Virus record (IMG/VR): IMGVR_UViG_2912869438_000005 | Location: 1 to 64,000 of that record | Reading direction: 5' to 3' (one strand) | DNA from: an uncultured virus (IMG/VR IMGVR_UViG_2912869438_000005) | Lineage: Duplodnaviria; Heunggongvirae; Uroviricota; Caudoviricetes | Length of the DNA stretch: 64,000 bases | Shown: positions 1-64,000 of the stretch, piece after piece | How the letters are laid out: the number at the start of each line of letters is the position of its first letter | Numbering within the stretch: the first letter of the stretch is position 1 | The notes under the pieces: generated by a model | Told to the model about the DNA's origin: nothing | What the model saw: only the letters and a program-made list of their open reading frames with translations | The model's database searches: none | Made by a program: the position numbers and the translations under genes

Positions 1-303
1 TTACATTTGCTTAACAAAGTCTCTGAGTACCTGAAGTAAGACCTTAGCATCCTCTTTGTTTAATGTCATCAGTTCCTCAGTCGAAATTCCATCATTGATT
101 TCCATCCTTAAACTAGGATCAGTCAATATGGCTGATGAAATCTCTGTAGTGGTTTCTTCAGTATCTTCTGAATCATTCTGAGGAGGGATATCAGGGGGAA
201 AAGACGAAACGAGACTAAGCTTAATTGATTTTTCTTCTCCGGTGTTTATAAGCACTTCTGAAAAGCTTGATGGATAGGGGGAGTATGTAACAGTCGTTTT
301 CAT
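1..303 (-). CDS. hypothetical protein downstream of the holin
   Basis: 100-aa ORF with AAGGA RBS, co-oriented with the lysis genes. Confidence 0.6.
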   Translation of the reverse strand: MKTTVTYSPYPSSFSEVLINTGEEKSIKLSLVSSFPPDIPPQNDSEDTEETTTEISSAILTDPSLRMEINDGISTEELMTLNKEDAKVLLQVLRDFVKQM

Positions 304-320
304 TAAATCATTCCTTCACA

Positions 321-602
321 TTATTGTCTTGGTTCTTCATAATCCATTGCTTGGTCGCTATCAGAGATGCCTTTAGTTGTTGGATCTTTAATGATTCCTA
401 AGAAAGACAGGTAAATTAAGACTGTATCTACAATGCCAAGAGAGATTTTAAGCGAGTTGTCCAATTGAGATAAATCGATGTCCATTATACCCAAGCCAAC
501 TAACCCCGCAATAATTCCCTGTATCATAACTGCAGTTTGTGAAGCTAATGCAGTAAGAAAAAGCTTATTATTAAAACGAACCTTCCAGTTGATTTTAGTC
601 AT
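321..602 (-). CDS. phage holin (phi LC3-like)
   Basis: INWKVRF start, two hydrophobic segments, GIIKDPTTKGISDS motif. Confidence 0.9.
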   Translation of the reverse strand: MTKINWKVRFNNKLFLTALASQTAVMIQGIIAGLVGLGIMDIDLSQLDNSLKISLGIVDTVLIYLSFLGIIKDPTTKGISDSDQAMDYEEPRQ

Positions 603-620
603 AATATCAATCTCCTTTTC

Positions 621-1007
621 TTATTTAAGTCCAAAATGTATAAGCAGCCATGCACCGACTAGCGTTGCGATTACGGTAGGTATAACCTTGTACATGAGGT
701 CTTTACCAAATTGACCTGGATCAATTTTTCTATTGGAATCTGATTGTTCCAGAATGCCCACTCGATTATCGAGTTTTTCATATGACTTGCTTAGATTTTT
801 TAAGCTGTTATTCATCTCAGTTAATGTGACAAACTGTTCGCGTGATTGTTTTTGGGCATCTTTGTTTATTTCGATTTGTTGTTCCATAAGAGTTGTTAGT
901 CGACTCATGTCTTCAGTTCTTGCTTCTAAATTTGTAATTTTTTCTTGATGATTTTTCGTTTTTTCTTCTAAGACACTTAATCGTGTATTTACATCTACTT
1001 CAGCCAC
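621..1007 (-). CDS. lysis accessory protein (XhlA-like coiled coil with C-terminal TM)
   Basis: Coiled coil plus one C-terminal TM, located between endolysin and holin. Confidence 0.6.
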   Translation of the reverse strand: MAEVDVNTRLSVLEEKTKNHQEKITNLEARTEDMSRLTTLMEQQIEINKDAQKQSREQFVTLTEMNNSLKNLSKSYEKLDNRVGILEQSDSNRKIDPGQFGKDLMYKVIPTVIATLVGAWLLIHFGLK

Positions 1008-1139
1008 AAATTCAACCGTCCTTTATCAATAATAAAAGGAGGCGTACGTCATCCCACGTTGTTCACCTCCAGTAGAAATAGAGGATATCCATTGATCAAT
1101 TAAAATCAACAGATATCCTTAATGATACTTAAATATCAA

Positions 1140-2207
1140 TTAGACTCTTGTGCCAAACTGACCTGAAACATAACCGCGTCTGCCATTGTAAATAACTTCC
1201 CAATAGCCTTTAGGGTTATTTTTCCCTTTCACTGACCCGGAAATGTCAATTTTGCTGCCGAGTTTAACTGTCCCGATATTCTTTGAATTGTTGCGATCAG
1301 GTTTGTCCATAACAATTGCAGCATTTGATACTCCAACAATTTTAATTTTTCCCACAGACTTAATTGAAGAAGAACCGGAGCTTGATTTTGATGCTGTTGA
1401 TTTAGAAGGGGAGGAGGCAGTCTTCACACTTCCTGAAACTTCAACATATTTATCAGATGCAGTAATGTAATATGTTGCTCCTTTAGAGTTTTTAACTTTG
1501 TACTGATAAGCACTTCCAACCTTAACTTTTTCAACAACAGTAGGGAAACCATAGCCTTTATTCACTGTACCAACAACATCTCTGTCTTCCCAAGAAGGTT
1601 TAGAATAAAAGCGAAGACCATTAACTTTTGATTTCAGGGAGCCACTTGCAGCAGTAGAGGAAGCTGTAGAATTTGAAACAGTTTTGTTTCCGAGCAGTCC
1701 ATCAACTTTTTTGCGAAATGCTGCCAGCTTGCTTGAGTCACTTACCCAAGGGGCAGGACAGCTTTTGTTTGTTACATCATAATGACGGACGATTTTATCT
1801 GTAGACAATTTGAATCTTTTACAAAGATCAGCAACCAATTCAGCAGCATTCTGCACAGTTTCATCATGAATGGTGCCGTTTTTCTCCACACACATTTCAA
1901 CGGAAATCGATGTTTGGTTCGCATTTGGTTTTAGGAAGCTCACAAAGCAGCGGTTTTGATCGTGTGCATGATAAGCCATTTCATTTTCAGGAATAATATA
2001 TTGCGCTTCATTTCTATCTACAAAGTAATGAGCAGAAGCATAACGTTTATCAGCAATACATGTACCATTGAAATAATTGCGCTCATTTAACGCAGTAGCT
2101 CCTGGAGTTGCAGTCCAGTGCATTACAATTCCTTTAACGCCAGAAAGCTTTAGACCTGGACGAGTGTATTGATTGACTTTCACAAAATTTTTTACGACTT
2201 TAACCAA
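1140..2207 (-). CDS. blyA: N-acetylmuramoyl-L-alanine amidase endolysin (Amidase_2 plus SH3-like cell-wall-binding domains)
   Basis: IVMHWTA, SAHYFVD, AYHA, SVEMC, RHYDVT.K.CP motifs; Ser-rich linkers. Confidence 0.9.
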   Translation of the reverse strand: MVKVVKNFVKVNQYTRPGLKLSGVKGIVMHWTATPGATALNERNYFNGTCIADKRYASAHYFVDRNEAQYIIPENEMAYHAHDQNRCFVSFLKPNANQTSISVEMCVEKNGTIHDETVQNAAELVADLCKRFKLSTDKIVRHYDVTNKSCPAPWVSDSSKLAAFRKKVDGLLGNKTVSNSTASSTAASGSLKSKVNGLRFYSKPSWEDRDVVGTVNKGYGFPTVVEKVKVGSAYQYKVKNSKGATYYITASDKYVEVSGSVKTASSPSKSTASKSSSGSSSIKSVGKIKIVGVSNAAIVMDKPDRNNSKNIGTVKLGSKIDISGSVKGKNNPKGYWEVIYNGRRGYVSGQFGTRV

Positions 2208-2362
2208 ATTAAATCACTCCTGTTTGTTTTTGAGCATTAAAAAAGAGACTGGCTGTTTACCAATCTCTCTCGTTCTCACATATGCTCTTGTTTTCTCTGT
2301 TTTGCTAATGTTTAATTTGAATGAAATCTAAATTTTATTCAGAAGTTAACCACCTCCTAAAG

Positions 2363-4266
2363 TTAGGATTCACTCTTAGTAGTTATTTTACGAATGTAAT
2401 CATCTTTGTTCGTCCCGTAGTAGCCATTGAAATTGGACTCACCCAGAACAATGATACGGCCAGTTCCTTTGGTGTTGGCCACATTTACCTCGGTAGCTTC
2501 AGCTTCAACTAAAATAGCGAATTCTTTTTCAACACCTCTAATTCGATTTCCTTCTATTCTTCCATCGTAGCCATTCTCAACATAAATTCCTCCACGGCCT
2601 CTTTCACTACTTTGTTCTTTATTATTATTTAATACATTATTATCTCTAACATCAAAATGGTCACATTTTTGAACAAATACACCGTTTCGACCAGTGGTGT
2701 TGATCTCATTCCTATCAATTGATACATGATAGGACTTTGTAACAGTGGAGGAGGTGTCTCTACTCTTAGCGAGGTATACTGCTTCTGTATCTACATTTGA
2801 TACGCCATTGCCAGAAATAAAAATGTTGAAACAACCTTCAACCCACATTCCTCTTCGTCCACCGTAAATTTTATTATTGCTAACGAAAACATTTCTGGCA
2901 AAGACTAGCTTTATTGCCTGTTCATCATTGTATTTACCAACCTCTTTTCCTTTTAATTTGAAATAGTTGCCCGATATGCGGATTTCATCGTTCCAAGCTA
3001 TTTCTTTATTATAAATTTGACCAAACGCAACAACTCCACTGGATGTATAATCGTAGAAATCATTTCCTTCAATTAACACGTTTTGTCCATTTTGCGGTCG
3101 ATTCATCTGTACACCATCTGCATCTTTAGAGCTTTCAATTCCGCCAGCAGCTTGTGAAATACGCACACACTCTTTATTACGCATGAACACATTATTTGTA
3201 ATTTTAACGTTGTTCCATTTAAAAGTTCGAACTCCAGCAAACCCACAGTCCTCAATAACATTATTAAAAATGGTGATATTACTTTGAAAAATATCATAAA
3301 CAGCATAATGATTCCCTATAGCACATCCCCAACCGCCTAACAAATCGGATTTTCCAAAATAATTATGCGCAATATAAACATTTGTGTTAGGTGTGCCATC
3401 GAATTCACCAAATTGATTAAGTCCTATTTCAATGAATTCTCCAAGCTGAATAGCCTCTGAATAATTTCTCTGTCCAGTAAGATCAATAAAACCAGTAAAT
3501 TTGCTATTTGTAATTCGAAGATTATCACATCCATTAGCATCAATCGCATGGGCGCTTATCGTATCTTTAAATGTTACATTGTCTATTGAAATATTTTTGG
3601 CATGTCCAAGGATTATTGAATCCATAGCGCTCGTAGGGTACTTATCAATGTTTGCATAGTTCCCATCTAAAATACCGCCTTCAATGATTATGTTTCCTCT
3701 TCCTGAATAACCTTTGAATTTATCAGTCGGCGTTCCGTTAGAAAAAAAACCTCCTGCCCATCCTCTGAGCAGAATACAATTTTGAGCCATAGTCACCCGA
3801 GTATTTTCATAGACAAACATTCTTTTTTTAATTAAATATTTGCCACCAGGAATAAAAAGTTGTCCTCCACCTTCTTTATGAATTTCATCCAGCGCTTTTT
3901 GAATAGCCTCGGCTGAAGGTTTTACCCCGGTAGGATCAGCTCCATAACTAAGAGCATTTTTAAAATAAATTTTTTATTTAGGGAGCTGGAGCTTTCATTA
4001 ATTATTTCCTCCAGATTAGTTATTTTATTATCAACGCCTTTATCCAATTGATCCACTTTCTCATTGATTTTGAGAAAGTCAGAGTCAATTCTTTCTTTAG
4101 CTGATGAGTAAACGTGATTATCATTGTCAATCTTTATATCATCTAAAGATTTAATATCATCAGCAGTATATCTATTGTTTTCAGATTTTAATCCTACGGC
4201 GTCTATTGGAATCCATTTCTGTGAATCTTCATCATAGTAGCCCATTGTGTTTACAGGGATTGACAT
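2363..4266 (-). pseudogene. yomE: beta-helix (pectin-lyase-like) tailspike/depolymerase, split by a 1-nt frameshift
   Basis: ORFs 3922-4266 and 2363-3820 join (KIYFKNALSYGADPTG..AIQKALD..LFIPGGKY) if the 6-nt run at 3970-3975 had 7 nt. Confidence 0.8.
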
Positions 4267-4281
4267 AACATTCCTCCTTTT

Positions 4282-5079
4282 TTACTCTTTCCTAATCCAG
4301 ATCAAATCAGTTTCAGGAGCATCTATTGATGGTTTAACCCTTTTTTTACTTGGTGGTGTATTTGTTCTTAGCCAAACAGTCCTAATGTTATAAGGCTCAA
4401 CATAGCTTGATACAATGTTGTAGCCGTCAAATTTATCAGAGATGCTAATGTTGACCCAATCAAAACCGTCCCAGCGATACTCGATTCCTGTTTCTCTGAT
4501 AGTGACTGTCCAGCCAATTTGAGGATTTGGATAGGTATCTAAAAGATCTTTGTATGTGTAAACCATTGGGAGGTATATTTTTCTTGTGTTTTCAACCACG
4601 TTTTCATAATCTGATGTTGCAGATCTTGTCCACTTAGTAATCTCTTTGGATTTTTCTGTAGCTTTTTCCGATTCCTCAGTAGCTTTACGAGCTCTTTCGG
4701 TTAGTGAATCTAATGTCTCAGTTACTTCATTTCCGTCACGTTTTGTCCAAATACGAGAACCAGGGAAATAATAAGCACCTTCACCGCTGTATTTGAATTG
4801 AAGAGATTTTCCTTCATTTGACGCATTAAAAAAGACAACTCCATTAAGATAATCAACCTTAAAGTAGTCGTCTTGTAATTCACCATCTTCAATTTCTTTC
4901 CATAGCTTGCCGTCACCAGAGACTTCAATTCTCATTTCTCTGTTTGGGACTTCTGTTAATTGAGCCTTACCGTTATAAATCACCTGTGTTTCATTGTAAA
5001 GCTGGTAAGGATCATCAATCGATCCTTTTCTCTTCTTGGATAGAATAGGGTCGTTATAAAGTTTTGGAGTATCTTCCAA
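4282..5079 (-). CDS. yomF: tail/baseplate protein
   Basis: Synteny and recalled similarity to SPbeta YomF. Confidence 0.7.
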   Translation of the reverse strand: MEDTPKLYNDPILSKKRKGSIDDPYQLYNETQVIYNGKAQLTEVPNREMRIEVSGDGKLWKEIEDGELQDDYFKVDYLNGVVFFNASNEGKSLQFKYSGEGAYYFPGSRIWTKRDGNEVTETLDSLTERARKATEESEKATEKSKEITKWTRSATSDYENVVENTRKIYLPMVYTYKDLLDTYPNPQIGWTVTIRETGIEYRWDGFDWVNISISDKFDGYNIVSSYVEPYNIRTVWLRTNTPPSKKRVKPSIDAPETDLIWIRKE

Positions 5080-5094
5080 AGGATCACCTCCACA

Positions 5095-7734
5095 TTAATT
5101 TTGTTTAAATGCTTCCCAAATATATTTAACATTTAGTTTGTTTCCGCGAGTCTTGCTGTCTGAGCCCGTAATAAAATAATTCAAATCCAAAGAGCCGTAT
5201 GTTTTATCTCCTCCTTCAAGATATGTCCCTGCTTCTCCATTCTGTATTGAGTAGCCTCCTAAACTACTTTGTATCATTAGCGTTGAATCAGTGGGGGAAG
5301 TGGAATAAATCTTTACCATAGTAGGAATGAAGTTAAGGCTGATTGATCTACTTGGTTTTCCATCACCAATATATTCTCCGGATACGTATTGAGGGGGAGA
5401 GGGGAGATCAGACTTTAGGACATATTCAGAAGCATTATAGCCGCCCAATTGAGTTGCACTTCCCGTAATTGAAGCATCAATTGTTCCTGTTTCATCTCGA
5501 ACAGCTATCGTGTTAGGAGAGGATGCTATCTCAGCACTATATCCATTTAACGAATCTGCAGAAGATACAGTTTGTTCAATCCACTTTTCACCATCGTAAA
5601 GTTCTTGTTTATTAGTTTTAGGATTGATCCAAACAGTGTTGACATCTGGATTTTCTGGTCTTTCTTCAGAAACAGCTTGGATTAGTCCATTTACTCGCCC
5701 ATTGACTACTGCAATAGCAGAAGGGAGGTAGGGGTTTTCTGTTATGTGTTTTGACTGAACAATGTCAGAGAGAATGATTCCAGTTCTCTCAATATCTGCA
5801 TCAACTCTGCGGTAGGCTCTAACACCCACAGTGTAGTATTTATTCGAGGCAAGTCCCGTAAATTTATAGGAGCGCTTGTCATACTTCACATTAACCATTT
5901 CTTCGTGGCTCATCTTAGAACCAAACACATATTCATCAGGTGATTCACTGGAGTAGAGATAAACTTCAAACCCATCAATGTTGTATCTATCCTCATCAGA
6001 ATCTGGGTATTCCCATTTTAAAATAATATCTACTGAACCATTATCATTCAGCTCATGAGTAATTGCGGTTCCGTCTGATGCGACGGTAGGAGCTGCAACT
6101 GGGGTAGAAATTCGATCATTCCGGATTTTAAAATTCTCAGCGGTATTCATCCAGTCAATTTTTCTAATTGCATAGTCGTTGTTTATATGACTGACTGTAT
6201 AAACGAGTTTGACCATCTTTTCTTTAACAGTTTCAACTCGTTTTGAATTTGACACAGTCAAATTAATCTTATTAGCCTCAAAGTCAAAGGTCATTTCAAT
6301 TACTTTTGTTTTAACATCAATACCAAGGCGATCATGTTGTACTCTAACAATATCTCCGATAGATAGCCTGTCCCAATTCTGATGTTCACTTATGATTCCA
6401 AAGAAATTAACAATGCTCATTGTAATATTGACAGGAGGGGTGTTGCGCTTTTTCATTTCCTCAAGTCCGGCTTCATAAAGGTCAGTTTCATCATAAAGAT
6501 TGTCATTAGCCCATTCTTGCTCATTTATAAATTCCGCCAATTCTTCTTTGAGCTCATCATTAAGATGACTTTCAAGCGTCAATTTTCCCTTTAAAAGGGT
6601 TATTTTATCTTGAATGTCCTTAATCAGTTTTTCTTTTTCTTCAATTTCCTTCTTTTTCGATTCAATTTCAATTTCTTTAGCTTTTCGCTCTTTTATAAGC
6701 TCGGCAGTTGGATCTTTCGCTTCTGTTGCTACTGCAATTTTATCTAAAATAATCTTGTATTCTAAATCAAGCTTTGCCTTTTCTGCGTTAAGTGTTGAGA
6801 GTTTCTTTTCTTCCTCGGTTTGTCGAGAGAGAAGGGAAGAGAATGTTTCAGTTTGAGAATCGATGAACTCATTAAAATCGAGGATTGCATGACATAATTC
6901 ATCGCTCATTTCGTAACTGTGAGTTATCACCTTGCGATCTTTATCTCGCTCAAATGGATAAAGAAAATATGTGAAATCTTCTATGTAAGCTTGTCCAGTT
7001 GGATTAGCAGCGTTTATTGAGAGATCATCTTTCCCAGTTACATAAAGCCTGGTACAGACTTCTTCAAGTTCTTCAGTATCTTCTATTGAATCCAAATACT
7101 GACCGTATTTTAATCTCATCCCTTTGTAATTTGATACTTCATCTTCAGTATAGAAATGAACCTTTTTTTCTATGGTGTCAAATACAGGGACAGCTTCGAA
7201 TGTCTCGCATATTTTAAAGAGAAAGTCTAACTTTGTAGAAGAGGTGATATCAAAACTGCGGAATTTTTCATTGAATAGAGGATTTATGTATCCGGCTTTC
7301 CAGTTTGTGTTTGCAAAACAGTCATTTGTAACCTGTTGCATATTATAGGAGGTGACTTCATATCTTCTAACTTTTCGATAGCTCAATTGATGTCCAAGTG
7401 ACATGCACGTAAATGTAATTAAATCATTGTCTGCACCAGTTTTTTGCTTTGTTTTAATAATGAACCATTCATCTTTGAAGTTGTAGGCAGAAAGCTTGAC
7501 GAGCCTTCGTAATTTCAGGCGCTTGAGATGAGGATTCTTAACCCATTGTTTGTCTATTTCAATTTTTAAAGGTACTGCAAAAGACAACTCATTGATTTCT
7601 CCTAGTCTTAATGTCAAATTAACATTTGAGATATCGACAAGATTTGCGATTTTCTTTTTATTAGCTTTAGCAAGTGAAAGTTTCGGCTTTCTTAAATTAA
7701 ATGATCGCGTTACTTGTTGAAGCAGTAAAAGCAC
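5095..7734 (-). CDS. yomG: tail-associated (Tal/hub-like) protein with coiled coil and Fn3 domain
   Basis: Prophage tail domain (TRLYVTGKD), Fn3-like segment; probable start is CTG at 7725. Confidence 0.8.
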   Translation of the reverse strand: MLLLLQQVTRSFNLRKPKLSLAKANKKKIANLVDISNVNLTLRLGEINELSFAVPLKIEIDKQWVKNPHLKRLKLRRLVKLSAYNFKDEWFIIKTKQKTGADNDLITFTCMSLGHQLSYRKVRRYEVTSYNMQQVTNDCFANTNWKAGYINPLFNEKFRSFDITSSTKLDFLFKICETFEAVPVFDTIEKKVHFYTEDEVSNYKGMRLKYGQYLDSIEDTEELEEVCTRLYVTGKDDLSINAANPTGQAYIEDFTYFLYPFERDKDRKVITHSYEMSDELCHAILDFNEFIDSQTETFSSLLSRQTEEEKKLSTLNAEKAKLDLEYKIILDKIAVATEAKDPTAELIKERKAKEIEIESKKKEIEEKEKLIKDIQDKITLLKGKLTLESHLNDELKEELAEFINEQEWANDNLYDETDLYEAGLEEMKKRNTPPVNITMSIVNFFGIISEHQNWDRLSIGDIVRVQHDRLGIDVKTKVIEMTFDFEANKINLTVSNSKRVETVKEKMVKLVYTVSHINNDYAIRKIDWMNTAENFKIRNDRISTPVAAPTVASDGTAITHELNDNGSVDIILKWEYPDSDEDRYNIDGFEVYLYSSESPDEYVFGSKMSHEEMVNVKYDKRSYKFTGLASNKYYTVGVRAYRRVDADIERTGIILSDIVQSKHITENPYLPSAIAVVNGRVNGLIQAVSEERPENPDVNTVWINPKTNKQELYDGEKWIEQTVSSADSLNGYSAEIASSPNTIAVRDETGTIDASITGSATQLGGYNASEYVLKSDLPSPPQYVSGEYIGDGKPSRSISLNFIPTMVKIYSTSPTDSTLMIQSSLGGYSIQNGEAGTYLEGGDKTYGSLDLNYFITGSDSKTRGNKLNVKYIWEAFKQN

Positions 7735-7737
7735 CTC

Positions 7738-8498
7738 CTAACGATATTTAAATCTATAATTGAAAAGAATTCTACATCTTCCTGAAACTCTAATGCGGTT
7801 CATCCCATAGCCGAGTGGAAGGTATTCATCATTAAAATTATCGTAACGTTCGTCTCCGTATATTGATGATTCTACAATTTCTTTTTCTCCAGTAACTGTT
7901 ATGATTTCGCCATCTTCAAGATCGGTGAATTCAGAAGGGGAGGAGAAGTAACTTAAATTTTCAATTTTAACATCACCCTTACCGATCTTTTGAATTTTAA
8001 ACGATGGAATGATAGTACATTCACCTTTATTGTTAATCTCAACTGTTATGTCTTCCTTTGAAGCGTCGTGCCACGGAGTAGTTATAGACCTACTGTAGGC
8101 ATAAGGGGAATCACATCTCATAGTTAGCCTTACATAGCCTTCTTTGCTTGCATTGTGAACTAAATCATTTGCATCTACAGGCATTGCATAATAGACAATG
8201 TCAAGGTTGTCACTGAAAGAAAAAGGCTGGTATGTATCAACATCCAGCCATCGTTTAATTTTAGTGATTCTTTTTTGATTCCAGTGATCCTTTATATAAA
8301 ATTAAGATTGAATTGCTTTGGGTCACGTTTTTTCCCTTCATAGAAGGGGGTATCATTGCCCTTGATGGAGGTTTCGTTAATTGATGAGGTAGCTAGAAAT
8401 GTTTCCTCAACTAACCCTCCATCAGTATTGACGTTTTCAACACCCATATCTGTGGATTTTTCGTTCCCGAAAATGAAGTACAGGCTCTCTCGTATCAT
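7738..8498 (-). pseudogene. yomH: distal tail (Dit-like) protein, split by a 1-nt frameshift
   Basis: ORFs 8292-8498 and 7738-8184 join (NFYIKDHWNQKRI..YYAMP) if the 4-nt run at 8298-8301 had 5 nt; lies directly after the tape measure gene. Confidence 0.75.
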
Positions 8499-8553
8499 TG
8501 ATGATATATCACCATCCTTTCAGAAAACAGAAAGAGCCGACATCTTGCCGACT

Positions 8554-11500
8554 CTATATTTTAACCCCTCTAGCTGATACAATATTAAATGCTTCTCCTA
8601 AGAATTTGTTTGCATCATCTTTAGATCCAGTCATCTTATCTACATTAAAGTTAAAGTTAAATGTTTGATTACTTGTCGTTTGATTAGATGCAGCACTAGG
8701 GGAAGGGAGTGTAGCTTTTGTTTGAATATCTCCAAAAATGTTTCGGGTTAGCTCAACAATTTTCAGGACATTGCTTGTATCAGCTTTATTTAAAACAAGT
8801 TCTTGTTCATGGAGCATTGCAAGCCTTCCTGAACTACCCCAATTTCCTGTATAGCCACCCACATCAAAAGAGGCAACTTTTTTACCTGTGGTGTTTCCAG
8901 AGACCACAACATTTAAAGCTTTGGAGGCTTCTTTAAGCTTATCAATTAGATTGTTGGAGATACTCTTACCAATAGACTCCATATTGCTGTTAATGAACTT
9001 TGAAAACTCATTGAGCTGTTTGGCGATATCGGTAATCTTCCCATCCATCAACTTATCCTCAAGCTTTTTGAATGCTCTTTCGTCGTTGACAAGATCATCA
9101 TACTTGGTGTTTATTGATTTCTCATCTTTTTCAAGTTGATCCTGTAATGCTTCTTTACGTTTAGAATTCTCACGATCCTTTAAAAATTCATCAAGATCTT
9201 GTTGTTGTTCTTGGAGTTGCTTATCTAAATCTTTTAGTTTTGCTTTTGCCTCATCTGAATCATCGAGAGACAGTTTGCTTATCTTGTCTTTTGTTTCTTG
9301 AATGGCATCCTGTTTTTCTTTAAGGGATTTCTGGAACTTGGCTTCGTCGTCTTCTTTATCAATTTCATCGATTATATCTTGAGTTGCTTTTCGATGTGCT
9401 TCCAGCTCAATATCACGCATCTTTTCGTACATTTCTTTATAAATTGAAACGACTTCATCTGCGAGTGATTTATAGATATCTTTAATGGACTTCTTGGTGT
9501 TATAAAGCTCCAGGTTGTATTCCTTCTGTTTATCCTTCCAGTTTTCAATTTCCTCTGTGATTTGTTTCTGGATGTCAGGGAAACCTTTAGCTGCCTTTTT
9601 CTGTGCTTCAAGTTGCTTAATGTACTTTTTTGCTTCAGCTTGTTGCTGTTGAATCAATTTTATTTGCTGACTGTAGTACTTGACTTTTTGATTGTCATCC
9701 TCAGTCATTTGAATCTTGATATCAACATCTTTAAGCTTGGATTCAGTTTTCTTAACAGATTTCTCAATATTATTGAGTGTCTGGTCAACCTGTGACTGAA
9801 TTAGTTCCCCTTGTAGCTCTCTAACTTGGTCTTGCAAGGAGATGAGATCTAATTTAGCCTGTTTCAGCTCTTCTCTTAGTTGATCGCGTTGAGCATAGTT
9901 AAGTTTTTTATTTGTTTTTAACTCTTTGTTGATCCAGTTAATTTTTTGTTGTTGAATTTTGCGTTGCTCGTCAACAGCTTTCTTCTGCTCATTTGTATAT
10001 TTGCGAAATTCCTTGCTGTCAGAAAGGTAACGTTTGGCTAAAGACTCATTTTTAGCAATTTTGACTTCTAGATCAGATTTCCGTTTATCAAATTCATCAA
10101 GCTTGGATTGAACCAATTCGTATTGCAGGTCTTGAATTTGATCATTAACTGCATCTAAATCACCTTGCAAACCGATTAAATCCGATTTTGCCTGTGAAAG
10201 GGCTTGTTGTCTTTCAGCTTCAGACTGAGAAAGATCTGAGGTTAAACCCTGCATATACTTTTCTGGGTCAATTGGTTTGCCATTTTGCTCAATTTGTAGG
10301 TGGAGGTGGTTTCCTGTTGAGTGTCCAGTGCTTCCTACTTTACCTATTGTTTGGCCAGCAGATACAACATCACCTTTCTTAACTTTAAGGCCGTTTTGCA
10401 TGTGCATATATTTTGCAACTGTTCCATCATCCTGTTGAATGACAACCCAGTTACCTGCTGTTTTTGAATAGGTAGCGGTTATGACTTTACCAGCTTTCAA
10501 TGCTTTTACAGGGGTTCCAGCTTTAGCGGCTAAGTCTAATCCTTTGTGAGGGGTGGAGCGGAGACCTCTTTCTTGCGCTCCAAACTTTGAACTTACTCTA
10601 AATCCATTGCTGCTCGTGTAATAATTTGCGATCTTGGAGGTCGCTGTAGACAAGCTCTTATTGTAGTTAGAAAGAATTATTTTTACGTAATTTTGCGTTT
10701 CTTTAAAAGGAGGAATACCACCATATTTTATTACGTTACCTGGCCCCGCGTTGTAAGCAGCTAAAGCTTTCTCGATGTTCCCTCCAAACTTGTTTAACAT
10801 TTGAGCAATATATTTGGTACCGCCCATAATGTTTTGGTAGGGATCATATGCATTTTTTACACCTAGACTTTTTGCAGTACCAGGCATGAGTTGCATCAAA
10901 CCCATTGCTCCAGCGCCAGAACGAGCTTTGGCATTGAAGTTTGATTCTTGTTTAATAATCGCAGCGATTAGTGCAGGGTCAACACCATATTTGCTTGCTG
11001 CAGCATTAATATAAGAAGAGTATTTTCCGGAATATGATCCTCCAGAAGAATATGAGCCTGATGAAGAACCAGAAGAGGAAGAGGAGGTAACAAGTCCAGT
11101 TTGAGGAATATAACCAGATTTGATTTGCTGTTTCAGCAGTTTAATCTGATCTTGCATTAGCTTTTTCTTACGCTCTAATGCCTTGATTTCCTTATTGATT
11201 GCGTCTCTGTATTTTTGTGACCATTTAGGATAATCATTGGTTTGCTTGTTGTATTTCTCAATTTCTGCATTTACTTTTTCAAGGGCTTCTTTATATTTAT
11301 CAATGACGTATTTGGATTTCTCAGTTTCTTTGCTGGCTTTCTCTTGTTCATCAGAATATTTCTCAAGGGACGTACCAACTTCATTTAAAGATGAGTTGGC
11401 CAATTCAGCCATTTTATCCAGATCTTCTAACTGTCCAGTGACGTCGCTCAACTCGTTTATTTCTTTAATGACTGGCATTGCCATCTGGATATTGCCACTT

Positions 11501-14500
11501 TCCATTAAAGTGTCTACTTCTTTTCTCATTTTGGAAAGATTGGCTTGTGCATCGGCAACAGTCTGGATTGACTTGACTTCTAAACCATAGTTCTTTATTT
11601 TCTTAACTGTGGCGTTTGCCTGGTTGATTAGATCCTGTTTAACCGACTTTTGCATATCATTGTATGCTTTAAGTTTTGCATCACGTAGTTTTATGATAGC
11701 ATCTCGGTTTAATTTAACTACGCCGTTTTCAACACTAATAGCTCCAGCCAAGTCTTTTTCTTTTTGAACCAGTTTCATTGCTTCAGCAGCTGAGATGCTT
11801 TTTCCTTCAGCCATTTTCTCAAGCAGTTCATTGAGAGGGGAGATGGAGTCAGCAAAAGAATCATATGCTTCATTTTGAAGGGCAGAAATAGCTTGTTCTG
11901 TTTGTTGAGAAGCCACCAAATCGTCCATTACAGCTTTTATTGCCTCTAGATCGCCTTTGGCATCCTTTAGCTTTTGACTTAAATCTTCAACTTCTCCTGT
12001 TAATTCGTTTACACCTTCACCATTTTCATCCCAAGTGATCTTTGCAGAATCAGCAGCATTTTTTGTGGAGTCTATAGCATTCTTTAGGTCATCATAAGAT
12101 AAGGAAAGTTTGTCAGCTTCATCAGAGCCTTTGATTTGTTGGTTAATTAAATTCTGAAGTGCTTGAGATGCTCTTGAGAAATCAACTTTATTTCCTGATT
12201 CTAATGCTTTCTGAATGTCATCCATGTATTTTGAAACATTAATGGAAAACGACTCTAATTCATCAGAAGTCATCTTACTAAAGTCAATTTTATTGAAGGC
12301 TTCGTTGATATCTTTGGTTAGCTGAGGGTTGATTTTAATGGAGTTATAAGCGTCAACAGTTTGCAGCACTTGCTCTCTAAGTTTAGCTTGAGAACTAGAT
12401 AACTTCTGATTGACTTGAAGAGCTTGTTGTTCAGCTTTAATCCCAAAATTTTTATAATCACTGTCGCTGTCGAAGATATCCCAGAATGGCCGATCATTAT
12501 TTTTATAATGGTCTGCAACTTTTTGGTACTCCTTCATTTCATCAGTCAGGTTACTGATATCACTGAGGGTTTCTTTAAAGTTGCTATTTGCGCCAGTTTG
12601 AATGTCTTTTTTGTTTAATTCGGCTAATTCTTTGGTGTATTTTATGGCATCTTCTAACGCTTCATTATTTTTAATGATGGCATTACCTTGGGAGTCATAG
12701 CCAGAAATCAAATTAGGGAACGTTTGTGCTAATTGTTGCGTGACCTGTAGATATTCTTGCTCCTTGTCAGGGGAAAGGGAACCGTTATCTTTTGCTTTTT
12801 GCAGCTCTTTATATTTTTGGATTAACTGATCGGTCTGTTCTTTATTTGTGGTTATTGCTTCGACACTTTTCTTTTGTGACTCTGCAAGCTTTTCTTGTTC
12901 TTGTTTAGCATCAGAAAAAGCAGAGACAAGTTTTTCGATTACGAAGCCTAAAGCCATGAAACCAGCACCGACAACCGTCGCAACCATTAATCCCCTAAGT
13001 GCAGTTTTCAATAGATTCGATGCTACTGCTGCACGAGTCATACCTGTACTTAGGCCAATGCTTGCAAGTGTTTCTTGTCTCATTGCAGAAGTACCGAGCA
13101 CAAGTGTGGTTGCAAGTGTTCTTACATTTTTACTAAGAAGAAGAGTGGCAGTGCTTGTTAAAGCAAAGATACTCGGTAAGAATCCAATGGTTTTCGTTAT
13201 ACCTGTCCCTAATTGAAGGAGGTCTTTTAAAGATTCTGTAAGGGCGATAATCCCATCTGAAATAACGGCGTCCCCTGCGGCCAGGCCGAGTTCTGTCCAC
13301 GCGTTTGATAATCGATTTATTCTTGCCTGGAGACTTTCTGAATATTTTTCCTGTTCTTTCCATGCGCTTCCGGTTGATTCCGCAGCCGTTGTTGCCGAAT
13401 CCTGGGCAAGCTGGAATTGGTTCATAAGTGCATTAAATCGAGATAACTGGTAAATACCGGAAACACCTATTGCAGTTTGCCGTTTTTGTGCCTCAGAAAG
13501 ACCGTCCCATTTGGAACTAAGCTCTTCAATTAGTTCACTTGCGCTTTTAGCTTCTCCACTCGCTGTTCTAACAGAGATGCCAATTTGATCTAAAGCTTTT
13601 ATTGAGCTTTCATTGTTTCCGATTCTCGCAAAGATTGTTTTTAAGGCGTTCAATTCTGTTACTTTCACCAAAAGGCTACTGACCATATAATATGGCGGTG
13701 AGGCACTTCAACCTCACTCTCTATGTTTCCATAGAGTTCAGACTGTCGCTTCACATTTCTGTGTCTCTTCACTCAGTCGTTCAGGCTGCCATTACGCTTG
13801 CCCCTTGTCGTCCTCGACTAAACGTTAGGATTTCCAAGTCAATCAGAAGAGATTTAATGTCAGCAATCATTTTACCGACAATGTTACCGGATTCACGCGT
13901 AGTGCTACCAATGGCGGTAGTATATCCTATTAAGTCGTTTAATTCAACACCAAAGGTTGCTGCTGTTGAGCCAGCTTTTCTAATAGAGTTCGCTAGATCT
14001 TGTGTTGTTCGTATCTACCCTCGGTTTCCCGATACTTAAGTAGGGGACTAGACCATATCTTTATCCATTCACAGGATAGTCAGCACTTCGATTTAAGGGG
14101 ATTTCGCCCACTTGTATTTCAACAAGCCCTACTCCTGTTGCGGAATTACACCGCCAAGGGATGGTCGTTGCACCTTCATTTTTAACAAATGCTTGGCACA
14201 GGATTACCGTATCAACTTGACTTAGGCTTTCCCTGTTAGCAATATGATTAATAAGCCATTTCCTGCTTAAACTGACCGTTCATATCACACCCAATTTGGT
14301 TCACTGACTTATCACTAACACATTTCTGTGTTAGGCGGCTAAGTTAACCGCATAGTTGTTGTCGACTTCATTTAATTTCGAATAATACCCTCGGTTTCCC
14401 GATACTTAAGTAGGGGACTAGACTATATCTTCATCCCATTGGGATGCCCAGCGCTTCGAACAGTAGCTCAAAATCTGCTCTACACCACAAAAGTTAGTCG

Positions 14501-16045
14501 TTACACCTTCCTAAAATAGGCTTGGCACGGTATTGTCATAGGATCCCTCCCTTAGAGTTCCACCGTTAGCATCCTTAGAAGAGGACACACCCCTGAGCAA
14601 TAGGGTTCACTGGGTTTACGCTTATACATTACTGTATAAGGCGACTATAATTAATCGGCAATTGAAATTGAGTCTTCTGCAGCAACATTAAAGTTTAACA
14701 TTGCACTTGTCAAAGTATTGACTGTTTCATCTACGGACAGATTCGATACGTTTTGAAGAACTTCTGCAGTTTTAGTAACGCTTCCTAATTCAGCTTCATC
14801 AAATCCCATTCTCCCAAATGAACTTGTCATTTGAAGAATATCTGAAATCTTGTTGGAAAGCTGATCTCCCATCTCAACTGCTTCCTGCAACATATCATTG
14901 AACTTATAATTAGGCTCATCCATAACCCTGCGAATTTCAGTCATAAGTGTGTCAATTTGAATAACTTGATCGACCATCGACTGCAGCCCGCGAATTGGCC
15001 CCATGAACATAGTCATACCAGCAAACCACACCGGTATGCGGGCGGCAGCGACTTCTAACTGTTCAACAAACCCCATTGTCTGCCTTGTAGTAGCAGCAAT
15101 GTTAGAGGACATTTCCCTAAACTGCATATTAAGACTAGCCATCTGATTTCTTAGATTAGGTGTCCTTGCAGACAATTGATTAACTGAATTCAAATACTGC
15201 TGAAGTTGTAAATTACTTGCCTGGCTCAATGAGCTGCCGTATCTGTTTTGTAAGTTCTGAGTATTTACCTGGGCTTGTCTTCTATATAGTTCTAACTGCC
15301 TTTCAAGCTCTTTAGTCTTTGCAACTGCTGCTGATTTGTCATCAAGAGTCTTAAGCTTGACTCTGAGTGCTTCAATTTGTTCTGTAGACTGAGCTAAATT
15401 AATTTTTCTTCCAAGAGAGGAGAGGGTGACTTCAGACAGTTGCCCTTGCTCTTTTAGTCTTTGTAAGCTTACTCTAAGCTGTTCGATTGCTTTTCTTTGT
15501 TGATCAAGATTTGTTACAGTGGTTGAGTTTTTAATATTCCCATTTTGGTCGAGATTGTACGTAATATCCTTAAAACCATCACGATTTTTTTGAGTAGTGC
15601 CTGTCTTAATGCCTTGAGCATTTTGCCTTTCAATTATCTTTTGAGCTTGGCCAAGCTTTTGAATTTCAGAGGTTAATTTTGCTGTTTCCTGAGCTTCTTG
15701 ACGAACCTTTTGATTTCGATTATCAATCGTCTTAATTTCTCGCTGAAGTATTTCACCATTCTTTTTGTGCTGCTGAATGATTTTTTCAGTTGTCCCATCA
15801 GAATTCTTAATGACCGTTTGTGTTTCTTTGACTGTTTGATTGTAATTCTTAAGATTTTTTTGATATGCTTCAACTGCAGAAGAGAATTCTTTGAGGGTTT
15901 TTAAAGCGGAAGCATCAATGTTTGTTTTGAGTTGAAGGGAGTTTAACTTAGATTGTAGTGTTTTAAGCTGTTTGTTGATTTGTTCGACTGATTGAGCGGA
16001 GGTGTCGGCAACTGGAGTAACTACAATTTTCAATTGTTGACTCAA
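8554..16045 (-). CDS. cwlP: tape measure protein with lytic transglycosylase and M23 peptidase domains; four exons (16045-14654, 14378-14347, 14009-13874, 13650-8554), 2218 aa after splicing
   Basis: Joined exons read [49 protein letters not shown] motifs ESNFN, GLMQLMP, YNAG; M23 motifs HKGLD, HLH. Confidence 0.93.
13651..13873 (-). mobile_element. group I intron 3 of cwlP (223 nt, no ORF)
   Basis: P1 UGUCGGU/GCUGACA; P3 UCUCUUC/GAAGAGA; P7 GACUG/CAGUC; P8 CACA-GAAA-UGUG; terminal G. Confidence 0.92.
14010..14346 (-). mobile_element. group I intron 2 of cwlP (337 nt, no ORF), splits a Val codon GT/A
   Basis: P1 GCGGU/GCCGC; R GCAACGACCA, S AAGAUAUGGUC; terminal G; reading frame restored. 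Confidence 0.93.
14016..14423. repeat. 38-bp identical direct repeat (14016-14053 and 14386-14423), the shared 3' region of introns 1 and 2
   Basis: taccctcggtttcccgatacttaagtaggggactagac occurs twice. Confidence 0.95.
14379..14653 (-). mobile_element. group I intron 1 of cwlP (275 nt, no ORF)
   Basis: Exon ends in U, intron ends in G; P1 CGAU/GUCG with U.G pair; R GUAACGACUA, S AAGAUAUAGUC; P3 CCCAGUG/CGCUGGG; P8 CAUCCC/GGGAUG. Confidence 0.93.
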
Positions 16046-16091
16046 TTAATAATCACATCCTTTCAAAGCGGAGAGTGGGGGAGAGGTGGAC

Positions 16092-16122
16092 AAAAATAAA
16101 AAACTCTGCATTCAAGCAGAGT
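16092..16122 (-). terminator. intrinsic terminator just upstream of cwlP
   Basis: ACTCTGC/GCAGAGT stem followed by a U-rich tract on the minus strand. Confidence 0.65.
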
Positions 16123-16134
16123 CAAGAAAATCAT

Positions 16135-16386
16135 TTATTTTATGTATAGCGGTTCATCTTCTTCATCAATTTCTTCAGTATCCTCAATTTCAAGCCCCAT
16201 ATTAGAGGCTTGAAGGGTTATCTTATCACCGTCAAAATTTGTTAATGTTATTTCTTTAAGTTCCTCAAATTCACCAAAGTCCAATAAATTATATTCCGTA
16301 AATCGTTTAGCTTCATCCTCAGAGTTTCCAGGTGTTGTTTGGAAAGCGGCTATAGTTAACGTCAAGTGGTTAATGTATTTTTTCAT
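16135..16386 (-). CDS. hypothetical acidic protein
   Basis: GGAGAGGG RBS before ATG at 16386 (MKKYINHL). Confidence 0.65.
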   Translation of the reverse strand: MKKYINHLTLTIAAFQTTPGNSEDEAKRFTEYNLLDFGEFEELKEITLTNFDGDKITLQASNMGLEIEDTEEIDEEDEPLYIK

Positions 16387-18043
16387 TTTCCCTCTCCTTG
16401 ATGGATTCTTGAAAAGATAACTTTTTTCGTTTGACAGCAAGCTGTTTATTTCTACAAACTACACTACAGAATCTTTGTTGTGAGAAACTTTTTTTACGCT
16501 AAATTCTTTATTGCAACAATTACAATTTTTAGTCATATTACTTGAAAGTTTTTGAAAAGCAGCGAAACACAAATGGCTACAGAAATGATTCCGTGACCTT
16601 TTATATAAAGAAGGAATCGTTTCACACCTTTTTTTACAATAATCACAATTAAAGGTTATGGCCTTCTTTGAATAATTTTGTTTACATTTAGTTGAACAAA
16701 AAATATTTTTTTGTATCCTATTTTCGACTAAATCAGCTTTATACTTATTTACAACAATCTCTTTATTGCAATTGGCACAAAATAAAATTCTTTTTTGTTT
16801 TTGTCTATATTCTTTCGAACAATTCAGTGAACAAAAAAGCTTATTAAACTTATCATAATAGTGTTTGTATCGAATTTTCTCTTTATTGCAATTGAGACAG
16901 TTGAATTTTATATGTTTTTCTGGCTGATAATTATTTGCTTTACTTCGTGTGGTAGTATCCGTAATTTTTGATAGTTCTTCAATGCTCCATTCCATATACG
17001 GTCTTATGATTTCATTTTTCAGTGTCAATTCGTCTTTTTTTAGGGAATAGTTAAAGCTATGATAGTTCATAAGCTTCCCCTTGTTGTTTATAAAGTCATC
17101 AATCAATTTTTCACACAGTCTAATATTGTTATAAATATCGTCTTCCCATAAATAAAGAACATAATATTTTTTATTTCGCAAATAAGTATTTTTTCTTTTG
17201 TCATATTTTATTCGTTTCAATTGAATGTCATAATTGATATTTTTATAGTATCGATTATCTGCGTGCCAAAAACCTCCATTGATTTCTATTAAAAGATTAT
17301 AATTTGTTAGAAATAAGTCAACAGACCACTTTCCCAATACTTTTTCTTTTTCAAATTTGATTTCTTTAGTGTTTAATAATTTATCTATGATTACTTGAGG
17401 TTTCGATTCAGTAAAACTAATTTTACCGTTAGTTAAATTGGACAAGAGAATTTTTCGATTTCTGTTTATTACGTCCTGCTGTTTCACATATACTTCACTA
17501 TGCCAATTATTGCGACAGTCTTTATTACAAAAGTTCATATTCCTACTTTTCAAGTATGCCGCGGTTCTTTTTAACGTTTTACCGCACCAACCACAAGATA
17601 TCGTATACCTTTTAACATAATTAGGGTTGTTTGCTCCCGATTTATTTTCACTTTCATAATCACCTTTACATTTTCTACTACAAAACCTACTTGATTCAAA
17701 TAGTGATTTTTTTATTTTATATTTTTTGTTGCAAAATGCGCACTGTTTATAAACGATTCCTTTATTCGATCTCTGTTTCCCTACAAATCTATTACCACAA
17801 ATATCTGTACAAAAATGAGTCTGGAGTCTGTTTTTTAATTGCGGCGTTATATTTTCTACTGAATTTTTTTCCACAATAATCACATATGCACTGTACCATC
17901 ACCACACTACCAATAGACAGGTCTGATATGTTGTTGACTTTAAAAGCTTCGCCGCTATTGGTGAAAGTGTATCCTCTCTGCTCATAATGTTTTCTATTTG
18001 CTCCATTCCATTTCACAATCACTTGCTGATCTTTAATTATCAA
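16370..18043 (-). pseudogene. free-standing Vsr/DUF559-like putative homing endonuclease with many CxxC..FCSxxC zinc fingers; two homopolymer frameshifts
   Basis: ESKPQ..VDLF..IEINGGFWHAD..YDKRKN..LYLWEDDI core; removing 1 nt at 17831-17836 and adding 1 nt at 16489-16495 gives one ~557-aa ORF from TTG 18043. Confidence 0.75.
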
Positions 18044-18059
18044 AAAGCTCACCCCTAAA

Positions 18060-18269
18060 TCAAAATCCATCCCAAGAAATTTTCACATTATGTACCTTGA
18101 CTGTCTCTAAAACTTTTCCATTCTTGTGCAACAGAGTCAACTCTGTCAAATCAACTCGATCATCAGACATGGTATAGTATGAATCCAGTATGGCTAGATC
18201 TTGAGTTGTAGCATTAGAGATTCGAGATATTTCTAAATTCATCATGCCGTAAACTGTCTTACTAAGCAT
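18060..18269 (-). CDS. hypothetical protein
   Basis: 69 aa, GAGGAG RBS. Confidence 0.6.
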   Translation of the reverse strand: MLSKTVYGMMNLEISRISNATTQDLAILDSYYTMSDDRVDLTELTLLHKNGKVLETVKVHNVKISWDGF

Positions 18270-18430
18270 TGTTAACAGCTCCTCAATGTATATTTAGTTC
18301 GACTTCACGTACCTAATATACACATAAGTGAATAACTTGTCAACATTATATATACTTTATATTTGACATATCGATTATTTGGTATGGTTTGTGGTATAAT
18401 AACTATAGATTTTCAAAAAGGAGATTTGCG

Positions 18431-18664
18431 GTGAAGAAATTAAGAATCAGCTTTAAACCCATGGAAATAACTTTGATACGGAGAGATAAAAATAGAACTG
18501 ATCTGAAGAAGGATTTAGGAGTATCACCATCAACCTTAGCGAAAATGTCTAAAGGTGAAGTGGTTTCATTGGCAGTCATTCTGAAAATCTGCGAATACTT
18601 AGAATGCAATATTGAAGAAGTGGTAGAGTTTGTTGAAGATGAAACTGTAGATGCAAATAAATAA
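18431..18664 (+). CDS. Cro/C1-type HTH regulator
   Basis: LKKDLGVSPSTLAKMSKGE..LKICEYLECNIEEVV; AGGAG RBS before GTG at 18431. Confidence 0.85.
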   Translation: MKKLRISFKPMEITLIRRDKNRTDLKKDLGVSPSTLAKMSKGEVVSLAVILKICEYLECNIEEVVEFVEDETVDANK

Positions 18665-18673
18665 GTCGCCCAA

Positions 18674-19372
18674 TTAATGAGCGACTTGATTTGCTTTTCT
18701 TATGGCTAAGTCCATAACTCCTTGCCAGTACTCAGCTTTCTTAAGAGCAGTTTTGATTATGTCACTGTCTTTTTTATAACCAACAGGATTATAACCAGGA
18801 GAATCATGTCCGGGGAGAAAATCAATGTAGTGAACAGGGTTTTTAAAATCTTCCACTGTAATTTTCATGGTAATTGATTTCACCATTGTAACTTGCTTTG
18901 ACCCAGAAGAAAGACCGCCAATTATTGCCCCAACTCCTCCAGCCAAAACTCCACCAATGGCTGCACCTGTAATCTGCTCACCTCTAGCGGTTTTCGATAC
19001 TGTTTCGTTGTCTAATGCAATAGATGACTCAACTATCTGTGAAAAAGGGTAGGAGAACTCAATAATTTCATTCTGTTCATTCCGTTCATATAACTTTAAA
19101 ATACCTTTAGATTCGTTGAACGATATTTTTTTGTTGTAATTAGTAAAAGAACCGTCGGCTTTGAAGTCTTTATCGTATTCTTTTAGCGTTTCAACATTGT
19201 TTCTAAATTTATTAGCTAATTGTTTATTTCGTATTTTATACGGCTCGGTTGCCAAAAGTAATACTCCCAGTATGGTGAGTATCACAGCAAAAGCTCTCCA
19301 TCCGTCCATAAAATAGAAGAAGGCTGTCAATACTCCATATAAAATATAAAATAAAACCTTATTATTCACCAA
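18674..19372 (-). CDS. yomJ: membrane protein with glycine-zipper segment
   Basis: Two N-terminal TMs, GGVLAGGVGAIIGGLS; recalled similarity to SPbeta YomJ. Confidence 0.75.
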   Translation of the reverse strand: MVNNKVLFYILYGVLTAFFYFMDGWRAFAVILTILGVLLLATEPYKIRNKQLANKFRNNVETLKEYDKDFKADGSFTNYNKKISFNESKGILKLYERNEQNEIIEFSYPFSQIVESSIALDNETVSKTARGEQITGAAIGGVLAGGVGAIIGGLSSGSKQVTMVKSITMKITVEDFKNPVHYIDFLPGHDSPGYNPVGYKKDSDIIKTALKKAEYWQGVMDLAIRKANQVAH

Positions 19373-19466
19373 ACCACCTCATCACACAACAATATGCCTA
19401 CAGTATACCACAATTTTCTTTCTCAGGAATGTTTATCTTGAGCAGAAGGGAAGAGGGAGAGGTTCA

Positions 19467-19631
19467 TCAATTTCCACTCACAGTCTCAACAAAACGCTGT
19501 CTATACAGTTCTTTTCTCTTTTCAAGGTCATCAGTACTATCACCACATTGGCTTATAAGAATCGATTCAGCTGAAAACCACTCTTCAAGAACCTCTTCGA
19601 ATACTTCTAAAACTTCACAATAGTTTTTCAT
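19467..19631 (-). CDS. small hypothetical protein (54 aa, MKNYCEVLEVFEE..), absent from the ORF track
   Basis: AGGTG RBS 8 nt before ATG; open frame. Confidence 0.5.
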   Translation of the reverse strand: MKNYCEVLEVFEEVLEEWFSAESILISQCGDSTDDLEKRKELYRQRFVETVSGN

Positions 19632-19692
19632 GGGCTTTTCACCTATTCTTTGGTATATTATTCTTGTTCATGAAAAAAGGGGGACTTATTCT

Positions 19693-20433
19693 ATGCAGGA
19701 TGCGCTCTATTTGCTCGATGAAGCAGAACAGGCTTTAGAGGATATATCTAAATTACACGATAAGGCTCTAGCTTCTGAAGATTTGCAACGTACCTTAGCC
19801 TTTAAAATTAAAAATTTTTTGGCTGCTTTGAACTCTTCTTTGGATTACGCTGCATATTATATCTTTGAAGTGTTTTGTCTTGAGAATGCCTCGGCAGTTT
19901 ACGATAATATTGAATACATAAAACGAAAAATATATTTTCCGGCCTATAAAAAAGAAAAAATTTTTGAAGAGCAGGTTAATAAACATTTTGTGGGCTTAAA
20001 GGAAGACCATAATTTTCTTTATGAAGTATTTAAGATGCCCCAAGAGTTCGAAATCGGCTCATCCTGGTTAACTGACTTTAAAAAACATTGTAATGAAACC
20101 AAACACGTAAGACTCACACGAAACAAAAAGCTCTATTCTGGAACATTGGATTATTTGTCATTCCCAGAGGGTATTACTATGCTGAATAATAAGTTTGAAG
20201 GAGTAGGGCAGGTTTTGACAGTGAATGATGTTCCTTTTGATCCTGATAATCCACATAACCATCCTTACATAAATCAGTATGAAGGAGAATTCACTTCATA
20301 CTTTTCCTTTGAAGGTAGTAGTAAACCTATCGTTAAAACTCTTGAATTTTATTTGAACATGGTTATGGAGATCGTAACTAATATAAATGATTATTGTGAA
20401 TCTCAACAAATTAAACCATCAAAAGAGAGTTGA
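19693..20433 (+). CDS. accessory protein, possibly HEPN-like
   Basis: Helical N-terminus with L.SSLDY and CNETKH motifs; opposite strand to the late genes. Confidence 0.55.
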   Translation: MQDALYLLDEAEQALEDISKLHDKALASEDLQRTLAFKIKNFLAALNSSLDYAAYYIFEVFCLENASAVYDNIEYIKRKIYFPAYKKEKIFEEQVNKHFVGLKEDHNFLYEVFKMPQEFEIGSSWLTDFKKHCNETKHVRLTRNKKLYSGTLDYLSFPEGITMLNNKFEGVGQVLTVNDVPFDPDNPHNHPYINQYEGEFTSYFSFEGSSKPIVKTLEFYLNMVMEIVTNINDYCESQQIKPSKES

Positions 20434-20761
20434 GCTGTTTCTTTTCTAGTGACTCTATTTATATCTTGAGATTTTAGAACAACAGGGTGTATTATAAATA
20501 ATAACAAAACCTGCTTTGTAATCTCGTCAGTCTCGACACCCTTACAATCTTTTAAAATGTTTGTCCAGTACTTCGAAATAGTGAGTAGCAGGTTTCTCTC
20601 TAATTCAGGGGTCTGGACATTTTTTCGACATGAATCATTTCATCACAATTAACGATTTTCCACAATGAAACAAGCTGAAGACTATTATTTAAAAATATCT
20701 CCTCCCTAGTGCCTGAAAGTTCTGATTATGATTTAATGTAAATTAAGATAGGGGGGTATTA

Positions 20762-21103
20762 ATGATGAGATTACTTATTGGTTTTATATTCGGGGCTTTA
20801 GGGGCGGTTGTAATGTATAACGTCAAATCAAACTTTTCCTTCCCTGCCACAACAACTGTTTTAGTGGTTCTTGTGGCTGCTTGTTTGGTTTTTGACTTAA
20901 TTAAAGGTAAGAGGAGTCAAGATCAGGGAGATAGAAAATATGGGGTTATATGGTGGATTGCAACACTCCTCATGCTTCTAGTGATGACTTTTAATACTGT
21001 CTTTTTAAAAATTGACCCTAAGTATAATATCATCGTTGTATTGATTCACATTTTGTCCATGCTAATCATTAAGAGTAAATGGAAGAAAGTTAAGACAGAT
21101 TAA
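20762..21103 (+). CDS. four-TM membrane protein (moron-like)
   Basis: Four hydrophobic segments, own RBS, terminator at 21103-21126. Confidence 0.7.
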   Translation: MMRLLIGFIFGALGAVVMYNVKSNFSFPATTTVLVVLVAACLVFDLIKGKRSQDQGDRKYGVIWWIATLLMLLVMTFNTVFLKIDPKYNIIVVLIHILSMLIIKSKWKKVKTD

Positions 21104-21204
21104 GCAGGTGATCAGCCTGCTTTTTTCGTTCCATCTTGGCAGACTCATTTCCAGTGTCTGCAATGGGTTTTTCAACTTCAATTTCAAAATTAAAAGACAT
21201 CCAG

Positions 21205-21678
21205 TTAAGATGCCTTTTCTTTCTCTCTTTCAGCTTTAACTTGCTCCAGTAAGCTTTTTAAATAAACAGCGTTAATACGCCTACGTGTTTCTCTGGCAAT
21301 CATTTTTAACAATATTCCTGTTATAACCGAAGTCACAATAAAAGCATACCAAATATTAATTTCCATATAAAGTTTTAATGATAATCCAACCAAAGCAACT
21401 ATCGCGGCAAAATATTTTGAATGATCAAATTGGGATTCAACTTTTGTTGCCTTTGCAATCCCATAAAATAATCCATCATTGTCAAGACCTCGTAAAAGGT
21501 TTAACATATCAACACAGTTTCCTTCTGATTTAACTGAAAAACAAGTTTCGATAAATACATGGAATTCTTCATCCGATGCAGTTAAGAAAAAGTGCTTTGC
21601 ATCTTCTTTAGACCAATTTTTCACATCTTCAAGGTCTATATCGTTTTTCTTTCTTCTAAACGGCCACATATCACACAT
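21205..21678 (-). CDS. YjcP/YomK-like two-TM protein (probable start 21669)
   Basis: Paralog of 22233-22724 (GIA..E.FD.SK; R..A...SLLEQVK.E.EK). Confidence 0.65.
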   Translation of the reverse strand: MCDMWPFRRKKNDIDLEDVKNWSKEDAKHFFLTASDEEFHVFIETCFSVKSEGNCVDMLNLLRGLDNDGLFYGIAKATKVESQFDHSKYFAAIVALVGLSLKLYMEINIWYAFIVTSVITGILLKMIARETRRRINAVYLKSLLEQVKAEREKEKAS

Positions 21679-21692
21679 TCACCTCAAAGTGA

Positions 21693-21719
21693 TTATCGGT
21701 CGCAATTGGAAAAATTTAA
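21693..21719 (-). promoter_or_regulatory. sigmaD-type promoter
   Basis: TTAA-N16-CCGATAA upstream of the RBS. Confidence 0.7.
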
Positions 21720-21782
21720 AGAGAAGGGAGGGAAAAGCGCCCTATATGCCAAATAAAAAAGACATCCTTTAGGATGCCTTGG

Positions 21783-22157
21783 TTAGTTTTTAAGTAATTC
21801 TGCTGCCAATTTTATTGCTATGTCTTTTATTTCATTGTAGCCGCCTTTAGCCAGTTTGCGTGCTATCTCTTTAAGTTTTTCAGGTTTACTAAGGTGTTCG
21901 TCAATTTTCAATTTTTCCTCAACACAATTTATTCCAAAGCGACTGAGATAAGCAAACTGCAAAAGTACGCCGTATGGCTTCGTATATTTAACATTATTTA
22001 AGAATCCTTCGTTCTCAAGCTTTTTAATTGCTTCGTAAAACATTTGCTGACTCATTCCTAAACTGTTTGCATCTACATTTTCAAGCATAGGTAAATCCTT
22101 TTGATATTCTAAATAAAGGGCGACTAAAACCCTTTCTTTTGCATTCAATTCAGTCAT
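21783..22157 (-). CDS. YjcQ-like winged-helix protein
   Basis: LGMS...FYEAIKKLENEGFL..LSRFGINCVEE pattern; follows the YjcP-like gene. Confidence 0.65.
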   Translation of the reverse strand: MTELNAKERVLVALYLEYQKDLPMLENVDANSLGMSQQMFYEAIKKLENEGFLNNVKYTKPYGVLLQFAYLSRFGINCVEEKLKIDEHLSKPEKLKEIARKLAKGGYNEIKDIAIKLAAELLKN

Positions 22158-22232
22158 TTTCTCACCACCAGTAATATTTTCCTCAATTATAACATCGATT
22201 CAGACTGCGTGGTTTTCTGTATCCTCTTTTGC

Positions 22233-22724
22233 TTACTGTTTCTCTTTTTCCGATTTCACCTGTTCCAGTAAGCTCGTATATTGAGCTGCTCGGGATCGAT
22301 GATCACTACCATTTTTAATAACAAATATAAACACGAAGAAAATTAGGTATGATACCAGAATAAAGATCAATTGAAATTTTTCTTCATCTGTATAATAATT
22401 GAAAATTTGAGTAAGCATAAAAACAGTTGCCGCAATTAAACTGGGAACTGTCTTCGAATTGTCGAAAGACTCCTCGATTTCTTTCATCCTTGCGATACCA
22501 AGTATGACTGTATCTAAATCAAGCCGTCTAATTCGTTGAAGCTCGATTTTCTTGTTTTTGTTTGAACTATAACCAAAATAATCTCTAATGTATTTCTGTA
22601 TTTCTTCATCAGGCCACGTTAGCAATACCTCTCCTAAATCTTCAGGCTCTTTTTTTAGTTTATTCCTTTTCCTAATCCACCATCTAAACATCCCATCATT
22701 CACCTCGATCCTATTATCGGGCAA
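22233..22724 (-). CDS. YjcP-like two-TM protein (probable start 22691)
   Basis: LDLDTVILGIARMK.IEES.D.SK, two TMs. Confidence 0.65.
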   Translation of the reverse strand: MPDNRIEVNDGMFRWWIRKRNKLKKEPEDLGEVLLTWPDEEIQKYIRDYFGYSSNKNKKIELQRIRRLDLDTVILGIARMKEIEESFDNSKTVPSLIAATVFMLTQIFNYYTDEEKFQLIFILVSYLIFFVFIFVIKNGSDHRSRAAQYTSLLEQVKSEKEKQ

Positions 22725-22740
22725 ATGTGGAAAATTTTAA
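22714..22740 (-). promoter_or_regulatory. sigmaD-type promoter
   Basis: TTAA-N16-CCGATAA upstream of the RBS. Confidence 0.7.
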
Positions 22741-22796
22741 AGAGGGGATATGACAATGTGCTATACTTTACTTACCAAAATATTGGAGGTTGAACA

Positions 22797-23102
22797 TTGA
22801 TGAACTTCGATCCTGAGAAATTCAAGAAACTTCTTAATTCTGCGTCAAATCCTTCAAATCCAAAGGATACAAAAATAAAGAACTATTATGTGAATCAAGA
22901 GTATCAAGAGTTTGTATCTTTTGATATTGATTTTAAAAATGTAGACGTCGCCTTGCGTATTGCCGGACTTTTAGGAAAACACGCTACGAACTTTACAATA
23001 AACACTTTGCATTTCCCTGACACAAACAAAATTGATTATATTCAATTTATAGTATTCAAAATTAATGACCCGGAACTTTTAGCTATCCTAGATCAAATAT
23101 AA
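22797..23102 (+). CDS. hypothetical protein
   Basis: GGAGG RBS; hairpin at 23109-23134 downstream. Confidence 0.65.
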   Translation: MMNFDPEKFKKLLNSASNPSNPKDTKIKNYYVNQEYQEFVSFDIDFKNVDVALRIAGLLGKHATNFTINTLHFPDTNKIDYIQFIVFKINDPELLAILDQI

Positions 23103-23238
23103 AAATAAAATCCCACTTAATGATAAGTGGGATTGGTTATTAATCGGTGCATCTCTGTAAGGATGCACTCTTAAAAAGCGATTAACATTTTTGTTACTAT
23201 TATAATACATCTAAGTTTTTATTTTGTCAATGGTTGTT

Positions 23239-23916
23239 TTAAACTTGATGGTTTTTTTCTTTTAAAACCTTTATTTCATCTCTTAGTTCAGCAATTTCTT
23301 GTTCCATGTCATTGATTTTTTGATACTGTAAGCTATAAAGCAATGAAAAGGAAGTTTCAATTACTTCTTGAAAAATTGATCCCACTAAATAAATATCTTC
23401 ATTCAAAGAGGATATCTTATTCAATAATCGCCCTTTACTTATAATCCTCAATTCATCCATTACAATAGCTGATTCAGATTCAAATCCATCAGCAGGAGTA
23501 ACTCTCCTGTAACGTTTAAGTCCAGAAGGATTTGTTATTGGATGAAAAGCATCTTTCACTTTGTCAGGACTTGATGTAACAGGTAACACGATCAATTTGT
23601 TTTCAATTTCATCGAGAATTAGAACAGGATGACAATAAGCAAATTCGAAATTTAGTCCTAAATCGGCTAAAAAGATTTCCCCTTGTTGTGGTGTTACTAT
23701 ATTGTTCCTTTCCTTATACTGATTAAACCGCCTTCTTTGAATCCAGTTCTGTAAGCTTTTTGTTATTTCTGACAGCTCATCTTCATTAACTTTATAAGAA
23801 CAGTGATTTACAAAGTTAAAAGATGTGAGGAGAAACTCTCTCCATACTTTTTCTGAATCAGAAGCCTTAATATTATTTGATAAATTGTTAAACTTGCTAA
23901 AATCAGGTTTAAGCAT
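23239..23916 (-). CDS. PemK/MazF-family protein with N- and C-terminal extensions
   Basis: QGEIFLADLG..E...HPVLIL..LIVLPVTS..S....ELRIISKGRL. Confidence 0.75.
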   Translation of the reverse strand: MLKPDFSKFNNLSNNIKASDSEKVWREFLLTSFNFVNHCSYKVNEDELSEITKSLQNWIQRRRFNQYKERNNIVTPQQGEIFLADLGLNFEFAYCHPVLILDEIENKLIVLPVTSSPDKVKDAFHPITNPSGLKRYRRVTPADGFESESAIVMDELRIISKGRLLNKISSLNEDIYLVGSIFQEVIETSFSLLYSLQYQKINDMEQEIAELRDEIKVLKEKNHQV

Positions 23917-24053
23917 TTGATCCTCCCAAAACTTGATGAATAATCGATTCGACAGAATAGGAGGAAATACCTTCTTTTTTTACAAATTTTCATTTCACAC
24001 AAAAGCAAAACCCCTTTAGGGAAGGGATCTTGATTTTGAATAAAAGAGTGATT

Positions 24054-25055
24054 TTACATAAATATTTGATTCTTCTCTTCTTTAAAATCGCGAAGATCAT
24101 AGTGTTTGATTGTAGTGGAGACATCTTCGTGTTGAGCAATGTATTTGCTGACAAGTTCAATCTTGATTTTCTTGACTTCGAGTAAGTAGGTGATACAAGA
24201 GGCTTTAAAAAGGTGAGGGTTGATTCTGCGGCCAAGAATGTCTGACAAAACATCGGAGCAAAAATAATCAGCCCACGTTTCTGACATTTGCTTTGGTTGT
24301 CCACCGTAAGTAGTGGTAAAGAGGTATTCATGATCATACCCACGTTTTTCGTGCCACAGCTTTAAATATTTTAGAGCCTCTGTGTTGATCATATATTCCA
24401 ACACCTTGCCTTCACCACTGCCTTTGCCAAATACTTTATGTGACAACACATATTGCTGCCCTTCTGGGATAGGGTAATCTAAAATTTCTGTCTTAAACTG
24501 TATGATTTCAGCTCTTCTAGCACCTACATTAAAAGCCGTTGCAAGCCAGGCCATTCCTAAATAATTTTCATCTTCCTCAAGGGCTTTCATCATGGTTTGA
24601 TAATCTTCATATGTAATTTTTACTTTCTCATAGGTGACTGTCTTAGGTATAGCAGGGAGGCCGCGGGTAAAGTTCCTGAATGTTTTATAATTGTCATCAT
24701 CTTCAGCCACGACGTTTTCAATATAGTTATTTAAAGAAGAAACACCAGCTTTTTTTAGTGCGATACCACTGGAAGACATGCCTCTGTTTTTTAAGAAACT
24801 TTGGTATCTAATGAAGTCACGCTTAGTGATCTTATACAGTTTCTTTCCATTTAGAGAATTATGTACCCACCAAAAGAATTGCCGAAGGGAAGAGGTGTAT
24901 TGCTTTCTTGTTTTGTTACGGAATGAGTGAGCATCCAAGAATTCTTCTGTTAAATTTCTGTGCTCCTCATCAACCTGCCCCCACATCTTATCAGTAACAT
25001 CAGGCAGCTTCTTTGCACGGGGGCGTATCATATTCTGTTTTATTTCTTTCGCCAT
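24054..25055 (-). CDS. yomM: tyrosine recombinase/integrase family protein
   Basis: GARRAE, KG, NPHLFK (HxxK), QHED..TT..HY motifs. Confidence 0.85.
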   Translation of the reverse strand: MAKEIKQNMIRPRAKKLPDVTDKMWGQVDEEHRNLTEEFLDAHSFRNKTRKQYTSSLRQFFWWVHNSLNGKKLYKITKRDFIRYQSFLKNRGMSSSGIALKKAGVSSLNNYIENVVAEDDDNYKTFRNFTRGLPAIPKTVTYEKVKITYEDYQTMMKALEEDENYLGMAWLATAFNVGARRAEIIQFKTEILDYPIPEGQQYVLSHKVFGKGSGEGKVLEYMINTEALKYLKLWHEKRGYDHEYLFTTTYGGQPKQMSETWADYFCSDVLSDILGRRINPHLFKASCITYLLEVKKIKIELVSKYIAQHEDVSTTIKHYDLRDFKEEKNQIFM

Positions 25056-25068
25056 TAATTCACCACCA

Positions 25069-25488
25069 CTATTTAATTGTTTTGTGCCCAAGTTTATTGA
25101 TATCCTTGGTAACAGCTTCAATTAATCGACCATCCTTTAAAGCTTCAGCAGTGTTGGCCATGAAAGGTCTTGGTTTACCATAGCCATAATCGTATGTGTC
25201 TGGGAATGTATAACCTTCACCAGTTTCAACAACAGTTGCGACATCGCGACCTTCATCTTCTCGAATGTTATCCAATGAGAGCCCGTTAGCTTCATTTTCA
25301 GTTACAAAGGAGCTTTTCAGGTCATGTGTTCTTTCATAAACTAGGGGATTGTAGACGTCGTAAACATCAGTTTCAGCATGTTCTTGCCCAGTCTTGATTA
25401 ACGTTTGCTTAGTGCTGCTATTTGATTGCTGGATGGCCTTTAAAGCTTCTGTTTGCACTAAAACGGCGAGATCTTTATAAGTCGCCAT
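25069..25488 (-). CDS. yomN: putative tail completion protein
   Basis: YERT, PRPFM motifs; synteny. Confidence 0.65.
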   Translation of the reverse strand: MATYKDLAVLVQTEALKAIQQSNSSTKQTLIKTGQEHAETDVYDVYNPLVYERTHDLKSSFVTENEANGLSLDNIREDEGRDVATVVETGEGYTFPDTYDYGYGKPRPFMANTAEALKDGRLIEAVTKDINKLGHKTIK

Positions 25489-25489
25489 T

Positions 25490-25978
25490 TTAGCTGTCCT
25501 CTTGAGTAAGCTCTTCAACTTTTCTTAGAATATCTTCATTGGCTTCTAGTGAATCTACAAATTCCTTACTCTGTTGAGCAATTTTTGCAACGTTTAGAGC
25601 TGTTTTATCAATTCTTTGCAAACTTTCTTTAGGGAATGACTCGTAAATCTTAGAAGCGAAATCCGATTTTGCAATTTCCTCGAACATTTTTAGTTTATCT
25701 GTAAGTTTTTTAGGGAATTCTGCAATATCTCTAAATTCGATAATTGTATACACATAAAGTAAGTCACCTGGGCTAAGTTCTGTTTTAACACCTTTTTTAT
25801 TTTTAATATCCGTGAAATCCCGAATTAAAGATTTAAACATCTTCATAATTCTTGAAGAGTCAAAATTCGGATAAATATAAGTATGATATTGATCATTCAA
25901 TTCAATTCTCTGCTTCTCATTGTATTTCTTATTATCCTCTTTAATATGACTAAGCGTTAATTTTTGTGTTGTCATCAT
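25490..25978 (-). CDS. yomO: putative tail assembly chaperone
   Basis: Synteny and recalled similarity. Confidence 0.6.
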   Translation of the reverse strand: MMTTQKLTLSHIKEDNKKYNEKQRIELNDQYHTYIYPNFDSSRIMKMFKSLIRDFTDIKNKKGVKTELSPGDLLYVYTIIEFRDIAEFPKKLTDKLKMFEEIAKSDFASKIYESFPKESLQRIDKTALNVAKIAQQSKEFVDSLEANEDILRKVEELTQEDS

Positions 25979-26013
25979 ATTTCCTCCTTATAAACCCAAA
26001 ATAAAAACACCTA

Positions 26014-26205
26014 TTAAGGTGTTACGGACATTCCTAAATCCACACTGACATTAATGAATGGCTTATCATAACTCCTGCCTGTTATTTCTTCATACTCTTC
26101 AGGGGTAATGTGCCCCCAGTCAACATAGTCTCTCATAATAGAGTCGTCTTCATAGCAGCCCCAATCATAGAACTGTTTGATTGTGGTGTAATCAGGATAT
26201 TTCAT
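26014..26205 (-). CDS. yomP: XkdX-family protein
   Basis: IKQFYDWG..ITPEEYEEITG motif. Confidence 0.85.
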   Translation of the reverse strand: MKYPDYTTIKQFYDWGCYEDDSIMRDYVDWGHITPEEYEEITGRSYDKPFINVSVDLGMSVTP

Positions 26206-26528
26206 GACGATCCACCACTTAGTTCAGCAACAGCCTTCTGTAGTTTTGCTATTTCATAAGTAAGTATTGCATTCTGTTTCTTTAAGAGGTCAATGGGGTC
26301 TGGCTCTGATTCTGTCGGTGGATGTAATGCATTAATGTAATCCTGATCAGCGCTTTCTTTCCAAGTTTGTTCAGCGGGATAAAATTTCGCTATATAGAGG
26401 CCAGGAGGGGGTTCAATATCAGTCCATCCATCTGGAACTGTATAATTTCCACTCTGATCGGGTGCAAGAACATCATTTTCGATCAACAAATAAGTTTTCG
26501 GATCATATTTAAATATGTTTTTCAGCAT
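26202..26528 (-). CDS. yomQ: XkdW-like tail fiber assembly protein
   Basis: VPDGWTDIEPP.GLY motif; lies between the fiber and the XkdX gene. Confidence 0.7.
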   Translation of the reverse strand: MLKNIFKYDPKTYLLIENDVLAPDQSGNYTVPDGWTDIEPPPGLYIAKFYPAEQTWKESADQDYINALHPPTESEPDPIDLLKKQNAILTYEIAKLQKAVAELSGGSS

Positions 26529-26540
26529 TTTAATCTTCTC

Positions 26541-28172
26541 CTAAAGAGGAATTACTTCATCTAAACCGTAAGATGTAATGTTCTCAAGTTTATCTGAAAT
26601 TTGACCTTCTAGCCTCATATCGCCATTTGTTTCGATATATAGCTTTGTCATACCAGTAGTTCCGTAAATAGGGACTATTTTGCATCGGAGTTTGGATGGC
26701 CTGTACGATGCAGGGAGTGTGCCAAACACTGTTCCTCTTGTAGCGATAATTTCTCCTTCCAATAATAAAAGGCCGCCAATTGTTGAACATCTTACTCTTC
26801 TGTCTCCGTGTTTTGCTCCATTTTTTAATGGAACATCAGTCCAAGTTGGTTCAATTTCACTTGATGTTACAACACGCTTCCAGCCTTTGAAAACTCCGTC
26901 TGTGTGAACAGTGCTATGCCAAATCGTATTGTCGTAACTTCTCCAAGCATATATTGTTTTTCTTCCTTGATCAGTCTCAACTACATCGTAGTTAAACCAC
27001 GAGCTATCGTTAGCTGTTGGATTGTTTTGGACTACATGTCCAGGAGCAAAATAAAAACCAGAAGGTAACGTTAATAGGTCTGTCCCATCTGCCAATTTAG
27101 TGCGCTTTCCGTCGTCACTAATAAATTTGTATATTTGTGCATTGCTCCATCTTGTACGTTCGGAAGCAGTCAAATGAACTGTTTTATTGTTTGCATGAGC
27201 ATCAACTTTAGCCTGTGCTCCCCCTGAAGTTTCAAGCACTTCCCAATCAGACCAATTTCCATTAGAGAGCGTTTTTCGATAGGTTTTATTTGCGTTATCA
27301 AACGCAATGACTTGGCCGTGAGTTCCATTAAAATTACAAGTCCAAATTCCTCTGACAGCCACACCAGGACTGTTTCCTGCACTCGGATGAGATGTAAAAT
27401 GAACAAATCCTTTATATTTCAGCAGCAGTTCATGAAAATCATCAGTTTGATTAACGTAGAATAGTTGCTGTCCATCATTGTTTGTGATTTTAAAAAGCTG
27501 GCTTGCATTCCATTTTTCACGTTCTTCAGCAGTTATATGTTTAATTAAATCAGCGGTATGTAAATCAAACTCTGCTTTAGTTGCTTGTTCCTCGTTTGTC
27601 ACATTCCCTAAACCGATTTGGTCTTTTGTTACGGAATGCGGATTAGTTTTATCATTTACATGAGCGTCTGTATAATTTTTCGCTAATTTCAGCGCATCAT
27701 CTACATCAGAAGAGGAGGGGACTGTAATGAATTCTGTCCAGCCAGTGGAAGGGTACCAATGACGAAGATAAATCCTTGGATCATTTCGATTTCCGGCATT
27801 AAAGAAAAATTGCGCAAATCGGTATTTGGTAGCCTTAACATTCAAACACTCACCGTACTTACTAGGATATCCAACCGCACTACCTGCGAGATGAAAAGTT
27901 GAAATTCCAAAAGGGTAGCTATCTCCAGGGTATGAAGCATCTTGATATGGTGTAGGATCATTAATAATTGTCACCTGTTCAGTAGTTACTTCATGCGGAT
28001 TAGCTTTATTGTTAATATGGTAATTCACCAAATCAGAAAACTTTTCAACTTCACCTTTGATCTCTTTCTCGGTGTCCAAAGTGTGTTTTTCCAGTTTGGA
28101 AAGATTCCCTTTTAAATTCTCAATTTTTATTTCATTTTCTTTATTCTGTGCTCTAGAGAGATTATCCATCAC
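26541..28172 (-). CDS. yomR: tail fiber/receptor-binding protein
   Basis: NPH.VT..Q repeats, knob-like repeats, C-terminal GTLP..YRP domain. Confidence 0.8.
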   Translation of the reverse strand: MMDNLSRAQNKENEIKIENLKGNLSKLEKHTLDTEKEIKGEVEKFSDLVNYHINNKANPHEVTTEQVTIINDPTPYQDASYPGDSYPFGISTFHLAGSAVGYPSKYGECLNVKATKYRFAQFFFNAGNRNDPRIYLRHWYPSTGWTEFITVPSSSDVDDALKLAKNYTDAHVNDKTNPHSVTKDQIGLGNVTNEEQATKAEFDLHTADLIKHITAEEREKWNASQLFKITNNDGQQLFYVNQTDDFHELLLKYKGFVHFTSHPSAGNSPGVAVRGIWTCNFNGTHGQVIAFDNANKTYRKTLSNGNWSDWEVLETSGGAQAKVDAHANNKTVHLTASERTRWSNAQIYKFISDDGKRTKLADGTDLLTLPSGFYFAPGHVVQNNPTANDSSWFNYDVVETDQGRKTIYAWRSYDNTIWHSTVHTDGVFKGWKRVVTSSEIEPTWTDVPLKNGAKHGDRRVRCSTIGGLLLLEGEIIATRGTVFGTLPASYRPSKLRCKIVPIYGTTGMTKLYIETNGDMRLEGQISDKLENITSYGLDEVIPL

Positions 28173-28537
28173 TATGTCACCGCATTTCCCTTAATGGTAA
28201 GTGAACCGCCATTGATTTTGGTTATTTCAAATAAAATTGCGGTTTTCCCGGCGACATCAAATTCCCATATTTCATCAATTCCAAGAGTGCTTGCGCCAAA
28301 CATGTGATTAGAGGAGTTTATCCCTTCTAGAATAATTTTCTTTCCATCTTGTGTAACACTATAAAATTTAACTTCTCTTGAAGTACAGTCGCCTGTAATT
28401 TCAACAGTAAGTGTGCGATGAGCACCCACTATAAGTTTTTCACCTTCACCAGGTTCAGTTACAGAATCATGGAAGACGAAAGGAGTGATTTGAGGTTCGA
28501 CTTTTCGCGGTAGTGTTTTATAATTGCAAACTGACAC
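28172..28537 (-). CDS. yomS: virion-associated protein
   Basis: Synteny and recalled similarity. Confidence 0.6.
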   Translation of the reverse strand: MSVCNYKTLPRKVEPQITPFVFHDSVTEPGEGEKLIVGAHRTLTVEITGDCTSREVKFYSVTQDGKKIILEGINSSNHMFGASTLGIDEIWEFDVAGKTAILFEITKINGGSLTIKGNAVT

Positions 28538-28645
28538 CAGAAACCTCCTTACATAAATTTTCTTAATAAAACACGCATTTTATTTGTATAAAAAAGAAGA
28601 GGGGAATCCCCCTCATAATCTTTATTAATTAGATATTATTTTTGG

Positions 28646-29038
28646 TTAGCTGGATGCTTGGCTGCCTTTTAATTCATCAATTTGTTTTTGTAAATCATCG
28701 AACTTAGCCTTAACTTCGCTGTTTAAGTTAACGAGCAAGACGCTGCCGGTTCCAATGTTGTTACTTCTGACAATATTGTCACCAAGCATTTCATGAGTAA
28801 TGCTTTTTTCTTCAATGACAGCAGGATCGCCTTTATCACCTTTTGGTCCCGGTTCACCCTTGTCTCCCTTATCACCTTTTGGCCCCTGTGGCCCCGGTTC
28901 ACCTGGCATCCCTTTAATGTATAAAGGGTTCTCTTCATTGTTGTTTTTCAAATAAACAGCCGTTACTGGTTTTCCTGTGCCATCATCCTCTGCGGAAGTA
29001 TATACTCCATTACTTTGGTTTAAAAATTGATCTGCCAA
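28646..29038 (-). CDS. collagen-like (Gly-X-Y) virion accessory protein
   Basis: GMPGEPGPQGPKGDKGDKGEPGPKGDKGD. Confidence 0.75.
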   Translation of the reverse strand: MADQFLNQSNGVYTSAEDDGTGKPVTAVYLKNNNEENPLYIKGMPGEPGPQGPKGDKGDKGEPGPKGDKGDPAVIEEKSITHEMLGDNIVRSNNIGTGSVLLVNLNSEVKAKFDDLQKQIDELKGSQASS

Positions 29039-29060
29039 TATAATCTCTCCTTATCTGTTT

Positions 29061-29906
29061 TTATGAATTATTTGAGTCACCAACGTCTACTGATTTAGTT
29101 TGCGTTCCTGTGTCTGATCCTGGGTCTGGAGTAGGTTCTGGTTGCTCAGGCTCGGGAGAAGGTTGGGTATCATCAATAGGATTTCCATCTTCATCGACTG
29201 GAATTTGAAGGACTCGTCCCATTTTCCCTGAACCTCTTTTCGCTGTAGCTTCAAACTTCAATTCAGGAGTGAGAGCAGTTCCATTTTCAAGTGACATATC
29301 AAACTCACCGGAAGGAGTAACATTATCGAATTGAAAGTATAAATAGTTAATTACTTGATTAGTATCTGGATCGTATTCAATTGTTCGGTATTCAATTTCA
29401 TACTTCTCAGAGAACTTATCAGAGGCAATTTCCATAGAACGGCCTTTCACTTCTTCTTTGTAAATTGCAAGCAGTTCATCACCAGGCTTTGCGAACTCTT
29501 CAGGAACTGTAACTGTTTTGTCCTTTGCTTCAAGTGTAATTGAATTTCCTTTAGTGTCTTGAAGGGTTACTAATCCGATCGGCTCCCTTGTCACGTCAAC
29601 CTCACCAATATCTGAAACCATAAGATCATAATCAGTTTTGTAGACGTTAAATGTTCCTTTTTCAATTTCAACGCCTTGAGACATAGCCAACCATTCAAGA
29701 TCAAACAGCGCATTTTTTAGATTCAAAGTAATTTCTTTATCAGATCGAAGGATGGCAATCGTTCTGTTTCCAATACCACCCTTTAGCTTATCTTGGGTAA
29801 CTGCTTGCGAAAATCCAGCAATTTGGGCTTCCGCAGTAGCAACCAAATGGCCATCACGTTTTCTTTTTAAAATAACGTCAGCCGTATCGTTAATAACTGT
29901 TTTCAT
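29061..29906 (-). CDS. yomU: major tail tube protein with Pro-rich C-terminus
   Basis: Size, position and recalled similarity. Confidence 0.7.
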   Translation of the reverse strand: MKTVINDTADVILKRKRDGHLVATAEAQIAGFSQAVTQDKLKGGIGNRTIAILRSDKEITLNLKNALFDLEWLAMSQGVEIEKGTFNVYKTDYDLMVSDIGEVDVTREPIGLVTLQDTKGNSITLEAKDKTVTVPEEFAKPGDELLAIYKEEVKGRSMEIASDKFSEKYEIEYRTIEYDPDTNQVINYLYFQFDNVTPSGEFDMSLENGTALTPELKFEATAKRGSGKMGRVLQIPVDEDGNPIDDTQPSPEPEQPEPTPDPGSDTGTQTKSVDVGDSNNS

Positions 29907-29936
29907 TAATTAAATTCCTCCTAATAAAAAAGCAGC

Positions 29937-30647
29937 CTAGTGGCTGCTTGAGATCATTTTAGAAATATTTTCTGCTTCTTTTTTAGAAAGAGTGTGGCTA
30001 TCATCTTCAAATATCTCTATGTCTTTGCTCCAATCCTCTATGTTTTTAGCGTGATCGGGATCTACAGTCGCAAAAAGGGTGGAGGTGTCATATTTCTTTA
30101 ATAAAGCTATTCTTAAGAAAGTCATGTAAACTTGATAAATAGTCCAATTAACAATCTTTTCATAATCACTAGAACCAAAAGCGACGATGCTTGAGATCAT
30201 GTTTGTCAAATTAAGCTCTGAGGACTCTAGGCTTTTAAGTCGCTTGCTTCGTTCTATTGCCTTTTGGATAATGGGGTTTGGGTTAATTTTTTCTTCTTTC
30301 AATAAATTCATATCTAAAATCAATTTTCGTATTTCAGTAAAATTTTCGTGAGTAACTTTTTCAAGAATCCCTTCGTCATTGAACATTTTACTTAATACTT
30401 TATGATAGGCTTCTGTAAATAAGGGAAGCTGCGTAACAACTTCAAATAATGTAAGTTTCTTTACTTCCTTGGAAGACTCAGTTTGATTTGCGGAAAACAG
30501 GCTATATGCGATTTCATCCCTACTCATTCTGACAAGGTTAAGATATTGAGCGAACTTGTAATAATCCTTTATCTTAATGAAATGACATTCTCCAATTGAA
30601 GTTTCAATTGGTAAGCCTAATATGTAAAAGTCTCGTAAATCATTCAT
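29937..30647 (-). CDS. yomV: morphogenesis protein
   Basis: Synteny. Confidence 0.6.
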   Translation of the reverse strand: MNDLRDFYILGLPIETSIGECHFIKIKDYYKFAQYLNLVRMSRDEIAYSLFSANQTESSKEVKKLTLFEVVTQLPLFTEAYHKVLSKMFNDEGILEKVTHENFTEIRKLILDMNLLKEEKINPNPIIQKAIERSKRLKSLESSELNLTNMISSIVAFGSSDYEKIVNWTIYQVYMTFLRIALLKKYDTSTLFATVDPDHAKNIEDWSKDIEIFEDDSHTLSKKEAENISKMISSSH

Positions 30648-31174
30648 TTCATTGCTCCAAATGTGAAAATCATTTTATAACCCAAATAACCAGCAGGAGG
30701 GTTTGCAATCAACATTCTTTTCGGAGCTAAAACCTTTCCAAAGCCAGCGATATTTTTATTGAAGAGAAGCTCAGATAATCTGTCCAAAATTTTCAATGAC
30801 CTGAATTCATTTTCTTCATATGTCTCGATATGAGTGTAGACATCAATGTGAAGGTCTTGATCCATAAGCAAATAGCTTTGATTAGAGGACTTTGATAAAC
30901 CACTACCCAGATACATGCAGAGTCTGCAGATTGGTGATTCAGTAATGTCATCGGTTTTTGGAGCTCTTTTGAAGATTGTCTTGAAAATAGGGGGGATACT
31001 GCGGACTTCTCCATCTTCTTCAAAAGTTGTTTCAACTTCATAGCCTTCTAAGTCCTGAACATCAGGGAGGTCAGGGGAGAGGGGATTGTCCTTATAATAC
31101 AGAAGTCTGTTGAGCTCAGAATCATTGATCAATGTTCTGAAAATCTTGGTCATGTGTTCGACCATGTTACTCAT
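30644..31174 (-). CDS. yomW: putative tail terminator
   Basis: Synteny. Confidence 0.6.
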   Translation of the reverse strand: MSNMVEHMTKIFRTLINDSELNRLLYYKDNPLSPDLPDVQDLEGYEVETTFEEDGEVRSIPPIFKTIFKRAPKTDDITESPICRLCMYLGSGLSKSSNQSYLLMDQDLHIDVYTHIETYEENEFRSLKILDRLSELLFNKNIAGFGKVLAPKRMLIANPPAGYLGYKMIFTFGAMK

Positions 31175-31839
31175 GCACTGTCTTCACCTCGGACTTTCTT
31201 TTCGGCAATTAATTTTATTGTGCCATGATCTCCATAAACCTTAGAATAATCAATATCCTTAACAAGATAATCCTCACCGAAAAATGAGAGAGGGAGTCCA
31301 ATTTTAATTTTGTCGTTTTTTATGTTTGGAATTGTGATGTTTGCTTGACCATTAGGAAGGTTGACGGCTAGATCAGTCCCATTTATAGATGTTGAACGTT
31401 CAAAAACACATGGTATTTCAATAACTTCTCCAGGGACTTTAATTTTGATTGGTTTACCAGTAATCTCGCTTATCTTGTCTGAATCAATCCATTTATCATT
31501 TGTAGTTATCTTTATTGAAGAGTTGGAAAGGCGCATAGTAGCGCTATCATTCATTTTGTTGTCAGTTGGTCTTGAATCAACTATCCAAAGATTATCATCA
31601 TATTTAATTATATCTCCACGATTTAACAATCCGATCACGGTCAGAATCTTTTTGACTTCACTGTTTTGAGTAGTCTGAATAATTACTTGGACAGGTTTTC
31701 CGTTGAGTTCAACATCATATGTTTCAGGGGAGTTGGCGAGGATTTCTTTGAAAATTTGATATTTATTTGAGGTAAACTCTTCATTTTCATAACCACTCAA
31801 ATAATTATTTGAGGACATCAAATACCATTCTTTAGACAT
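31171..31839 (-). CDS. yomX: putative head closure protein
   Basis: Synteny. Confidence 0.6.
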   Translation of the reverse strand: MSKEWYLMSSNNYLSGYENEEFTSNKYQIFKEILANSPETYDVELNGKPVQVIIQTTQNSEVKKILTVIGLLNRGDIIKYDDNLWIVDSRPTDNKMNDSATMRLSNSSIKITTNDKWIDSDKISEITGKPIKIKVPGEVIEIPCVFERSTSINGTDLAVNLPNGQANITIPNIKNDKIKIGLPLSFFGEDYLVKDIDYSKVYGDHGTIKLIAEKKVRGEDSA

Positions 31840-31851
31840 TTAGAAGACCCC

Positions 31852-32238
31852 TCAATCAAATTTAATTTCTTTCATTTTACTCATCTTTATGCCAATTTCC
31901 TCGCATAGTCCTTCATAAGCTCTGTTAACCTGTGCTTTTGTATTTGCAAGACCAGTTAACTGAATGTCCCGGCCGATTACGTTGTTCAATTTTAAAACTC
32001 TGTCAAGATACCGCCCCAGATAATTCTTATACATTAACATCCCTAAAATTTGTATTTGAGGGTAAGTTAGAGGGGACTTAAAATCCAATGTAATCTTGTC
32101 AAAATTTAATGGAGTTAATTCAAGCTCGTACTCACTTATTGCATTAAGCAAAAACTGCCTTTCTAAACTTTCCGGAAGCTCTTCCGTAGATTGAAACATT
32201 GAGTGGAATACATCTATGATTTCATCATAGGGAGTCAC
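31852..32238 (-). CDS. yomZ: putative head-tail adaptor
   Basis: MTPYDEI start; synteny. Confidence 0.55.
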   Translation of the reverse strand: MTPYDEIIDVFHSMFQSTEELPESLERQFLLNAISEYELELTPLNFDKITLDFKSPLTYPQIQILGMLMYKNYLGRYLDRVLKLNNVIGRDIQLTGLANTKAQVNRAYEGLCEEIGIKMSKMKEIKFD

Positions 32239-32249
32239 AATAGCACCCC

Positions 32250-32720
32250 TTATTCAGTTTCAAATTTATATCCTGTGTACTCTTCAATAAATTTGATTTT
32301 CTCGTAGTCGTTAATCTTTTCTTTTTTAGCAACTTCAATTAACTGAGCTTTTTCAGATTCGAGCTTAATTTCATTTTCAATGTTTTCTTTGAACGCTTTG
32401 AGCGTCTTGTAGGATAAGATCTGCTTGATTCGTTCCGGAGTAATTACATTTTGCTCGCTGCCTTTTTCTTCTGCTTCAAACCCAAGATGAACCCTAGTCT
32501 CTTTGTCGTCAATATAGACTTTTGCATGAGAGCCTTTTCCATCTGTGCCCACAAACATTTTTACATTGTCATATACTTGAGATTGAACCTCACCAACTGT
32601 AATTTGTCGTATACCGTTAGCAGGTAAGCGGAAATCTCCATAGCTTTCGAGTTTTTTGAAATACAAATCCCAAGTGCATAAATTTTTAATTGTAATTTTC
32701 TTATCTAAATCAATTGACAT
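32250..32720 (-). CDS. yonA: head-associated protein
   Basis: Follows the capsid gene; synteny. Confidence 0.55.
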   Translation of the reverse strand: MSIDLDKKITIKNLCTWDLYFKKLESYGDFRLPANGIRQITVGEVQSQVYDNVKMFVGTDGKGSHAKVYIDDKETRVHLGFEAEEKGSEQNVITPERIKQILSYKTLKAFKENIENEIKLESEKAQLIEVAKKEKINDYEKIKFIEEYTGYKFETE

Positions 32721-32773
32721 AATACCCCTCCAAAAAATAGTGTAGGAGGGACAATGCCCTCCGTTAAGATTTA

Positions 32774-33877
32774 TTATTCAGGTACAATTTCGAAATTTTC
32801 ATCACGAATCAAACCGATTTGATATTCTTGGCCTTTAGCAACACCAGCACCAATTTCCATATCAAAGCGAGTCATTTCAGTTCCAGTAACAATATCATTC
32901 CCAGTCATCGAAGTAAGTCCGCCGCGTTGGAATACTTGAAGTGGGGATTTACCACCTTGAGGAATGAAGAAGAGGAGCCCTTCTGGGAGATAAGTTTTGA
33001 AGTTGTCGCCAGCCTTATTCAACTCAGTTAGGTTGTAAGCATTAGGGAGCTCTACAACAGATGAACCTTTGTATGCATTCAGTAAACCTGTTTTGCGAAT
33101 TTCCTCCATCACTGCTTCGGAAAGCTTGGTCGTTGCTGGGTCTTTAGGTACTGCTTCAAATCCAGCAAAGTCATTCAGTTGAGAAACCACAGAGTAATCA
33201 CCAACAATAGCAGGTTGTCCAAATCTACGCACTTTTTTGATAAGGTCATCAACAGAGGACTTTGCAATACCTGCAGTCTCAGCAAAGTATTTGACGCCAG
33301 TTGCGTTTTTAATGGAGTTGTACATTTCATTTACAACATAATACATAGCTTTGTTCATCATATCAACTTGAACTTGAGACATACCTTCTGCCACTCTATC
33401 AAGGTTTCCACTCTGAATTTCACGATAATTAACCGCATAACCGGAAGAAATGGTTTGAGTGCCAATTGGGTATTCATTCCAAGTTGTAGTTGCAAAAGGA
33501 ACATCACCACGAGAAGCTTGGAAATTGCTTCTGATAGACTCATGTGCGTATGTAGTCATCATTGGTTGCTCATCATAGCCAATCTGCCTAAAAGTTCCCA
33601 TGAAATCAAAAAGCTTTACTGCTGATAGAAGTTTTGGCTCAACAGCAAAACGAACAATAGTATTAATTTCAGCCTTTGCTACGGGGTTTCCAGTTACTGC
33701 TTGTGCAGCAAGGTCTTTAATATGTTTCATTACTGTATCAACTTTATTTCCGTGTTTGGATAAGTCATTCCCTAGAGCAACATCAGAGAAAATTTCAACC
33801 ATAGGTGATTTTGAACTTAGTTTTGGATTTGCAAACACATCTGTATCACGTCTTGCGTTATTTAACTCAATCTTCAT
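32774..33877 (-). CDS. yonB: major capsid protein
   Basis: 367 aa, downstream of the protease and decoration genes, followed by a hairpin. Confidence 0.75.
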   Translation of the reverse strand: MKIELNNARRDTDVFANPKLSSKSPMVEIFSDVALGNDLSKHGNKVDTVMKHIKDLAAQAVTGNPVAKAEINTIVRFAVEPKLLSAVKLFDFMGTFRQIGYDEQPMMTTYAHESIRSNFQASRGDVPFATTTWNEYPIGTQTISSGYAVNYREIQSGNLDRVAEGMSQVQVDMMNKAMYYVVNEMYNSIKNATGVKYFAETAGIAKSSVDDLIKKVRRFGQPAIVGDYSVVSQLNDFAGFEAVPKDPATTKLSEAVMEEIRKTGLLNAYKGSSVVELPNAYNLTELNKAGDNFKTYLPEGLLFFIPQGGKSPLQVFQRGGLTSMTGNDIVTGTEMTRFDMEIGAGVAKGQEYQIGLIRDENFEIVPE

Positions 33878-33902
33878 AGATTAATATCCTCCATAAAATT
33901 AA

Positions 33903-34367
33903 TTAGGCTTGAACTGTCAAGTACAAACCTTTTCCACCAAATGTAGTTTTTTCAAGAATCTTAAGTGAGACTTTATATTCTGCAACGTCATCTCCGGCTT
34001 TAACCCATTTTCCGCTCTTATCTGAAGATGGAACTAAAACATCATTTACAACTAAGGCATCGTAATCCACTACAGTGTCAGCACTTAGTTCAATTGGAAG
34101 CCCTACAGCATCAGCAAGTCGAAATGCTCTTACCGGTTCTCCTTTTAAGATTTTAAAATCATCTTTGTTTCGAATTTCTGGTTGATCAATAATATTCCCA
34201 ACAACATATACATCGCCTTTCGCAGATGATGCTGTTCCTGGCGTAAATGCATTTCCTGTTGATTCATTAGGAACAACGACTAAACCAGGGACTAGATCAA
34301 CAAGAGCTTTACACCGCGGGTTGTTTCGTACTTGTTTAAAAGCACCGATAGTTACAAATTTGAACAT
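33903..34367 (-). CDS. yonC: putative capsid decoration protein
   Basis: Position between scaffold and capsid genes. Confidence 0.6.
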   Translation of the reverse strand: MFKFVTIGAFKQVRNNPRCKALVDLVPGLVVVPNESTGNAFTPGTASSAKGDVYVVGNIIDQPEIRNKDDFKILKGEPVRAFRLADAVGLPIELSADTVVDYDALVVNDVLVPSSDKSGKWVKAGDDVAEYKVSLKILEKTTFGGKGLYLTVQA

Positions 34368-34398
34368 AAATCTTCCTCCTAGTTTTCAATAAATATTA

Positions 34399-35550
34399 TT
34401 AATATAATTCGTCAATCGAAACTTCACCGTCAGATCCAGCTTCGTTGACCTCAGAATAAATATCAAGGCTGTCGACATTATTCTTACTATGTTTCTTTTT
34501 GCGTTTTGTAATAAGGGATTGAGCAATAGCAGAATTAATTTCAGAAATAATTTCTGTTTTGAGTTCGGCTGAAGGAGTTTTAGAGAAGGATTCAATTTTT
34601 TCTTTAGCCACTGATCTTTCTTCTTCGGTGTAAGAAGAGAGATCCTGATTCAGCTCTGTCTTTAGTCTTTCATTCTCTGCCTCTTTTTTAAATTTCCTCA
34701 ATTCATTAAGTTCAGATTCAGCTTTTTCCTTTTCATCTTTAGCTTTTTGGGATTCTTTTTCTTTGTTTTCTGCTTTAGTCTTTTGGTCTTTAGCTTCTTT
34801 AATTGCAGCATTTAATTCTTCAGTTTTCTTTTCTAGTTCTTTATTTAGCTCCTGAACTTTATTTTGCAATTCATTGATTTCCGTATTTTTTGAATCAATT
34901 TTATTATTTAGCTCAACCAAAACCTCTTCTTGCGTCTTTGCCAATGATTTTTCCTCCTTATATTTATTGTTCAATTCAAGTAACACAGCAGCATCGTCTG
35001 CGGGGTCAATTCCCAATATTGCATCTCCAGAGAAGTCAAACTTCATAGGAATACGCCCTTTTTCTTTCCATCCTCCATCATATTCGATAACGTTTCTACC
35101 CTCAGCTGCAGATATTTCAACTGACGTTTCTGGGAAATCTCCATCAAACATTTTGGATTTTAACCATTGAATGAATTTAGGATACCGTTGATTGTATATG
35201 TAGCCTTCACCAATTAAAACTCTCTTTTTATCTCCATTTACTTCTATTGTGTCAATGTATCCGTTGGTGGTAACACCAACTACAGTGCTTCTCTCGAAGA
35301 GGGGGGCTCCATCTTTAATTTCAGTCATACCGTGTCCAAATGGTTCACTATTCTCGTAGTCGATAAATTCAACACAAAGAGGCATTTCTTTAATTGATTC
35401 AAGATTAGTGTTTACATACTTTTCAATCCAGGTAATCCCATTCTTGTTATACTGTGTGCTATTTTCGTGTATTTCGAGAACAACCCACTTAACATAGGTT
35501 CTTCCACTAAATTTTTTTTGATTGTTAATCTCTAAAATTGCGCTTTTCAA
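34399..35550 (-). CDS. yonD: prohead protease/scaffold
   Basis: PFGH, TSVEI, F.FSG.AILG motifs plus long coiled coil; TTG start after GGAGGTG. Confidence 0.75.
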   Translation of the reverse strand: MKSAILEINNQKKFSGRTYVKWVVLEIHENSTQYNKNGITWIEKYVNTNLESIKEMPLCVEFIDYENSEPFGHGMTEIKDGAPLFERSTVVGVTTNGYIDTIEVNGDKKRVLIGEGYIYNQRYPKFIQWLKSKMFDGDFPETSVEISAAEGRNVIEYDGGWKEKGRIPMKFDFSGDAILGIDPADDAAVLLELNNKYKEEKSLAKTQEEVLVELNNKIDSKNTEINELQNKVQELNKELEKKTEELNAAIKEAKDQKTKAENKEKESQKAKDEKEKAESELNELRKFKKEAENERLKTELNQDLSSYTEEERSVAKEKIESFSKTPSAELKTEIISEINSAIAQSLITKRKKKHSKNNVDSLDIYSEVNEAGSDGEVSIDELY

Positions 35551-35567
35551 ATAATAATCACCTCCCT

Positions 35568-37106
35568 TCAAGAACCAGAAGGGGTTCCATTGCTGTTGTT
35601 GGTTTTGGATTTGATTGTATTTTCATTCTGTACATCATCTAGTTCTGGCCGACCAGCTTTATTATCTGTTTTGCTCATGGTAAAGGATGTTGCATGAACA
35701 GGGAATTTCTCATCAAACCCTTCTTCTTTTTCATATGCCATCAACGACAAATAAGCATCTGGATTCCATCCAGTTGCCGCTATCCAAGCCGTTAAACTTC
35801 CACGTCCGCTTGTGTAAAGGTCTTTCATATTCTGAACTTTTTCTTTGCGATTAACATGAGTAAGAGGAAGGTAATAAACTTCTACATATGATCTAGGATT
35901 TTTGATTATATTGGCATTGATGACTTTGTTGAATTCACTTTGGATTTGCTCTAGCCATGTGAATATTTCTGATGAAACCATTTCAATATTTGTAGATTGA
36001 GACGAATAATTACCATCTTGTCCATTTAAAGCTGAACCAGCAAAACCCAAATTCGTTGAGATACGCTTAATTAATTCATCTTCACCTTTGACTTTTAAAA
36101 AATCAACATTGGTTTCAATCTTATTCAATTTTGTTCCTGCAGCTAAAGAAAAAAATTTCATCCCTTTAACAGCACCTTTTGACATTAAAGCTTTTTTTAT
36201 ATTGTCATGTTGTTGTTGCTGTTGACCTTGTGTGAGAGCAGATTTTCCTTTTGTCTCACCTTCAGGCAATGTTTGATAAATCAAGGTACTATTCAAATCA
36301 TCTAAAATATTTCTTTTGGTGTCGACAAAGTATTCGTCATAAACCATGTCAATAAAAGCTGCTAATCCAATAGGGCGTCCCCATTGATCTTCTAAATCTG
36401 CGCTACCTTTAACCACAATCGTTTTATTGTTATCAAGAACCTTCCATTTTCTGTTTAGGTCTTTTTTATATTCAAGATATCCTTTCCTAATTTCTTCAGG
36501 GAATCTTTTTAGTTTTAATGATCTGCCGTTGCCTGTGAATTTATCGAAATAAGAAACATCAAAAGCCATTTGATAAGATGAATTCTTTCTTCCAATGATT
36601 TTGCAGTAGTCAATCGGAAGGGGGAACGCAGAACAATTAAAATCATTAGAGAGGTTAATTTCTGAAATTGCTGAGATATCTTGATCGCTTAATGTTGAAG
36701 GATAATCATCATTTAAAACAGATTCAAAATAATAAAAACCAGTACCTTTTAAGCTTAGTTTCCGTATCATGTCGCGGACGATAATTCGATCATTTATTTT
36801 TCTTAAGGCCAAGGAGTATTTTTCTTTGTCTTTTTTTAGTTGTTCGTGATCACTATTCGTTCCGTAAACAACACGATCTAAAGTAGGGAGGGAGACCATA
36901 TAGTCAATGACATTACGATAAACTCCATTGGAGTTATATAAAAATTCAGAAGTGTCCCTGATTTTTTTATTATAGACATTATGGTCTTTTAACCACGATT
37001 TAACTCGATCATAGGTAACTCCACTCGGGAGTTCAGTGAAAAATAAAGATTCAAGAGAAGCCATATTTGTATTGAACTCATATACCGGTTCTTTTTCTGT
37101 ACCCAT
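35568..37106 (-). CDS. yonE: portal protein
   Basis: 512 aa after the terminase; WGRP and C-terminal AGRP motifs. Confidence 0.8.
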   Translation of the reverse strand: MGTEKEPVYEFNTNMASLESLFFTELPSGVTYDRVKSWLKDHNVYNKKIRDTSEFLYNSNGVYRNVIDYMVSLPTLDRVVYGTNSDHEQLKKDKEKYSLALRKINDRIIVRDMIRKLSLKGTGFYYFESVLNDDYPSTLSDQDISAISEINLSNDFNCSAFPLPIDYCKIIGRKNSSYQMAFDVSYFDKFTGNGRSLKLKRFPEEIRKGYLEYKKDLNRKWKVLDNNKTIVVKGSADLEDQWGRPIGLAAFIDMVYDEYFVDTKRNILDDLNSTLIYQTLPEGETKGKSALTQGQQQQQHDNIKKALMSKGAVKGMKFFSLAAGTKLNKIETNVDFLKVKGEDELIKRISTNLGFAGSALNGQDGNYSSQSTNIEMVSSEIFTWLEQIQSEFNKVINANIIKNPRSYVEVYYLPLTHVNRKEKVQNMKDLYTSGRGSLTAWIAATGWNPDAYLSLMAYEKEEGFDEKFPVHATSFTMSKTDNKAGRPELDDVQNENTIKSKTNNSNGTPSGS

Positions 37107-37120
37107 GTTTCACCTCCTAA

Positions 37121-38875
37121 TCAATTAAAAAAGAATCCAAATGAATATTCATCATCGGATTCTTCCTTTTCTAAGAATAGCGTTATGTAGTAAAGTGCAT
37201 ATGCTGTGGCACTGTATCTATCTTTGTCAATTCGTTTAACAACCTGCTCAACTGTAAATGAATTTTGTGTTTTTTTAATTCTAAGGTTTGCGACTTCATC
37301 AATAAACAATTGTGTTTGAATGCAAGCAGCTTCAACCATGACATCATCAGATATTGAAACATTTTTTTTGTTTTTTATATCATCATAGGATTTGAGTAGT
37401 TTGAGTTTCCCCGATTCAACATAATCAAGGAATTGAGTAATGATATCCTGGTTAATCCCTTGAGCCTTAAGATTATAAACAATCTCCGGGGAATTAGGGA
37501 CATCTGGCTTCTGATCTGTATTAATTGTAGCCCAACAACCTAATTCTTCATTTGTTTCAGGATCGGTAACATCTTCAAGCAATCGATCAATGAGACCTTG
37601 ACCTACGCCATTCCCGTCTACAATGACAGCTTTCACTCTTGAGAGAGACAGATCATGATTCCCGCCGTAATTTTTAAAAACTCTTTTAACCATTATCGAT
37701 TGTTCCTTGAAATTCAGGCCATTTGGTGGCTCGATAATATTCACTACATGAACTTGTCTAATTGAATTATTTGAATTACGAATAATTTTAAGAACAACAA
37801 TAGCAGTTTTGTTATTTGATTCCGTTTCGGAACGAGAAACGTCAACTCCAATCACGTACTCATTCAATAAGAAATTTTTGTTTTTGTCTCTAGGACAAGA
37901 TAATTCAGGCTGAGAAATTGTTCTAGCTTTGATTAATTTACTGATATTAATTAAAGCACCGTCACTTGCTCCAATCCAGTCACAAAGATAGTTCTGGCGA
38001 AAACGAGTAACGTTGCCCTGTCTAGCTTTATTAATAACAGACATCTTTTGACGACCAAAATGAATAGGGATGCGCCAATCTGAACCAAAAACAAAAGACC
38101 CTTTTAGATCACCAGTTTCTTTAACCATTGTAAGAATCTTTTCATACTCATCCGAGTTTTTGTACCCAGAGGTAGAGAATCGATTGATTTGGCCATTTAA
38201 TTCAGCAGGATCTATTTCGCCAGTCATCGTGGTACGAGGAATGTTGAAGATTGGTTCAATTGCATCATCATATAAGTCTTTATCAATTAGAGCAGATTCC
38301 TCTAAAGAACCACGTCTTCTTCGCAATCCCTTTGACGATTGAGCATTTGCGAGGTTATCTATAATTGCTCCATTTTGAAATTCAACTCTACCACTATCCT
38401 TAGAAAAGTTTTCACTCTTAATTTCATCTTTAATAGAAGGGTAGAATCTTAGTATTTCATCATGCTTTTCCTTCCAAATTTTAACCGCAGATTCTTTAGT
38501 GGAAGCTGTAATTGCCAAGGTCACATTAGGGAAGCAGATTGCAGTATGATAAGCTACCATGATTTGCGTAAGAGTTTTTGATCCACCACGAGGAATGCAG
38601 AAGTAGTTCTGAGGAAAACGACTGAGGGTTCTCATCATGACTCTTTGATATAAATCTAACTCAATTCCACCAACTTCTGGCTTCAACATGTCATAGAAAA
38701 TATCTGGGTAGAAACGAATAAATGAAGTAAACTCTGCCCATTTGGAGATATGTTTAGCAATGAGGTTGGAGCTGTCATCAGGATTCACTGGAGTTTCGAA
38801 AGCTGCTTCATAAATATCTGATCTGTTTTTAAAATGCTTATTATTTTTTGAGGTGAAATTTTTGTAACTAGCCAT
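37121..38875 (-). CDS. yonF: terminase large subunit
   Basis: PRGGSKT Walker A, GLRR..LEES Walker B, IGVDVSR nuclease motif, DKDRYSA. Confidence 0.9.
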   Translation of the reverse strand: MASYKNFTSKNNKHFKNRSDIYEAAFETPVNPDDSSNLIAKHISKWAEFTSFIRFYPDIFYDMLKPEVGGIELDLYQRVMMRTLSRFPQNYFCIPRGGSKTLTQIMVAYHTAICFPNVTLAITASTKESAVKIWKEKHDEILRFYPSIKDEIKSENFSKDSGRVEFQNGAIIDNLANAQSSKGLRRRRGSLEESALIDKDLYDDAIEPIFNIPRTTMTGEIDPAELNGQINRFSTSGYKNSDEYEKILTMVKETGDLKGSFVFGSDWRIPIHFGRQKMSVINKARQGNVTRFRQNYLCDWIGASDGALINISKLIKARTISQPELSCPRDKNKNFLLNEYVIGVDVSRSETESNNKTAIVVLKIIRNSNNSIRQVHVVNIIEPPNGLNFKEQSIMVKRVFKNYGGNHDLSLSRVKAVIVDGNGVGQGLIDRLLEDVTDPETNEELGCWATINTDQKPDVPNSPEIVYNLKAQGINQDIITQFLDYVESGKLKLLKSYDDIKNKKNVSISDDVMVEAACIQTQLFIDEVANLRIKKTQNSFTVEQVVKRIDKDRYSATAYALYYITLFLEKEESDDEYSFGFFFN

Positions 38876-39876
38876 TAATTTTCATCACCTGTGTCGTAAA
38901 GAGGCTCTTTGTAAACATCTTCTAAGTCTCTGAAAACATTATTTCGAGCTTTCTTCAATTTATCAATTTCTTCAGACGACAATCCTTTTGATTTAAAATC
39001 CTCCTCAAGCATTTCATCATAGAATTTATAAATATCTTTGTAAGAAACTTTTTCTTTGTCCTCAAGCCTTCGGTAATAATTGATAATTGCCCAAATGATT
39101 AAATCTGCATCATCATAAGGCTGTGCTGTTAAACGGGGGAGAAGGGGAATAATACCTAATTCTGTCTCCACAGCTTCACAAAGTTGAGAAAGTACATCGA
39201 CACCACCACTAATATCACTTTTACTCAGCTGAGAAACATTAATTTTAGCATCAGTAGCTGCTTTGGATGCCATTGACCCCCATTCTTTAGCTTCTTTAAC
39301 TTGACCTTTTGCCGTAGCTAACTCTTCTTTAACTCGAAAACGAATATAAGAAAGTAGCCCTTCTGTGTGAAGTGCTGTTTTTTCTCCATAGTTCCGTATG
39401 AGTTTGTTGTACTTTCGCTCGAATTGTCGATACTCATCAGTGGTATATCCAATTCCCCATTTATCAATAAGTTCATCGCTGATTTCACTTTTATCTAAAG
39501 CATTATTTTTTTCTTCAATCTTGTCATCTGTATTGGATGCTGTATCACTTTCGAAAATGCTGTCTTTCCATCCAGTTCCGTTGAATTGCCTCAAAGAGTT
39601 AGCCATAGTCATATATGCACTAAATGTATCAGTATCTCTTTGAACAGCCTGTTCCCAATAGAGAGGATCGAATTTAACATCCATTTGTTGCAATACAGTG
39701 TACACTGATTCCATGTCATCATAATTGATGCTTTTCTTAAGACAAGTTTTACAAATAGGCACTTTTCCAATCTTCTCATACAGCTTGCTTCGAGAATTAT
39801 AAAAACCTGAGTTCTTGTCTTTTTCTTTTTGACAAGCAGCGCAGATAAGCTTTTCTTTAACTGTTTTTTTCGCCAT
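38875..39876 (-). CDS. yonG: zinc-finger protein, putative terminase small subunit
   Basis: CxxC..PICKTC; directly upstream of the large subunit. Confidence 0.7.
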   Translation of the reverse strand: MAKKTVKEKLICAACQKEKDKNSGFYNSRSKLYEKIGKVPICKTCLKKSINYDDMESVYTVLQQMDVKFDPLYWEQAVQRDTDTFSAYMTMANSLRQFNGTGWKDSIFESDTASNTDDKIEEKNNALDKSEISDELIDKWGIGYTTDEYRQFERKYNKLIRNYGEKTALHTEGLLSYIRFRVKEELATAKGQVKEAKEWGSMASKAATDAKINVSQLSKSDISGGVDVLSQLCEAVETELGIIPLLPRLTAQPYDDADLIIWAIINYYRRLEDKEKVSYKDIYKFYDEMLEEDFKSKGLSSEEIDKLKKARNNVFRDLEDVYKEPLYDTGDEN

Positions 39877-39894
39877 TGATACACCTCAACCTCC

Positions 39895-39998
39895 AATAAA
39901 AAACAAATTTTATAAAACGCCCAGCAATAAGAGGTAGAAGAGAAGAGAAGAGAAGAGACCTCAATCATCACTGGGCGTTCTAAAAAGGTGTTTTTATT
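39895..39998 (-). ncRNA. long hairpin with a (CUCUU)4 loop upstream of yonG
   Basis: AACGCCCAG/CTGGGCGTT and GAGGT/ACCTC stems flank a pentamer repeat. Confidence 0.5.
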
Positions 39999-40163
39999 TT
40001 ATCCTCTGTATTTAAATATTTATATTTAATAAAGATTAGTTAAATACAGAGAGAGTGGTAATTAAGTACTAATTATGGTATAAATTGTTTATTTGTATTT
40101 GGTAATATGATATAGTTGCGGTGAAAGGGCTTAAAAAATATTTAAAACAAAGGGGGGAACGAT

Positions 40164-40793
40164 ATGAAAAAATATTTTCCATTCTTTTTAGCCTTTCTAC
40201 TAGCTTTTGCGACCATCACACCGTCCTTCGCATCAGCAAAGGAAGAGGGGGGAATTGATGCACCAGCAGGAAGTTTAGAGAGTGAACTTCTTTCACCAGA
40301 CAGTGATTTTGTTAAATTCTTAGAAGGCATTGAGCAGTTGCCAGCTAGTGTTGAAAAACAAGGTCCCGAAAAAGTGGCTAGTTGGTTAACAGAAAAAACA
40401 GGGGTTGAAGTCACTACAAACGGTGATAATTTAGTTGTTCCGTCTTTATCTGATGTAGATGTAAAAGAATCTAAAACATCTGCTGACAGTTCTGCAATTC
40501 AACCCGCTGGAGCGTGGGACTGCGTAATCGCTGTTGGTCTTATGATTGGGACTGTCGGCTTCCCACTCTCTAAGATTGTCAAATTGAAAAAAGCCATCAA
40601 CTTACTCGGCGGCGTAAAGAAAACCGTTGACAGAATTTACTCTAAGTACAAAAGCTTGAAAAAGCAAAGATGGAGAACAGTAGACGCTTGGAAAGAAGCT
40701 GTAAAAAGAACAACCAATAACCTGCCAAAGGATGTAGGAGAGGCTTTTCTTGATTTCTTCAACATATCAAACGTAATACGACAATGCGTATAG
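40164..40793 (+). CDS. secreted pre-pro-bacteriocin-like protein
   Basis: Sec signal (ASA), acidic pro-region, cationic amphipathic C-terminal domain bracketed by two Cys. Confidence 0.65.
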   Translation: MKKYFPFFLAFLLAFATITPSFASAKEEGGIDAPAGSLESELLSPDSDFVKFLEGIEQLPASVEKQGPEKVASWLTEKTGVEVTTNGDNLVVPSLSDVDVKESKTSADSSAIQPAGAWDCVIAVGLMIGTVGFPLSKIVKLKKAINLLGGVKKTVDRIYSKYKSLKKQRWRTVDAWKEAVKRTTNNLPKDVGEAFLDFFNISNVIRQCV

Positions 40794-40800
40794 AGAATAG

Positions 40801-40983
40801 GTGATAACCATTAAATCATTTACATTGCCATTTAGGTTAGCAGTTATCCTTTTGCTCCTTTTCCAAGTCTACTCAATTTGGAAAAACTGGAACACTGGCT
40901 TCGGGTCAAATATTATCTCAATCATCATTCTTGTAGGTTGTATTATCCTGCTAGCTCTGGACATCATCTTTAAAAAGAAATAG
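40801..40983 (+). CDS. small two-TM protein, candidate immunity factor
   Basis: 60 aa, two TMs, directly downstream of the secreted protein. Confidence 0.55.
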   Translation: MITIKSFTLPFRLAVILLLLFQVYSIWKNWNTGFGSNIISIIILVGCIILLALDIIFKKK

Positions 40984-41150
40984 CCCTAATTGGAATCCAC
41001 TTAACGGTGGGTTCCTTTTTTTCAAATGCTGCTGGACTGTTTCAATTTAATAAGTTGTTCCAAACGTCTGTTCATCAATTCAAATTCTTCTGTTTTATCC
41101 ATCTTCATCATCCTCATCGATTTTTGATAAAATTAAAGATTTATTTAGAT

Positions 41151-42344
41151 CTAGGATTTAAAACGAATTATGTATGTAGCCTCAATACCCTCATCATCAA
41201 AAACCAAAAATTTCTGTGATGGTCTTGTGCCAAAACGTCCTTGCAATGCATAATCGTCAGCGCCAACTAAAGCGCCGTTCACTACAACGGTCGTGCTGCC
41301 GTATTCTTTTTCATAATTGTGATGAATGTGGCCACCGAATATGTATGAAGGGATATAGCCTAATAATTGAGGCAAGCGTGTTACACACTGATCAACTCGA
41401 TCATAGTGTCCGTGAACAAAAACGACTTCACTATTATTGATTTTTGCTGGAATAAAACCATCTTGCTCAGGTTCAATAGAGATGTTTTCAATGTCTCTTA
41501 ACCTAGCTTCTAAATACCAATTGATAAGGTATTCAAAATTTTCCTTGATTCCAACATCGTTTTTAGAAGGGGAGAGGCGACCATGATTTCCTGCAACATT
41601 ATAGAATCTAATCTCTTGGAACTCGGAAGCAAACTTAGCCAACACTTCAGCAAGAGTTTCTGATACGTATTTTATTTGTTCAACAGCATCTTCGTTTGCT
41701 TGCACTCTCGTTGAAACATGAATGAGCCCGCCGATTAAATCGCCGAGGTTTGCAATATGCAGCGTAGAAATGTGATTCAACTTTCCATATTCAATGACTT
41801 TACTTGTTAAATGTTCCACTCGTTCATTGAAAATTTCTTTGTTAAATTTGTTAATTCGGTTATCAATCTCCATTCCAAAATGCCAGTCACTAAAAAGAGC
41901 AAGCCCATGCTTTTCAGTTGCGACAGAGGATGGGGAAGTGAAATTGAGCGGCCGCTTTGATTCTAAGTTTAAAATAGCTTCAACTACATCATCTTTAATC
42001 TTTTCAAAACGAGCCTGATTACGGATCTTTTTAGCAAATTCTCTATTTTGATCCCGTTTTCTAACTTTAGCTTTTTCAGATTCAATAAAAAGTTCTTGGT
42101 ATTTATCTTGAATATCTTTGTCAATGTTTTTAGACATTATGTAAGCATACCAGCGCTCGTATTGCTTATAATCTTTACGCCACTTACTCTCATCATAATG
42201 AGAGCCATGTTCCTTGTTCAGCAGCTCTGCAATAGTTTTTGTATCAATATTGTATGTATCTTTATTTTTAAATAATCTAATGTGGTAATCAGTAAATGAT
42301 TCATCTTTATCACGTTGAAGAGCGGGGTTCAAAACTGCTGTCAT
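41151..42344 (-). CDS. yonJ: calcineurin-like metallophosphoesterase
   Basis: SDWH, GD, GNHGR, HGH, GHIH motifs. Confidence 0.85.
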   Translation of the reverse strand: MTAVLNPALQRDKDESFTDYHIRLFKNKDTYNIDTKTIAELLNKEHGSHYDESKWRKDYKQYERWYAYIMSKNIDKDIQDKYQELFIESEKAKVRKRDQNREFAKKIRNQARFEKIKDDVVEAILNLESKRPLNFTSPSSVATEKHGLALFSDWHFGMEIDNRINKFNKEIFNERVEHLTSKVIEYGKLNHISTLHIANLGDLIGGLIHVSTRVQANEDAVEQIKYVSETLAEVLAKFASEFQEIRFYNVAGNHGRLSPSKNDVGIKENFEYLINWYLEARLRDIENISIEPEQDGFIPAKINNSEVVFVHGHYDRVDQCVTRLPQLLGYIPSYIFGGHIHHNYEKEYGSTTVVVNGALVGADDYALQGRFGTRPSQKFLVFDDEGIEATYIIRFKS

Positions 42345-42356
42345 TCAATCACCATC

Positions 42357-42548
42357 CTACTCATCTTCTTTAACAGGAAGTTCATTTTCTTCTTTGATTG
42401 TGATTGACACGTTTTTTCCACTAAACTCAGAAAGAATTTCTTTAAAATCATAAGTATACTCAGTTTCTTTGGTTTGTTCGGTAATTTCCATTACATCCAT
42501 ATCAAAAAAACCTTTCAAATTAACTTGATGAACTTTTTTGCTTGCCAT
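42357..42548 (-). CDS. yonK: YonK-family protein
   Basis: MASKKVHQVNLKG.., 63 aa. Confidence 0.85.
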   Translation of the reverse strand: MASKKVHQVNLKGFFDMDVMEITEQTKETEYTYDFKEILSEFSGKNVSITIKEENELPVKEDE

Positions 42549-42596
42549 ACAAGTATTCCTCCTTATAATCCTTTTAATTAATATATAAAACTAAAA

Positions 42597-42719
42597 TAAA
42601 TTCCTTCGGAAGTCCGATGATCCGATAGCATCGGCCAATCCGAAAAGAGGAGATAGAGGGGAAAAATAAGAAATGAATAAATCGGATAGGTGTTGAGGGA
42701 AAACACCCGAAGGAATTTA
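42597..42719 (-). ncRNA. four-way-junction RNA with C/U-rich loops
   Basis: 13-bp closing stem TAAATTCCTTCGG/CCGAAGGAATTTA enclosing three 6-bp hairpins. Confidence 0.6.
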
Positions 42720-42725
42720 CAAATA

Positions 42726-42752
42726 ACAAAAGACGTCTTTTTAGACGTCTTC
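42726..42752 (-). terminator. intrinsic terminator after the DIP1984-like gene and its 3' RNA
   Basis: AGACGTCT-AAAA-AGACGTCT followed by TTTGTT. Confidence 0.7.
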
Positions 42753-42789
42753 AGAAACTCTTTCTACACATGGTAGATGAGCTAAAAAT

Positions 42790-42992
42790 GGAGCAGCAGA
42801 GAACAGAGTGAAATTTTTTCGTCTAAATATGACCAAATAAAAATATCTAACGTCCGTAAAACTGTAAAGAGCGTGAAACGTAAGCTGTTAAACGTTATCC
42901 GTTTCCCATCCTACAAAAAAATTGTAATTTTATCGGTATTGCAGTTTGGATACGCTCCAAACCAAGGCGGCTCTCTACTTCTCTGACGCTCC
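42790..42992 (-). ncRNA. ~200-nt structured RNA with internal 7-nt periodic repeats
   Basis: GGAGCGUCAGAGAAGUAGAG pairs with CUCUGUUCUCUGCUGCUCC; inner hairpin GGUUUGGA/UCCAAACU; repeats at 42849-42904. Confidence 0.6.
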
Positions 42993-43066
42993 AAGCTGAT
43001 GATTTTTACACCAGCTATGAAGGTGAAATAATTTTCACCCTCATAGCTAAGGCAAAAGCTCAGCAT

Positions 43067-43582
43067 TTATAGATACTTATTAGCAGCCTCAAACTCAATT
43101 TCATAGTTATGATTTGCTTTTTCAATTGCATTTGATAAGCGATTCGCCATTCTTTCAAGTTTCAATCCTTTAGATTTCATTTTCTCAGGCTCAAACATGG
43201 CTTCACGATAACTCACAACATCAGAATATGATGCTAGTCGTTCAGTTTGTTTCGAACGTCCATAGTTTTTAAGTTTATTAGCTTCACCTCTTAGTTGTTG
43301 AGCTAACTCAAGAGCTTCCGTTATAGACAACTCTTTTTCATCCCATACAACTTTAGCATATAGGTTTGCTTCGGCCATCAATACTACAAGGTCACGATAA
43401 TCTTTCCTTGCCACTTCCAACTCTGTTGTGATTTTATCAATAGTTTTTGTTGGTTTAGTGTATGGTTCATCTTTGTCGTGTTCAACATAGGCAACGCTAT
43501 CTCTTTCTTGCAAGAGCTCTTGAATACGTTTGGAAATAGTATTTCTTAAAGGGAGAGCTTCAAATAGTGCGATTTTTGACAT
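43067..43582 (-). CDS. DIP1984-like helical protein
   Basis: LFEAL.LR...KRI.EL, N...V......SITEAL, RL..AI..AN pattern; AAGGAG RBS. Confidence 0.65.
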   Translation of the reverse strand: MSKIALFEALPLRNTISKRIQELLQERDSVAYVEHDKDEPYTKPTKTIDKITTELEVARKDYRDLVVLMAEANLYAKVVWDEKELSITEALELAQQLRGEANKLKNYGRSKQTERLASYSDVVSYREAMFEPEKMKSKGLKLERMANRLSNAIEKANHNYEIEFEAANKYL

Positions 43583-43640
43583 TCACATCATCTCCTTTTT
43601 CGTTAAGAAAGCGGCTCGCATCTTGCAAGCCCATTTTGTA

Positions 43641-43712
43641 CAGAGGCGACAGGGATCGAGCCTGCCCACGCGGTTTTGGAGACCGCATCGCCACCGAGGA
43701 ACATGCGCCCCT
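43641..43712 (-). tRNA. degenerate tRNA-Trp(CCA)-like element (pseudo-tRNA)
   Basis: Acceptor AGGGGCG/CGCCTCT plus G discriminator; anticodon arm GCGGT-CTCCAAA-ACCGC; T arm GCAGG-CTCGATC-CCTGT; C8, weak D stem, no encoded CCA. Confidence 0.75.
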
Positions 43713-44190
43713 AGGATCGCCTGCGCACCGGATGGCTCGGAAGCACATTCCGGAAAGCCCGGCAACGCAAGCACAAATAGAATAGTTTTGAAAAGACAAG
43801 ACCGAATATAATCCTTTTCAGTGAAATGGGAGCGGTGATCGAACGCTCAAATGCCAATTCACTTATTTTACGATTATAGAAAAATCGCTAACCCGGAAAA
43901 ATTTTATGCCTCATTCGAATAGTCGAAGGGCAGTATTCAGATGAGGAAGACGCATCCGCCTCATCTAAGTGCAAGCCGAAGCTGTACACCGCAATTAATT
44001 TAAGACAAAACTATCGCCCATAATAAGACTGTGATGGGTTCACCCTACAAAGTAGTTAGTAGCAAAGGTCTTATTGACAGTTTTCGTCCGATAATAGCCA
44101 CTTGCCTGTCTCCTAGAGATACAGGCGAGCTAGCTAACCTCGATCCCTCGCAAATGACTATTATCCGACCCACTTCAAATTGAAGTGGAG
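43713..44190 (-). ncRNA. ~480-nt non-coding tract of back-to-back stem-loops
   Basis: About ten hairpins or multibranch units, e.g. GATAATAGTCA/TGGCTATTATC, AATAAGAC/GTCTTATT, AGATGAGG/CCTCATCT. Confidence 0.55.
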
Positions 44191-44203
44191 GGAAGAGGAG
44201 TAA

Positions 44204-44353
44204 TTATTCTGAAGAGATTAAACCAATACTCCTCATATACTCTTCCTCTGAGACGAAGAAAAGCTCGATCTGTTCTTTGGTAATCGTAATATTGTGCTTC
44301 TTTGCATTTTTTAATATTACTTTTTCTAAATCATCATAGTTAAACTCAACCAA
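44204..44353 (-). CDS. small hypothetical protein (49 aa, MVEFNYDDLEKVIL..), absent from the ORF track
   Basis: AAGGGAG RBS, TTG start, directly after the HU gene. Confidence 0.6.
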   Translation of the reverse strand: MVEFNYDDLEKVILKNAKKHNITITKEQIELFFVSEEEYMRSIGLISSE

Positions 44354-44373
44354 CAGAATAATTCTCCCTTTAA

Positions 44374-44649
44374 TTATTGTTTGATAGCATCTTTAAGAGC
44401 TTTAGCAGCTTTAAATGCTGGTGCTTTTGTTGCTGGGATTTCAATTTCTTCCCCTGATTGAGGGTTACGCCCCTTGCGTGCAGCACGCTCTCGCACTTCG
44501 AAACTGCCAAGACCGTGCACTTTAACTTTTTCACCATCTTTTAGAGCAGATGTGATTACATCAAATGTTGAGTCAACAACCAATTCGACATCTTTCTTTG
44601 TTAGTTCTGTAGCCTCTGCAACTGCACCAATTAGTTCTTTTTTATTCAT
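44374..44649 (-). CDS. yonN: HU-family DNA-binding protein
   Basis: [37 protein letters not shown]. Confidence 0.95.
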
Positions 44650-44759
44650 TCTTATTTCCTCCTAACCTAAATGTAAGTTTAATTTTATGTATCCTTCCAT
44701 ATAATAAAAATTTATGTATGGTTCAAAAACTCTTATATATCAAGGGTTTTAGCGTTTTT

Positions 44760-45566
44760 CTAAAGCGTTACATTTCGATGTTTTCTTACTCTTGCCCTTG
44801 TTTTTTCTTTTGCTATATCGGATGCACAAGAAGGGCAGTATTTAGATTTGTTGCTTTTAAATCTAAATGGAGTTTGGCAATTGACGCATGATTTAACTTT
44901 CTTTTGACCAGTGTGCAGATCGTAATAGAGGCCGATACTGTCAAACGATCTTATTTTAATAGCCGTTTCTCCACCGGGCTCGATACCATAGATAAAACTT
45001 AATTTAATGAATCCTTTATTTCGAATTTCAACAATGTCTTTCGTGGCCAACTCTCCAATATTTTGATGCAGCTTGTTGGCAGTTAACGAAGTATGAGAAG
45101 TATCTATAAGTTCTTTGTATCTTTTGTTGTTTCCACCATAATAGTGCTCTGTCGAATGTTCACCATGTTTTATGTAGTGAACTGTTGAATATAACTTTGC
45201 TAAGGCGAGAAGGGTAAAGCAGAGCTTTTTTTGTTGATGGTTGATATCTAAACGATCAATAAATCGAAGTTCATTCTCTGTTATATCAATTTCATCTATA
45301 TTGATTAAAATATTTTCTTTTTTTCTTGCATGATTGAGCACTGAATTAATTTTTTTGTAATATAGCACCCGGCTAAAATTCTCTATGTTTTTTTCACAGA
45401 AATCATAAAGGAGTTCTTCTCGTTTTTTAGGTTTATATCCTAATTCTTTATAATACTTGGCCAATAGCTTCAGTTCATAACTCAGGTTTTTTGAGATAAA
45501 CCCGTTTTCAATTATTGCTTCTACATATTCCTTCTCTTTGAATTTGTATTTGTCTATTGTAGACAC
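44760..45566 (-). CDS. DNA-binding-like protein with C-terminal zinc finger
   Basis: CVNC..KYCPSC and basic tail; overlaps the polymerase stop codon. Confidence 0.7.
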   Translation of the reverse strand: MSTIDKYKFKEKEYVEAIIENGFISKNLSYELKLLAKYYKELGYKPKKREELLYDFCEKNIENFSRVLYYKKINSVLNHARKKENILINIDEIDITENELRFIDRLDINHQQKKLCFTLLALAKLYSTVHYIKHGEHSTEHYYGGNNKRYKELIDTSHTSLTANKLHQNIGELATKDIVEIRNKGFIKLSFIYGIEPGGETAIKIRSFDSIGLYYDLHTGQKKVKSCVNCQTPFRFKSNKSKYCPSCASDIAKEKTRARVRKHRNVTL

Positions 45567-48331
45567 ACCTTTCTTAATGAGTAATGTTTATTAAGGTAGT
45601 TAATATCACCTTCTTGATCAAGTACAGGGATGTTGAAACTTTTTTGTTTTGCTTTTACGTTTTCAAATATGTATTGGCCGTAGAGATGCCATAAAATCTC
45701 TTTATTTGAGCTCTTTTCATCAACATAAAATAAGCGAACAAGGTAATTAACTGCCTCGTAAACATTGGAGCAAATATCATTGAGTCTTTGTTTGAATAAA
45801 TCTAGGGAATTGGAGAAATTGCTGCAGAGATCTGAATCATATAAATTTTTATCTGCATCACTACTTGTTCCCAATGAAAATGATTGATTAATGCTTTTTT
45901 TATGTTTTTGGTATGCTTTTGCTACTTTCCTGTACCGTGATTCATCAAATTCAACTGCATCATTCATATAAATCTTGTAAATTTCATCATCGATATCCTT
46001 GTTAACAATGTTTCTAATACCAAAGTCAACGGATTCAATGTACTTGCAGAGTCTGTTCATTACACAGTCGCTCTCAATCACAGGGTTAAACCTTTCAAAT
46101 AGCTTAAGGAATTCATGTTGCTCTTTTGTCTTTCGTTTTACTTTCTTGAGCTCCTGAAGACTAGCCCCAAATTTCTGCTTGCAAGTGATATCATAGGTTT
46201 TGACATGTTTTTTGTATTTGTTTTTAGTTCCTTTGTATAAATAAATAAAAAAGTATGGGTGTTTATCCAATAAGATTCTATTGTAAAATTCCTTAGCCGT
46301 CTTAACATTCTCCGTGTCATCTTTTTTTATCTTTTGATAATTAATCCAGCGAGAAGGGATGCCTTTAACTTCTCGTCCAATTTTGGCCTTATCAATTTGA
46401 GCACTTTGCAATTTGGTACACATTTTTACTCGATTTAATGTGGTGAGATACTCTTCAGAATCAGAATCAAGCTGAGAAAGAAGAGCGTAGCCACTCGTGC
46501 TTTTATTAGTGATTGAACCAATAATCGAGCCAAATGAAAAAAGGTCTGCATTAAATAAATCTTCCTCAGTCAAAACCTTTTTGGTTGAAGTGGGAGGGGT
46601 GTAAGCCACTGGCAACTCATTTTTATAAACCCCCTTTAATACTGTTTTATCCGAAGTTGTTGCAATAATGTCATAGTCGAAATCACTACCAGCCCAATTC
46701 ATTGTCTCAGAGCCGTGAATATTCACAATGATACCTGTGTAATTATGTCTGTACCAATAATCCATATCTTCAGTTTGCTTTAGATTTAAAATCAAATGTT
46801 CGCTGCGATAGGTGAGGGGAGCGCGCATACTGTCAACATATTTGATTCCTTTTTGATTCCAATAATTTGAGTAGTATTCACGCTTACCTAAAAGCCCTGT
46901 TACCTCTAGCCCACAAACGTGCTGCATCATTGCATAGGGATCGCTAACAAGAGTCTGGAAGTTACCATCTAAGAGTATATCCCCAAGGCATCCGCGTTGG
47001 ATTTTCCTTTTCATTAAGTCATAAATTTTCTTTTTTATGTATTTGTCGTTGATTAAGTCAGGGTTAACTATTAAAGACTTAACCCAATGATTATCAGATT
47101 TCTCCATGTAATTCGTAATTTTTTCGTCTGTGACATCAGTACCCAGCAGAAACAAGATGGTGTAATAGATGTTGCCTGAATTGACCCCGGTTATCCAGTT
47201 AACGAATTTCTCACAGACTTTTTCAATGTCTTCATGGTTTAGATTCAGAGTCTGCAAAAATTGATAGTTCATTTTTAAAATGTCTTTATCTTTTTTGGGG
47301 CTGTGTAGTGAAACTCCCCATTTCAAATTGTTCTTTTCACAGTTATTTTCATAAACCTCAATGGAGGGAAAGCTGTCCCAGAGTTTAAATTGGCTTTCAG
47401 TGAGGATAACATCAATGTCCCTCAAATCCACAATTTTTGGGTTCCCGTCAGAGTCTTTATAAGATGTTCTGATTCTATAATTCCCATTGTTTACTTTTTC
47501 GCAAAACTCATGAATAGGGAAGGTGTTTAGCATTCCTTTGATGAAGTTCTGTCTGATACACCATTGTGCAGGTACATAATCTAAGCCTAATTCATCTGCC
47601 CATTTTTTCGCCATTTCATAGCTTATCAAGCCTTGGCCATCAAAACGATTAAATGATTCAACAATATCTTTAACTTCGATGATGTCATCATCTTCATAAT
47701 TTGTTTCAGTCACAAAGTTTACTTTTACTTTAGTGTCGCTATAATAATCAGGGACTAAACAAAACCGAGGAGCACTAACTACTTGAGTGGCGCTGCCAGC
47801 CAATCCCTTATAAGCATTAAACTTAGAAGGTACTAGGGCTTTCTTTAAATCTCTTCCGTTATCCAGGATTTCATTAAGTCTTTTGGATGTCTCTTCTTCG
47901 ATAAATACAACAGTTGAAACCCTTGCTTGCCCCGCAGAAGACGAGAATCGAATAAACTTTTTGTTATTTAAAGTGAGTCCATTTTTATGTAAATCTTTAT
48001 AATGACTAGGATGATCCATTTTAATTGTTATGTATTCTGGAATAAACAGAATTTCGTTAATTTCATTTTGAATACCCTTCAACTTCTTTGAAATATCCTG
48101 TGAATGATTTAGTCTTTGTAAAGTTTCCTTCTCTTTGTTGAGTGATTCAAGGTATGTGTAGTCAACTTCCTTGTTTTTTATGTCCCTAATAGATCTTAAA
48201 ATTTGATTATCAAATAAAGCAATAACTTCGTTGTACTCTTGAGCTTCTTCGAAGGATAATGATATGTTATAGCCAAACTCTTTAAGTCTAGAAGAGTTGA
48301 ACTTGTATGTATAAAACTGTTTATTCTCCAA
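45554..48331 (-). CDS. yonO: YonO-like single-subunit double-psi-barrel RNA polymerase
   Basis: FDGQGLIS, IRQNFIKG, RAP and GSDFDYD motifs; position next to HU as in SPbeta. Confidence 0.85.
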   Translation of the reverse strand: MENKQFYTYKFNSSRLKEFGYNISLSFEEAQEYNEVIALFDNQILRSIRDIKNKEVDYTYLESLNKEKETLQRLNHSQDISKKLKGIQNEINEILFIPEYITIKMDHPSHYKDLHKNGLTLNNKKFIRFSSSAGQARVSTVVFIEEETSKRLNEILDNGRDLKKALVPSKFNAYKGLAGSATQVVSAPRFCLVPDYYSDTKVKVNFVTETNYEDDDIIEVKDIVESFNRFDGQGLISYEMAKKWADELGLDYVPAQWCIRQNFIKGMLNTFPIHEFCEKVNNGNYRIRTSYKDSDGNPKIVDLRDIDVILTESQFKLWDSFPSIEVYENNCEKNNLKWGVSLHSPKKDKDILKMNYQFLQTLNLNHEDIEKVCEKFVNWITGVNSGNIYYTILFLLGTDVTDEKITNYMEKSDNHWVKSLIVNPDLINDKYIKKKIYDLMKRKIQRGCLGDILLDGNFQTLVSDPYAMMQHVCGLEVTGLLGKREYYSNYWNQKGIKYVDSMRAPLTYRSEHLILNLKQTEDMDYWYRHNYTGIIVNIHGSETMNWAGSDFDYDIIATTSDKTVLKGVYKNELPVAYTPPTSTKKVLTEEDLFNADLFSFGSIIGSITNKSTSGYALLSQLDSDSEEYLTTLNRVKMCTKLQSAQIDKAKIGREVKGIPSRWINYQKIKKDDTENVKTAKEFYNRILLDKHPYFFIYLYKGTKNKYKKHVKTYDITCKQKFGASLQELKKVKRKTKEQHEFLKLFERFNPVIESDCVMNRLCKYIESVDFGIRNIVNKDIDDEIYKIYMNDAVEFDESRYRKVAKAYQKHKKSINQSFSLGTSSDADKNLYDSDLCSNFSNSLDLFKQRLNDICSNVYEAVNYLVRLFYVDEKSSNKEILWHLYGQYIFENVKAKQKSFNIPVLDQEGDINYLNKHYSLRKVCLQ

Positions 48332-48364
48332 TAAAGCATTCTCCTCTTTTGCTTTTAATTATTA

Positions 48365-48805
48365 TTATATTTTAATATCAGTTATGTATAATGAAAGCTC
48401 ATCCAGTAAAGCATGAATATCCTCGTCAGTTGCATTACAGGGACAAGACGAAAAGGTTATGTCTTCAATCCAAGGATTCCTTTCTAAAACTGCTTTAATG
48501 TGTTTTACTTTTTCTGAAGGGGATAAGCAAACACCATCACCAAATTCATTTTCAATGACTCTTTTTAATTTGTTTAATTGGTTGCTTGAAATCCGATCAT
48601 TTTTATTAAGGATTGCTTCTCTTCTAATAAACATGAATTCTTTTTCACTCAATCTTTTAATCTTGTTTCTTGTATTCCCTACAAAAGCTACTTCCCCTAT
48701 AGACAAATCTCGGTTAATTTCTACTCGACTAGTGTATGTATCACCGTCATTATTCACTTTTACGTCTTCTGTCAAGGTGTAACCTTGAGTATTATTTAGT
48801 AACAT
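48365..48805 (-). CDS. hypothetical protein upstream of yonO
   Basis: 146 aa, GGAGGAG RBS. Confidence 0.65.
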   Translation of the reverse strand: MLLNNTQGYTLTEDVKVNNDGDTYTSRVEINRDLSIGEVAFVGNTRNKIKRLSEKEFMFIRREAILNKNDRISSNQLNKLKRVIENEFGDGVCLSPSEKVKHIKAVLERNPWIEDITFSSCPCNATDEDIHALLDELSLYITDIKI

Positions 48806-48928
48806 GAAGCTCCTCCTGGTTTGTCTGTTTATTTTTCATTAACATCACTCCTGTTTATGTAATCTCTTTAGACTTTAGCTTTCTGAAAATTCCCTTACAT
48901 TTCATCACCCTCTTGTTAATTTGTGTTT

Positions 48929-48957
48929 ATTATATACTTTTAATTAGTGTTTGTCTA
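48929..48957 (-). promoter_or_regulatory. sigmaA-type promoter for the yonO operon
   Basis: TAGACA-N17-TATAAT. Confidence 0.7.
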
Positions 48958-48973
48958 TATATTTTGAGTTAAA

Positions 48974-49030
48974 TTATTCATCCAACTCAATTACATCAAA
49001 TAGATCTGTTAACTCGCAATTCAAAACAGA
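48974..49030 (-). pseudogene. C-terminal remnant of an XRE-type HTH gene
   Basis: Reads SVLNCELTDLFDVIELDE*, no start. Confidence 0.45.
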
Positions 49031-49382
49031 AGTCTGTTTGGGGAAGAGAAGGGAAAAGAATTGGACTATTATGTGCTTTTCCTTAGGTAAAGCAGAGAGT
49101 TAGAAGTTAGTTATAATAATGCTTGAAGGTGGTTAATTAAACAACAAACAGATGTATCCTTAAAGTTCTGACATTATTAGGAAACAGAAAAGATGCATAC
49201 AGTAATTTAAAGGGGATGGTCAGAACAGAGCGTCTTTTTTAAACCTAAATGATGAGACAGTGTTAGAAAACATTCTAAGTTAGAAAAGGGGCGACTTCAA
49301 AATGTTTATGCTCAAAGATATTGCAACAAAAATAAGGGACTGAGAATAGTTACTGCATCAGTCCCTTACAAATAACAATCTA

Positions 49383-49793
49383 TTACTTTACCATTTTGTC
49401 TAATAATTTTTCATCATACTTTGATATATCATTAATATCAAAACCGACAAACTCTTCAAACTTATCATCACTAAAACAAAAAGAAAGGCCAAAAGCGTTA
49501 AATGTTTTATTCACTTCTTTATCAGATAATCTGAGACTATAAACTACACTTTCATTATCTTCATTCAAAGACTTGGAATAGATCTTTTTTGCGCCCGCCA
49601 ATTCTTTCAAAGCATGTGCAGAATCCCCAAATAACTCTATTCCAACAATTCTATCCTCCACGTCAACATCAAGCATGATATCCTCATTGACCTCTAATTC
49701 ATCTGTAGACTCAATTTTGATTTTCCTGGAAGGGGGTAAAACATATATATATCCTAAGTCAGCTTCTTTATCAAAAGTTATGAAAGATCTCAT
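49383..49793 (-). CDS. DUF2283-like protein, candidate immunity
   Basis: TFDKEADLGYIY..IMLDVD..RIVGIEL, then a second degenerate copy. Confidence 0.75.
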   Translation of the reverse strand: MRSFITFDKEADLGYIYVLPPSRKIKIESTDELEVNEDIMLDVDVEDRIVGIELFGDSAHALKELAGAKKIYSKSLNEDNESVVYSLRLSDKEVNKTFNAFGLSFCFSDDKFEEFVGFDINDISKYDEKLLDKMVK

Positions 49794-49806
49794 TGGAACC
49801 TCCTTA

Positions 49807-50505
49807 TTATTTCCAACGTGCTTTTGGTTTTTTTGAACGGTAAGTAGTCGTTAAAGTGTTCCCTTTTTTCGCTACAGCAACACCTTTATAATAATAAACT
49901 GTTGATTTATATTTTGGATCATAATATTTTTTTCCTTTTCTAATGGCATCGAGCACATCACCAGGAGAAATATTTCGTTGAACCATGCGTACTACCAAAT
50001 GAAATGAAGGTTTAAGTGCTTTAATTCCAAATTTTTTTAACAAAGATTTAACTTGAGAAAGTATGACCCTAGCTGCTAATCCTGCAAATTGTCCCTCAAC
50101 TTCATAAGTTAATTGTTCATCATCAATATCTTGATCCATCTGATCAAGAATCTCTTGGTCTATATCTGGATTAATAGTGTCTATATAGGCTAAAGTTTCA
50201 TCATCAATTAGTATATCTGATTCTGACAAATCCTCTATCAGCTTTTCAGCTTTTTTCACTTCTTCAGTCGTTGGGTTAGTGTTTTCATTTTCTATGTAAG
50301 ACACTAATTTTTTATCTTTTATTAAGTCATCAATATCAAGGTTCAGCAACTCTCTGTCAGATAGACTTGTCAGGTTTTTAGGTTGAGTTATTTCTTCTGG
50401 TGGTGTGTTACTCTCAATTGCTTGCGCAGCTGATGTTCCAATAATACTAAAGAACATTACCAGAGCGGTTAAAAAGAAAATGAACTTTTTTGAATTTTTA
50501 AGCAT
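49807..50505 (-). CDS. secreted toxin precursor with C-terminal DUF4258-like putative nuclease domain
   Basis: Sec signal (AQA), acidic pro-region, amphipathic helix, SFHLVVRMVQRNIS..V.DAI.KG. Confidence 0.7.
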   Translation of the reverse strand: MLKNSKKFIFFLTALVMFFSIIGTSAAQAIESNTPPEEITQPKNLTSLSDRELLNLDIDDLIKDKKLVSYIENENTNPTTEEVKKAEKLIEDLSESDILIDDETLAYIDTINPDIDQEILDQMDQDIDDEQLTYEVEGQFAGLAARVILSQVKSLLKKFGIKALKPSFHLVVRMVQRNISPGDVLDAIRKGKKYYDPKYKSTVYYYKGVAVAKKGNTLTTTYRSKKPKARWK

Positions 50506-50615
50506 CTTTCTCCTCCTAATATTAAAAAATTCTAGATTATTATACCATGGTTGGGTTATTATTCAATAGTGAATAGGGATTTTTATTCTTAATTTCATAA
50601 AAAAAGGAGAAATAA

Positions 50616-51602
50616 ATGAAAAAAGTATTAATTCTATTATTATTTTGCTGTGTTATTTATTTGTTTTGTCCAATTTTTGAGACATATGGATTATCCGAGG
50701 AAGAATATTTAAAAAATCAATACAGAGAAGTTAAAACAATCAGAGAGAAATATAATCTAAAGGGAAAAGGAGTCTCAATTGCTCTACTTGATTCAGGCAT
50801 TAGTAAAAAAAAGAACCAAATAACTATCAAAGGGGGAATATCATTTAAAGAAACGGATAATTACGTTGATTTAAATGGGCATGGGACACATATAGCAGGG
50901 ATTATTAATTCAATTGCTCCAAAGGCAGATATATATGCTGTAAAGGTTTTAGACAAAAAACTTTCAGGGAGTTATGATGATTTAATTAAAGGTATTCAAT
51001 GGGCAATTGCCAATAATGTCGATATCATTTCTATGAGTTTAGGAGGTGACAAAAAGTCTGAAAGCTTACATAAAGCTATAAAAGAAGCACACCAAAAAGG
51101 GATCGTTGTGATATCATCTGTAGGGAATAATGGGTTCTCTGTAAATGATACAGTTACATACCCAGCTAAGTATGATGAGGTCTTAGGTGTTGGAGCTCTA
51201 GGAAAAAATAAGAAAAGATGGTTTAGGACTAGTCGAGGAAATGGCATTGATTTTTTGGCGCCAGGAGAAGAGATATTAAGTAACTCTTTGAATGGAAAAT
51301 ATATAAAAAGAAGTGGAACTTCAATCTCTGCAGCATATGCGACAGGTGTTGTTGCTCTTATGATAGAACAGAATAAGAGTTTATCAAATGATGAGATTAA
51401 AAATATACTCTCTCAAACAGCTATACCTCTTGGAAGTAAATATGAATATGGCCATGGAGTGTTAGATATTAATAACGCTTTAGATCAATCTAATAAAATA
51501 AGATGGTTTAAAAATTTAAAAACAGGAGGAATTGTTTTTGGATTTTTAACTTTAATAACTTGTTTCTTCTTTATTCGAAAAAGCCGTAACAGAAAGTTTT
51601 AA
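50616..51602 (+). CDS. S8 subtilisin-like peptidase with N-terminal signal and C-terminal TM
   Basis: LLDSG, HGTHIAG, SGTS catalytic motifs. Confidence 0.92.
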   Translation: MKKVLILLLFCCVIYLFCPIFETYGLSEEEYLKNQYREVKTIREKYNLKGKGVSIALLDSGISKKKNQITIKGGISFKETDNYVDLNGHGTHIAGIINSIAPKADIYAVKVLDKKLSGSYDDLIKGIQWAIANNVDIISMSLGGDKKSESLHKAIKEAHQKGIVVISSVGNNGFSVNDTVTYPAKYDEVLGVGALGKNKKRWFRTSRGNGIDFLAPGEEILSNSLNGKYIKRSGTSISAAYATGVVALMIEQNKSLSNDEIKNILSQTAIPLGSKYEYGHGVLDINNALDQSNKIRWFKNLKTGGIVFGFLTLITCFFFIRKSRNRKF

Positions 51603-52388
51603 TAGAAAGAAAATGATGTGGGACAGGATCATAAATAGAGATGGACAGAAATGACGGTCTCTATTTTTGTAATGAAACTTTTTATTTTTCCAACCGATTT
51701 TAGCTTTAGAAGAGGAATGACAGACGATAATTGTTTATCGTCTTTTTTTATTTTCATTTATCGTATAAGCACACAAAAATTTAAAAAAAGTTAATGTTGC
51801 GGATTTTTTTAAATAAATTGAGAAAAAGAAACATTGTTAATCGTTAAATGATTGGGGGAGAAGGGATTAGTTATTATTTGAGTAGGATAAGGAATGATTT
51901 AGAGGGAGGGGAGAGATTGAACAATGTTAGCTTATAAGGATTTTACGATAGCAACTACGATTGAAATTAGGTGATTGGGAGGAGAAATCAAAAAAATAAT
52001 CATGGTGTGGAAATGGAAGTGCTAGGGGAATATTCGTTCCCTTTTTTTGTTATTTTGGATGTTAATATACCCCCCCTATATAGCCTAATATATGGTATCC
52101 ATTTACGGTTATAAGGGTAGTTATAACTTGATTTATTGAATCTTGATTCAGAAAAACAGTGAGAACAATATAATATTAAAAAGTCAACCATTTCAACAGA
52201 TATTTTTAAAAAAATTGAAACTGTAATCAGATGAGGGAGCGCACTCTTTTTTTAATAAAGAATCGTTTGAATAACAGCGGGCGGCGAGTCGAAGACTTAT
52301 TTTTTATTTAACACACTTATACCAAATAATAACCCTTTCCCTTTACCTATATTATTCTCTAAAAAACAAACAAATTAAAAGAAATATA

Positions 52389-52417
52389 TTGACTATCTTT
52401 AATAGTCATGATACAAT
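52389..52417 (+). promoter_or_regulatory. sigmaA promoter with 19-bp operator (52390-52408)
   Basis: TTGACT-N17-TACAAT; TGACTAT-CTTTA-ATAGTCA. Confidence 0.8.
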
Positions 52418-52461
52418 TTAAATATAGTTAAGCGATACATATATATAACCGAAAGAAGGAA

Positions 52462-52746
52462 ATGACAATGAACACAAGAAAACAATGTGAGAAGTCAAGA
52501 AAACGTTCATTAAGATTTATTGAATCCGGCAAATGGTTTAAAGAGTTTGCACATGCTGAACATAATAAAGATCTAAACGTTATGGCTCTTTTACGTTTCA
52601 ATTGGGGCTTAGACGATTCAGCTAAACAATGGGCAAAGTATCGCCTGTCAGTTGTAAAAGGGGAATGCCAGGAAACTTTAGCAACACAAAGACTTAAAGA
52701 GCTTGTAAATAAACGTCGAGAATCAAGAAAGGAGAACACACAATGA
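52462..52746 (+). CDS. hypothetical basic protein
   Basis: 94 aa after a promoter, AAGGA RBS. Confidence 0.65.
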   Translation: MTMNTRKQCEKSRKRSLRFIESGKWFKEFAHAEHNKDLNVMALLRFNWGLDDSAKQWAKYRLSVVKGECQETLATQRLKELVNKRRESRKENTQ

Positions 52747-53063
52747 CACAAAAGCAAATATATTATTTCAACAGCTACGATGTATTAAAGCTATCTAATA
52801 AACAATGGAATAATGACATAAGGAAACATTACATAATGTACAAGCAACTAAAAAACGCTGAGACTATCACAGAACAAGACATACACAACCTACTTGAAAA
52901 CAATTATAATTTTTGGGTTAAGGTAATCACTGAAAATCCTGTATTCAATAAAGGACACGTGCTTGTTGAATTAACGTTACTTTACAGTAATAAACCTATT
53001 TTAGGTTATATAGCTAAACCATGTTATATAAACAAATTAAAAATACACGACTCGGTTTTATAA
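52743..53063 (+). CDS. hypothetical protein
   Basis: ATGA overlap with the previous gene; terminator at 53050-53076. Confidence 0.65.
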   Translation: MTQKQIYYFNSYDVLKLSNKQWNNDIRKHYIMYKQLKNAETITEQDIHNLLENNYNFWVKVITENPVFNKGHVLVELTLLYSNKPILGYIAKPCYINKLKIHDSVL

Positions 53064-53272
53064 CTGAGTCTTTTTTATTTCCATTTTAAGCACGCTCACA
53101 GCCTCACAGACAAGCCTTAATACATTCCTGGCAATTTATATTCATTACCGCTAATCCTTATCAGATCAAGCCATAACCCACAAATAAAACTTCTCTCTAA
53201 ACATCATTATTTACTTTTAATTTGTGTTTAAATATGATATAATTATAGGTATAGAAAGGAGGGGAAAACATT

Positions 53273-53455
53273 GTGTTTGATAGGGTAGGTGTTGTGTTGG
53301 CTATTGTCTTATCTCTTTCAACGCTGACAATCAATATACTAGCCATTATTGAGAAGTTAGCCGCAATAAGAAATAAGACAAGCCATAGACAGCAAAGAAA
53401 AAAGCGTATACGAAAGCGAAACCGGGCAAGGCACCGCAGACGTACACGCCTATAA
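53273..53455 (+). CDS. yonT: type I toxin, YonT-like
   Basis: One TM followed by an Arg/Lys-rich tail; strong AAAGGAGG RBS. Confidence 0.8.
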   Translation: MFDRVGVVLAIVLSLSTLTINILAIIEKLAAIRNKTSHRQQRKKRIRKRNRARHRRRTRL

Positions 53456-53488
53456 CACAGCAGGCTAGAGGAGTAATCCTCTAGCTTC
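53397..53488 (-). ncRNA. SR6-like antisense antitoxin RNA
   Basis: TGnTATAAT at 53495-53503 on the minus strand; GGCGUGUACG/CGUAUACGCU stem plus U-tract over the yonT 3' end. Confidence 0.65.
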
Positions 53489-53524
53489 ACCTACATTATA
53501 ACATAATCAAACACAATTTAAAAC

Positions 53525-53713
53525 ATGAAACGTATTCCATTATGGGTTACTCATTTATTGTTTATTGTATGTTTTATTCTATTCCTGTTCAATAGGCAAT
53601 ATTTCAGCAGCTCAACACAGGTCATTGTTTATACAGTGTTTATAGTTACGCTCATAGTCATAGCTGTTTCATGGTTTGTTTATTATACAGTCAACCGAAA
53701 CCAGAAAAGATGA
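53525..53713 (+). CDS. small two-TM protein at the yoyJ position
   Basis: 62 aa, hydrophobic, follows yonT. Confidence 0.6.
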   Translation: MKRIPLWVTHLLFIVCFILFLFNRQYFSSSTQVIVYTVFIVTLIVIAVSWFVYYTVNRNQKR

Positions 53714-53766
53714 GTGATGTTATTCGCTCATCATTACATAACATATAAATTAAAAGGGGATATTGG

Positions 53767-54618
53767 ATGAAAGGCGTATACAAAATAACAAATAAAATAA
53801 ACGGAAAGAAATATATAGGCAGTAGCTCAAATGTTTTCAAAAGATGGGAACAGCATGTGACTGATCTGCATTACGGGTTACATCATTCACACCTGCTACA
53901 AAAAGATTGGAAAAAATACAGCTTGAATGATTTCACTTTTGAAGTATTGGAATATGTTGAGGACAAGAAAGACTTATTAAAAATAGAACAAATGTGGATA
54001 GATGGGGAAGATGTATCTACCCTTTATAATGTTCTAACTTCAACCACAATTCACAGCATTTCAGCACCATCTAATATTATGGAAGATTTGTTCTTTTGTA
54101 ATAACATTCCCAATGAAACTAAACAACTTTTAAGAAAAAATCTAAAAATTCATGAGAAAAAAGGAAAGCTTCTTCAAAGCGGCAACAGTAAATATGATTA
54201 CAGTAAAACATGGTTCACCAAAAATGCTGAGGATGTACGGCAATTAAAATGGAATATGAATAATTATTTTTATAATCAGACCAGTTCAAAAAGTATAGAA
54301 CGTTGCTGGACAACATTCACACAGTTTGCTAGACAATTAGAATTCAAGGGGAATAAAAAAAGATTTGTTCCACTCAATGGACAGTTATCAGAAAAGGAAA
54401 GGAAAAGTTATTTATGTTTTGCAGTTAACTGTTTTCCTAACTCATTTTTAACTAGGAAATATAAAGAACTATCTAACTTAGATGAGGATACATATGCTTT
54501 ATCATTAATGCTGAAATGGATTGTAAATTGTGGGGATATTAAGAACCCTATAACCATATTTGTTCCTTCACTTAGAATGGAAAAATTATTGTCACAATGG
54601 TTAAAAAACAATAATTAA
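53767..54618 (+). CDS. GIY-YIG nuclease fused to a YonV-like C-terminal domain
   Basis: GVYKI..KYIGSS..RW.QH..E; C-terminal half aligns by eye with 54632-55849. Confidence 0.8.
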   Translation: MKGVYKITNKINGKKYIGSSSNVFKRWEQHVTDLHYGLHHSHLLQKDWKKYSLNDFTFEVLEYVEDKKDLLKIEQMWIDGEDVSTLYNVLTSTTIHSISAPSNIMEDLFFCNNIPNETKQLLRKNLKIHEKKGKLLQSGNSKYDYSKTWFTKNAEDVRQLKWNMNNYFYNQTSSKSIERCWTTFTQFARQLEFKGNKKRFVPLNGQLSEKERKSYLCFAVNCFPNSFLTRKYKELSNLDEDTYALSLMLKWIVNCGDIKNPITIFVPSLRMEKLLSQWLKNNN

Positions 54619-54631
54619 AAGGAGGATTATA

Positions 54632-55849
54632 ATGACAAGTATTAAAGTTGTGGATTCGATTATGGGTAGTGGAAAAACATCGGCCGCAATCACTCTAATG
54701 AATAACGCTAGTAAAGATGAAAACTTTATATTCATAACACCATACTTGAATGAAGTTGAACGTATCAAAAAAAGCGTAAACAATAGACAAATGTATGAAC
54801 CAAAGGTGAAGAAGAAAGGGGACAAAACACAATATAAGTTTGAGTCATTTCATGAACTCTTATCGCAGAATAAAAACATTGTTGCCACTCATAACCTTTT
54901 CAAAAATGCAAATGACGAAACAAAGGAGCTTATCCTTTCAGGGAACTATACTTTAATTTTAGATGAGGTCATGGAAGTTGTGGAGCAATTACAAGTAAAG
55001 AAACATGATTTAACCACATTGTTTGATTCTGAATTAATTTATATTGAAGACGGATTTGTCAAATGGAATGAAGAAAAAAAGGACTATGAGACACGATACG
55101 ATGATATACGTGATATGGCTTTAAATAATAATCTAGTTTACTTTAAGGATAATATATTGATATGGAATTTCCCTTCAGATGTATTCACTATATTTAACGA
55201 GGTGTACATACTTACATACATGTTTGACGCACAAATACAAAGGTATTATTACGATGTAAACAACATCAAATATCAAAAATGCATTACTGAATTTAAAAAC
55301 GGGCAGCATTCATTTACTGATTATAATAATGATCATGAGAAAAAGCTCAAGGAAAGAATAGGGGATAAGATTAATATTTATGAAGGTAACTTAAATGCGA
55401 TTGGACAATTAGACTTTTCATTGTCATCCAGTTGGTACAAAAACAAATCATCTTATACACTCAAAAAAGTAAAGAATAATGTATTTAATTATTTTAATAA
55501 TATAGTCAAGTCAACAAGTAATGAAGCAATGTGGACAACATACGCAGAACATAAAAGCAAGATTAAGGGTAACGGTTATACTAAAGGTTTTGTTTCATGT
55601 AATGCAAGAGCTACAAATGAATTTATACATAAAAAACACTTAGCGTATACAATAAATAGATATGTTAACACTGTTCTATACAATTATTTTAAAGAGAAGT
55701 ATAACGTATCAATTGATCAGGATGCTTTTGCATTATCTGAATTACTTCAATGGATATGGAGATCGGCAATTAGAAATGGTGAGGAAATAACATTATTCAT
55801 ACCATCTTTAAGAATGAGGAAGCTACTCATAGACTGGTTAAATGGATAG
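54632..55849 (+). CDS. yonV: SF2 helicase-like ATPase
   Basis: MGSGKTS, ITPYL.E, TH.LF, LILDEV, LTY, QWIWRSAIR. Confidence 0.75.
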   Translation: MTSIKVVDSIMGSGKTSAAITLMNNASKDENFIFITPYLNEVERIKKSVNNRQMYEPKVKKKGDKTQYKFESFHELLSQNKNIVATHNLFKNANDETKELILSGNYTLILDEVMEVVEQLQVKKHDLTTLFDSELIYIEDGFVKWNEEKKDYETRYDDIRDMALNNNLVYFKDNILIWNFPSDVFTIFNEVYILTYMFDAQIQRYYYDVNNIKYQKCITEFKNGQHSFTDYNNDHEKKLKERIGDKINIYEGNLNAIGQLDFSLSSSWYKNKSSYTLKKVKNNVFNYFNNIVKSTSNEAMWTTYAEHKSKIKGNGYTKGFVSCNARATNEFIHKKHLAYTINRYVNTVLYNYFKEKYNVSIDQDAFALSELLQWIWRSAIRNGEEITLFIPSLRMRKLLIDWLNG

Positions 55850-56084
55850 TTAAAGAGGAAAAACCTCTTAAACGTTTAAAAAAGTTCAGTCGTATCAATG
55901 GTTTTTTATATCAATCTCTTTAAAGAAGACGAAAATAAATTAAAAGAATAAAAAAAGATCTTGGGATGCTGACAAACATTTAAAACAGCTTCGCCGTCTT
56001 AAATGTTTTGGTCTGCACCATCCCAAACCCTTCACAGACTTATAATTATAATTACATACAAATTAAAAATATTAATAAAAATAA

Positions 56085-56113
56085 TTGACTATCTAAAATA
56101 GCCGTGATAATAT
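56085..56113 (+). promoter_or_regulatory. sigmaA promoter with operator (56086-56104)
   Basis: TTGACT-N17-TAATAT; TGACTAT-CTAAA-ATAGCCG. Confidence 0.75.
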
Positions 56114-56151
56114 AATAATAGATAAATAACAATTAAAAGGAGATTTTTTGA

Positions 56152-58086
56152 ATGGCGTTATCTTATTATGACAAAAGAACGGCAAAAGTTGAAATTATGG
56201 GAGAGCTTAAAAAAAGAGGCTGGAAGGTATATGGATATAAACAAGACAAAAGCGATCCAATGACTGATTATTTTGATCCCGCATCATGGGATGGTATTGC
56301 AGAAAAAGACGGATACATAATTCTTATTGATATTTGTAAATATGACCTAGGTAAATCAGGCAAAAAGGTAACGAAAAAAGGTTACACTATTGATCATGCT
56401 AAAATTGCAAAACTTCAAGCAACAATTAACGATAGTGCAGCAAGTGAAAATGAAAAAGAAACGTCCAGAAAAATCATCGAAAAGATGAGACAGAAAGAAG
56501 AGGGGGAAACTGTTGTTGTCTCTCAATATCCAGTCTTTAAACATGTCAATCCAGGTCGAACAAATTGGCACATTGAAAAAGACGGGGAGATCATTGCAAA
56601 AGGTAACCGCGCTTTTTCTTTCTTTAGCTGGAATAATAAAGAAGAATCACAAACTAAACTTGTTAAGTTCATCGATGGTTTAGAAAACAAAATCAATGAA
56701 CAATCAAAGCTAATTCCAGTTAAAAAGCAAGTTGTTAAAAAGGTTGTAAAGCCTGTATCGATTGATCTGACTATTGAAGAAGCTCAAGAGGGACAAACAT
56801 ACCTTGTAATTGATAAGCCTTTAACTTACGGCGTACAACAAGGATACGTTTATAAATTAACCAGAAAACAAACTTTTAACGGGAAAATGTCTGTATCTTT
56901 CGTAAGAATGAATAAAAAGTTAAATAAAGAGCTTACGGGTTCAAGTAACCCAGCGAACACCGCGTACTTTTCCGAATCTAATTTTAAAAGACTTTTTGAA
57001 AAAGGATGCTTTCACTTTGCAGTGTTGAAAGAGGTGGAAGAGGTAACGGAAAAGACTGTATATGTAAAGGCAAAAAGAGACACAGCCCAAAAAGAAAACC
57101 TTTTAACAGGTGAATCAGTCGAAACAACAAACGAAACAGCAGGGGAAAACGCTCAAGGAACTACAGAAAAAGAAACAACCGTTACATATACACTGAATGA
57201 AGAAAAAAACGGTGTTGAAATTCGTTTCAGTTCTAAACCATCTGAAGAGATACGGGAGCAGATGAAAGCGGCCGGATTTCGGTGGTCACGTTATTCTAAA
57301 TGCTGGTATGCTAAACAATCAGACAGTACAATTTCACTTGCTAAAACACTAAGTTCGAATGATCTTGATAACCAAGAAAACGCCTTTGAATATCCTGAAA
57401 TAGATATTGATGACGTTGAAACATATGTAATTGATCAAAAGACACAAGATCGCGAACATGATGCACATTGGATTTTTAGAACAACCAAAAGAGACCATAC
57501 AAAGGAAATCCAACACCTGTTTAATTCGTGGAATGATGAAGTTAAAAAACTAATAAAAACAACAGATAATCAAAGTATTGTATACCATCTTAAAAAGGAC
57601 TTACAGCGGTTCAAAAAGCGTTATTATGATCTGTACGTGAAGCATTTAACCTTAAGAGGGAATAACCCTTCCTGGGCAGTTACTGGACGTGCTGGGCGTA
57701 ATATGAGCAGATACAATAAATTAATGGAAAGAGAAAATGCCGTGATGCTTCAGCTTGCAGAAATTCCAGAGGAATTTAAAAGAAAACTATCCGAAGCAAA
57801 GGACAGAATTAGACATACAGAAAAAGAAAAAATCAAGAAACAGGTTTCCCAAATTGATAACATTATTAAGTTTAAGGCAGAAAATAAAGAATTTACTTTC
57901 ATGAATCATCGAGAGAAAAAGCGGGTTTATGTTTATGGTGAGTGGTTTATTTGTAAGACATGGGGAGCGTTTCGAATCTTTTTTAAAAACAAGGAAGTTC
58001 ATACAATGCTAACCACAGAAACGTTAAATGACGCTAAGAAATACGCGACCTATTTAATAAGTCACTTCAATTCAAAAACATCATAA
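56152..58086 (+). CDS. large multidomain early protein (polyvalent-protein-like)
   Basis: 644 aa; NGVEIRF..KPSEEIR..MK..GFRWS....WY module; PSWAVTGRAG. Confidence 0.7.
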   Translation: MALSYYDKRTAKVEIMGELKKRGWKVYGYKQDKSDPMTDYFDPASWDGIAEKDGYIILIDICKYDLGKSGKKVTKKGYTIDHAKIAKLQATINDSAASENEKETSRKIIEKMRQKEEGETVVVSQYPVFKHVNPGRTNWHIEKDGEIIAKGNRAFSFFSWNNKEESQTKLVKFIDGLENKINEQSKLIPVKKQVVKKVVKPVSIDLTIEEAQEGQTYLVIDKPLTYGVQQGYVYKLTRKQTFNGKMSVSFVRMNKKLNKELTGSSNPANTAYFSESNFKRLFEKGCFHFAVLKEVEEVTEKTVYVKAKRDTAQKENLLTGESVETTNETAGENAQGTTEKETTVTYTLNEEKNGVEIRFSSKPSEEIREQMKAAGFRWSRYSKCWYAKQSDSTISLAKTLSSNDLDNQENAFEYPEIDIDDVETYVIDQKTQDREHDAHWIFRTTKRDHTKEIQHLFNSWNDEVKKLIKTTDNQSIVYHLKKDLQRFKKRYYDLYVKHLTLRGNNPSWAVTGRAGRNMSRYNKLMERENAVMLQLAEIPEEFKRKLSEAKDRIRHTEKEKIKKQVSQIDNIIKFKAENKEFTFMNHREKKRVYVYGEWFICKTWGAFRIFFKNKEVHTMLTTETLNDAKKYATYLISHFNSKTS

Positions 58087-58104
58087 ACAAATTAAAAATA
58101 TATA

Positions 58105-58133
58105 TTGACTAATTAAAATAGTCATAGTATAAT
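58105..58133 (+). promoter_or_regulatory. sigmaA promoter with operator (58106-58124)
   Basis: TTGACT-N17-TATAAT; TGACTAA-TTAAA-ATAGTCA. Confidence 0.8.
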
Positions 58134-58209
58134 AAAAACATAAGAAAAAGCGATTAATAAAAACACAAAATACTAATTAAAAGTAAAGTGTGAAAAAAGG
58201 GAGAAGGAA

Positions 58210-58560
58210 ATGAGAAATAAAAAGTTAATGGAAAAAGTAAATGATTTAGGTACTCAAAATTTAAGTACACGAGAGCAGAGTTTGAGGGTAATGATTCAAA
58301 TCGCAATAATCAGGAAAGCGTTTGGAGTTAAAAATGATGAAACAGACAAGCCCGTTAGAGATTATGAGAGAGAGATTATTCTATCCGATGATGAAATAAG
58401 AAAACAATTCAATGAGGAATTAAATTGGCTAAACTTAGCTAAAGAAAGAAGAGATTTAGGGGATGTAAGAGAGTTTGAAAATAGAGTTCATTATTTTATT
58501 GAGGCAGTCAGGTTTTTTAATGCTAGCTTAGCTGATGAATTTGAAGCATATGTTAATTGA
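58210..58560 (+). CDS. hypothetical protein
   Basis: 116 aa, RBS. Confidence 0.7.
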   Translation: MRNKKLMEKVNDLGTQNLSTREQSLRVMIQIAIIRKAFGVKNDETDKPVRDYEREIILSDDEIRKQFNEELNWLNLAKERRDLGDVREFENRVHYFIEAVRFFNASLADEFEAYVN

Positions 58561-59132
58561 AAAAGAATGGAGCGGTTAAAATGACAAAACAATATATGAT
58601 TAAAGATCTTCAAACGGGAGACTTTTCACACCATACTACGCTAAACGATATTTTTGAGGACTTGGCTCAAGATTATCTTTCTAATGATTGGACTGATGAA
58701 GAAGCCGGGGAGCTTGAAACAAAATTTAAACAGTACACAGAAGAGGAAAAAATAGATTTTGTCCAAAACGAGTATGAATATAAATTAATTGCATATCCTA
58801 CTCCGCAACAGATAGCAGAGTGGGAGGAGTTTACCGGGAGGAAATGGGAAGAAGCCAAAGAACCTAACAGGGTGTTTGTCATCTGTACTCTGCATATTCG
58901 GGACAGAGGGAGAGGAGGGCACACTTGGGGCATTAAAGGTGTGTTCTACGATCGACACGAAGCAAACAAAAAAGCTATCGCAATAAGGAACGAACATATA
59001 GAAGAATGGTACACTTCTAAAAACGACAATTCTTATGAAGTATACGAGTTTATGAAAGGCTTAAATACTAGTAGTGTAGAGAGTGATAACAGTTCTTTTG
59101 AAATCAGTGTAACAGAAGAATATTGCGAGTAA
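58557..59132 (+). CDS. hypothetical acidic protein (probable start 58581)
   Basis: GGAG RBS before MTKQY. Confidence 0.7.
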   Translation: MKKNGAVKMTKQYMIKDLQTGDFSHHTTLNDIFEDLAQDYLSNDWTDEEAGELETKFKQYTEEEKIDFVQNEYEYKLIAYPTPQQIAEWEEFTGRKWEEAKEPNRVFVICTLHIRDRGRGGHTWGIKGVFYDRHEANKKAIAIRNEHIEEWYTSKNDNSYEVYEFMKGLNTSSVESDNSSFEISVTEEYCE

Positions 59133-59163
59133 AGATATTTTAATAGATGGGAATGATTTAACA

Positions 59164-59376
59164 ATGACACACAACGAAAAATTACTAAACGCATTAATGC
59201 AGTTCAAAAATTCAGCATATGAAATTCGGGATCTTTGGGAGCAAGCCGACAGCATAACAGATAGTGATCTTTGTGATGATTATCCATTTGATAATGATTT
59301 TTGTGAAGTTGTTGAAAAGATAGGTGACTGGGTAATGACACAAAATAGCTTATTAAATCAAAATAAAACAAATTAA
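59164..59376 (+). CDS. hypothetical protein
   Basis: 70 aa, in the operon. Confidence 0.65.
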   Translation: MTHNEKLLNALMQFKNSAYEIRDLWEQADSITDSDLCDDYPFDNDFCEVVEKIGDWVMTQNSLLNQNKTN

Positions 59377-59410
59377 AATGATTAAGGTGAGATGTAACAG
59401 ACATCTTATA

Positions 59411-59475
59411 ACAGTCGTGGCGGCGACGTTAAATAGGCATTAAGCCGCCAGCGTTCCCCACATTGGGGAGGTTGC
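59411..59475 (+). ncRNA. pistol self-cleaving ribozyme
   Basis: P1 GUCG/CGAC; loop UGGCGG pseudoknot with CCGCCA; UUAAAUAG; P2 GCA/UGC; UAAG; GCG; P3 UUCCCCA/UGGGGAG; GU cleavage site at 59471-59472. Confidence 0.9.
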
Positions 59476-59508
59476 AACAGGAATAACTCTATATTTCATC
59501 GCAATAAA

Positions 59509-59733
59509 ATGCGAATTAAAAAGAAAAGGGATGATAATATGAATGAAATGGATTTAATTCATGCGTTTAAATCAATGCTAATGGTAGCTAGAGAATACGA
59601 GCTAAAAATTGATGAGAAGTACGAAGAATTAGAAAATATCCTTTTAGAAGAGTATGACTTAGAAGTGGTTCATACAGTGGATCATGACATGATGGATAGT
59701 ATGGAAAACGTGTATCAACTATTAAATAAATAA
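59509..59733 (+). CDS. hypothetical protein (probable start 59539)
   Basis: AAGGGG RBS before MNEMD. Confidence 0.6.
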   Translation: MRIKKKRDDNMNEMDLIHAFKSMLMVAREYELKIDEKYEELENILLEEYDLEVVHTVDHDMMDSMENVYQLLNK

Positions 59734-59779
59734 ATAAAATGCATATTTTAATTAAAAGATCTCGAAGAGGGAATAGAAG

Positions 59780-59932
59780 ATGAACTGTTATTTACTTACT
59801 GGAGTTAAAGGCGACAAAATTATGTCGTGCCACGCTGATGATGAGAATAGTGCTCGGGCTTTTTTCAAAACATATCTACTCGAAAAGCATGGTATTAAGA
59901 GTTTAAGAGGGTTTAAAGTGATTGAAAGATAA
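59780..59932 (+). CDS. small hypothetical protein (50 aa), absent from the ORF track
   Basis: GAGGG RBS; MNCYLLTGVKGDK..KVIER*. Confidence 0.55.
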   Translation: MNCYLLTGVKGDKIMSCHADDENSARAFFKTYLLEKHGIKSLRGFKVIER

Positions 59933-59998
59933 AGCAGATGTTTCATTCATATACATTTGATTGTATAATATAGGAAAACTAAAGCAGAGGGATAGGTT

Positions 59999-60229
59999 AT
60001 GAAAATCATTAACTTTAAATTTAATGTTTCTTACTTTGAAATTTACGCGGAGTTTTCCAGTAAATCAGAATTTCATCAGTCAGACTATGATATACAGATG
60101 GATTTGCTAAAGATGACTAAAGCTATTCTAAAGGCTGCAGGCTATTCAAAATATTTAACAGTGGATACATATACAAAAGACATTGATCGAAATACTGTTT
60201 TCTGTTCTTACCAACTTCAAAACAGTTAA
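59999..60229 (+). CDS. hypothetical protein
   Basis: 76 aa, GAGGGG RBS. Confidence 0.6.
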   Translation: MKIINFKFNVSYFEIYAEFSSKSEFHQSDYDIQMDLLKMTKAILKAAGYSKYLTVDTYTKDIDRNTVFCSYQLQNS

Positions 60230-60264
60230 AATAAATTCGGCACAAAAAACAGGGAGCTATAGGC

Positions 60265-60665
60265 ATGTATAAGATCAACATTAAAAAGCTGTATGATTTG
60301 ATGAGTTTGACTGGACGGAAGAGCCTATTTCTTTATCTTCATTCGCAAATGAAGCAAAGAATCTTGTGCCATTAAGAGAGCCATACGGTCATTTAGATAA
60401 TAAAGTTAATTGGGGAAAGAAAGAGCACCTTAGGAGGATTCTTTATTTTGTGGAAAATCCAAACGAAATCAAAGGCATACAATTAGACAATGAAATTTTT
60501 AATGACTACATACTTCCCAAGCCTATTGTAGTTGATGGAAATCATAGAATGTTTGCCGCATTGCATTTAAATTTTAAATACGTTCATTGTAGATATGGAG
60601 GTAGAAAAGACGTTCTTGATTCCTTAACAGATAAATCGAATCCAAAACCGACGAACTGGAAATAG
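60265..60665 (+). pseudogene. ParB/Srx-like domain protein, frameshifted near 60300
   Basis: PIVVDGNHR motif; the ATG with RBS (60265) is out of frame with 60366-60665. Confidence 0.55.
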
Positions 60666-60810
60666 AGGAGATAACTCAATAAAACATGAATTTTAAACTA
60701 ATTAAAAATACAAGAGGGAACAATGAAATGAGTTCAAATAAAGAATACGCTGAGATGGTTTACAGATTGAGTACAAAATAGAAAAGTCTAGACGATGGGA
60801 GGATTAACAC

Positions 60811-60990
60811 ATGATTATGTTTGTTTTACATCAAGATGGCTCAAATTTTTTTAATTTTGATATTGAGCCAAAGCAATTTGAAAAAGGTGAAATCATTAAA
60901 CATGAAAGATTAAACGGTATTTATGAAGTTATTCATTGCGATTTTGCAAGTGTCAGGGTAAGGCCATTTAAACGGGAGCAGATTAAATGA
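60811..60990 (+). CDS. small hypothetical protein (59 aa), absent from the ORF track
   Basis: GGAGG RBS; ATGA overlap with the next gene. Confidence 0.6.
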   Translation: MIMFVLHQDGSNFFNFDIEPKQFEKGEIIKHERLNGIYEVIHCDFASVRVRPFKREQIK

Positions 60991-61178
60991 TTATACATAA
61001 CTACCTTTTCCAAGTAACAAGAGAACAAATCAAATCAATCTTACTTTCTCCAGAATCCTGTGACATGGTCAAAGAATGGGGAAACCAGGAGCAAGTACTT
61101 GATGAACTTACAGAGGGATATTTTGAGTTTAAAAGGGACATCGCGGCAACATTAACGAATATATTTCTTGGCGTGTAG
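60987..61178 (+). CDS. hypothetical protein
   Basis: 63 aa, translationally coupled. Confidence 0.6.
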   Translation: MIIHNYLFQVTREQIKSILLSPESCDMVKEWGNQEQVLDELTEGYFEFKRDIAATLTNIFLGV

Positions 61179-61221
61179 AGCCGCCTTATTTTCATTAAAA
61201 CTAATTAAAAGGGTGATTGAA

Positions 61222-61449
61222 ATGGATGCAAAAGAGCTTAGAGATTACATGAATAACATCAGCACTAGCGAATTGGGGGACATGGCAAAAAAAGCGGCTC
61301 AAAGATTATTTAGTACTGTTGATACGACTAACGAAGATAATCTAATTATTACAAGTGCAATTGCTAAAAAGGCATTTATTGATGTTTTTGAACTTGAGTA
61401 CGAATTCCTCTTTGTAAAGGCAGAAACAGACGAAGACAAGTTTGAATAA
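61222..61449 (+). CDS. hypothetical protein
   Basis: AAGGGTG RBS before MDAKEL. Confidence 0.6.
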   Translation: MDAKELRDYMNNISTSELGDMAKKAAQRLFSTVDTTNEDNLIITSAIAKKAFIDVFELEYEFLFVKAETDEDKFE

Positions 61450-61505
61450 AAACATTATTTTATGAAATGTTTACTTCTGAAGAGAAGGGTTAATGCTGTA
61501 GAACG

Positions 61506-61676
61506 TATAACAGCTCTTAACTTTTATTGCGTGCAAATTTTGATACTCAAAGGGATTTTTTAACCCGCACAGCTCATTAAAAAAATAAAACAGTATAACA
61601 GCAGCGGTAAAAAGTTGCGGGCAATTTTTGTAGAAATGATATAACAGCCAACTTGAAAAATCGCGGGCATTTTTTG
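61506..61676. repeat. three 37-bp bipartite repeats TATAACAGC-N12-TYGCGKGCAWWTTTTG
   Basis: Copies at 61506-61542, 61594-61630 and 61640-61676. Confidence 0.8.
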
Positions 61677-61693
61677 AAATAGGAAAATTTTGA

Positions 61694-61722
61694 TTGACGT
61701 TTCTAAATAGTCAAAGTAAAGT
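61694..61722 (+). promoter_or_regulatory. sigmaA promoter with operator (61695-61713)
   Basis: TTGACG-N17-TAAAGT; TGACGTT-TCTAA-ATAGTCA. Confidence 0.65.
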
Positions 61723-61741
61723 TGTATAGGAGGTGAGAAAA

Positions 61742-61948
61742 ATGATTAGATCAAATTTAAAGGCTATCGCAGATGAGGCAGGTATTTCAATTTCTCGGTT
61801 AAGTGCCGAAATAAATCATGGGAAGGAAACCGTTAGAAAAATGTACAATGATGATATGGAGCGCTTTCCAAGAGAATTGCTTGATAAGCTTTGCAAGCAT
61901 TTCAACTGTGAACCAGGAGACTTGATAAAATTCGAAAAAGAAGAATAA
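61742..61948 (+). CDS. Cro/C1-type HTH regulator
   Basis: [33 protein letters not shown]. Confidence 0.88.
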
Positions 61949-61963
61949 TCTTCTAATTAACAG

Positions 61964-61992
61964 TTGACTATTTAAAATAGTCGAATTATAAT
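61964..61992 (+). promoter_or_regulatory. sigmaA promoter with operator (61965-61983)
   Basis: TTGACT-N17-TATAAT; TGACTAT-TTAAA-ATAGTCG. Confidence 0.8.
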
Positions 61993-62032
61993 TGAATTAT
62001 AAGATAGAACAGATTAAAAATACTGGAGGTAA

Positions 62033-62257
62033 ATGAATTTTGCTGAACAAGTTGAGGAATTGAATAATGAGGAACTAAGAGAAGCATTTTTTGAAATTCA
62101 AGAGTTTCGAAAGACAGGAGTTTTAAAGATTGATGGAATATATAGAAGAGTGGTTGAAGAATATGAAAAAGAGACTGGGCAAGAAATTTTTTCTCCACCA
62201 AGCATGAGAGAATTTTTCTTATTCGAGATGGCAAAAAGAGCATATATGAAAGAGTGA
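62033..62257 (+). CDS. hypothetical protein, resembles 63120-63347
   Basis: F.EI.E....GVL..G..R and EMA.R patterns in both. Confidence 0.65.
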   Translation: MNFAEQVEELNNEELREAFFEIQEFRKTGVLKIDGIYRRVVEEYEKETGQEIFSPPSMREFFLFEMAKRAYMKE

Positions 62258-62466
62258 TAGGAATAAAACGCATTTAGCTATGAAGAAAATAAGTACAAGA
62301 ATTCTTAGAGGGAAAGGGAAAAAAAATACCGAAATATAAAATTTACTACGGAGTAGGCGGAACAATTAACGACATCACAAAAGATAATGAAGCTTATGTT
62401 TGATTTTGATTTTGTTGATCTAATAGAGAAAGAATCAAGCAATGAACAGGATTTAAAGGCTCTATT

Positions 62467-62742
62467 ATGAGATGGAGGGAAAATGTAATGACAAATCAAT
62501 TTAATAAATCATTTACAGAGGCATTGGAAGAACTGGTAAGCGGCAAAGCAGTCTTTGCTCAGGGAGAATTCTTTGAAAAGGGTCTTTATCTTGAGTTTGA
62601 TAAAACAGGAGTATTACAAGAAGTAGACGCAAAAGGGACTTTTCGAAAAAGAATAAATGCGATTATTTCTACAGGGATGCTCAAACAAAAATATAAAACG
62701 TTTAAAGTTGCAAATAAACAAGAAATTGGATTAAAGGACTAA
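62467..62742 (+). CDS. hypothetical protein (probable start 62488)
   Basis: GGAGG RBS. Confidence 0.6.
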   Translation: MRWRENVMTNQFNKSFTEALEELVSGKAVFAQGEFFEKGLYLEFDKTGVLQEVDAKGTFRKRINAIISTGMLKQKYKTFKVANKQEIGLKD

Positions 62743-62746
62743 AAGG

Positions 62747-63076
62747 GTGATTATGATGACAACAAAAGAAAGAGAAGTTGTATTGAATTTATTGAAACGC
62801 AAAGGATTTGCTTTAAAGACATATGAAGATCAAGGACTTACATTTTATACAGTTACATATAGTGATACTGGGATTGTAAAAGGATTCATTGACAAGTTTT
62901 ATGAACCATTAGAAGAGGAAGAGGACTTTGACTGTACAGGTATTGAATTCGTTGTTGAGATCCAAGACGATTTTGAATCCCCTCAATGGTGCTTTACAAA
63001 TGGACTAGAAAAACATCATATTTTCGATAGCGTGAGTGAATTTGTCAAGTTCGTTGAAGAGCTGCCGAATATCTGA
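62747..63076 (+). CDS. hypothetical acidic protein
   Basis: 109 aa, in the operon. Confidence 0.65.
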   Translation: MIMMTTKEREVVLNLLKRKGFALKTYEDQGLTFYTVTYSDTGIVKGFIDKFYEPLEEEEDFDCTGIEFVVEIQDDFESPQWCFTNGLEKHHIFDSVSEFVKFVEELPNI

Positions 63077-63119
63077 ATGAAATTATACTTTAAAATAAAT
63101 TAAAAAACAAGGAAAAGGA

Positions 63120-63347
63120 TTGAGGGAAATGAATAACTTAGAACAACATTTGAAAGAGCAAACAGATGCCTTTCTAATCGATTGCTTTAATGAAATTGAG
63201 GAATGGGGAAAATCTAGAGTCTTGGGGCAGGGGAAGGTCAGAAATCTGTATGAGTCGTTTAATTTGAATATTACTCAACTTCACATGATTAGTCAGGTTA
63301 TTTACAAGGAAATGGCATCACGGTTTGTTGAAAGCAAAGTGGATTGA
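63120..63347 (+). CDS. hypothetical protein
   Basis: 75 aa, RBS. Confidence 0.6.
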   Translation: MREMNNLEQHLKEQTDAFLIDCFNEIEEWGKSRVLGQGKVRNLYESFNLNITQLHMISQVIYKEMASRFVESKVD

Positions 63348-63401
63348 AGATAGGCGAACATAAAAAGAGAAAGGAGGGTATGACAATGCCAGTATGGAGA
63401 C

Positions 63402-63707
63402 ATGAGATTACCGATTAAACAATGCTTAACAAATGAAGAGTCGGATCACGCTGTGCTTCAATTTGTAACAAACACACTTCCTAAATTGAAATTCATTTTA
63501 AGAAGAGAAGAAAGACGAATTGAAAAAGGAAGCGTCCATGCCCTTGATTGGCTTATTGAAAATGGTGGAGATCCTGCAGAATTTGATTTTGATAACTGGG
63601 TTGACGCTTTAAACGAATACCTTAATTGCCTGTATGATATTGGTGACACGGTAACACTTTCTAGAGACTCAAGAGTTAACGATGAGAAATTTTTGTGGAT
63701 TTCCTAA
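63402..63707 (+). CDS. hypothetical protein (may start at 63381)
   Basis: AAGGAGGG RBS upstream. Confidence 0.6.
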   Translation: MRLPIKQCLTNEESDHAVLQFVTNTLPKLKFILRREERRIEKGSVHALDWLIENGGDPAEFDFDNWVDALNEYLNCLYDIGDTVTLSRDSRVNDEKFLWIS

Positions 63708-63731
63708 TTTTAATAAAGGATGATAAATCAA

Positions 63732-64000
63732 ATGGATAACAGCTCAACTTCAGTCAGATCTTTAATTTTTAGCACGCATATCGAAAGATTGAAAGAGTTG
63801 CTGTTTAAACTGCATGATGGATCAATTACAAAAGAAGAGCTCCGGGAATTATCCAAGATCCATTTAGAGTGTATGGAAATGACCGCGCATGTGGTTGGGG
63901 AAGCAAACGAATTTCTTTTAAAGTCTGATTTGCTTCCTGAAGACGATGCTAAAGAAATAAATGAGCTGCTACATAAGATCAAGGAAAGCAAAAAGGAAAA
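63732..64000 (+). CDS. hypothetical protein, truncated by the window end
   Basis: AAGGA RBS; MDNSSTSVRSL.. stays open to the end. Confidence 0.6.
   Translation, partial: MDNSSTSVRSLIFSTHIERLKELLFKLHDGSITKEELRELSKIHLECMEMTAHVVGEANEFLLKSDLLPEDDAKEINELLHKIKESKKE

Follow-up and report, generated by a model that had tools for sequence, protein, structure and literature searches.

Three ORF-less group I introns in the tape-measure gene of an SPbeta-like Bacillus prophage, at a probable homing hot spot

The tape-measure transcript of Vibrio phage ICP1 comprises four exons and three introns, as proven by RT-PCR (Barth et al. 2023, PMC10448857), and for terL the same paper considers collaborative homing, with a nuclease that stands free next to an intron. 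Tape-measure genes of B. cereus-group prophages carry the introns TMP-IVS1, 2, 3a and 3b (Tourasse and Kolsto 2008, PMC2504315), and orf142 of Staphylococcus phage Twort contains three group I introns (Landthaler and Shub 1999, as cited in PMC10136302 and PMC11878797). Three introns are also found in polA/terL genes of the Bastillevirinae.

In the 64,000 nt stretch of viral DNA analysed here (IMG/VR record IMGVR_UViG_2912869438_000005, positions 1 to 64,000, hereafter the window), three ORF-less group I introns on the minus strand interrupt the SPbeta-like cwlP/yomI tape-measure gene of a Bacillus prophage. The locus resembles that of ICP1 in having three introns in a tape-measure gene and in the turnover of its nuclease content; however the ICP1 introns carry HNH-3 nucleases as described, whereas those reported here lack ORFs, occur in a Bacillus host and are accompanied by a Vsr/EDxHD-like nuclease outside the gene. 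With the B. cereus introns it shares mostly ORF-less IA1/IA2 introns in prophage tape-measure genes, where similar introns can occupy separate sites and a single site can hold unlike introns, but those described in PMC2504315 occupy three sites with at most two per gene and belong to lambda01-like rather than SPbeta-like phages. Like Twort orf142, this is a tail gene with three introns, two of them similar IA2 introns flanking a short exon (23 nt in Twort, 32 nt here), although orf142 is the tail tube gene of a lytic myovirus and the exon skipping shown in Twort was unseen here. A further comparison is YomI/CwlP of SPbeta (NC_001884), with the same domains and gene order, but this region is uninterrupted in SPbeta itself and in the SPbeta-like isolates of B. 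subtilis that were listed. In a search of mainly open-access papers we found no paper on introns in SPbeta-like cwlP and none on a tape-measure-linked Vsr nuclease family, and the word 'intron' is absent from the SPbeta survey preprint. The features of the locus, in the direction of transcription of cwlP, are:

17792..18070, minus strand: N-terminal part of the upstream nuclease gene, in another frame of the same gene
16459..17883, minus strand: putative free-standing Zn-ribbon and Vsr/EDxHD-like nuclease ORF (474 aa, main part of the broken gene)
16135..16386, minus strand: 83-aa ORF, bordering the nuclease slot in B. licheniformis-group prophages
16102..16123, minus strand: hairpin resembling a terminator (by pattern match only), separating the nuclease cassette from cwlP
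14654..16045, minus strand: cwlP/yomI exon 1 (codons 1-464, 1392 nt)
14379..14653, minus strand: intron 1 (275 nt, after Asp464; IA-type, with P2 and extra stems between P7 and P3)
14347..14378, minus strand: exon 2 (32 nt, 10 codons plus GT)
14010..14346, minus strand: intron 2 (337 nt, inside Val475; IA2-like, with P7.1/P7.2)
13874..14009, minus strand: exon 3 (136 nt)
13651..13873, minus strand: intron 3 (223 nt, after Gly520)
8554..13650, minus strand: cwlP exon 4 (5097 nt, 1698 codons; remainder of PhageMin_Tail, SLT and M23)

An in-frame TAA opens intron 1 directly after exon 1, and among the eight possible splicing subsets only the removal of all three introns gives a product of 2218 aa, the other seven stopping at 464, 479 or 550 aa. 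Over 2189 columns this product shares 63% identity with SPbeta YomI, and it contains PhageMin_Tail, SLT and M23 domains; exon 2 is among its most conserved stretches. T precedes each intron and G is its last base, giving predicted junctions of GAT/AAA, GT/A and GGT/AAC for introns 1, 2 and 3 respectively. When shifted in-frame, stop-free boundary pairs were scored against YomI (174, 215 and 321 pairs for introns 1, 2 and 3), no pair outscored this T and G pair in any of the introns, and it was the sole top scorer obeying the U/G rule. The longest stop-free frames within the introns are 46, 72 and 63 aa; a plus-strand ORF at 13692-14039, antisense and spanning introns and an exon, was taken as spurious. 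Introns 1 and 2 share an identical 35-nt 3' part, and nt 62-159 of intron 1 are 94% identical to an HNH-bearing intron carried by the phage's own DNA polymerase gene.

Each intron has a P7 helix (GACTA/TAGTC at 14499/14425, GACCA/TGGTC at 14166/14055 and GACTG/CAGTC at 13778/13745 for introns 1 to 3) and a P3-P7 pseudoknot core with a G-C guanosine site, backed by covariation. In 12 sequences of the intron-3 family 98.5% of cells over 61 pairs are paired and 14 pairs are altered on both sides, 0/500 shuffles scoring as high, with slid controls at 31-50%; in 17 sequences of the intron-1/2 type 91.1% are paired over 38 pairs and 26 pairs are altered on both sides. The P1 U.G pair is present in 12/12 and 17/17 of these sequences, accompanied by the terminal G in all 12 of the intron-3 family. 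Stems between P7 and P3 (P7.1/P7.2) mark subgroup IA2, and such hairpins fold in introns 1 and 2. Intron 3 is of a different class: it has only 3 nt between P7 and P3 in place of the IA stems, lacks P2 and P7.1/P7.2, has a short P4 (four Watson-Crick pairs only, in the model used) and three stems after P9, and its best match among GenBank phages is 69%, with no close one. A match to the group I model RF00028, which the sequence-only reading had expected, was obtained for all three introns (43.5 bits, E 2e-9; 49.5 bits, E 3e-11; and 27.1 bits, E 2e-4, with the 5' half misregistered), each under the 50-bit gathering score, so that a default Rfam scan at that threshold overlooks them all (0/3 found). 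That reading had also described introns of 275, 337 and 223 nt with a U.G P1 site, a terminal G and covarying P7 helices, whose joint removal restores a 2218-aa CwlP; all of this holds, the helices covarying among relatives, and its proposal that full-length CwlP needs three splicing events is supported by frame, boundaries and covariation. As far as sequence can tell, the group I identity and the boundaries of all three introns are supported.

Excision of intron 2 was seen in contigs of public RNA sequencing runs; those with small word shares (X12-X18) were set aside. In run X2 a 366-nt contig closes 14342 onto 14007 without extra letters, forming a 336-nt intron 2 circle which, given three ambiguous bases at the closure, is equal to a circle of 14345..14010; its depth is 131 compared to 16-19 on the flanks (approximately 7-8x). 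Run X9, from another study, contains intron-2 contigs and a joint 14009-14347 that skips exactly 337 nt, the intron 2 spliced junction, in a single contig of depth 2.4 for which the letters between the joint ends are not given. One of the three junctions anticipated from the sequence, GT/A, has been seen, while GAT/AAA and GGT/AAC appear in none of the four RNA runs examined; contigs of X2 run unspliced across the 5' site of intron 1 and the 3' site of intron 3, and run X1 is unspliced throughout. Two further joints were rejected: 13650-13875 in the mixed run X4, whose base at the splice site differs and which matches an allele lacking the intron, and 14435-14495 in X1 and X4, which belongs to the DNA polymerase intron. 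Introns 1 and 3 presumably splice as well, and we infer that all three ribozymes would act without proteins.

Related regions contain 12 group I sites and one group II site within aa 464-594, spliced-aligner calls scoring below 450 (distant loci) being excluded from the counts. Of 126 regions 91 are intron-free, five have three introns and one has four, and the sets of occupied sites vary freely; with these cases, ICP1, Twort orf142 and Bastillevirinae polA/terL in view, the rarity implied by the sequence-only reading was overstated. Removal of the hot-spot introns leaves an open frame of at least 945 downstream aa in 34/35 intron-bearing regions. Identity among 50 distant homologues is highest at aa 450-550 (0.55-0.58 vs 0.33-0.47 elsewhere), and conservation at intron sites exceeds that at random positions (0.63 vs 0.52, p about 0.005). 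Intron 3 is 98% identical in loci L100 and L110, where 15 and 17 flanking nt are also identical, the exons otherwise being mostly 45-75% identical. The intron at site 591 of L110 shows 88% identity with intron 1 and 93% with the site-464 intron of L073, but it resembles the other introns of site 591 by only 54-57%; sites 464 and 591 both end in CGAT, hence the same P1 fits both. Intron 2 looks like a mosaic, judging by its resemblance to introns of site 591 (nt 6-191, 75-76%), site 503 (nt 170-260, 74-78%) and site 464 (nt 256-331, 86-87%).

The upstream nuclease is, by domain and residues, a putative EDxHD/Vsr-like homing endonuclease, with matches to DUF559 (E 8e-5) and I-Bth0305I (PDB 3r3p, E 9e-4; PMC3239194) and with the acidic and His motif residues of the Vsr-like catalytic domain retained. 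It differs from I-Bth0305I in that its family has Zn-ribbon repeats and is tied to tape-measure genes rather than recA, and in that the window copy is frameshifted: the break lies at a 7-bp tandem duplication (17830-17817) and splits in two a reading frame found fused (525-563 aa) in other genomes. A single-sequence scan found no relatives; an alignment scan did, using a query alignment (A5) built mostly from tape-measure loci, and 58/60 of the closest distinct relatives are located in or before tape-measure genes, 42 between hot-spot pieces and 16 free-standing upstream. Among the 42, 15 have a motif-called splice site exactly at 520 and 13 lie near 468-470, positions taken from HMM pieces and a motif scan because other boundary calls were noisy, 12/29 having no assigned site. 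Half of the free-standing relatives (8/16) adjoin an uninterrupted domain. In the window a free-standing nuclease adjoins an ORF-less intron, the arrangement of collaborative homing (PMC3984707, PMC10448857). A site-520 intron is present at 4/4 SPbeta-like loci with a free nuclease (the window, L114, L456 and L535, equivalent to L111), and nuclease and intron co-occur in B. licheniformis-type contigs in 3/3 vs 3/11 (Fisher p 0.055, the contigs not being independent). Intron 3 stands beside a different nuclease in L100, L101 and L110, and no upstream member of this family was seen with site-520 introns of B. subtilis/pumilus type. A quick, poorly resolved nuclease tree gives no direction, and a promoter scan was at chance level (24 vs 20.9). 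This circumstantial evidence tips slightly towards a nuclease target near codon 520 and spread of intron 3 in trans by collaborative homing; since 13 family members lie at 468-470, the target could instead be exon 2.

We propose, with a probability of roughly 0.85, that the three introns are selfish, splice themselves and occupy a homing hot spot, intron 3 having probably been spread in trans by the upstream nuclease. On a late transcript each intron would fold, its guide pairing with the last exon bases to place a U.G at the site, free guanosine would cut the splice site and the exons would be joined, the 2218-aa CwlP depending on all three excisions, failing which translation would end early; in excised intron 2 the last G would then be linked to the second base, closing a circle. 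The introns would pile up here because codons 464-594 are both the conserved core of a variable gene and a homing-nuclease target, and as they have no ORFs of their own their spread would rely on gene conversion at the DNA level, initiated in trans. The nuclease would have cut intron-less alleles near codon 520, the site of intron 3, before its copy here was frameshifted. The introns would then be passengers rather than a regulatory device, and we infer no regulatory role for them.

ORF-less introns may instead reach new sites via RNA (reverse splicing of linear or circular forms, then recombination of cDNA) or when adjacent introns recombine, the contribution of nucleases being small. The likeness of the L110 site-591 intron to introns of site 464, the CGAT ends common to the two sites, the mosaic intron 2 and its abundant circle are all consistent with this. 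We nevertheless consider it unlikely, since the co-converted flanks of intron 3 and the block-wise mosaic exons fit DNA conversion, and a recombinational core swap into a resident site-591 intron accounts for L110 without RNA. According to the available text of PMC3984707, direct evidence for the RNA route is lacking. The RNA or recombination route could hold for new sites and homing for spread at one site.

Retention of the introns as a control on tail production or for alternative splicing is quite improbable. Joining exon 1 to exon 4 is in frame, and loss of both exon 2 and exon 3 (168 nt) would give a 2162-aa tape measure and a slightly shorter tail, single skips stopping at 473 or 477 aa; introns 1 and 2 with their common 3' part also flank a 32-nt exon much as in exon-skipping Twort orf142 (PMC10136302). 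However such a skip would delete the most conserved residues, no skipped junction occurs in the RNA-run contigs examined, introns 1 and 3 belong to separate classes, and intron-free relatives predominate among regions whose sites vary freely. Least probable is that, with splicing incomplete, the gene acts through separate 464-aa and 1710-aa products, or that the prophage tail gene is dead, even though databases list both pieces as separate proteins, an ATG at 13686 within intron 3 starts a 1710-aa frame and unspliced contigs dominate two RNA runs: conserved residues of exons 2 and 3 stay in register, compensatory changes maintain the folds of all three ribozymes, intron 2 is excised in RNA, and the frame remains open past the hot spot in nearly all intron-bearing regions.

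On the reading proposed here the locus is a good case of known biology and not a novel type of system, since ICP1 already provides a tape-measure gene with three introns. Many Bacillota-phage tape-measure genes are filed as two proteins because their introns fall under the Rfam cut-off, which distorts tail-length predictions; the 464-aa piece of exon 1 is listed as a separate tape measure protein in a cluster of 37 members, and the tape-measure gene of Geobacillus virus E3 is likewise filed as gp42 and gp43. The locus offers a natural series on the spread of ORF-less introns, their arrival at new sites and the entry of nucleases into introns, and a small phage intron whose circular form accumulates in RNA from Bacillus is a candidate component for circular-RNA work. 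We tentatively suggest that the tape-measure core of Bacillota siphophages may be a dense hot spot (at least 12 sites in 130 codons) with a Zn-ribbon/Vsr-type nuclease family of its own that is met in each of the three states on the path of collaborative homing (free-standing next to a gene without introns, free-standing next to an intron without an ORF, and inside an intron), where ORF-less ribozymes swap modules and jump between CGAT sites, possibly via stable circles. If true, this would provide a Bacillus system for direct tests of the origin of mobile introns and of RNA-mediated ectopic moves.

The provirus record totals 127,460 bp, of which the window is the first half, and from the named members of the gene's protein clusters we infer a host of the B. 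licheniformis group. The order of the surrounding genes and a product with 63% identity identify the gene with the introns as the orthologue of SPbeta yomI/cwlP. Three group I introns without ORFs interrupt it:

14653–14379, minus strand: intron 1, after T, terminal G
14346–14010, minus strand: intron 2, after T, terminal G
13873–13651, minus strand: intron 3, after T, terminal G

The sequence-only reading had proposed these introns and an uninterrupted product of 2218 aa on removal of all three, and both claims hold: the full length is reached only if all three are removed, partial products ending at 464, 479 or 550 aa, and the U/G boundaries are the best or tied best when compared with YomI (174, 215 and 321 alternatives for introns 1, 2 and 3, respectively). 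The proposed search with RF00028 matched all three, although each fell below its cut-off. The folds find support, short of proof, in covariation, with 61 pairs, 98.5% paired, and 14 two-sided changes among 12 introns at site 520 (sites are numbered by the preceding codon), and 38 pairs, 91.1% paired, and 26 two-sided changes among 17 introns of the intron-1/2 type; none of 500 shuffles scored as high in either set, in models that were drawn from the window's own sequences, and relatedness among the sequences inflates such tests.

Introns 1 and 2, with 60% identity between them, share a 35-nt identical 3' stretch and both have stems between P7 and P3. Intron 3 belongs to a different class, having neither P2 nor P7.1/7.2, a P4 of four pairs and three stems after P9. 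Subgroup names and catalytic splicing steps are used here in their established sense. By eye, the intron 3 family shows a conserved GUCAGU near the 3' end (window 13693–13665) complementary to bases immediately preceding P4 (~13845–13835); the two might form an alternative pairing or one that inhibits.

Four of 23 listed RNA runs, from four studies, were examined, all as assembled contigs and from libraries that may contain DNA; the comparison covers RNA runs only. Of the expected spliced junctions, that of intron 2 was found in a single X9 contig (depth 2.4) skipping exactly this intron, alongside contigs of intron 2 itself, but those of introns 1 and 3 were not seen in contigs of the four runs. 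In X2 a 366-nt contig closes on itself over 336 nt (3-base ambiguity), corresponding to intron 2 minus its first U with the last G joined to base 2, at a depth of 131 compared to 16–19 on the flanks. PMC4344496 describes 5'-shortened circles of this kind as a fate of excised group I introns. Other X2 contigs span two splice sites unspliced, and X1 is unspliced throughout. Joints in X4 (14617–13935 and 13933–14016) suggest a further site in a relative, between ELND and LIG near residue 500.

The implied rarity of a tape-measure gene with three introns was not sustained. Published work describes tape-measure introns in B. cereus-group prophages (PMC2504315), three with RT-PCR proof in ICP1 (PMC10448857), and three-intron genes in Twort and Bastillevirinae. 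Our literature search found nothing on introns in SPbeta-like cwlP, supplements and figures beyond its reach (Tourasse Fig. 4, Barth tables) being sources that could bear on the site comparison. We read related loci with a spliced aligner, dropping those scoring <450 or incomplete and merging near-copies, which left 126 regions, a non-random sample since the search patterns were biased, some towards intron-less genes and others towards introns. Insertions were absent from 91, while 20 had one, nine two, five three (the window, L110, L111, L114 and L291) and one four, this being L266 from Virgibacillus profundi, with four group I introns within ~1.4 kb (2470–3895). The triple intron is part of a hot spot rather than a one-off. 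Group I sites follow residues 464, 468, 470, 474, 495, 503, 516, 520, 580, 585, 591 and 594, and in L139 (Saccharibacillus deserti) site 474 is occupied by a group II intron that lacks an ORF (2845–3503), confirmed by Rfam. Across nine hot-spot loci Rfam gave 14 group I matches and none for the insertions in L164, L196, L291 site 585 and one intron-3 copy. Conservation of the protein peaks in this stretch, and the insertion sites show more of it than positions picked at random there. Geobacillus virus E3 (L001) carries an unannotated 304-nt group I intron at 470 (5979–6282), which explains its split gp42/gp43 tape-measure annotation.

Several observations point to movement of these introns. 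L100/L110 carry intron 3 at 98% identity, and 15+17 bases flanking it are identical too although the exons otherwise diverge, the pattern that would be expected of DNA conversion. Introns 2 and 3 probably came in on a swapped block, because identity between the window and L072 is ~95% up to the intron-2 site, 53–88% over the next 125 codons and then 96–100%. In intron 2 the types of three neighbours are combined as a mosaic, site 591 of L110 holds a relative of intron 1 (88–93%), and part of the intron 1 core is 94% identical to an HNH-bearing intron in the same phage's DNA polymerase gene. That group I intron, with its HNH-like ORF, lies outside the window (G000 C1 ~101764–102777, plus strand), as does a group I intron without an ORF (94 bits, ~112709–112950, plus strand) in an nrdE-like gene, whose core resembles, by eye, site-503 tape-measure introns. 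Longer introns at the hot-spot sites encode nucleases, Vsr-like at 520 in L091 and L305, LAGLIDADG at 520 in L093 and of another type at 591 in L068.

An ORF upstream of cwlP (16459–17883) combines Zn-ribbon repeats with a Vsr-like domain matching I-Bth0305I; it is disrupted by a 7-bp duplication, and fused forms of 525–563 aa occur in other genomes. Close relatives vary at this slot, with other nucleases or a different gene in it, or with the slot empty. Other large nuclease-like ORFs occupy it in L072 (148–2484), L073 (626–2482) and L100 (2–1582), some with swapped C-terminal domains. The best 80 of 191 relatives confirmed in IMG/VR gave 60 distinct nucleases, 58 of them accompanied by a same-strand tape-measure core, a link that may be inflated as the query alignment came mostly from tape-measure loci. 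GenBank phages gave just three weak matches to the nuclease domain, and the literature search found nothing on a tape-measure-linked Zn-ribbon/Vsr family.

We favour, with a probability of about 0.55, collaborative homing at codon 520, in which the free-standing nuclease would spread an ORF-less intron in trans (reviewed in PMC3984707). In 42 of the 58 the nuclease lies between pieces of the core, 29 of them near 515–540 (15 called exactly at 520); the remaining 13, near 468–470, could point to a target in exon 2, which we consider improbable. The site-520 intron is present in all four SPbeta-like loci with a free nuclease, and in B. licheniformis-type contigs its link to the nuclease stood at 3/3 versus 3/11 (p 0.055, contigs not independent). 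That the nuclease has no link to these introns is doubtful, if less so than the exon 2 target; among the 16 loci with the nuclease free upstream, the eight with an uninterrupted core are compatible with it, six being interrupted and two undecidable.

Other features noted in the window are:

59413–59476, plus strand: Pistol ribozyme RF02679 (61 bits, cut-off 34.5)
53767–54618, plus strand: GIY-YIG homing-endonuclease-like ORF directly 5' of a helicase-like gene
23239–23916, minus strand: PemK/MazF-like ORF in a variable region upstream of tail genes; Geobacillus virus E3 has genes of similar annotation at the equivalent place

The finding is real and was read correctly, but its headline, three introns in a tape-measure gene, was already known. 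What is added is the hot spot, a nuclease family linked to tape-measure genes, indications that some introns are ectopic or mosaic, and a circle in vivo.

Follow-up and report, generated by a model that had tools for sequence, protein, structure and literature searches.

Collaborative homing is a leading idea for how mobile group I introns originate, and it is represented by very few examples. Those described include F-CphI with the psbA intron of cyanophage S-PM2, cases in T3/T7-like phages (PMC3984707, PMC2988022), and the terL intron of ICP1 with its adjacent T5orf172 gene (PMC10448857). For free-standing enzymes, cleavage at a distance of hundreds or thousands of bases from the encoding gene is documented (PMC2988022). 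Vsr-like homing genes are known in both intron-encoded and free-standing forms (PMC2677866, PMC12350094), and I-Bth0305I cuts beside its own intron insertion site, in the intron-minus allele only (PMC3239194). The spread of the TMP-IVS introns without a nuclease has been called puzzling (PMC2504315). The accessible text of an SPbeta review mentions reductase introns only (PMC8270828), and our literature search of openly accessible text listed no account of cwlP/yomI introns or of a zinc-finger/Vsr family targeting tape-measure (TMP) genes. The locus described here lies in a window of 64,000 nucleotides, the whole stretch of DNA that was analysed, which corresponds to positions 1 to 64,000 of a virus record of 127,460 bases.

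The cwlP locus and its three introns

By gene order and DNA similarity, the phage is classified as SPbeta-like. Within the protein cluster of the nuclease, those members that are named derive from Bacillus licheniformis or from the B. subtilis group, and a host from these is therefore likely. In SPbeta (NC_001884), yomJ directly precedes yomI/cwlP, with no cassette and no yomI intron. Since the two genes abut there, the nuclease cassette in the window represents an insertion between them. The features of the locus are as follows.

18674..19372, minus strand: yomJ-like gene (similarity to SPbeta)
18389..18664, plus strand: divergent Cro/C1-type HTH gene, present in some relatives only (Pfam, locus comparison)
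18315..18343, minus strand: sigma-70-type promoter-like site heading the cassette (11/12 consensus positions, a consensus match only)
18060..18269, minus strand: 69-aa ORF, left edge of the nuclease slot (ORF list, locus comparison)
16370..18043, minus strand: free-standing gene for a Vsr-like endonuclease, with two breaks and seven zinc-finger units (Pfam, homolog alignment)
17817..17830, minus strand: 7-nt tandem duplication disrupting the N-terminal reading frame (contig comparison)
17116..17367, minus strand: DUF559/Vsr-like catalytic core (D196, H213 and D222 equivalents conserved, E170 position occupied by Q)
16489..16495, minus strand: 7-base A run with a frameshift (common to the 525/534-aa forms)
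16135..16386, minus strand: acidic 83-aa ORF, right edge of the nuclease slot (ORF list, locus comparison)
16102..16123, minus strand: terminator-like hairpin ending the cassette ahead of cwlP (hairpin search)
8554..16045, minus strand: cwlP/yomI tape-measure gene with SLT and M23 domains, in four exons (Pfam, yomI comparison)
14379..14653, minus strand: ORF-less group I intron 1, 275 nt, likely a passenger (Rfam, yomI comparison)
14010..14346, minus strand: ORF-less group I intron 2, 337 nt, likely a passenger (Rfam, yomI comparison, RNA-library contigs)
13651..13873, minus strand: ORF-less group I intron 3, 223 nt, at YomI codon 522/523, likely the collaborator (Rfam, yomI comparison)

The cassette comprises the promoter-like site, the 69-aa ORF, the nuclease gene, the acidic 83-aa ORF, and the terminator-like hairpin. 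Promoter-like sites of this type number 13, against 13.5 expected, and no hairpin covering the nuclease start was found. The 69-aa ORF has no match in Pfam, PHROG or Atlas and no BLAST similarity to the 83-aa ORF. Its homologs lie just 5' of free-standing nucleases, BRO-N or other slot genes in Bacillaceae phage loci (L005, L022, L056, L071, L084, L089, L093, L094, L158, L176, L199, and L234). A distant paralog of the acidic 83-aa ORF is present in the same phage (G000 C1 78688-78957, plus strand). Elsewhere in the window, a Pistol ribozyme was detected at 59413-59476 (plus strand; Rfam 61.2 bits, gathering score 34.5).

The introns were delimited against the intron-less yomI of SPbeta and SPbetaL2, giving cwlP exons at 16045-14654, 14378-14347, 14009-13874, and 13650-8554, whose pieces are 59-93% identical to YomI. 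A U precedes each intron and a G terminates it, and excision restores an open frame (800 codons checked). The Rfam Intron_gpI model matches the three at E=1e-8, 2e-10, and 4e-5, with scores of 27-49.5, all under the gathering score of 50. Folded together with its flanks, intron 3 gives a z of -3.2 and forms a P1-like stem across the 5' splice site. No coding-strand ORF of at least 50 aa starts inside any of the three, and lengths of 223-337 nt leave no room for a nuclease, which confirms the preliminary description of the introns as encoding none. The separation of 1.7 kb that it gave between the nuclease and the introns is accurate for intron 1 (16370-14653); intron 3 lies 2.5 kb away.

Evidence of splicing was sought in contigs from four RNA-library runs. 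For intron 2, a single X20 contig contains the exact 337-nt skip at a low depth of 2.4. A 336-nt circle was recovered from X16, in which the terminal G is joined to the second intron base, at a depth of 131 compared with 16-19 beside it. Such RNA circles mark group I splicing. For introns 1 and 3, the four runs contained no spliced joint distinguishable from an intron-less relative. Joints in X18 that skip intron 3 or introns 1 and 2 were rejected as splicing products, since the required U is absent and other letters differ. They are explained more simply as intron-less relatives, and X18 contains intron-less alleles alongside intron-bearing ones. In these SPbeta-like phages, cwlP appears to be a spliced gene, which ORF calling reads as fragments.

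Related introns were observed outside the three cwlP sites of the window. An intron 89-91% identical to intron 1 occupies another cwlP site, codon 594, in L141 (8287-8562) and L142 (7998-8270), suggesting a possible move between sites. Further matches of intron 1/2 type lie in the genome of the same phage at G000 C1 101803-101903, 102722-102770, and 112861-112893. The first two bracket about 0.8 kb, enough for an intron-encoded ORF, and a form with an 818-letter insert occurs in the RNA-library contigs. In Geobacillus virus E3 (GVE3, L128), an apparently unannotated ORF-less group I intron at 6014-6325 splits a TMP gene annotated as two genes.

The nuclease gene and its catalytic core

The nuclease gene extends on the minus strand from a TTG start at 18043 to the final stop at 16370 and is interrupted by two frame breaks. 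Its initial assignment as a Vsr/DUF559-like gene with about seven finger units agrees with the Pfam DUF559 match and with the alignment to P0040, a fully open natural homolog of 554 aa present on 5 contigs. In this alignment, P0040 contains seven CxxC...FC-x3-C units, three N-terminal and four C-terminal to the core. The 7-nt duplication splits off the initial ~75 codons, leaving a 474-aa ORF (17883-16459), and is absent from contigs of runs X15, X16, and X18. The frameshift at 16489-16495 removes the second half of the seventh finger, and the X15 and X16 contigs are identical to the window at this A run. The 474-aa ORF retains the core and five complete fingers.

Sequencing error was rejected as the cause of the two breaks: the 474-aa product of the duplication is found on 13 contigs, and the A-run frameshift is common to most cluster members and to contigs of two runs. 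The 525- and 534-aa forms, which lack the first break, are present on 25 and 21 contigs. More independent truncations occur within this nuclease type (P0002, P0042, and P0053-P0055), as does a 2-nt core insertion in X16. Since the normal start frame is lost, though the catalytic residues and five fingers are kept, the copy in the window is probably weakened or dead, and decaying.

The 474-aa ORF matches Pfam DUF559 at E=8e-5 (22.9 bits, cut-off 20.6), with Vsr at E=1e-3, under its cut-off, and zf-FCS at E=0.06. A profile built from 24 homologs has the catalytic domain of I-Bth0305I (3R3P) as its top PDB match, at E=1.6e-5. Conservation was assessed in 74 non-redundant cores, comprising the family loci together with the window, L133, L142, L150, and L176, merged at 90%. 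Among the matches listed, the equivalents of D196 and H213 and an extra acidic residue (E) are each present in 74/74 cores, the window included, and the D222 equivalent is D in 73 and E in one. The E170 position, read as the first letter of the motif, is Q in 59, H in 13, and E in 2 of these listed cores. In the available account of I-Bth0305I, E170 is only a possible catalytic residue (PMC3239194). P0040 has no NUMOD motif at E<=0.01, with zinc-finger repeats in their place, and no match to DUF4379 or CapR. From these features, the nuclease is expected to work like an EDxHD enzyme, and it departs from strict membership of that group at the E170 residue and in the NUMOD2 motifs. Distant homologs in nucleotide-reductase genes keep E at the E170 position. 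Zinc-finger/Vsr-like ORFs interrupt ribonucleotide-reductase genes in four Bacillales genomes (L259-L262, the only loci looked at).

Distribution of the nuclease family and of intron 3

Scans with the nuclease and with its alignment yielded 43 genome loci and, on the viral side, 3 plus 79 loci (the best 80 of 172 confirmed stretches). Three duplicate contigs were excluded, as were the 22 genome hits L104-L125, which were weak (E above 1e-13) and had no TMP adjoining. Among the matches listed, a TMP domain lies beside or around the nuclease in 98 of the 100 strong-hit loci (L001-L103 less the 3 duplicates), the two exceptions being a 5-kb fragment and one divergent hit. The 74 cores among these matches divide into 29 free-standing upstream of TMP, 35 in introns of the site-3 cluster, on or only a few codons from the intron-3 site of the window, 9 in introns at a look-alike Val-Gly/Asn site, and 1 elsewhere in TMP. 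The look-alike site is near YomI codon 471/472, about 50 codons upstream of site 3. At least 12 intronic members are inserted exactly at the intron-3 junction of the window, and others 6 or 8 nt downstream. In eight exact-site introns compared by BLASTN, the 3' end resembles that of intron 3 (72-100% over 12-80 nt). One locus (L018, 125-6380) carries two family members, one free-standing upstream and one in a TMP intron near codon 450.

In the annotated phage collection, a search for the nuclease gave 12 weak records, all with coverage under 80%, and no close homolog. Order-wide searches, each of 301 genomes, matched TMP in 51 and the nuclease in 21; only 2 strong members were among them, both already known, and SPbeta-like prophages were too few for a co-occurrence analysis. 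A metagenome scan returned 45 hits, 8 of them with TMP, which were mostly copies or fragments and stand outside the family counts.

These family members lie at TMP genes, either free-standing or in introns at site 3, and intron 3 of the window occupies the same site. As cleavage by I-Bth0305I falls beside its own intron site and leaves the intron-plus allele intact, the intronic members would mark the site-3 stretch as the target of the family. We therefore regard it, on sequence grounds, as fairly probable that the gene in the window is a free-standing Vsr-like homing endonuclease, whose intact form cuts cwlP of related phages at or near the intron-3 site, and that nuclease and intron 3 have spread together. 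The collaboration proposed at the outset for all three introns is narrowed to intron 3, which has homologs of the nuclease in introns at its site; no family member among the matches listed resides in an intron at the intron 1 or intron 2 site. Introns 1 and 2 were also rejected as partners on mapping grounds: the upstream intron-encoded group maps to the Val-Gly/Asn site between them, which reads Val-Asp in the window.

Co-occurrence was scored in a sample chosen without reference to the nuclease or the introns. A scan with exon sequence only gave 69 viral loci, all TMP, and after removal of those with less than 5 kb of upstream DNA (L150, L156, L163, and L203), 65 SPbeta-like loci were scored. 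Intron 3 is present in 4/4 loci with a free-standing core and in 12/61 without one (one-sided Fisher p=0.0027). After 95% dereplication, with six loci lacking a usable downstream frame dropped and the window added, the figures are 5/5 and 8/20 (p=0.024). Phylogenetically independent pairs number only 4, of which a mean of 2.7 agree and 0 disagree (median p=0.25). L136/L155 retains only a 77-aa C-terminal remnant of the nuclease, with the core gone, and has no intron 3; in L136 the junction at site 3 is unchanged. Intron 3 accompanies the free-standing core in all four core-bearing loci and in the window, and it occurs at 12 loci in the absence of this nuclease; any partnership is not an obligate one.

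Across the wider family, the association is partial: among 28 scorable free-standing homologs, 11 have a site-3-cluster intron and 17, all distant, have none. These 17 favor a different reading, in which the nuclease, self-immune by sequence, would cut another, polymorphic site within cwlP or close to it, with the introns gained separately in a hot-spot gene. Such separate gain would suit the cwlP introns that accompany unrelated nucleases or none (L132 and L134), as well as GVE3, which has a TMP intron and was unmatched in the annotated-phage nuclease search, and TMP introns without nucleases are known (PMC2504315). However, the intron-encoded homologs point to the site-3 cluster as the family target, and the constant presence of intron 3 in the five close carriers also speaks against this reading, which we consider unlikely.

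The history of the association was approached through a tree of the nuclease cores, obtained by a quick search and having no reliable root. Free and intronic states are interleaved on it, with at least 15 changes, 3 of them forced by branches with support of at least 95. The clade of the window (support 96) contains 21 free and 11 intronic rows, and its 9 site-3-cluster intronic rows are all at the +8 nt site, downstream of the intron-3 junction. One could read the same present-day cutting with the history reversed, such that intron 3 once encoded the nuclease and lost it, the free-standing gene being an escaped or later copy; an alternative of this kind has been raised for ICP1 (PMC10448857). 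Intron-encoded forms are the largest class (45/74 among the matches listed), the tree lacks a reliable root, and intron 3 spreads at 12 loci without this nuclease, all of which would accord with a reversed history. Against it, intron 3 is compact, with 223 nt and no visible ORF remnant, is 84% identical to an ORF-less intron beside a free-standing homolog (L176), and intronic rows are the minority in the supported clade of the window. A reversed history accordingly appears improbable.

The slot upstream of cwlP is not reserved for one gene. Among 14 close cwlP relatives (80-97% identity), all carry one or more cwlP introns, irrespective of the slot occupant. The fillers are four distinct zinc-finger/Vsr-type genes (the window included), HNH-repeat-bearing and other unrelated putative nucleases, a BRO-N protein, or none. 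Unrelated putative nucleases directly upstream of TMP were noted in L130, L131, L138, L153, and L185, and comprise HNH_repeat-bearing proteins of 604-778 aa, a 618-aa protein without a Pfam match, a DUF4379/NUMOD protein of 690 aa, and a GIY-YIG type. The BRO-N antirepressor occupies the slot in L134 and L135. This occupant, the promoter-like and terminator-like sites of the cassette, and the interference by an intron endonuclease reported in phage PhiPA3 (PMC11620839) could suggest that the protein is kept because it serves the phage, as an interference nuclease against the tail gene of rivals or as a DNA-binding regulator. The recurrent frameshifts and truncations and the free exchange with unrelated nucleases speak against lasting selection of this kind, and interference would also arise as a by-product of the same homing cut, which leaves a phage-serving role very improbable. 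The independent breaks and the replacement by unrelated nucleases fit the turnover expected of homing genes.

Sequences around site 3 were compared between carriers and non-carriers. L133, which has intron 3 and the nuclease, and L134, which has neither, differ at 9/360 exon positions; 5 of the 9 differences fall within 7 nt of the site, all of them silent (binomial 8e-6, a test chosen after the fact). This clustering may be the footprint of local conversion or of escape. The same test is significant in 2/6 allele pairs, both including L133, and the signal is absent in 4/6. The GGT codon before the junction is retained in 2/17 intron-free nuclease carriers, compared with 36/52 intron-free loci without the nuclease; its loss in carriers fits self-immunity by sequence and is confounded by kinship. 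The window exons upstream of intron 2 are 90-100% identical to those of L129-L131 and L140, which carry other nucleases, and one continuous tract of donor sequence reaching from nuclease to intron 3 is therefore not visible.

Proposed homing model and relation to known systems

In the model that we favor, with cutting at the intron-3 site, the intact enzyme would bind a long site through its fingers and cut intron-minus cwlP near codon 522, and intron 3 would split the recognition site and thereby protect the carrier genome. Repair of the cut cwlP in an SPbeta-like phage, co-infecting or resident, would use the carrier as template and copy intron 3. With resection extending 2.5-4.2 kb upstream, introns 2 and 1 would be copied too, together with the nuclease cassette, in which case introns 1 and 2 would be passengers. 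Conversion over short tracts would transfer only intron 3 and would account for its occurrence without the nuclease. In lineages that have no site-3 intron, changes in the sequence of the site would give protection, a form of intronless homing. The best reading is that the collaboration is facultative and involves intron 3 only, with introns 1 and 2 hitchhiking, given the 12 loci with intron 3 alone and the 17 free-standing homologs without a site-3 intron. Against the model, free-standing members could have shifted their target, and some have introns at other TMP sites.

More broadly, and as a tentative proposal that falls short of probable, the data may outline a widespread, TMP-dedicated zinc-finger/Vsr-like family in large Bacillota siphophages in which the three proposed steps in the birth of a mobile intron coexist at one homologous site: a free nuclease with a self-immune target, a free nuclease with a shielding ORF-less intron, and an intronic nuclease, with repeated switching among them. 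The slot would be contested by unrelated nucleases, and intron-minus rivals would carry clustered silent escape changes. Such a system could explain how tape-measure introns that encode no nuclease pass from one phage to another.

Compared with the described systems, the locus combines familiar and distinct elements. As in the collaborative pairs, the nuclease gene is separate from an ORF-less intron yet linked to it, lying 2.5 kb upstream of intron 3 (223 nt). It differs from them in being Vsr-like with FCS-type zinc fingers and, as far as sequence indicates, in targeting a tape-measure gene. With I-Bth0305I and the EDxHD enzymes (PMC3239194, PMC2677866), the family shares the core, the D196/H213/D222 equivalents with the acidic residue, and the occurrence of both intronic and free-standing forms. 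In contrast to what is described for I-Bth0305I, it has Q or H at E170, zinc fingers flanking the core rather than an N-terminal NUMOD2, and TMP rather than recA as host gene. The outgroup of CapR/DUF4379-repeat and EDxHD/Vsr-like proteins (PMC12350094) likewise joins zinc-module repeats to a Vsr-like core in phage introns, whereas in the present family the repeat is zf-FCS/TRASH-like, the core is central, and the host gene is TMP. The TMP-IVS1-3 introns of Bacillus cereus-group prophages (PMC2504315) are also multiple group I introns of a tape-measure gene, most of them nuclease-free; they differ in belonging to other phages, in including one HNH-family gene, and in that the accessible part of that report describes no adjacent free-standing nuclease. 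Relative to the yomJ-yomI locus of SPbeta, the gene order is alike, and the cassette and yomI introns are present in the window only. Collaborative homing itself is known already; what appears new here is that the family occurs free without an intron, free with an intron, and intronic, so that all three proposed evolutionary states would be represented at one site.
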